Virus record (IMG/VR): IMGVR_UViG_3300035135_000134
Location: 1-25,598 of that record
Source of the DNA: a virus
Lineage: Duplodnaviria > Caudoviricetes
Length of the DNA stretch: 25,598 nucleotides
Direction: 5' to 3' (one strand)
Position numbers and translations under genes: made by a program. Below, piece by piece: positions 1 through 25,598 of this stretch. The notes under the pieces are model-generated. The model saw only the letters and a program-made list of their open reading frames with translations, did not search any database and was not told where the DNA came from. Position 1 is the stretch's first letter; each line of letters begins with the position of its first letter.

Positions 1-1890
1 AAGCGTATTGAACGTGTCATTGGTGAGCGTGAGGCAAAGTTGCTGTCACCTTGGAAGACCACGTTCTGTCGTGACATCTATATCAAGGGACGTAAGCAGA
101 TTGCCTATGACATCTCTGGCATTGCTACGCTTGACTATCTTGAACTGTATCGTAAGTTCACTTACACCAACCAAGCATCTTATCGTCTTGACCACATTGC
201 AAGTGTGGAACTTGGCACTAAGAAACTTGACCACAGTGAGTATGATACGTTCAAGGAGTTCTATACTAAGGACTGGCAGAAGTTTGTAGAATACAACATC
301 ATTGACGTTCGCCTGGTTGACCAGTTGGATGACAAGATGAAACTACTCGAACTTGCATTCACCATGGCATATGATGCTAAGGTCAACTTCGAGGATGTAT
401 TCTCTCAGGTTCGCATGTGGGACAACTACATATATGTCGAACTACTGAAGCGCAAGATTGCCATCCCTCCCAAGAAAGAAGCAAGAAAAGATGCGAAGTA
501 TGCAGGTGCATATGTTAAGGAACCTAAGCCAGGATTTTATGACTGGGTTGTCAGTTTTGACCTTAACAGTCTATACCCTCACCTTATCATGCAGTATAAT
601 CTCTCACCAGAGACCCTGCTCCCAAACAGACACCCTACAGCAACTGTGGATAAGTTGCTTGAGCAGAAGATAGACACGTCTGATCTTAGCAACTGTCTTG
701 CTGCTAACGGAACCCTCTACAAGAATGAGGAGCAGGGGTTCCTGCCTATGATGATGCAGAAGATGTATGACGAGCGAGTCATCTTCAAGAAGAGAATGCT
801 CAAAGCAAAGCAACAATACGAAGAGACTCCTACTATTGAACTTAAGAAAGAGATCGCCCGCTGCAATAACATTCAGATGGCAAAGAAGATCTCTCTCAAC
901 TCTGCTTATGGTGCTATCGGTAACGAACACTTCCGATACTTTCGACTGGAGATCGCTGAGGCAATCACGTTGTCTGGTCAGTTGTCGATCCGTTGGATCG
1001 AGAACAAGATGAATGAGAAACTAAACAAGATTCTAAAGACTGACAATGTTGATTACGTTATTGCTTCTGACACTGACTCTATCTACCTTAACTTGGGTCC
1101 TTTGGTTGAAACTGTATACGCGACACGAGAGAAAACTGATGAAGGAGTTGTCGCGTTCCTTGATAAGGTGTGTCAAGTGGAACTTGAAAAGTATATTGAA
1201 AGTTCTTACCAAGAGCTCGCCCTTTATATGAACGCATACCAGCAGAAGATGGTCATGAAGCGAGAGAACATCGCTAACCGTGGCATCTGGACTGCGAAGA
1301 AGCGTTACATCTTGAACGTGTGGAATAGTGAAGGTGTGCAATACAAAGAACCCAAGATGAAGATCATGGGACTTGAGACTGCTCGCTCATCCACACCACA
1401 ATACTACCGAGACAAACTGCTTGAGGCATTCAAGATCATCCTAACCAAGACAAATGATGACCTGATTGATTACATTGAATTTGTCAAGCAAGACACTCGC
1501 AAACAAGACTATGTAAACATTGCCTTCCCCCGTGGATGTAATGGTCTGGACAAATACAAAGACAACCATGACATCTACAAGAAAGGCACCCCCATCCATG
1601 TGAGAGGATCCTTACTTTACAACTGGCACGTTCGCAAGAACAAGATAACTAATAAGTATCCCATCATTCAGGAGGGGGAGAAGATCAAGTTCATCTACTT
1701 GAAGTCTCCCAACCCACTTCAAGAGAACTGTGTCTCTTTCTTTAGTGACATTCCTAAAGAGTTCAATGTTGACAGATACATTGACTATCAAAAGCAATTC
1801 GAGAAGTCGTTCCTAGAACCACTCAAGAACGTGCTAGAATGTATCGGTTGGAATCATGAGAAGAAAGTTTCTCTACTAAGTTTTTTCTGA
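1..1890 (+). CDS. g43: DNA polymerase family B, T4 gp43-like (5'-truncated by window edge)
   Basis: Frame open from base 1 (KRIERVIGEREAKLLSPW). Motifs: Exo III YNIIDV, SFDLNSLYP, KISLNSAYG, ASDTDS, KKRY. No intein or intron evident. Confidence 0.98.
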   Translation, partial: KRIERVIGEREAKLLSPWKTTFCRDIYIKGRKQIAYDISGIATLDYLELYRKFTYTNQASYRLDHIASVELGTKKLDHSEYDTFKEFYTKDWQKFVEYNIIDVRLVDQLDDKMKLLELAFTMAYDAKVNFEDVFSQVRMWDNYIYVELLKRKIAIPPKKEARKDAKYAGAYVKEPKPGFYDWVVSFDLNSLYPHLIMQYNLSPETLLPNRHPTATVDKLLEQKIDTSDLSNCLAANGTLYKNEEQGFLPMMMQKMYDERVIFKKRMLKAKQQYEETPTIELKKEIARCNNIQMAKKISLNSAYGAIGNEHFRYFRLEIAEAITLSGQLSIRWIENKMNEKLNKILKTDNVDYVIASDTDSIYLNLGPLVETVYATREKTDEGVVAFLDKVCQVELEKYIESSYQELALYMNAYQQKMVMKRENIANRGIWTAKKRYILNVWNSEGVQYKEPKMKIMGLETARSSTPQYYRDKLLEAFKIILTKTNDDLIDYIEFVKQDTRKQDYVNIAFPRGCNGLDKYKDNHDIYKKGTPIHVRGSLLYNWHVRKNKITNKYPIIQEGEKIKFIYLKSPNPLQENCVSFFSDIPKEFNVDRYIDYQKQFEKSFLEPLKNVLECIGWNHEKKVSLLSFF

Positions 1891-1897
1891 GGTAACT

Positions 1898-2932
1898 ATG
1901 GGATTTTTAGACAGTGTAGTCAAGGACAGCAAGAATGAGTTTGCTAGTTTCGCTAGTGAAGGGATCGCTGCTGGCGATGTTGAATCTTTCGTTGATACTG
2001 GGAGTTATATCTTTAATGCCCTGGTGTCTGGTTCGATTTACGGAGGCATTCCTTCCAATAAAATCACTGCCCTGGCAGGAGAGAGCGGCACGGGCAAGAC
2101 TTTCTTTTGTCTCAGCGTGGTTCGTAATTTCCTTGATCTTGATCCTGAAGCTGGAGTCATTTATTTTGAAACTGAGTCTGCCATTAGTAAGCAGATGATT
2201 GAGAGTCGTGGCATCGACTCAAAGCGCATGGTCATCATGCCTGTCAACACCATCGAAGAGTTCCGAACTACATCGATCCGAATTGTTGACAAATATATGG
2301 AACAACCCAAAGAGGATCGCAAACCCCTGATGTTTGTGCTAGACTCTCTTGGTATGCTTGCCACCAACAAAGAGGTTGAGGACGCATCGAACGACAAGAA
2401 CGTTCGAGATATGACAAAAGCACAACTGGTCAAATCTGTGTTCCGCATCTTGACATTGAAGATCGGCAAGGCTAACATACCTATGATCGTTACCAATCAC
2501 ACCTATGATGTCGTCGGCGCTTATGTCCCTACAAAAGAGATGGGGGGAGGCAGTGGACTCAAGTATTCTGCTAGCACAATCGTTTATCTTGGAAAGAAAA
2601 AAGAAAAAGATGGAACGACTCTCGTCGGAAACATTATCAAATGCGAGGCTAAGAAGTCTCGTCTGACCCGTGAGGGATCGAAGGTAGAGACACGTCTCTT
2701 CTTTGATGAGCGTGGTCTAGAACGCTACTACGGTATGCTAGAGTTGGGAGAACGTGCTGGTCTGTGGGCGAACCGTGCTGGTCGCTACGAAGTCAATGGC
2801 AAGAAAGTCTATGGCAAACAGATCCTCGCCAACCCAGATGAATACTTCACCCCTGAAGTCCTAGACATCTTGGACAAGCAAGCACAAAAGGAATTTTTAT
2901 ACGGAGCAGCAGACGATGACGGAGAAGATTGA
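1898..2932 (+). CDS. uvsX: RecA-like recombinase UvsX
   Basis: Walker A GESGTGKT, Walker B FVLDSLG, MGGGSGLKYSAS; SD GAGG upstream; T4-like synteny 43-uvsX-41. Confidence 0.96.
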   Translation: MGFLDSVVKDSKNEFASFASEGIAAGDVESFVDTGSYIFNALVSGSIYGGIPSNKITALAGESGTGKTFFCLSVVRNFLDLDPEAGVIYFETESAISKQMIESRGIDSKRMVIMPVNTIEEFRTTSIRIVDKYMEQPKEDRKPLMFVLDSLGMLATNKEVEDASNDKNVRDMTKAQLVKSVFRILTLKIGKANIPMIVTNHTYDVVGAYVPTKEMGGGSGLKYSASTIVYLGKKKEKDGTTLVGNIIKCEAKKSRLTREGSKVETRLFFDERGLERYYGMLELGERAGLWANRAGRYEVNGKKVYGKQILANPDEYFTPEVLDILDKQAQKEFLYGAADDDGED

Positions 2933-4304
2933 AACTACTATTCTTAGAAACCTTCTCCACAGTGAAGAGTTCTATCGTAAAGTAGTTCCTTTTCTCAAGG
3001 CAGAATACTTTGAAGATGTGTCGGAGAAGATCGTCTACGAAGAGATTGACGACTTCTCTGGCAAGTATGACAAGATGCCTACGTCGGAAGTTCTAATCCT
3101 ACAACTACAGAATCGAAATGACATTACTGAAGAGACTTATCAGAATGCTGTTGAGAAGATCAAAGCGTTTAGTGATGAGTATGTTGACCCTGCGTGGCTC
3201 ACAGACCAGACAGAGAAGTGGTGCCAAGACAGAGCAATCTACAACGCCCTACTACTATCGATCAAAGTCGCAGATGGCGGCGATCAGAAACTATCAAAAG
3301 ATGCGATTCCAAGCATACTCCAAGAAGCCTTGGCAGTATCGTTCGACGAAAATGTAGGTCACGACTATGTTGGCAATGTAACTGATCGCTATGAGTTCTA
3401 CCACAAAGATGAAGAGAAGATTCCTTTCGACCTTGAGAAGTTCAACACGATCACGAAGGGAGGTCTACCCAATAAGACGCTTAATATTGCTTTGGCTGGA
3501 ACTGGTGTTGGCAAGTCTCTATTTATGTGCCATTGCGCCGCTGCTGCTCTTACCCAAGGCAAGAACGTTCTTTATGTCACCTGTGAGATGTCTGAGGAGA
3601 AAATTGCAGAAAGAATTGATGCTAATCTCCTCAATGTCAACATACGGGACATCACTACACTACCCGAGCAGATATTCACTTCGCGAGTATCTGAGATTGG
3701 AAGAAAGACGCAAGGTCGCCTCATCATTAAGGAATACCCTACCGCTTCTGCACACGTTGGTCACTTTAAGTCGCTCCTCAATGAACTCTCGTTGAAGAAG
3801 TCTTTCAAACCTGACATCATTTTCATTGACTATCTAAATATTTGTGCGAGTTCAAGATACAAGGGTCACATTGTGAACTCCTACACGTATGTAAAGGCAA
3901 TTGCTGAAGAACTTCGTGGACTCGCATGTGAGCATGATGTCCCCATCATCTCTGCAACACAGACAACCCGTTCTGGTTACGGCAACTCCGATGTTGAACT
4001 TACTGATACTTCTGAAAGTTTCGGTCTTCCTGCTACTGCTGATCTCATGTTCGCTCTTATATCGAACGAGGAGTTAGAGCAGTCAGGTCGCATCATGGTG
4101 AAGCAACTGAAGAACCGTTACAATGATCTGACTACCTTCCGTAAGTTCACGGTTGGAATTGACAGATCCAAGATGAAGTTGTATAATGTTCAAGAAGAGT
4201 CGTCAGTTGATGCTCTTATTGATCAAGACGATCCGACTGAATCATTTGATGACATCTCCGATCGTCAAAAACGCATCAATAAATTTAATTCTTTTATTAT
4301 CTAA
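2916..4304 (+). CDS. g41: Replicative DnaB-like helicase gp41
   Basis: Walker A AGTGVGKS, IFIDYLNI, SATQTTR, SESFGLPATAD, KQLKNRY. Confidence 0.97.
   Translation: MTEKIETTILRNLLHSEEFYRKVVPFLKAEYFEDVSEKIVYEEIDDFSGKYDKMPTSEVLILQLQNRNDITEETYQNAVEKIKAFSDEYVDPAWLTDQTEKWCQDRAIYNALLLSIKVADGGDQKLSKDAIPSILQEALAVSFDENVGHDYVGNVTDRYEFYHKDEEKIPFDLEKFNTITKGGLPNKTLNIALAGTGVGKSLFMCHCAAAALTQGKNVLYVTCEMSEEKIAERIDANLLNVNIRDITTLPEQIFTSRVSEIGRKTQGRLIIKEYPTASAHVGHFKSLLNELSLKKSFKPDIIFIDYLNICASSRYKGHIVNSYTYVKAIAEELRGLACEHDVPIISATQTTRSGYGNSDVELTDTSESFGLPATADLMFALISNEELEQSGRIMVKQLKNRYNDLTTFRKFTVGIDRSKMKLYNVQEESSVDALIDQDDPTESFDDISDRQKRINKFNSFII
4159..4187 (+). promoter_or_regulatory. Sigma70-type promoter inside 3' end of g41, upstream of mazG
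   Basis: Perfect TTGACA (4159-4164), 17-nt spacer, TATAAT (4182-4187). Confidence 0.75.
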
Positions 4305-4305
4305 C

Positions 4306-4713
4306 ATGTCCAAGGTTAATTTTGAACGCTATCAAGAGTTTGTTTCAGCAGTTACTTCAGATGCTTCTACAAACTTTGTTGATTTCGCTGACCGTATTGG
4401 TGAGCTTGATCGACAAGGTGCCAATATTGAGAGACTCCTTACTAGTGGTGTTGGAATTAATGCTGAGGGTGGTGAGTTTCTTGAGATCATTAAGAAGATG
4501 GTATTCCAAGGAAAGCCCTGGAACGAGGACAACCGTGAGCATCTTATTATTGAGTTGGGTGATATTCTATGGTATGTCGCTCAGGCAACAATGGCACTGG
4601 GCATCAGCTTTGATGAAGTCATTGCAACAAACGTAAAGAAACTTGAGAAACGCTACCCAGGAGGAGAGTTCGATGTCTTCAAATCCGAAAACCGCGCAGC
4701 AGGCGACCGATAA
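4306..4713 (+). CDS. mazG: MazG-type nucleoside triphosphate pyrophosphohydrolase (135 aa)
   Basis: Start moved to ATG 4306 (MSKVNFERY), just after the g41 stop. Motifs AEGGEFLEIIKK and ELGDILWY; usual cyanomyovirus position after g41. Confidence 0.93.
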   Translation: MSKVNFERYQEFVSAVTSDASTNFVDFADRIGELDRQGANIERLLTSGVGINAEGGEFLEIIKKMVFQGKPWNEDNREHLIIELGDILWYVAQATMALGISFDEVIATNVKKLEKRYPGGEFDVFKSENRAAGDR

Positions 4714-4714
4714 G

Positions 4715-4849
4715 ATGTATCACATCTATGACGACAATGGAGTCGTCAGACATTCTTTGACAGAGGAGGACTTTGACCTCCTCTATGATGCTACGAAGTA
4801 TGAGTTTGAAGAATGTGAAGTAACTAAAGGCGAAGACGCATCATACTAA
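4715..4849 (+). CDS. Small acidic hypothetical protein (44 aa, MYHIYDDNG...)
   Basis: ATG 1 nt after the mazG stop; stop overlaps next ATG (TAATG). Confidence 0.6.
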   Translation: MYHIYDDNGVVRHSLTEEDFDLLYDATKYEFEECEVTKGEDASY

Positions 4850-5049
4850 TGTATTCATTATGGATTCATGTGGTAGCATTCTTTCAAGTGGTTGTGATGA
4901 ACTGCATTCAACCAGTCAATTGGAAGTATTGCTACCGTGTTGACCAGTGGTTGATACCTGATGTCATTGAAGGTTATCAACTCTGGACTGGTGACAAACA
5001 TCCTTATCAAAATGAGAAGGATTATCTGGAGGGGCAATCCGATAGGTGA
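4849..5049 (+). CDS. Hypothetical protein (66 aa) with hydrophobic N-terminus; 3' end overlaps tRNA
   Basis: TAATG coupling to upstream ORF; Trp/Cys-rich protein-like sequence. Confidence 0.65.
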   Translation: MYSLWIHVVAFFQVVVMNCIQPVNWKYCYRVDQWLIPDVIEGYQLWTGDKHPYQNEKDYLEGQSDR

Positions 5050-5114
5050 CGGAACCTGTCTTGAAAACAGTTGAGGTGTTAAAGCCCTTGGGGGTTCGAC
5101 TCCCCCTCCCTCCG
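5028..5114 (+). tRNA. tRNA-Ser (anticodon UGA), type II, CCA not encoded
   Basis: Acceptor GGAGGGG/TCCCTCC with discriminator G; D stem TCCG/CGGA; anticodon loop CT-TGA-AA; long variable arm; T arm GGGGG-TTCGACT-CCCCC. Confidence 0.92.
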
Positions 5115-5115
5115 T

Positions 5116-5123
5116 TCTAAATA
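5116..5123 (+). promoter_or_regulatory. Putative T4-type late promoter variant (TCTAAATA)
   Basis: One mismatch to TATAAATA; about 20 nt upstream of ATG 5144, with SD GGAGG at 5132-5136. Confidence 0.55.
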
Positions 5124-5145
5124 GTAAGACGGGAGGTTTTACTAT
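5121..5145 (+). promoter_or_regulatory. RBS/start-codon-occluding RNA hairpin
   Basis: ATAGTAAGAC-GGGAG-GTTTTACTAT: 10-bp stem (one G:U), SD in the loop, AT of the ATG in the stem. Confidence 0.6.
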
Positions 5146-6643
5146 GATAACAATACCACCATCAGTAAGAGACGCATGGGACGACCTAATTCAAAAAGGT
5201 CTTGCTACTGATGAATATAGTTACTTGGTTTTTGATGTAAAGAACGCAGAAACCGATCCGAAGAAAAAAGTTCAGGTTTACATGAAAGTGTATATACCTG
5301 AGGCAAAGAGAAATATTGCTACTGCCAATGTTAAAGAAGCAATGGAGGCAGCAGGATATCCAGTAGACATTAGAAAGTCTAAGGGTTCCAACATTCCATC
5401 TTTAGATATAAGTGTAGGGTCAGAAAATAATAAAGTAAAAGTCATTCGAGTTGACTTTAAACCAGATAGATCAGCAGGATCAGGTGGTGGCGCAGCAAAG
5501 ACTAAGATCCAAGAGAGTGCTGCTTGTCTTTATAACGCACTTCGATTTCATGTTTACAATAAAGACATGGATCCTGATATGGTAATTACTCAGGATGACC
5601 TTGACAAAGCATCTCAGTATATTGATACTCCAGATGCTACCATGGAAGAGATGATGGGATTTGATCCAGACTGGAGAGCAGTCTTTATGGATGGTGCCAA
5701 TAAACTTTATGCTAAAGTAAGTGGAGGTGACTATCTGTTTGTCCGAGGAGATAAAGAAATTGATGATGGTGTAATCAAAAAAGCATTTGCTAAATGCAAA
5801 ACATCTTTGGAATCAAATTTGCAGAACGAAGACAAGTGGAACCCATCAGATATATGGATGGTCAAAAGGTCTAGAAAATCTGCAGTAATTGCTGAACTAA
5901 CACCATACACAAGAAAGAAAACAGCAACCTCAATTGATGTATTGAATGCTAAACTAGCAGAACTGTTTGAGGCAGGAGATCTGATGGGAGTCTCTTTGAA
6001 AAAGACAGGTGCTTCTGGAACAGTAAAAATTGTTAATGGTGAAACACCAGCACAACGCAAAGCAAACTTAGAAGTTGCATTCGATAAAACTAAAACAATA
6101 AATGAGTTAGTTTACGATAGTGGTAGAAATTATTCTGGTTCGGAAGCAGACAAAAGATATCCTATGGATGTTTACATCTACTATGGACCTAAGTCGTTTG
6201 ATAGAATTCAACTAAGGAACTTTGGTGGTGATAATACAGGAGACTGGAAACTAGAACTCAAAGGCGAGTATGCTGCTATGGGCAAAGTTCAAGGGAGTGT
6301 TGCTAGATTTATCCTACAGAAAACAGGATTCAGTAACATCCCTCAAGAACCAACATGGATAGAAAGTGATCCAAAGCATAGTCAATCAGATAAAATAACA
6401 AAAGAAATATATAATTTACTTAAAGAATTCAACGCAAAGGGATTCGACAAGACAGATGAAGATCAGATGATGGGTGAGATTGCGAGGAAACGCAAATCTT
6501 GGAGATATAGTAAACTATCAGGACTTCGCTTCTTGAAATTTTTGAAAGATCTGAATGGTGAAGCAGATAGAGCAGTGAAAGAATTATATCTTTTTGCTGG
6601 ATCAGCATCAGATCACTCATCAATTTACTACAAGTATTCCTAA
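5144..6643 (+). CDS. Hypothetical protein (499 aa), putative PD-(D/E)xK-superfamily nuclease
   Basis: Long ORF with strong SD. Motif order QES...DKWNPSDIWMV...GVSLKK resembles the E / (P)D / xxK elements of restriction-endonuclease-fold enzymes. Function is inference. Confidence 0.55.
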   Translation: MITIPPSVRDAWDDLIQKGLATDEYSYLVFDVKNAETDPKKKVQVYMKVYIPEAKRNIATANVKEAMEAAGYPVDIRKSKGSNIPSLDISVGSENNKVKVIRVDFKPDRSAGSGGGAAKTKIQESAACLYNALRFHVYNKDMDPDMVITQDDLDKASQYIDTPDATMEEMMGFDPDWRAVFMDGANKLYAKVSGGDYLFVRGDKEIDDGVIKKAFAKCKTSLESNLQNEDKWNPSDIWMVKRSRKSAVIAELTPYTRKKTATSIDVLNAKLAELFEAGDLMGVSLKKTGASGTVKIVNGETPAQRKANLEVAFDKTKTINELVYDSGRNYSGSEADKRYPMDVYIYYGPKSFDRIQLRNFGGDNTGDWKLELKGEYAAMGKVQGSVARFILQKTGFSNIPQEPTWIESDPKHSQSDKITKEIYNLLKEFNAKGFDKTDEDQMMGEIARKRKSWRYSKLSGLRFLKFLKDLNGEADRAVKELYLFAGSASDHSSIYYKYS

Positions 6644-7839
6644 TGTCAAACGTAAAACAACTAAAGCATTTGGAGCATTTAGAAGATGAGATGCTGAACT
6701 ATGGCGTCGATGGATGCATGGCAGCAGTATCTTTTCTCAAAGAACTCCGCAAGATGTTGGGTCAGCAAGATAGTTCTGGTTTCATGCAGACTAAGTGGGA
6801 TGGTGCTCCCTCTGTGATCTGTGGTGAAGATCCTGTGTCTGGCAAATTCTTTGTTGGAACTAAGTCGGTCTTTAATAAGACAGAACCCAAGATATGCTAT
6901 AGTGAAAAAGCAGTTGACAAATTATATGATGGAGATCTAGCAGAGAAACTTAAGTTTGCTCACAGATACTTCAGTCAATTAGGAATCAAAGGTGTGATTC
7001 AGGGAGACCTGATGTTTACTGACAGCACACTAAAGAAAGAAACTGTCAATGGAGAACAACTGTATACCTTCAGACCGAATACTATCACTTATGCTATTCC
7101 TGTAGATCATCCTATTGGAAAGGCAGCAGGTGTAGCAAAGATTGGTGTGGTGTTTCACACTCACTACACTGGAGATGATCTACCTACCATGCAAGCAAGA
7201 GCTGGTGCTAATGTAGAAGGATCTAGAGATGCTCTGGTAATCAAAAATGATACTCCGATGCATCGAGTTGGATTTTCTAAAGCAGAGATGCAAAAGTTTG
7301 ACAACTATATCTCTAAGATTGAACGCATGTGTCAGATCTGCGGACCATTCTTAGATGACCTTGTGGAAAACTTTGGTAATACTGGAGACAAGAAGTTTCA
7401 TATTTCAACATACATCAAGCAGTTCTTCAATGCAGAGATTAGAGAACGTCGTAACATAGGAAACATCGATGAGACTATTAATGCTCTGGTAAACTTCTAT
7501 GATGCTAAGATGCAGAAGGAGTTGGCAAAGATTAAGACGGTTCCTAATAGAGTGAAGAAGTCAAATCTGGTATACCAGAGTGAGAACTATTTGATTGACA
7601 ATGTGTATAAGTTCAAGGCAATGCTTGCTCTGTATAAAGAACTGCAAGATGTCAAGCAAATGGTTATAGATAAACTGGATCATCTTGAAACCTTCAGAAC
7701 CTTTGTGCAGACTGAGAAGGGATACAAAATTACAACTCCTGAAGGATATGTTCTTCACAAGGATGGTAGCATGATCAAGTTTGTCAACAGACTAGAGTTT
7801 GCCTACAACAACTTCACTCTTCAAAAACAATGGCGTTAA
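6643..7839 (+). CDS. ATP-dependent ligase / covalent nucleotidyltransferase-fold protein (RNA-ligase-like, 398 aa)
   Basis: Motif I TKWDG, motif III-like IQGDLMF, motif IV PEGYV, motif V-like MIKFV; TAATG coupling with the upstream gene. Confidence 0.65.
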   Translation: MSNVKQLKHLEHLEDEMLNYGVDGCMAAVSFLKELRKMLGQQDSSGFMQTKWDGAPSVICGEDPVSGKFFVGTKSVFNKTEPKICYSEKAVDKLYDGDLAEKLKFAHRYFSQLGIKGVIQGDLMFTDSTLKKETVNGEQLYTFRPNTITYAIPVDHPIGKAAGVAKIGVVFHTHYTGDDLPTMQARAGANVEGSRDALVIKNDTPMHRVGFSKAEMQKFDNYISKIERMCQICGPFLDDLVENFGNTGDKKFHISTYIKQFFNAEIRERRNIGNIDETINALVNFYDAKMQKELAKIKTVPNRVKKSNLVYQSENYLIDNVYKFKAMLALYKELQDVKQMVIDKLDHLETFRTFVQTEKGYKITTPEGYVLHKDGSMIKFVNRLEFAYNNFTLQKQWR

Positions 7840-8399
7840 ACTGCATCAAATGTTATTTCACCTTTGGTAGGTTTCAACCACCTACTACAGGTCACAAAGA
7901 GAACTTCGATGGGGTGAAACGCATCGCGAGTCAGCATGGACATGACTATAGGATCTATATCTCTCAGTCATTCGATTTGAAGGGCAAGAATCCACTCAAA
8001 CCTGAGCGTAAACTTCACTACATGAACTTGATGTTTCCAGAACATCGTGGTAAAATATATTCAGGACCCAAAGATCCTGTCGCTATCATGCAAGACCTGA
8101 TGATGGCAGGATATAATGAGGTTGTGTTCCTTGTGGGATCTGATAGAGTAAATGCTATGCAGTTCCTGCACAAATACAATGGCAAAGACTTCTCGTTCAG
8201 AAGTATCGAGATTCAATCTTCAGGAAGCAGAGATGCTGACGGAGATACCTTTGCTATCTCTGGCACAAAGATGAGACGTGCAGCACATGCTGGTGACTTC
8301 AAACTTTTCCGCCAGGGCATTCCTAAATCTATGAATGACAAAGATTGTAAGAAGATGATGGATGAGATTAGAGCAAACCTGCCTGCTAATTTTAAATGA
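7830..8399 (+). CDS. Cytidyltransferase-like HxGH nucleotidyltransferase
   Basis: FGRFQPPTTGH (H/TxGH), VGSDR, and C-terminal ISGTKMR (SxTxxR) typical of NMNAT/PPAT/cytidyltransferases. Confidence 0.85.
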   Translation: MALNCIKCYFTFGRFQPPTTGHKENFDGVKRIASQHGHDYRIYISQSFDLKGKNPLKPERKLHYMNLMFPEHRGKIYSGPKDPVAIMQDLMMAGYNEVVFLVGSDRVNAMQFLHKYNGKDFSFRSIEIQSSGSRDADGDTFAISGTKMRRAAHAGDFKLFRQGIPKSMNDKDCKKMMDEIRANLPANFK

Positions 8400-8677
8400 G
8401 AGACTTTAAGAAACTTAGAGAGCAGGCACTGCGGCAGCAGCAGAGACAAGAAGACTTCTTTCAGGAAGGTGATCATGTCATGTCCGCATTGACTGGTGAG
8501 AAGGGCACGATCAAGCGTGTTGGTGGTAACTATGCTATCGTTATCAGTGAGTCTGGAGAGATGTTCCGCTCTTGGATCAAGGATATCCGTCACGTCAATG
8601 TGACAGAATCTATAAATAAAGAGAGGAAACGAAGTATTTTCACTAATGGAACGTCAGAAGCCAACGACAACGCTTAA
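8396..8677 (+). CDS. Hypothetical protein (93 aa), SH3/KOW-like small beta-barrel
   Basis: ATGA overlap with the previous stop; pattern FQEGDHV...TGEKGTIKRVG.NYAIV. Confidence 0.7.
   Translation: MRDFKKLREQALRQQQRQEDFFQEGDHVMSALTGEKGTIKRVGGNYAIVISESGEMFRSWIKDIRHVNVTESINKERKRSIFTNGTSEANDNA
8611..8618 (+). promoter_or_regulatory. T4-type late promoter
   Basis: Exact TATAAATA, 27 nt upstream of ATG 8646. Confidence 0.8.
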
Positions 8678-9413
8678 GCATAATGATGAGTTTTCAAAAG
8701 CTCTAATGGATTCTTACTCCCGTTGGATGGGCGGCGAGGGATTCCAAGGTTCACAAATCCAAGAAGTAGTTGCTCCACCTAAGAAAGAACTAGCAACACC
8801 TGAGCGTGCTGGTGGTGCTGATGCATCTACATCCATCCCCGATCTTTCTGGTAAGGAGGAGAAGAGTGATGAAGGTTCCAAAGATATTTCGGCAAACGCT
8901 GGTGCTCCTGACCCCGCCACTGATCTACGTGTTGGTGCTGGTGTCAAACAGTCACATGGAGCAGAGATTAGAGACACCACGAAGGTGGTTGCGAAAGAGT
9001 CGTGTGACACCTGCTCTTACTGCGGAGGGAAGGGGTGCTCCCGCTGTGAGAAGGAAGATAAGAACACTATGAAGAAAGAGACTGTTGAGTTTGAACTCGA
9101 TGGTGTCACCTATGTCTTTGAGGCAGAGAAGAAAAAAGGACTTGACGGCAAGGCTTGCTGGAAAGGTTATAAGCAGATGGGCACCAAGATGAAGGGTGGC
9201 AAGCGTGTTGATAACTGTGTCAAGGCAGGTTACGAACCAACTGGCGATGAGATCACCGAGAAGAAACTTGATCCCGTAGGTAAGGAAGACAAGGACATCG
9301 ACAACGATGGTGACCACGATAAGTCTGACAAGTATCTCCTAGCACGTCGTAAGAAGGTCTCCAAGATCATCTCTTCTAAGAAGAAGATGAAGGAGGAAAC
9401 TGAAAAAAAGTAA
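8646..9413 (+). CDS. Lys/Glu-rich modular late protein (255 aa), possible internal head protein
   Basis: Follows a late promoter. Contains a CxxCGGKGCxxC Zn-finger-like segment, a CWKGY...NCVK module and a DIDNDGD Ca-binding-like loop. Ends GAA AAA AAG TAA. Confidence 0.8.
   Translation: MERQKPTTTLKHNDEFSKALMDSYSRWMGGEGFQGSQIQEVVAPPKKELATPERAGGADASTSIPDLSGKEEKSDEGSKDISANAGAPDPATDLRVGAGVKQSHGAEIRDTTKVVAKESCDTCSYCGGKGCSRCEKEDKNTMKKETVEFELDGVTYVFEAEKKKGLDGKACWKGYKQMGTKMKGGKRVDNCVKAGYEPTGDEITEKKLDPVGKEDKDIDNDGDHDKSDKYLLARRKKVSKIISSKKKMKEETEKK
9404..9410 (+). other. Candidate -1 programmed ribosomal frameshift site (A AAA AAG)
   Basis: In phase and directly before the 0-frame stop. AGGAGG at 9391-9396. 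The -1 frame opens right after TGA 9401-9403 and runs to 9694. Confidence 0.7.
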
Positions 9414-9694
9414 AGAAGCCAGTGGTTGAGGTGATGCCTGAGATTGATGACGGCGAACCTGAACCCAAACCTACTGGCAAAAAGAAGAAGGTGAAGGAGG
9501 AGACTCTGCATGAGAAATCAGTATCGAAGTCCCAGCAGCGTTTCATGGGTATGGTCCGAGCTGCTCAAAAAGGTGAGGGAGCGTCGTCGCCTGAGGTTGC
9601 CAAAGTTGCTTCCAGCATGAAGAAGAAGGACGTTAAGGACTTCGCTTCTACTAAGCATAAAGGACTACCTGACAAAAAGAAAGAGAAGAAATAA
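9410..9694 (+). CDS. -1 frame extension of the 8646 ORF (or separate small ORF from GTG 9422); DUF3008-like basic module
   Basis: KSVSKSQQRFMGMV...SMKKKDVKDFASTKHKGLP resembles DUF3008 as recalled; same Lys-rich composition as the upstream ORF. Confidence 0.65.
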   Translation, partial: VKKPVVEVMPEIDDGEPEPKPTGKKKKVKEETLHEKSVSKSQQRFMGMVRAAQKGEGASSPEVAKVASSMKKKDVKDFASTKHKGLPDKKKEKK

Positions 9695-9697
9695 ATA
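9690..9697 (+). promoter_or_regulatory. T4-type late promoter
   Basis: AATAAATA, 24 nt upstream of ATG 9722. Confidence 0.65.
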
Positions 9698-9721
9698 GTT
9701 CTTGCACATCGCTGTAAGATC

Positions 9722-9934
9722 ATGCTCGCTTTTCTACTCCCACTCGCATCAAAAATTGTAAGTGATGCTGTCGCTAAGATCCCCGATAACGAGGAACTCG
9801 GTGAGAAACTAGTTGAACTCTGCCTAGTTATTCTACGCAAAGCAGTCACACTAACCAAGACCACTATGGATGATGAACTCCTTGCGGTTGTCGAAAAGGC
9901 AATCCTAGCAAGAGAAGAAGAAGCATCTGAGTGA
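9722..9934 (+). CDS. Small helical hypothetical protein (70 aa)
   Basis: ORF bracketed by a late promoter and an intrinsic terminator. Confidence 0.8.
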   Translation: MLAFLLPLASKIVSDAVAKIPDNEELGEKLVELCLVILRKAVTLTKTTMDDELLAVVEKAILAREEEASE

Positions 9935-9938
9935 TACC

Positions 9939-9962
9939 AGGGGACATTAGTCCCCTTTTTTT
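9939..9962 (+). terminator. Rho-independent terminator
   Basis: GGGGAC-ATTA-GTCCCC stem-loop followed by 7 T. Confidence 0.88.
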
Positions 9963-9969
9963 ATAAATA
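9962..9969 (+). promoter_or_regulatory. T4-type late promoter abutting the terminator U-tract
   Basis: Exact TATAAATA; GGAG SD and ATG 10002 follow. Confidence 0.82.
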
Positions 9970-10001
9970 AATCTAGAATCAAGAAGTCTACTGGAGATCC
10001 A

Positions 10002-10577
10002 ATGTCCCTATACGGTAAGACGGACAGTGCTGATAACGTGACCAAAGCTGGTCGTGGAGTATCACCCTCGTCCCAAGCAAAACAAATTCTTTTCATCGAC
10101 GACACAGAAGCAGCACTCGCGGAGAACAAAGCACGCGGTCTGAATGCTCCTGGTTGGTGGTCTTACTTCACCTACACTGATGGTGAAGGTAACACTCGTC
10201 ACAAGGCAGAGCATCTGGTAACCATCGCTGGTCCTGATTCTAACGCTAACGAGACCCAGGCAGACGATGCTGCAGCAGCAGATGAGTCAGTCGTAATCAC
10301 CATCAATGCTGATCCTATTACTCAGGCAGTTGCTGTTGGTGCTGTTCTCAACTTGGTTGCTGACGCTATCGCTACTCCTCCTGGTGACGCTTCCGTTCTT
10401 CAGTATCAGTGGCAGAAGAAGTCTGGCAGACGCTGGACAAACATCGGTGCTAACCAACCCACCTATGATGTTGCTGTCTATGCTGAATCTGATGCTGGTG
10501 ATTACAGATGTAAACTCACCTCAACCAATGGTGCTGCTGAAGTAATCACTGCTACCGCTACTGTAACTACTGCGTGA
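10002..10577 (+). CDS. Ig-like domain protein, probable virion decoration (Hoc-like)
   Basis: C-terminal Ig signature LQYQWQK...DAGDYRC...TATVT; Ala/Thr-rich; own late promoter. Confidence 0.75.
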   Translation: MSLYGKTDSADNVTKAGRGVSPSSQAKQILFIDDTEAALAENKARGLNAPGWWSYFTYTDGEGNTRHKAEHLVTIAGPDSNANETQADDAAAADESVVITINADPITQAVAVGAVLNLVADAIATPPGDASVLQYQWQKKSGRRWTNIGANQPTYDVAVYAESDAGDYRCKLTSTNGAAEVITATATVTTA

Positions 10578-10580
10578 TAA

Positions 10581-10937
10581 ATGCTCATTAATGAATTGAC
10601 TCCAGAAAACTGGATGTTCTTTGCTATTCAAAATTATAATAATCCGCAGTCGGTCACGTATAGTGACTTTGAAGAGGATCTAAATAGAATCAGATACATC
10701 AAACGTTTATTCAAACGATATGAAACAAGTGGTGAACTGAAAACTCACCTTATCTTGAATCATATAATTGTAATGTATAATGTATTTGGTGATGCCGCGA
10801 CGCCTCTGCTCTTTTATAAGACAGAGGCGACCCATTGGAATTACCTAAAAGCGTTCATGCTTTTCTTAGAACGATTACCCGATAGTTTAAACGATAACGT
10901 AGATCAAGAATGTCTGAGTCAACTGAATCTAATCTGA
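10581..10937 (+). CDS. Hypothetical protein (118 aa)
   Basis: Compact globular-looking ORF (FEEDLNRIRYIKRLF, LILNHIIV) tiling between neighbours. Confidence 0.85.
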   Translation: MLINELTPENWMFFAIQNYNNPQSVTYSDFEEDLNRIRYIKRLFKRYETSGELKTHLILNHIIVMYNVFGDAATPLLFYKTEATHWNYLKAFMLFLERLPDSLNDNVDQECLSQLNLI

Positions 10938-11623
10938 ACGAAATGATGGCAGGAGACGGATCAGGTCTCGCAATGCCACCTGCGTTTGTATTTGTCAACA
11001 CAAAGAAGCGCAGAACATATAAGGGCAAGGAAGACAAGGTTGACGGCAGAACTAAGGGTGCTAAATCAATGCTCTCTCGTATCACTAACCGTAAAAAAAT
11101 GAAGGAACAAGTAGAAGAAACAATTATTTCTGAAGCAGTGCCCTCAGAAACTGAGAGAGCACAGAAGCAGATCCAACAGACGAAGAAACTGACTCGTCAG
11201 AAGGAGATGCAGAAGAAGCGCAAGGAAGCTAAGGAGAAACTCCAGAACAAAACATCAGAAATGGACACCCTGATGAAGGCACGTCTGTCTGACTTCAAAA
11301 AGAAAGCAGGCGAGCAACAGAAAAAAGTCCAGAAAAACTCTTTTGAAATGACAGGTGACACTATGATTCATGAAAACACTGACGCACTAGAAGTTGCACT
11401 CCAAGTTGCAACCCAGGAACTCAATCCTACTGGTGAAACATCCTTCGCTAAGATCACCTTCAGCGATGGCACCCAGCAGAACATGGATAACTTCTCTGCT
11501 AAGCGTATTGCTGCTGCATATGCACAACTGGATGAACCCAAGCAACAGCAGTATCGTTACATGCTCAACAAAGATGCAACGACTTATCAGTCTGCACTTG
11601 ACTTCGCAGTGAGAAATGTCTAA
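10910..11623 (+). CDS. Hypothetical Lys/Gln-rich protein (237 aa) with coiled coil, possible internal head protein
   Basis: Charged coiled-coil centre; LNE/ISE/IHE motifs at segment boundaries. Confidence 0.8.
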   Translation: MSESTESNLNEMMAGDGSGLAMPPAFVFVNTKKRRTYKGKEDKVDGRTKGAKSMLSRITNRKKMKEQVEETIISEAVPSETERAQKQIQQTKKLTRQKEMQKKRKEAKEKLQNKTSEMDTLMKARLSDFKKKAGEQQKKVQKNSFEMTGDTMIHENTDALEVALQVATQELNPTGETSFAKITFSDGTQQNMDNFSAKRIAAAYAQLDEPKQQQYRYMLNKDATTYQSALDFAVRNV

Positions 11624-12057
11624 TGGCGTTTGGTCTTGGTAAATTAGCAGTTCTCGAAAGTAAACTGAACATTTATGAAGATCTCTCCAAAGAGATGCTT
11701 GACAAACTTGAGAAAGCAGTCGGGACTATCTCCGATAATAGCAACAAGATTGCTATTATCTTGGAGCGCCATGAAAACAGACTAGATGAAAGCGAACGTG
11801 CTGACAAATTGATCCTCGGTATGCTTGAGGAGATGAAAGAACGTCACGAAAAAGACACTGAAACTATCCACACTAGGATTACTGGTCTCCAGAAGAAAGT
11901 AGATACCAATGCTAAGTTTGTGATCGGTGCTGGTGCTGTGCTTGCCACCCTTGTGGCAGTGTTACAAGTGGTCCCACCGATCATAAAAGTATTGACCCCT
12001 ACCGCTAATGGTGCTATCATGGGTGAAGTGAGTATGCCCACCCGTGAGTTATCTTGA
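11623..12057 (+). CDS. Coiled-coil protein with single C-terminal transmembrane helix (144 aa)
   Basis: Heptad-like N-terminal ~95 aa, then FVIGAGAVLATLVAVLQVV; TAATG coupling. Confidence 0.8.
   Translation: MAFGLGKLAVLESKLNIYEDLSKEMLDKLEKAVGTISDNSNKIAIILERHENRLDESERADKLILGMLEEMKERHEKDTETIHTRITGLQKKVDTNAKFVIGAGAVLATLVAVLQVVPPIIKVLTPTANGAIMGEVSMPTRELS
11992..12020 (+). promoter_or_regulatory. Sigma70-type promoter for primase-nrdA-nrdB
   Basis: TTGACC (11992-11997), 17-nt spacer, TGn extended -10 TATCAT (12015-12020), 23 nt before GTG 12044. Confidence 0.7.
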
Positions 12058-13033
12058 CGCAAAATATATTGGTCTAGTCTCACCACAACTGAGCAAGTTC
12101 ACGCGGAAGAACGATAGAACATATAACTTCCGCTGTCCATATTGTGGTGACTCTAAGAAGCATTCAAATAAGGCGCGAGGTTACTTCTTCAAGGTGAAGA
12201 ATGACTTCGTATACAAATGCCACAACTGTGGTGTGGGTAGAACCTTTACAAATTTCCTGAAGGATCAGAACAAACTCCTTCATGATCAGTATGTCATGGA
12301 AAGATACCGTGACGGACTGACTGGTAAAGGAACTCAGACTGCAGATCCTAAGTTCAACTTTAAGAAACCTGTCTTCAAAAAGAAACAGGGTCTAGATCTT
12401 CAAAAAATCTCAGAACTAAATAAAGAACACCCCGCCCGAGACTATCTTGAGCGTCGAAAAATTGAAGATCTAGCATCATTTTACTACTGTCCAAAGTTCA
12501 AGGACTGGACGAATCAACAGAAGAAGACGTTTGATAATCTACGTCAAGATAGTGCCAGAATTATCATCCCTTTGAGGGATAGAGATGGTAACATGTTTGG
12601 TTACCAGGGTAGATCTCTTGCGCCCAAAGCGAAGATCAGATACATCACAATTATGTTGGATGAATCCAAACCCAAGGTGTATGGGTTGGATCGAATTGAC
12701 CCATTGCAACCTGTATATGTCACAGAAGGACCCTTCGACAGTCATTTCATTGCCAATGCTATTGCTATGTGTGGCAGCGATGTTGACCTTAGCTCTTTCA
12801 ATTATCAATTTGTATTCGTCTTCGACAACGAACCAAGATCGAGAGAAATATGTTCTAAAATTGCTAAGACCGCCCAGTCAGGGCATAAGGTAGTAATCTT
12901 TCCAAAATCTATCAAAGAAAAAGACTTGAATGATATGTCACTCGCTGGACATGACGTTCAATCTCTGGTAGAATCCAATACTTACAGCGGACTAGAAGCA
13001 CAACTTAAACTGAACGAATGGAAAAAGGTATGA
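12044..13033 (+). CDS. g61: DNA primase gp61
   Basis: Zn ribbon FRCPYCGDS...CHNC; TOPRIM VTEGPFDS and VFDNEPR; KDLND. Confidence 0.96.
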   Translation: MSYLDAKYIGLVSPQLSKFTRKNDRTYNFRCPYCGDSKKHSNKARGYFFKVKNDFVYKCHNCGVGRTFTNFLKDQNKLLHDQYVMERYRDGLTGKGTQTADPKFNFKKPVFKKKQGLDLQKISELNKEHPARDYLERRKIEDLASFYYCPKFKDWTNQQKKTFDNLRQDSARIIIPLRDRDGNMFGYQGRSLAPKAKIRYITIMLDESKPKVYGLDRIDPLQPVYVTEGPFDSHFIANAIAMCGSDVDLSSFNYQFVFVFDNEPRSREICSKIAKTAQSGHKVVIFPKSIKEKDLNDMSLAGHDVQSLVESNTYSGLEAQLKLNEWKKV

Positions 13034-15345
13034 GCACAATCAACGTAGAGAAGCGCGACGGGTCTATCGAACCTCTCAACCTTGAGAAGATTCATAAGAT
13101 GGTTGAAGAGGCGTGTGAGGGTCTCTCAGGCGTCTCTGCTAGTCAGGTAGAGATGCACTCTAACATTCAATTTCACGACGGCATCACTACAGAAAATATC
13201 CAAGAGATTTTGATTCGTTCTGCGTCAGATCTTATCAGTTTGGACAACCCAAACTATCAGTATGTTGCTTCTCGTCTGCTTATGTTCTCGCTTCGTAAGC
13301 AGGTATTCAACAAATCTGTGTGGCAAGACGGTATGCCGACACCGTATGATGTTGCATTGTATAACGTTACTGTAAACAAGGTCTATGATGAAGACCTGTT
13401 GGATAAATATAGTGACGAAGACTGGGCAAAACTCAATAACTACATCGACCATGGTCGTGACTACCTGTTCTCTTATGCAGGTTTGCGTCAAGTAGTTGAC
13501 AAATATTTGGTTCAGGATCGTAGCAGTGGCGAGGTGTATGAGACACCTCAATACATGTATTTGTTCATTGCTATGACACTGTTTGCTGACTATCCAGCAA
13601 CCCAACGTCTCGACTATGTTCGTAGATACTACAATGCAATCTCAAAGCACAAAATCAACATTCCCACACCTATCATGGCAGGAGTGCGAACTCCACTTCG
13701 ACAATTTGCTAGCTGTGTTCTTATTGATTCTGATGACACCCTCGATAGTATCTTTAGCAGCGATATGGCAATTGGCAAATACGTTGCACAACGTGCGGGA
13801 ATCGGCATCAACGCAGGCAGAATCCGTGGCGTCAACAGTAAAATCCGAGGTGGAGAAGTCGCGCACACAGGTGTTGTTCCATTCCTCAAAAAGTTTGAGA
13901 GCACTGTCAGATGCTGCACTCAAAATGGCATTCGAGGTGGAAGCGCAACTGTCCACTTCCCAATCTGGCACCAAGAAATCGAAGACATCATCGTCCTGAA
14001 GAACAACAAAGGAACCGAAGACAATCGTGTTCGTAAACTAGATTACTCTATTCAAATTTCTAAGTTGTTCTATGAACGATTCATTAAAAACGAAGACATC
14101 ACACTCTTCAGTCCACACGACGTTCCTGGTTTGTATGATGCTTTTGGCACTGATGAGTTCGATGATCTCTATCGCCAGTATGAATCTGATGGATCAATTC
14201 CAAAGCGATCTATTGGCGGTCAAGAACTTATTCTGGCACTCCTGAAGGAACGTGCTGAGACTGGTCGCATGTATATCATGAACATCGACCACTGTAACTC
14301 TCACTCTTCCTTCAAAGACAAGGTTAACATGTCTAACCTTTGTCAAGAAATCACCCTACCTACTGATCCTCTCCAACATATTGATGGTGATGGCGAGATT
14401 GCCTTGTGCATTCTGTCTGCCGTCAACGTTGGAAAGTTGAAGAACCTTGATGACATGGAAGAACTTTGTGATCTTGCTGTTCGTGGTCTGGAAGAACTGA
14501 TCGACTACCAGAACTACCCTGTAAAGGCAGCAGAACAAAGCACTAAGAACCGTCGCAGTCTTGGTGTTGGATTTATCGGTCTAGCACATTACCTAGCACG
14601 TAACGGAGAGCACTACGATGACCCAGGAGCATGGAAACTCGTCCACAAACTCACTGAATCTTTCCAGTATTATCTACTCAAGTCCTCCAACGAACTCGCA
14701 AAAGAGAAAGGCAAGTGTGGATATTTTGATCGAACGAAGTATTCAGACGGTATCCTCCCTATCGACACTTACAAGCGTGAAGTCGATCAGATCTGCGAAG
14801 TAGAGTTGCGCCATGATTGGGAGAGTCTTAGACAGTCTATCTTGGAGCACGGACTGCGACACAGCACACTGTCCGCACAGATGCCTTCGGAGAGCAGTTC
14901 CGTTGTGTCAAATGAAACAAATGGAATCGAGCCACCTAGAGCATACCTGTCCATTAAAAAATCGAAGAAGGGACCTCTTAAGCAGGTTGTTCCACAATAT
15001 ACTACCCTGAAGAACAACTACACGTTGCTTTGGGAGATGAAAGATAACTCAGGTTACATCAATGTAGTCTCTGTTATGCAGAAGTTCTTCGATCAAGCGA
15101 TCTCTGGTAACTGGAGTTACAATCCAGAAAATTATCCAGACAATAATGTCCCTGTTTCGGTGATGGCAGGTGACCTTTTGAATACATATAAGTATGGTTG
15201 GAAAACTTCATACTATCAAAATACCTACGATAGTAAGACAGACCCAACTGACGAAGCACCACCAGAAAAAGAGGAGTCTGTAGAAGATCTTCTCCAACAA
15301 ATCTTAGCCACCGAGGAGGAAGCTTGTGACAGCTGTGCAATTTAA
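13030..15345 (+). CDS. nrdA: Ribonucleotide reductase class Ia alpha subunit
   Basis: ATP cone VEKRDG; PTPIMAG; SCVL; SNLCQEI; TSYY; C-terminal CDSC. Start at the ATGA overlap with the g61 stop. Confidence 0.98.
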   Translation: MSTINVEKRDGSIEPLNLEKIHKMVEEACEGLSGVSASQVEMHSNIQFHDGITTENIQEILIRSASDLISLDNPNYQYVASRLLMFSLRKQVFNKSVWQDGMPTPYDVALYNVTVNKVYDEDLLDKYSDEDWAKLNNYIDHGRDYLFSYAGLRQVVDKYLVQDRSSGEVYETPQYMYLFIAMTLFADYPATQRLDYVRRYYNAISKHKINIPTPIMAGVRTPLRQFASCVLIDSDDTLDSIFSSDMAIGKYVAQRAGIGINAGRIRGVNSKIRGGEVAHTGVVPFLKKFESTVRCCTQNGIRGGSATVHFPIWHQEIEDIIVLKNNKGTEDNRVRKLDYSIQISKLFYERFIKNEDITLFSPHDVPGLYDAFGTDEFDDLYRQYESDGSIPKRSIGGQELILALLKERAETGRMYIMNIDHCNSHSSFKDKVNMSNLCQEITLPTDPLQHIDGDGEIALCILSAVNVGKLKNLDDMEELCDLAVRGLEELIDYQNYPVKAAEQSTKNRRSLGVGFIGLAHYLARNGEHYDDPGAWKLVHKLTESFQYYLLKSSNELAKEKGKCGYFDRTKYSDGILPIDTYKREVDQICEVELRHDWESLRQSILEHGLRHSTLSAQMPSESSSVVSNETNGIEPPRAYLSIKKSKKGPLKQVVPQYTTLKNNYTLLWEMKDNSGYINVVSVMQKFFDQAISGNWSYNPENYPDNNVPVSVMAGDLLNTYKYGWKTSYYQNTYDSKTDPTDEAPPEKEESVEDLLQQILATEEEACDSCAI

Positions 15346-16510
15346 AGTAGACGGATACAACGATAAGAAGATCGATGGCATGACGGTCTTCAATAAAAAT
15401 ATTGTAGATACCACCAAACAACATATGTTCTTTGGACCTCCTTTGGGGGTTCAGCGTTACGATAATTTTAAGTATCCTGTCTTTGACAAGTTGACACAGC
15501 AGCAACTCGGATACTTCTGGAGACCTGAAGAGGTTTCTCTCCAGAAAGATCGTGCAGACTATCAGCAATTGCGTCCTGAGCAGAAGCATATCTTTACTTC
15601 TAACCTGAAGTATCAGATCATGCTGGATTCTGTTCAGGGTCGTGGTCCTGGTATGGCATTCATGCCTTACTGCTCACTTCCTGAACTGGAATCTGCCATG
15701 AACATCTGGCAGACCATGGAGATGGTTCACAGTCGCTCCTACACCCACATTATCAAGAACATCTACCCTGATCCTTCGGTAGTTTTTGATGCAATCATCA
15801 CCGATGATAAGATTCTGGAACGTGCAACTAGTGTCACTGCAGCATATGATGAGTTCTTGCAAGCAGCACACCTGTATGATACAGGTAATATGTGGAAGCA
15901 AGACTGGAAAGACTCTCCAACTGCTAAGTGGGAACTTAAAGATCTCAAACGAAAACTGTATCGTGCCGTAGCAAATGTCTATATACTAGAGGGCATTCGT
16001 TTCTACGTATCGTTTGCTTGTTCCTTCGCTTTCGGTGAGAACAAACTGATGGAAGGCAATGCTAAGATCATTTCTCTCATTGCGAGAGATGAATCTCAGC
16101 ACATGACCATCACACAGAACATTCTTAACAAGTGGAAGCAGGGCGATGACCCTGACATGGTAGAGATTGCACAAGAAGAAGAGAAGAACGTCTACGAGAT
16201 GTTCAAAAAGTGTGTTGAAGAAGAAGTAATTTGGGCAGACTACTTGTTCCGTGATGGTTCAATGATTGGTCTGAACGCAAAACTCCTTCAAAAATATGTC
16301 GAGTGGACTGCGAATCGTCGCATGAAGTCTATTGGACTGAAACCTATCTTTGATGCTCCCCTTAACAACAATCCTCTCCCTTGGACAGAACACTGGTTGT
16401 CGTCTAAAGGATTACAAGTAGCACCCCAGGAGACGGAAGTCGAATCATATGTTATTGGGGGCATTACACAAGATGTTGAGGAAAATACTTTCAAAGGTTT
16501 TCAACTATGA
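15326..16510 (+). CDS. nrdB: Ribonucleotide reductase class Ia beta subunit
   Basis: FWRPEE, EMVHSRSY (radical Tyr), LEGIRFYVSF, RDESQH, APQETEVESY. Exact start uncertain. Confidence 0.97.
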   Translation: MTAVQFKVDGYNDKKIDGMTVFNKNIVDTTKQHMFFGPPLGVQRYDNFKYPVFDKLTQQQLGYFWRPEEVSLQKDRADYQQLRPEQKHIFTSNLKYQIMLDSVQGRGPGMAFMPYCSLPELESAMNIWQTMEMVHSRSYTHIIKNIYPDPSVVFDAIITDDKILERATSVTAAYDEFLQAAHLYDTGNMWKQDWKDSPTAKWELKDLKRKLYRAVANVYILEGIRFYVSFACSFAFGENKLMEGNAKIISLIARDESQHMTITQNILNKWKQGDDPDMVEIAQEEEKNVYEMFKKCVEEEVIWADYLFRDGSMIGLNAKLLQKYVEWTANRRMKSIGLKPIFDAPLNNNPLPWTEHWLSSKGLQVAPQETEVESYVIGGITQDVEENTFKGFQL

Positions 16511-16689
16511 CAGAACAAGTCCCAGAGTGGAAGCGCAGAGCACTGGCAGATCCCGATTTGCCAGACAGTCACTGGACAATCCTGAGACTGGGACCGACGA
16601 GTCTAGCGGAAGCGTTCATTCTGGGAGCAATGAAACTAAAATACTCCCTTTCCCAGACCCATGGGACGGGGACTGGAACGACGCGGTAA
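16507..16689 (+). CDS. Small hypothetical protein (60 aa)
   Basis: ATGA overlap with the nrdB stop; fills the gap before the next gene. Confidence 0.6.
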   Translation: MTEQVPEWKRRALADPDLPDSHWTILRLGPTSLAEAFILGAMKLKYSLSQTHGTGTGTTR

Positions 16690-16707
16690 TTAACTGGGCA
16701 CTATGGC

Positions 16708-17040
16708 ATGAAAACTCAAAGCGCAAAGGCGAAGGGCAGGAACCTCCAGAAGTGGGTGAGGCAGAAACTGATTGAAATGCTCGATGTTCATCCTGAGGAC
16801 ATCGAGTCTAGGTCTATGGGTGCTGGTGGTGAGGATCTCATCATGGCACGGGCAGCAAGAGAGAAGTTTCCACATTCAATTGAATGCAAAAATGTAGAGA
16901 GGTTGAACGTTTGGGATGCCTATGAGCAAGCGTGTGAGAATTCTGGTGACTATGAACCTATCGTAGTCATGAAGAAAAACAGGAAGAAACCACTGGTTGT
17001 TGTGGATGCAGAATATTTCATTGCACTCTTTGATAAATAA
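16708..17040 (+). CDS. Hjc-like PD-(D/E)xK nuclease, putative Holliday junction resolvase
   Basis: SAKAKGR N-terminus, GGEDL...IECK catalytic pattern, 110 aa. Confidence 0.72.
   Translation: MKTQSAKAKGRNLQKWVRQKLIEMLDVHPEDIESRSMGAGGEDLIMARAAREKFPHSIECKNVERLNVWDAYEQACENSGDYEPIVVMKKNRKKPLVVVDAEYFIALFDK
17032..17039 (+). promoter_or_regulatory. T4-type late promoter
   Basis: GATAAATA, 22 nt upstream of ATG 17062. Confidence 0.65.
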
Positions 17041-17061
17041 TTCTGCCTTACTCTTATACCT

Positions 17062-17370
17062 ATGCTTGGTAAATCCAAAGCTAAAGTAGAAGAGAAAGAC
17101 CACGATGAAGATAAAAGTGAAGTCCTTGGTAATCTAGTGAAAGTCGTAGTGCTTATATGGTCTGCTTCTCTTCTCACGTTTAGTTACGTTAGACTCCCTA
17201 ATGGTCAAAAGATTCTTGATTTTGATCCCACATTCATCGCATCCGTGTTTTCTGGATCGCTAGCTGCCTTCGGTTTGTCTCCTGCTAAAGCAGGTGGTGG
17301 TAACGGTAAGACAGCAGCAGCGAAGAAGGAAGAACCACCTGTTGTATCTGCTGTGGAACCTAAGAAATAA
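17062..17370 (+). CDS. Two-TM membrane protein (102 aa)
   Basis: Hydrophobic segments LVKVVVLIWSASLLTFSYV and FIASVFSGSLAAFGL; charged termini. Confidence 0.8.
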   Translation: MLGKSKAKVEEKDHDEDKSEVLGNLVKVVVLIWSASLLTFSYVRLPNGQKILDFDPTFIASVFSGSLAAFGLSPAKAGGGNGKTAAAKKEEPPVVSAVEPKK

Positions 17371-17624
17371 TGCAAAAACTAATTAACGTTATCGCACTCC
17401 TGTCGGGACTGACCTCATTGGCAGTCATCGGTGGGGGTGTTTATGTTGTTATGAATCAAGAAGCGTGGCAGGAACGAGCAAGAGAACGCCTGACTGAGGT
17501 TATCAAGGACGGTGTTACTAGAGCTCTTCCTGGTCTTCTTGATGATGCTATGCCTGAACTCCCAGAAGTCACTGGTCCTGCTATTCCTAGCACAACTGGA
17601 CCTGCTATCCCCAAACTCCCATGA
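17370..17624 (+). CDS. N-terminally anchored membrane protein with Pro-rich tail (84 aa)
   Basis: TM LINVIALLSGLTSLAVIGGGVYVV; TAATG coupling. Confidence 0.8.
   Translation: MQKLINVIALLSGLTSLAVIGGGVYVVMNQEAWQERARERLTEVIKDGVTRALPGLLDDAMPELPEVTGPAIPSTTGPAIPKLP
17571..17612 (+). repeat. Imperfect direct repeat (2 x 18 nt, period 24) encoding TGPAIP
   Basis: ACTGGTCCTGCTATTCCT and ACTGGACCTGCTATCCCC. Confidence 0.8.
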
Positions 17625-18253
17625 GTATATTCAACCACGAGAAGGAAGATTATATCCCAACAACATCAGAATCAAAGAAACCATCTGGATGGAAGATAAT
17701 GATCAGCACTGCTGGTGCATTGTTTGCTATCTCTCATATTGGTTTGCTTGGTTATCTAATTGATCGGAAGGCAGAACCACCGAAGGTTCCTACCATCAAT
17801 CTTCCCCGTGGTCCTTACTCATCATACAAAATTCAAGCAGGTAAGGATGGTTACACCATCGAATATCGTGCTAATGATCCTAAAGTTCTAGAATCTGAGA
17901 GATCTTTGGATCTTGATAAAGAAAAGAAAGGTTTCTTTGGCGGAGGAACTGAGCAGCGAACTGAGTATCGTCGCGACCAATATACTATGGAAGGAACACG
18001 TAACATGGGAGGTGCCTCAACACTGGACACTGAGGGAAAGCATGTAAAAAGCGCAGAGTGCATCGCGGCGGACGCTGGAGCACGGTCACAAGGTGCGATG
18101 GCAGGAACTAGCATAGCTGCTGGTGTCGTCGTCCCAGCGGTCTCTAGCATCCCCTACGTGGGGTGGTTGGCAGGTGGTTGGGCACTGCTGTTAGGACAGA
18201 AAGCAGGATCAGAATTAGGATCACAAGTTGGTAGTGTATTTAATGATTGCTAA
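17621..18253 (+). CDS. Membrane protein (210 aa): N-terminal TM, beta-rich middle, C-terminal glycine-zipper-like hydrophobic region
   Basis: TM IMISTAGALFAISHIGLLGYLI; GAMAGTSIAAG...GWLAGGW...GQKAGSELGSQVG; ATGA coupling. Confidence 0.82.
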   Translation: MSIFNHEKEDYIPTTSESKKPSGWKIMISTAGALFAISHIGLLGYLIDRKAEPPKVPTINLPRGPYSSYKIQAGKDGYTIEYRANDPKVLESERSLDLDKEKKGFFGGGTEQRTEYRRDQYTMEGTRNMGGASTLDTEGKHVKSAECIAADAGARSQGAMAGTSIAAGVVVPAVSSIPYVGWLAGGWALLLGQKAGSELGSQVGSVFNDC

Positions 18254-19047
18254 TGGAAATTAAAGACATCAGTGTCAGGAGTCTAGACATTCCTGATGTG
18301 AGAATTACTGAAACAATTAATTATTCTTCACCTCCCATTCCTATTGAACCACCTGTAACGGTAAATATTGGTGTGCCTATTGTTGAAATTCCTGGTTGTG
18401 TTGAGGCACATGAAGCAAACAACAAATCTAATACGGTAGGTCAAGATGACGAAGCAGGACTGGTTACGTATTGCGACGCTGGCATTCCCTCTTATAATCC
18501 TATACGTTATGAACCTGAACAGATGATCATGACGAGTCCTGCGCCTGTCCCAAAGACAGATACGCCAGAGACTCCAGAAGTTCCTAAGACACCAGAAGTA
18601 ACACCACCTCCACCTAAGACAGTAAAGATAGATTGTCCTACCAAAGTGCAGAAAGCACAGGAACCTATAGGAACATATGTCAGTGGGTTTAGAGAGATTG
18701 TCACTGGTTACGAACTCATCGACAAGACTTGTGTCCAACTAACAGAAAAAGTCCCGCTACCTACACAAATAGTAGCGGGACTTCCTAGTGGTGGACAGGT
18801 TGTTCAGGTAGGTGGTGTTGCTGTGATTGCAACTACTTCGGCACTGCTTGCAAAACCTCTTGCTGATCTTTTGTTAAAAGCGGTGAAACCTGCTGTGAAG
18901 AAAGTCCTGAAGAAGGTTGCCTCGATAAGGGGTAAGACTCCCCCAGTCTTGTCTGCAGGGGAGCGCCGAGCAGAGCAGCGTCAGATGAACCACGCTGTGA
19001 AAGTTCTTCGCTCTGTGTTCCCAAGGAAGAAGAGGAAGAAGGGATAG
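18253..19047 (+). CDS. Pro-rich hypothetical protein (264 aa), four Cys, C-terminal hydrophobic then basic amphipathic helix
   Basis: TAATG coupling; PETPEVPKTPEV linker; VGGVAVIATTSALLA followed by KPAVKKVLKK. Confidence 0.82.
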   Translation: MEIKDISVRSLDIPDVRITETINYSSPPIPIEPPVTVNIGVPIVEIPGCVEAHEANNKSNTVGQDDEAGLVTYCDAGIPSYNPIRYEPEQMIMTSPAPVPKTDTPETPEVPKTPEVTPPPPKTVKIDCPTKVQKAQEPIGTYVSGFREIVTGYELIDKTCVQLTEKVPLPTQIVAGLPSGGQVVQVGGVAVIATTSALLAKPLADLLLKAVKPAVKKVLKKVASIRGKTPPVLSAGERRAEQRQMNHAVKVLRSVFPRKKRKKG

Positions 19048-19828
19048 CATGGACATGTGGATGCTTATGTCCTGGTGGATTGTTTACCACGACATCGGCA
19101 CACACTTTATAGTAAGGACTCTTAGGGTGGAATTGTATTCCACGTAACATTAAATCGCCACAATTCTTGAGTCTCGCGATCTCAAAGTCAAGGCGCTTAT
19201 TAGCAGTTTGTTGTTGCATCATTTCGATGCTTGCTTCTGCTGCTTTCTTACATAGATCTTGCATCTTCTTGTCAGTTGGTGTGCTCCAAGTCATAGAGAA
19301 ACCAATGCCAAGATTATAATTATCTTTCTGACCAGTTCTTACAGGAACTTGATATAAAACATCGCCAGGATTGTCAGGAGCACCATCCTCATCGAGATCA
19401 CGCATATCATATACGTTATCATAATAATATGGTTCGTATGGTTTAGTAGCTGATGCACTACCTGTTACGTAAGGGGTGAAATTTCTAGTGGGACCTTGAC
19501 ATTGGATGCCTGATCCGTAGGTGTTGGTGATGTATGGTCCTTGTAAAACTTGTATCGCTTGATTTGTAACAGAACCACTAGAGTTAGCAACAGGAGCAGC
19601 TGTGGCGCTAACACCACCAACATTAGCCAATGCTTGAGACGGGAAGAATACACTGGTAATACCTATTGCGAGAAGATTGATGTAGTGTCTGTTATACTTG
19701 TAACCTCGGTCGTTCTTTGAATAATTGTTTGCTGACTTAAACCAGGACCTTGATACGTTTCTGTGAACTGAAACGCTGCTCCTGGTGTTGTTTGTGTGAA
19801 TGTTGGTTTGCTGTTGATGCCTGTCCAT
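18833..19828 (-). CDS. Exported hypothetical protein; start uncertain (signal-like segment begins near 19700)
   Basis: Signal-peptide-like KYNRHYINLLAIGITSVFFPSQALA, then a conserved-looking core (NSSGSVTNQAIQV, CQGP, ARLKNC). Only in-frame ATG upstream of the signal is 19828. Confidence 0.75.
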   Translation of the reverse strand: MDRHQQQTNIHTNNTRSSVSVHRNVSRSWFKSANNYSKNDRGYKYNRHYINLLAIGITSVFFPSQALANVGGVSATAAPVANSSGSVTNQAIQVLQGPYITNTYGSGIQCQGPTRNFTPYVTGSASATKPYEPYYYDNVYDMRDLDEDGAPDNPGDVLYQVPVRTGQKDNYNLGIGFSMTWSTPTDKKMQDLCKKAAEASIEMMQQQTANKRLDFEIARLKNCGDLMLRGIQFHPKSPYYKVCADVVVNNPPGHKHPHVHAIPSSSSSLGTQSEELSQRGSSDAALLGAPLQTRLGESYPLSRQPSSGLSSQQVSPLLTKDQQEVLQAVPK

Positions 19829-20097
19829 GTCGAAGTCACTCCATCGATAGTTACATTATTAGTTCCAGTGCCAGGAGAAAGATTACCTGAAGCACTGATT
19901 CCACTCCCAGTTACTGAATACTGATATCCAGTGTTATAGTCCATCGAATTGATGGTCTCGGTAATTTTTTGTGTTGTTTCTGTGTGGCTAGTCATCGAGC
20001 CCTGTGTAAAGTTAGGCACCACGGGCACGGCTTGCGCTGCCCCGTGGAATGCACCTAAAATTAAACCGAGACCGATCGCTTCTTTAAGTCGGTCCAT
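19663..20097 (-). CDS. Exported Thr/Ser/Gly-rich beta-strand protein (144 aa)
   Basis: Signal peptide ending AAQA; GAGG SD upstream. Confidence 0.82.
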   Translation of the reverse strand: MDRLKEAIGLGLILGAFHGAAQAVPVVPNFTQGSMTSHTETTQKITETINSMDYNTGYQYSVTGSGISASGNLSPGTGTNNVTIDGVTSTWTGINSKPTFTQTTPGAAFQFTETYQGPGLSQQTIIQRTTEVTSITDTTSIFSQ

Positions 20098-20105
20098 GAT
20101 ATACC

Positions 20106-20561
20106 TCAGTCGATAACTGTGATCTCCGAAACGAATTGTCCCGTAGCAGATGTTCCTGCTCCACCTGCTGTTAATGACATAGCATGTGAACTATCGATTG
20201 TTCCAGCTAGGTTACCAGCAGTTCCAGCTGTGTAAGAAGTAACGTTTGAGAAGTTTGGTGTATCTCCTGTAGTTACTGCTGCTGTTGGGATAGCATCTTT
20301 TACAGTTAGTGATTCAGAAAAAGACCAATCATTACCTGCTGTATGAACATCATATGTTCCAGCACCAGTGCTAACACCACCCATGGTAGTCACACTGATG
20401 TTAGAACCAGCAGCAGAGTAGCTGTCGCCAATTCTTACAGCAGTAGAACGGGCAGCGTCAACAGTTAGTTGAACACTAGAAGCGTGTTTAGTAACAAGTC
20501 CACCAGCGTTAGCAGCAGTAGCGGTCATCAGTAACATAGCAAATGGTAGAAACTTTTTCAT
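20106..20561 (-). CDS. Exported Thr/Ala/Gly-rich beta-strand protein (~151 aa)
   Basis: Sec signal MKKFLPFAMLLMTATAANA; alternative start 20567. Confidence 0.85.
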   Translation of the reverse strand: MKKFLPFAMLLMTATAANAGGLVTKHASSVQLTVDAARSTAVRIGDSYSAAGSNISVTTMGGVSTGAGTYDVHTAGNDWSFSESLTVKDAIPTAAVTTGDTPNFSNVTSYTAGTAGNLAGTIDSSHAMSLTAGGAGTSATGQFVSEITVID

Positions 20562-20584
20562 AACCATTCATAGATTTGGATCCT

Positions 20585-20592
20585 TATTTATT
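20585..20592 (-). promoter_or_regulatory. T4-type late promoter
   Basis: AATAAATA on the minus strand, followed by AGGA and the start of the 20106 ORF. Confidence 0.7.
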
Positions 20593-20767
20593 TAGGTTTA
20601 CTTTTTTTCGATGGTATAAGTTGGTATGCCATCTTATCTCTCAACTTGTTAATTCTCTCTTCATCGAAGTGTGAGAAGTTAGGATACTTCTCTACTTTCT
20701 TGTAGTAGTGAAGAGCATTAAGGATTATTGTGTAATCCTCCATAGTTAGTTCAAACGAGTGTCCCAT
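20588..20767 (-). CDS. Small hypothetical protein (59 aa, MGHSFELTMEDY...)
   Basis: Start reassigned to ATG 20767 to minimise overlap with the nuclease gene. Confidence 0.65.
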   Translation of the reverse strand: MGHSFELTMEDYTIILNALHYYKKVEKYPNFSHFDEERINKLRDKMAYQLIPSKKSKPK

Positions 20768-21209
20768 GTTCTCTACGAATCTCTCTAAGTTCTTCAAAAT
20801 CTTTCTGCTTTGTTCCACCGTCGTATGCCCAAGCGTAACCTTCTTCAATCATCTGCTCATTCAGTGATAGTTCTGCATCTCCGATATATAACCAGCCAAG
20901 AAGGCGACCATACTTACCCATACCACCAACGAGTTCAGTCCTGACAGCGAGTTCATCATCTCCATTGATTGCTCCTTCTAGTTTATCTTTCAACCAGTTG
21001 GTAGCGTCGATACCTAATGCTTTTTCTTCTAAATCTCTGGTGCGTTTCTCTGGCGTGTCCACACCAGCAACTCTAACTCTCTCTTTTTTATAAAGGTCAA
21101 AACCGAGATCAATCGTGACATCGATGGTGTCGCCATCCAACACTCTATCTATCGATACTACTCTAAAGTTGTAACAAGACTTACGACTCGGTGGTGTCAT
21201 CGCTCCCAT
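20751..21209 (-). CDS. Staphylococcal nuclease (thermonuclease) family protein
   Basis: RVLDGDTIDV, RVRVAGVDTPE, GKYGRLLG, LNEQMIEEGYAWAY. Confidence 0.9.
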   Translation of the reverse strand: MGAMTPPSRKSCYNFRVVSIDRVLDGDTIDVTIDLGFDLYKKERVRVAGVDTPEKRTRDLEEKALGIDATNWLKDKLEGAINGDDELAVRTELVGGMGKYGRLLGWLYIGDAELSLNEQMIEEGYAWAYDGGTKQKDFEELREIRREHGTLV

Positions 21210-21342
21210 GGGATTCTCTTTCATCAATACCTAGTATATATTTGATTACCCATGCCACTCCTGCCAGGAGTATCAGTAAACTGATTATGATACTCCAAGT
21301 AGGATCGTTAATATCATTCAGGGGTCGGAGGAGGAGGTTCAT
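21181..21342 (-). CDS. Small single-TM protein (53 aa), not in ORF track
   Basis: Manual translation MNLLLRPLNDINDPTWSIIISLLILLAGVAWVIKYILGIDERESHGSDDTTES; tiles between minus-strand neighbours. Confidence 0.7.
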   Translation of the reverse strand: MNLLLRPLNDINDPTWSIIISLLILLAGVAWVIKYILGIDERESHGSDDTTES

Positions 21343-21543
21343 TCCAATATCCTTTTACATTTTTATATCTAGGATTGGTTCTTACTTCTTCTGATACCAT
21401 TATCCCAAATTCCTCACAGCAATCACACCATGCTCTTCTCGCCTCTGGCGCACCTAGTGCTTTTTTCGCCACAAGCGTTCCCACTCCCTCCAAAGTTGGG
21501 CACATTCATCTGATTTTTTCTGGAGATGTTCTTCTCGATACAC
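21314..21543 (-). CDS. Hypothetical protein split across two frames (29-aa ORF 21543-21454 plus -1 frame to 21314; 76 aa if joined)
   Basis: GTG 21543 overlaps the upstream TAG. MYREEHLQKKSDECAQLWREWERLWRKK then A AAA AAG; the -1 frame gives ALGAPEARRAWCDCCEEFG... Confidence 0.6.
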
Positions 21544-21740
21544 TAGAGGTTCTCAAACTTATATTCCAGTATCATTCTATATAGGGAGTCTCTTAGATAC
21601 CACAGGTGTTCTTGCTCAGTCGGATGACGAGCGGGAGAACCTTCCCAAGTTTCAATTCTTTTCAGCACACAATGATGTAGAAGATGAATGTCTTCTATCC
21701 TCAGACTTACTTGGTAATCGTAATCATCTTCTTCATTCAT
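21543..21740 (-). CDS. Small hypothetical protein (65 aa)
   Basis: ATGA coupling with the upstream ORF; globular-looking sequence. Confidence 0.75.
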   Translation of the reverse strand: MNEEDDYDYQVSLRIEDIHLLHHCVLKRIETWEGSPARHPTEQEHLWYLRDSLYRMILEYKFENL

Positions 21741-21880
21741 GGGTTGTTGGGGTCAAGACCTAGTTCGATCAAGTATTCTCTCCACCATGAATACTTTTCT
21801 TTCTTCCATTGAGGAACAGGACGACCTTGCTCAGAATACCACTCTTCTAGTGCTTCATCGATAGTCTGTGCGATCTCCAT
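21737..21880 (-). CDS. Small hypothetical protein (47 aa, MEIAQTIDEALEEWY...)
   Basis: ATG 21880 preceded by purine-rich GAGGAAGAGGA. Confidence 0.65.
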   Translation of the reverse strand: MEIAQTIDEALEEWYSEQGRPVPQWKKEKYSWWREYLIELGLDPNNP

Positions 21881-22064
21881 ATTCCTCTTCCTCAGCGTCA
21901 ACATCTGCATATGGATTCTCCAAGAAGGGTCCTCGTTTTCTAAGGGGTTCTCGTTTGACATAATCCTGCTCTGCATTAACTGCTTCAATCCAAACAGCAA
22001 GTTTCATTACGATGAAGATAATGATTAGTGGTGTGAAGCAACCAACTAAAATTACGGGGTTCAT
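21855..22064 (-). CDS. Small N-terminal-TM protein (69 aa)
   Basis: TM VILVGCFTPLIIIFIVMKLAVWI; AGGAG SD; ATGA coupling. Confidence 0.75.
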   Translation of the reverse strand: MNPVILVGCFTPLIIIFIVMKLAVWIEAVNAEQDYVKREPLRKRGPFLENPYADVDAEEEEYGDRTDYR

Positions 22065-22219
22065 TTGTGACTCCTATCGAAAGGTTCCCAGTGTTCCCAC
22101 CCATATTTATGGACAAGGTGCATACCTAGAATAGGAACGAACACTAAAAGTAGCCCCATGATACCTAAACACCATGGGGTTTGCATAACAGATCTAACGA
22201 ACAGTTGAACGTGGCTCAT
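22061..22219 (-). CDS. Small single-TM protein (52 aa), not in ORF track
   Basis: Manual translation MSHVQLFVRSVMQTPWCLGIMGLLLVFVPILGMHLVHKYGWEHWEPFDRSHK; stop overlaps next ATG. Confidence 0.7.
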   Translation of the reverse strand: MSHVQLFVRSVMQTPWCLGIMGLLLVFVPILGMHLVHKYGWEHWEPFDRSHK

Positions 22220-22433
22220 CGAAATACTCTGGGAAAGGACAACCTTTGAAATCGTTTATCTCATCTACTGCTAAGACAAACATTGTGCAAAATCCGACGC
22301 AGAAAGCAAAAAGCATTTGAGGAAAGTTGTAGTTCCCCATGTGAGCAGTTGGATCAGGATCATCGTCATGAGGATGAAGATGCTTACTGATCTGTTCTAT
22401 TCGTTTTTTCTTTTCCTCGTCATCTTTTTTCAT
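22194..22433 (-). CDS. Small single-TM protein (79 aa, MKKDDEE...)
   Basis: ATGA overlap with the zwf stop; TM MLFAFCVGFCTMFVLAV. Confidence 0.72.
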   Translation of the reverse strand: MKKDDEEKKKRIEQISKHLHPHDDDPDPTAHMGNYNFPQMLFAFCVGFCTMFVLAVDEINDFKGCPFPEYFDEPRSTVR

Positions 22434-23767
22434 GATGGATAGTCCCAGTTGGTAATAAAGTCTACTTTGTGTTGTGGTCCCCACCCACCAGTATAGATGT
22501 AAGGAGCAGTGCGAATGGGACAAGAGTCACCAGTGCAGAGAAGATCATCAACGATTCTCCATGACTCCATGACTTCATCTGCGTGAACAAAGTGGGACTG
22601 GTCGCAATGGATAGCATCATAAAGAAGTTTTTCGTAACCATCTATTGCTCTATCTTGTGGGTATTGGTGTGAGAGTGTAGCCAATTCAAGGTTATCATCA
22701 AGCCCAGGAGATTTGATGTCCATGCGAATATCAAGATGAGGATCAGGCTGTAGACGAATGACAATACGATCATTGACTTCTCCTTCATACAACTTTAGCG
22801 GTGGTGCTTTGAGTTTGATAACAACTTCAACACAACCATAAGGCATCTTCTTACCAGTCAAGAAATGGAAGGGGACACCTTGCCATCTCCAGTTGTCAAT
22901 ATAGATGTCTCCTGCTACGAATGTTGGTGTCCCACTGTTTTCATCGACACCTTCCTCCTCGCGGTAACCTGCATACTGTCCACAGATTAGTTTTGTGCCC
23001 AGTCTGGTCGCCGCTAGCACCTTTGTTTTCTCTCTTCTGATCTCTCTAGCGTCCATGCGACAAGGTGCCTCCATGGCGATTAGAGACAGCACCTGGAGCA
23101 TATGGTTCTGTAGCATGTCACGGACTGCACCAGCAGTCTCATAGTATTGTGATCGACCATCACAACTGATAGTTTCAGTAGCAAAGATCTGAACCTCTTC
23201 TATGTAATCGCGGTTCCAAAGTGGTTCCAGCAGAATATTACTAAACCTAGTAGCAAGTATGTTATTAACAGTATCTTTGCCAAGATAATGGTCAATGCGA
23301 TAGACTTGTTTCTCGCGTAGATGTCGCTCCACCACAGACTGTAGATTACTAGCAGATTTAAGATCGTGCCCAAAGGGTTTTTCAATAACAACACGCGATC
23401 TTTCTGGGTCGTCGAGGAGTCCTGCTTCTTTGAGGTTGATGATCGCATTTGCATACCTCTCTGGTGGCACGGATAGAAAATACGTATTGTCGTGTAGGTA
23501 ATCAGGAAGGTGAGAAAGAGTATCAACATTGTCCAGATCTGCAGAGATATAATCTAGGTGATGTAGAAATTCATCAGGATAATCACCAAGAGATTCCTTC
23601 CAAATTGCAGCACCTGGGTCTCGTCTGGAGCAACCAGTAATTAAAAAATTGTCTGGCAGAAGACCTTTCTGCCAGAGTTTAAACAGTGCAGGAATTAGTT
23701 TCTTCTTGCAAAGGTCTCCCGTTGCTCCGAAGATAACAATTCCTTTAGTGAGCGCATCCATTTCCAT
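22430..23767 (-). CDS. zwf: Glucose-6-phosphate dehydrogenase
   Basis: IFGATGDL, IEKPFG, RIDHYLGK, RDMLQNH, NWRWQGVPF. Start probably 23767 or 23761, not 23863. Confidence 0.97.
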   Translation of the reverse strand: MEMDALTKGIVIFGATGDLCKKKLIPALFKLWQKGLLPDNFLITGCSRRDPGAAIWKESLGDYPDEFLHHLDYISADLDNVDTLSHLPDYLHDNTYFLSVPPERYANAIINLKEAGLLDDPERSRVVIEKPFGHDLKSASNLQSVVERHLREKQVYRIDHYLGKDTVNNILATRFSNILLEPLWNRDYIEEVQIFATETISCDGRSQYYETAGAVRDMLQNHMLQVLSLIAMEAPCRMDAREIRREKTKVLAATRLGTKLICGQYAGYREEEGVDENSGTPTFVAGDIYIDNWRWQGVPFHFLTGKKMPYGCVEVVIKLKAPPLKLYEGEVNDRIVIRLQPDPHLDIRMDIKSPGLDDNLELATLSHQYPQDRAIDGYEKLLYDAIHCDQSHFVHADEVMESWRIVDDLLCTGDSCPIRTAPYIYTGGWGPQHKVDFITNWDYPS

Positions 23768-23876
23768 CGTAGTCGTCTGAATCGTAGTAGTCATTTTCAC
23801 CTTTTCGGAACCCGAAATAGATGGTGGCACATACAAACGGTAGTGCTCCCCAAAGTAAGACATCAGCGAACGTCAT
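23745..23876 (-). CDS. Small single-TM peptide (43 aa) between gnd and zwf, not in ORF track
   Basis: Manual translation MTFADVLLWGALPFVCATIYFGFRKGENDYYDSDDYDGNGCAH. Confidence 0.7.
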   Translation of the reverse strand: MTFADVLLWGALPFVCATIYFGFRKGENDYYDSDDYDGNGCAH

Positions 23877-24912
23877 GACCACCAAACATAGCACGCATTC
23901 CGTTTAGGACTTTGTTTGCGAAGCGTCCAAGTCTTCGGGACTCAAATCTTGAGTAGAGAGCAGTAGTAATAACAGGGGCTGGAACACCGAGATCCACAGC
24001 ACTGTGAACAGTCCAACGACCCTCACCACTGTCTGATACTCCTCCATCGAACTTGCTAAGCTCTCTATCGCTGCGTAATACATCAGCGGTAAGGTCAAGT
24101 AACCAACTGCCAACCACGCTACCACGACGCCAACACTCAGCCACTTTAGCAACGTCAATATCGTAGCAATAGTCTTCTGGGTTATCCATTGGAGCAACTT
24201 CAGCATCACCTGCAGCAACGTATGCTGCCCCAGCATTTGCTTCATGCAGGATATTAAATCCTTCTGCGTATGCTTGCATGATCCCATACTCAACTCCGTT
24301 GTGAACCATCTTCACAAAGTGACCTGCTCCTGGACCACCTGCGTAGATCCAACCGAACTCTTCTGGATACCAAGTGTAGTTTCTGTCACCTGTTCTTGGG
24401 GCAGCACCAATGCCTGGCGCGAGGGCGTCGAATAGAGGGCGGCAGACATCGACTGCCGAGCTTCCGCCACCAACCATGAGGCAGAATCCACGCTCCAGAC
24501 CATAGACACCACCACTAGTGCCACAGTCAAGATACGCGATGCCCAGTTTTGCACAACGCTCTGCTCTCTGCCTACTGTCCTTAAAATTGCTATTGCCATG
24601 ATCAATAATAATATCTCCTTCACTACAATATCGTAGTAACTCATCGAGAGTATCCTCCACTGTTTCTGCTGGGACTACCATCATGAAAATGCCAGGTTGA
24701 AAAGCGTCGTCCCCGAAGACTCCTCTACCACTGTGAACTACTTGAACAAGGCTTTCCACAGAAGTGGTATATCCACTGATATAACCCTTGTCATATTGTG
24801 CTTCAGCTTTTTGAACATTGTTACGATAACCATGAACTTCGTGTCCTGCTGCGATTAGACGACGGGACATTCCTTCTCCCATTCGTCCTAGTCCGATCAT
24901 TCCTACTTTCAT
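23863..24912 (-). CDS. gnd: 6-phosphogluconate dehydrogenase (short type)
   Basis: GLGRMG, IIDHGNS, GTSGG, GAGHFVKMVHNGVEYG, DSGEGRW, MRAMFGGH. Confidence 0.97.
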   Translation of the reverse strand: MKVGMIGLGRMGEGMSRRLIAAGHEVHGYRNNVQKAEAQYDKGYISGYTTSVESLVQVVHSGRGVFGDDAFQPGIFMMVVPAETVEDTLDELLRYCSEGDIIIDHGNSNFKDSRQRAERCAKLGIAYLDCGTSGGVYGLERGFCLMVGGGSSAVDVCRPLFDALAPGIGAAPRTGDRNYTWYPEEFGWIYAGGPGAGHFVKMVHNGVEYGIMQAYAEGFNILHEANAGAAYVAAGDAEVAPMDNPEDYCYDIDVAKVAECWRRGSVVGSWLLDLTADVLRSDRELSKFDGGVSDSGEGRWTVHSAVDLGVPAPVITTALYSRFESRRLGRFANKVLNGMRAMFGGHDVR

Positions 24913-25088
24913 TTTTTAAATAGATCCTCTACTTGTTTACGAGCGTCTGCCATTTTTTTCTGTTCTCGTTCAGTGTGTTTGTAACCATGTTTGCCTGATA
25001 CAATAAAGTGTCCTTGACATATCATAGTAACACCGAAGAGGAATAGGGCGACCGTCCCTATCCATTCTATAATGTGATGTTCAACCAT
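24909..25088 (-). CDS. Small single-TM protein (59 aa), not in ORF track
   Basis: Manual translation MVEHHIIEWIGTVALFLFGVTMICQGHFIVSGKHGYKHTEREQKKMADARKQVEDLFKK; stop overlaps the gnd ATG (ATGA). Confidence 0.7.
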   Translation of the reverse strand: MVEHHIIEWIGTVALFLFGVTMICQGHFIVSGKHGYKHTEREQKKMADARKQVEDLFKK

Positions 25089-25285
25089 GGCAGTAGGGGA
25101 GGGATCACTCCAATAAGTCGAAGCAAACCCTCAGCAAAAAGTGCAAGAACAACCCACCCAACACACATAGAGATAATTGAAGCATTACGATTATGTTTGC
25201 GTATTGCATCATCAATCATCTCTTGAACATCTTCTCTAGTTATACGTTCAGGAACCTCTACATCTTTGCCCCAGTTCTTAAACAT
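25067..25285 (-). CDS. Small membrane protein (72 aa)
   Basis: HNRNASIISMCVGWVVLALFAEGLLRLIGVIPP hydrophobic C-terminal half. Confidence 0.75.
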   Translation of the reverse strand: MFKNWGKDVEVPERITREDVQEMIDDAIRKHNRNASIISMCVGWVVLALFAEGLLRLIGVIPPLLPWLNITL

Positions 25286-25598
25286 TTGCTGTCTCCATTG
25301 CGTCGATCATCTCTTGATAATGTTGGATTTCATCATTCATGATATCGATGATCTTCTGATCGTCAGTATTCATGGTCAAATACTTAGCATAAGTTAATGA
25401 CGCATGGAGTTCTACCTCAGAATTCAGATGATAAGCATACCTAGGCAGCAAAGAATAATAAGCAACCATGATCCAATAGTAGACCAGCACCAAATGATAA
25501 GCAAAGAACCTATCGATCCAAGCAGTATGTCCACCACGGCGTTCCATCTCCTCCAAGTGTTCTGTTTCGTTAACTGTCTGTTCAAAGTGTTCCTTCAT
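25278..25598 (-). CDS. ptox: Plastoquinol terminal oxidase, C-terminal part (truncated by window edge)
   Basis: Di-iron ExxH motifs NETEHL and DEIQH, EVELHASLTY, WIDRFFAYHLVLVYYW. Confidence 0.9.
   Translation of the reverse strand: MKEHFEQTVNETEHLEEMERRGGHTAWIDRFFAYHLVLVYYWIMVAYYSLLPRYAYHLNSEVELHASLTYAKYLTMNTDDQKIIDIMNDEIQHYQEMIDAMETANV

Follow-up and report, generated by a model that had tools for sequence, protein, structure and literature searches.

How does a T4-like cyanophage read a late gene that ends on a slippery heptamer, with the stop codon adjoining the heptamer and the -1 frame open beyond it? The locus lies in the window, by which we mean the whole stretch of viral DNA analysed here (25,598 nucleotides). 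The window is a segment of a T4-like cyanomyovirus. Read from the sequence, its genes include those for DNA polymerase, uvsX, a helicase, a primase, nrdA/B, zwf and gnd. A homologue search with the first of the two frames, ORF1, gave 50 phage records, almost all of them with Synechococcus, Prochlorococcus or cyanophage in the name. In relatives the -1 extension is annotated as a separate gene (p143 in S-PM2). The features of the locus are these:

8611-8618, + strand: late promoter of T4 type, TATAAATA, upstream of ORF1
8646-9413, + strand: ORF1, Lys/Glu-rich modular protein of 255 aa (phrog_4359; homologue of S-PM2 p142), the predicted short product
9267-9356, + strand: conserved module LDPVGKEDKDIDNDGDHDKSDKYL..RRKK (DNDG block), with invariant alignment columns, used as anchor
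9391-9396, + strand: SD-like AGGAGG, 7 nt before the heptamer (8 nt from GGAG)
9401-9403, + strand: TGA closing the -1 frame just 5' of the heptamer
9404-9410, + strand: slippery heptamer A AAA AAG, in phase with ORF1
9411-9413, + strand: TAA stop of ORF1 (GTA, Val, in the -1 frame)
9410-9694, + strand: -1 frame extension of 94 aa, VKKPVVEVMP... (phrog_30268; S-PM2 p143)
9418-9478, + strand: predicted 3' stimulatory stem-loop, -24.5 kcal/mol
9524-9679, + strand: DUF3008 (PF11450) module inside the extension (Pfam 28.7 bits, cut-off 24)
9691-9697, + strand: ATAAATA preceding the phrog_402 gene
9722-9934, + strand: next gene, phrog_402 by family match
9939-9956, + strand: predicted terminator-like hairpin closing the unit

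ORF1 is neighboured by a cytidyltransferase-like gene, the phrog_402 gene and a gene for an Ig-like head protein. In the window, a DUF6267 gene and the cytidyltransferase-like gene lie directly 5' (6643-8399, +). The frame at 8396-8677 (+) carries the label ribonucleotide reductase alpha/NrdB in PHROGs and GenBank; its product, with the N-terminus MRDFKKLRE, aligns with positions 210-276 of the fused cytidyltransferase family phrog_395, and it is likely a misannotated split domain. Further away, 5027-5115 (+) is called tRNA-Ser(TGA) by ARAGORN and tRNA-Sec by Rfam, and weak tRNA matches occupy the syntenic position in S-PM2 (102852-102938, where the record has no tRNA annotation), S-RIM32 and S-H9-2. 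A pattern-seeded search with the gnd-like gene at 23863-24912 (-) gave mostly actinobacterial genomes among its best 80 genome matches (47-52% identity), and no cyanobacterial genome among these 80.

The junction in the window

The codons at 9390-9413 read AAG GAG GAA ACT GAA AAA AAG TAA, with an A7 run at 9403-9409. The geometry described in the earlier note was borne out: the heptamer is in phase and abuts the stop, AGGAGG ends 7 nt upstream of it, and the -1 frame, shut by the TGA at 9401-9403, is open from the heptamer to the TAA at 9692-9694. Recomputed from the frames, the predicted products have the lengths given there, 255 aa and 349 aa, the latter being the predicted transframe fusion with the junction peptide ETEKKVKKPVVEVMP. 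AAAAAAG occurs 11 times in the window against 6.7 expected from shuffling. Of the 80 Lys-Lys pairs in the 29 window genes scored, none but that of the heptamer is encoded by an in-phase A AAA AAR. A search for an Rfam family at the junction site found none.

The A7 run was checked on contigs, the raw-read depth there being only about 1-2 and uninformative. An assembly error (a true A8), which the earlier note had named as a possible refutation, was rejected, since contigs from two DNA runs and from one RNA run pass through the A7 without a gap and the same junction is present in nine cultured phages. One of 120 near homologues, P0096, ends in ...EAEKSEELQWLR, as if one A of the run were missing; this is probably an error or a rare mutant.

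The same fusion could arise without ribosomal slippage if RNA polymerase slipped on the A7 and added an A. Such slippage substitutes for ribosomal frameshifting in Thermus dnaX and in many IS elements (PMC5009743), and the 52 homologous junctions of the GAA type described below have an A7, as does the window. However, five of the 57 homologous junctions have only A6 (GGA, TCA or GCA before AAA AAG) and still keep a codon-phased heptamer, and polymerase slippage needs neither an SD nor a stem at ribosome distance. The RNA-run contig also crosses the A7 without a gap, although contigs hide rare variants. We therefore hold this explanation to be very improbable.

Conservation and phylogeny of the junction

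Homologous junctions came from the window and 392 further loci. The DNDG block served as anchor; it lies upstream of the junction and is independent of it. Of the 274 anchors, 39 were followed by no stop inside the locus, and anchors in 49 loci ran on for more than 45 codons, these being other genes that carry the DNDG module. With junctions of less than 120 nt past the stop dropped and duplicates merged, 122 distinct junctions were obtained: 57 of the G|TRA type, 60 ATGA overlaps and five of neither type. The ratio of 57 to 60 is no population estimate, because most loci came from best-hit searches with window proteins.

The heptamer and the adjoining stop, whose conservation the earlier note had proposed as a check, are found together in every one of the 57 G|TRA junctions (the frameshift class), always as in-phase A AAA AAG, while A AAA AAR is found in 0 of the 60 ATGA junctions. 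The first codon of the heptamer always ends in A and its amino acid varies (GAA 52, TCA 2, GGA 2, GCA 1). In the bodies of the anchored ORFs, A AAA AAG/AAR accounts for one of 1162 internal Lys-Lys pairs, and in frameshift-class ORF1, AAA AAG is used at only 50 of 602 such pairs. Codon invariance alone is not proof, since three other Lys/Glu codons of the anchor block are invariant as well (AAG 57/57, AAG 56/56, GAA 47/47). Nor is in-phase A AAA AAG forbidden in these phages, given 92 internal cases in 1159 ORFs of the fetched loci, which overlap and include some host-like genes.

The stop context is GTGA in 30 junctions and GTAA in 27, the window and S-PM2 being among the latter; TAG does not occur. 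Inside the frameshift clade, ten changes between TAA and TGA were counted, at least eight of them forced by strong branches, and never a change to TAG. With either stop the -1 frame reads Val at this codon, while a GTG start is lost in about half of the junctions; no such start exists in the 27 with GTAA.

Nine cultured phages belong to the frameshift class (S-PM2, Syn1, S-RIM32, S-CAM1, S-CAM3, S-H9-2, Sf-CH11, Sf-FP1 and Sf-FR1) and four to the ATGA class (S-WAM2, S-RSM4, S-CAM4 and Sf-CH1b). Cutting out the junction and using the 103 of 117 rows complete at the 5' end, we obtained an unrooted ORF1 tree in which the frameshift class forms a single clade (50 versus 53 rows, SH-aLRT 99). The two classes are thus the two sides of one branch, implying one origin or one loss, and the 57 junctions are not 57 independent origins; clustered at 70% ORF1 identity, the class falls into only six groups. 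Repeated switching between the classes, as a flanking-gene tree that mixes them might suggest, was rejected because the ORF1 tree separates them. The mixing likely reflects recombination between genes, which would be frequent around ORF1. Both classes share the promoter arrangement: ATAAATA lies within 80 nt 5' of ORF1 in 48/49 frameshift-class and 52/52 ATGA-class loci, and never inside ORF1. The late promoter consensus is given as TATAAAT in PMC3037559.

In the ATGA class, 33 of the 60 junctions end in AAA AAA (for example, locus L008 at 2107), and no A ever precedes these two codons, as though a slippery A AAA AAA were being avoided.

The predicted stem-loop, the SD-like sequence and decoding

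In the stem-loop predicted at 9418-9478, the basal stem pairs GCCAGU (9418-9423) with ACUGGC (9473-9478) and begins 7 nt past the heptamer. When 70-75 nt after the heptamer are folded, z is -4.6 to -5.4, and none of 200 shuffles is as stable. The earlier note had seen no strong 3' hairpin, a statement that has to be withdrawn; about 70 nt are needed to see it, the 50-nt fold giving z -1.0 versus -4.6 at 70 nt. Across the junctions, with 40 shuffles each, the downstream 80-nt fold has z at or below -2 in 51/57 frameshift-class junctions (the other six lying above -2), versus 12/60 ATGA junctions and 6/57 upstream controls. The first stem starts at nt 7-8 past the heptamer in 51 of the 57. The sequences forming it are visibly unrelated, with 14 different 5-mers at that place; examples are GCCAG/CUGGC, GGCAC/GUGCC, AGGCUUG/CAAGCCU and GGAGCACC/GGUGCUCC, among others.

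Within the subgroup of the window, GCCAG/CUGGC is the same in all 16 aligned members chosen, across indels and over an encoded residue that varies between T, A, P and S; invariant pairs carry no covariation signal. Compensatory changes were found in a second subgroup, where 91% of cells are paired and 12 are changed on both sides, which 0 of 500 shuffles matched, the slid controls giving 32-60% paired; the 17 sequences were chosen as a subgroup and the structure was taken from one member, which favours the structure. Two loci, L083 (3421-3433) and L086 (3406-3418), have the junction A AAA AAG CAA TRA, in which the heptamer is kept and the stop comes one codon later; their stem still starts at nt 7 past the heptamer (z -2.8 and -1.8), and DUF3008 has moved inside ORF1.

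The invariant heptamer and stop, the exchange of TAA and TGA and the positioned 3' stem-loop lend support, at the level of sequence, to the dnaX-type reading of the earlier note. We consider it highly probable that ORF1 ends in a programmed -1 frameshift of this type, with predicted products of 255 and 349 aa.

Could the two frames instead be separate, translationally coupled genes, as the GenBank annotation has it, with re-initiation at the GTGA or at an internal GTG or ATG of the VEVMP frame? The sister clade does couple its genes through ATGA (60/122), GTGA is present in 30/57 frameshift-class junctions, annotations of the p143 type begin at an internal GTG or ATG, all 57 tails have an in-frame ATG within 23 codons (at codon 8-10 in 50), and an SD lies upstream. 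Against this, 27/57 junctions, including those of the window and S-PM2, have GTAA, and the eight or more stop flips would be normal for a Val codon but not for a start codon. The distance from the SD to the GTG is 13-17 nt, and the internal candidate starts are paired in the predicted stem (mean unpaired 0.38, 0.20 and 0.23 at 9422, 9431 and 9434, respectively). Coupled genes, moreover, would require no A AAA ahead of the final codon and no stem at a fixed distance. We judge this explanation to be unlikely, while low-level independent initiation could coexist with frameshifting.

It is still less probable, indeed barely credible, that the junction has decayed or is a neutral leftover, with too little of the tail produced to be of use. 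The tails are highly variable in content and length (27-170 aa, some only about 30 aa), with DUF3008 in only 5/57 of the frameshift class, yet the VEVMP motif is present in all 57, the frames stay open and stems have repeatedly arisen anew at an unchanged distance.

The contribution of the SD-like sequence is less clear. GGAG is found within 25 nt upstream of the heptamer in 45/57 junctions, at 8 nt in 18, 11 nt in 24, 14 nt in two and 5 nt in one, and is absent in 12; as background, G|GAG occurs at 66/1527 Glu codons in ORF1 bodies. Pairing to an anti-SD motif reaches -5 kcal/mol or lower in 47/57 frameshift junctions, 0/60 ATGA junctions and 23% of random windows. The spacing for -1 stimulation is given as 9-14 nt in PMC5009743, a range that includes the 11 or 14 nt of 26/57 junctions. 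The upstream SD claimed for the window is thus present, but at 7-8 nt it falls short of this range and its role there is uncertain.

The shiftiness of A_AAA_AAG has been linked to a single tRNA-Lys (PMC5009743), and the CTT(Lys) anticodon is listed as absent from the cyanobacteria studied in PMC3152331, so that marine cyanobacteria would lack tRNA-Lys(CUU). In 22 loci from five phage genomes scanned, two Lys tRNAs were found, both TTT (S-PM2 and S-H9-2); a scan with a short anticodon-loop pattern gave counts at chance level. We propose that a fraction of ribosomes very likely slips back one base at the heptamer, and infer that two tRNA-Lys(UUU) on AAA AAG would re-pair to AAA AAA. The stem at the mRNA entry tunnel, together with the waiting stop codon, probably slows the ribosome, and the SD-like sequence may contribute. 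One likely late mRNA would then give the 255-aa protein and a 349-aa protein with the VEVMP and DUF3008 tail, so that frameshifting would set the amount of the tail and tie it to ORF1. In the ATGA clade, the tail would be a coupled separate gene with a capsid-targeting-like start of its own.

With the cassettes of E. coli dnaX (tau/gamma) and the IS3 family, the junction shares A_AAA_AAG, the 5' SD-like sequence and the 3' stem-loop (PMC5009743), as well as, probably, a host with one tRNA-Lys (PMC5009743, PMC3152331). Unlike in those cassettes, the zero-frame stop adjoins the site, the shift makes the longer product, the SD of the window is 7-8 nt away, the stem is long and irregular, and the gene is a phage late gene; the reversed layout, in which the shift gives the longer product, is mentioned for some dnaX candidates (PMC5009743). 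The -1 frameshift of csoS2 likewise gives two lengths (CsoS2A/B) of a scaffold-like protein inside a shell, but there the shift shortens the product, no SD is reported, and the protein is unrelated (PMC5009743). The tail-assembly-chaperone frameshift of lambda (gpG/gpGT) and the capsid-extension frameshifts of T7 (gp10A/B) and the A2 head protein are similar in that one gene gives a late protein in a short and a C-terminally extended form; unlike these, our locus has no chaperone, tape-measure or capsid homology. A test for a tail assembly chaperone gave no chaperone family match and no tape-measure neighbour, and chaperone frameshifting is reportedly absent from T4-like phages (PMC10885494, citing Vladimirov 2022).

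The tail, its modules and a possible role in the head

ORF1 and the tail are Lys/Glu-rich strings of short mobile modules. DUF3008 is found inside ORF1 in three loci (L060, L083 and L086) and opens separate genes in S-SM2, S-SSM7, S-WAM1 and P-TIM40. Among 120 longer homologues, 64 carry DNDG and then DUF3008 in one open frame, so that the order of modules in the predicted fusion is a natural one. We met no close homologue in which ORF1 and tail are fused in frame, VE(V/I)MP being found in none of the best 120 near-length homologues; fused ORF1/tail modules occur in distant modular proteins only. The searches found no solved-structure match, and ORF1 matched no named Atlas family.

Both products are late and charged, as are T4 IPI-III, gp67, gp68 and Alt. 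The T4 protease gp21 cuts after L/I-X-E, and a 10-residue leader, in which residues 4 and 7 are key, targets proteins to the capsid (PMC9026906, PMC9958956). Unlike in the T4 internal and core head proteins, ORF1 has no leader (its N-terminus is MERQKP), and no sequence homology to them was found. Hydrophobic-X-Glu sites number four in ORF1 and four in the tail, counted without a control, and several lie at module borders (IQE, VFE, ITE, MKE, VKE, LHE). We know of no frameshift in T4 internal proteins. All 60 ATGA-class tails have their own start and begin with MK(T/S)F.(Q/E)(F/L)REE-like residues of the MKTFKQLREE type, a pattern drawn from these same sequences; no MK(T/S)F-type leader occurs in the first 40 aa of the 57 frameshift-class tails. 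These ATGA-class starts resemble the T4 capsid-targeting leader.

As for virion data, ORF92 (DNDG module) and ORF93 (DUF3008) of S-SCSM1 are labelled virion proteins. The S-SCSM1 study identified 45 virion proteins by MS and warned of carry-over (PMC9602691); a search of its supplement brought up no peptide table. For S-PM2 p142 and p143, the supplement of PMC3037559 leaves the proteomics column empty and records no detection, as would also be expected of core proteins if these undergo digestion. In virions of S-SM1, T4-GC119 has been detected, but the part of the S-SM1 protein that is shown has no DUF3008 at its start; for that reason, this detection was not counted as support.

We give even chances to a role of both products in the prohead core or head interior, with cleavage after Glu by a gp21-type protease. 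More tentatively, and with some doubt, frameshifting might replace the capsid-targeting leader, the tail entering the prohead only when fused to ORF1 and being released by the protease, with the stem setting the ratio.

S-PM2 has a second in-phase A AAA AAG TAA (S-PM2 116220; locus L189, 1501-1580). It is preceded by 243 open codons and followed by a lysozyme-like -1 frame of 163 codons and a predicted stem from nt 6 (z -2.25).

The cassette is of the classical dnaX/IS type, very probably programmed, and the locus is not described in the literature that we found. Our literature searches, with subscription papers outside their scope, gave no paper on a frameshift in ORF1; the word "cyanophage" is absent from the 300,000 characters searched of PMC5009743, cyanophage and Synechococcus from the available text of PMC10885494, and "frameshift" from that of PMC3037559 and PMC10690425. 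If right, the prediction changes how a late gene pair should be annotated in nine or more cultured cyanomyoviruses, the model phage S-PM2 among them, and T4-like phages would join the users of -1 recoding, though frameshifting for the chaperone is said to be absent there. The clade offers a natural panel, testable with reporters, in which a single slippery site comes with numerous independent stems and with two spacings of the SD, and its ATGA sister clade would have met the same expression problem with a stop-start overlap. The locus also provides a handle on the abundant and unexplained modular proteins of cyanophages, namely DUF3008 and its partners. If the replacement of the leader by frameshifting were true then, together with the lysin site of S-PM2, -1 recoding would be a general tool for late-gene stoichiometry in these cyanophages.
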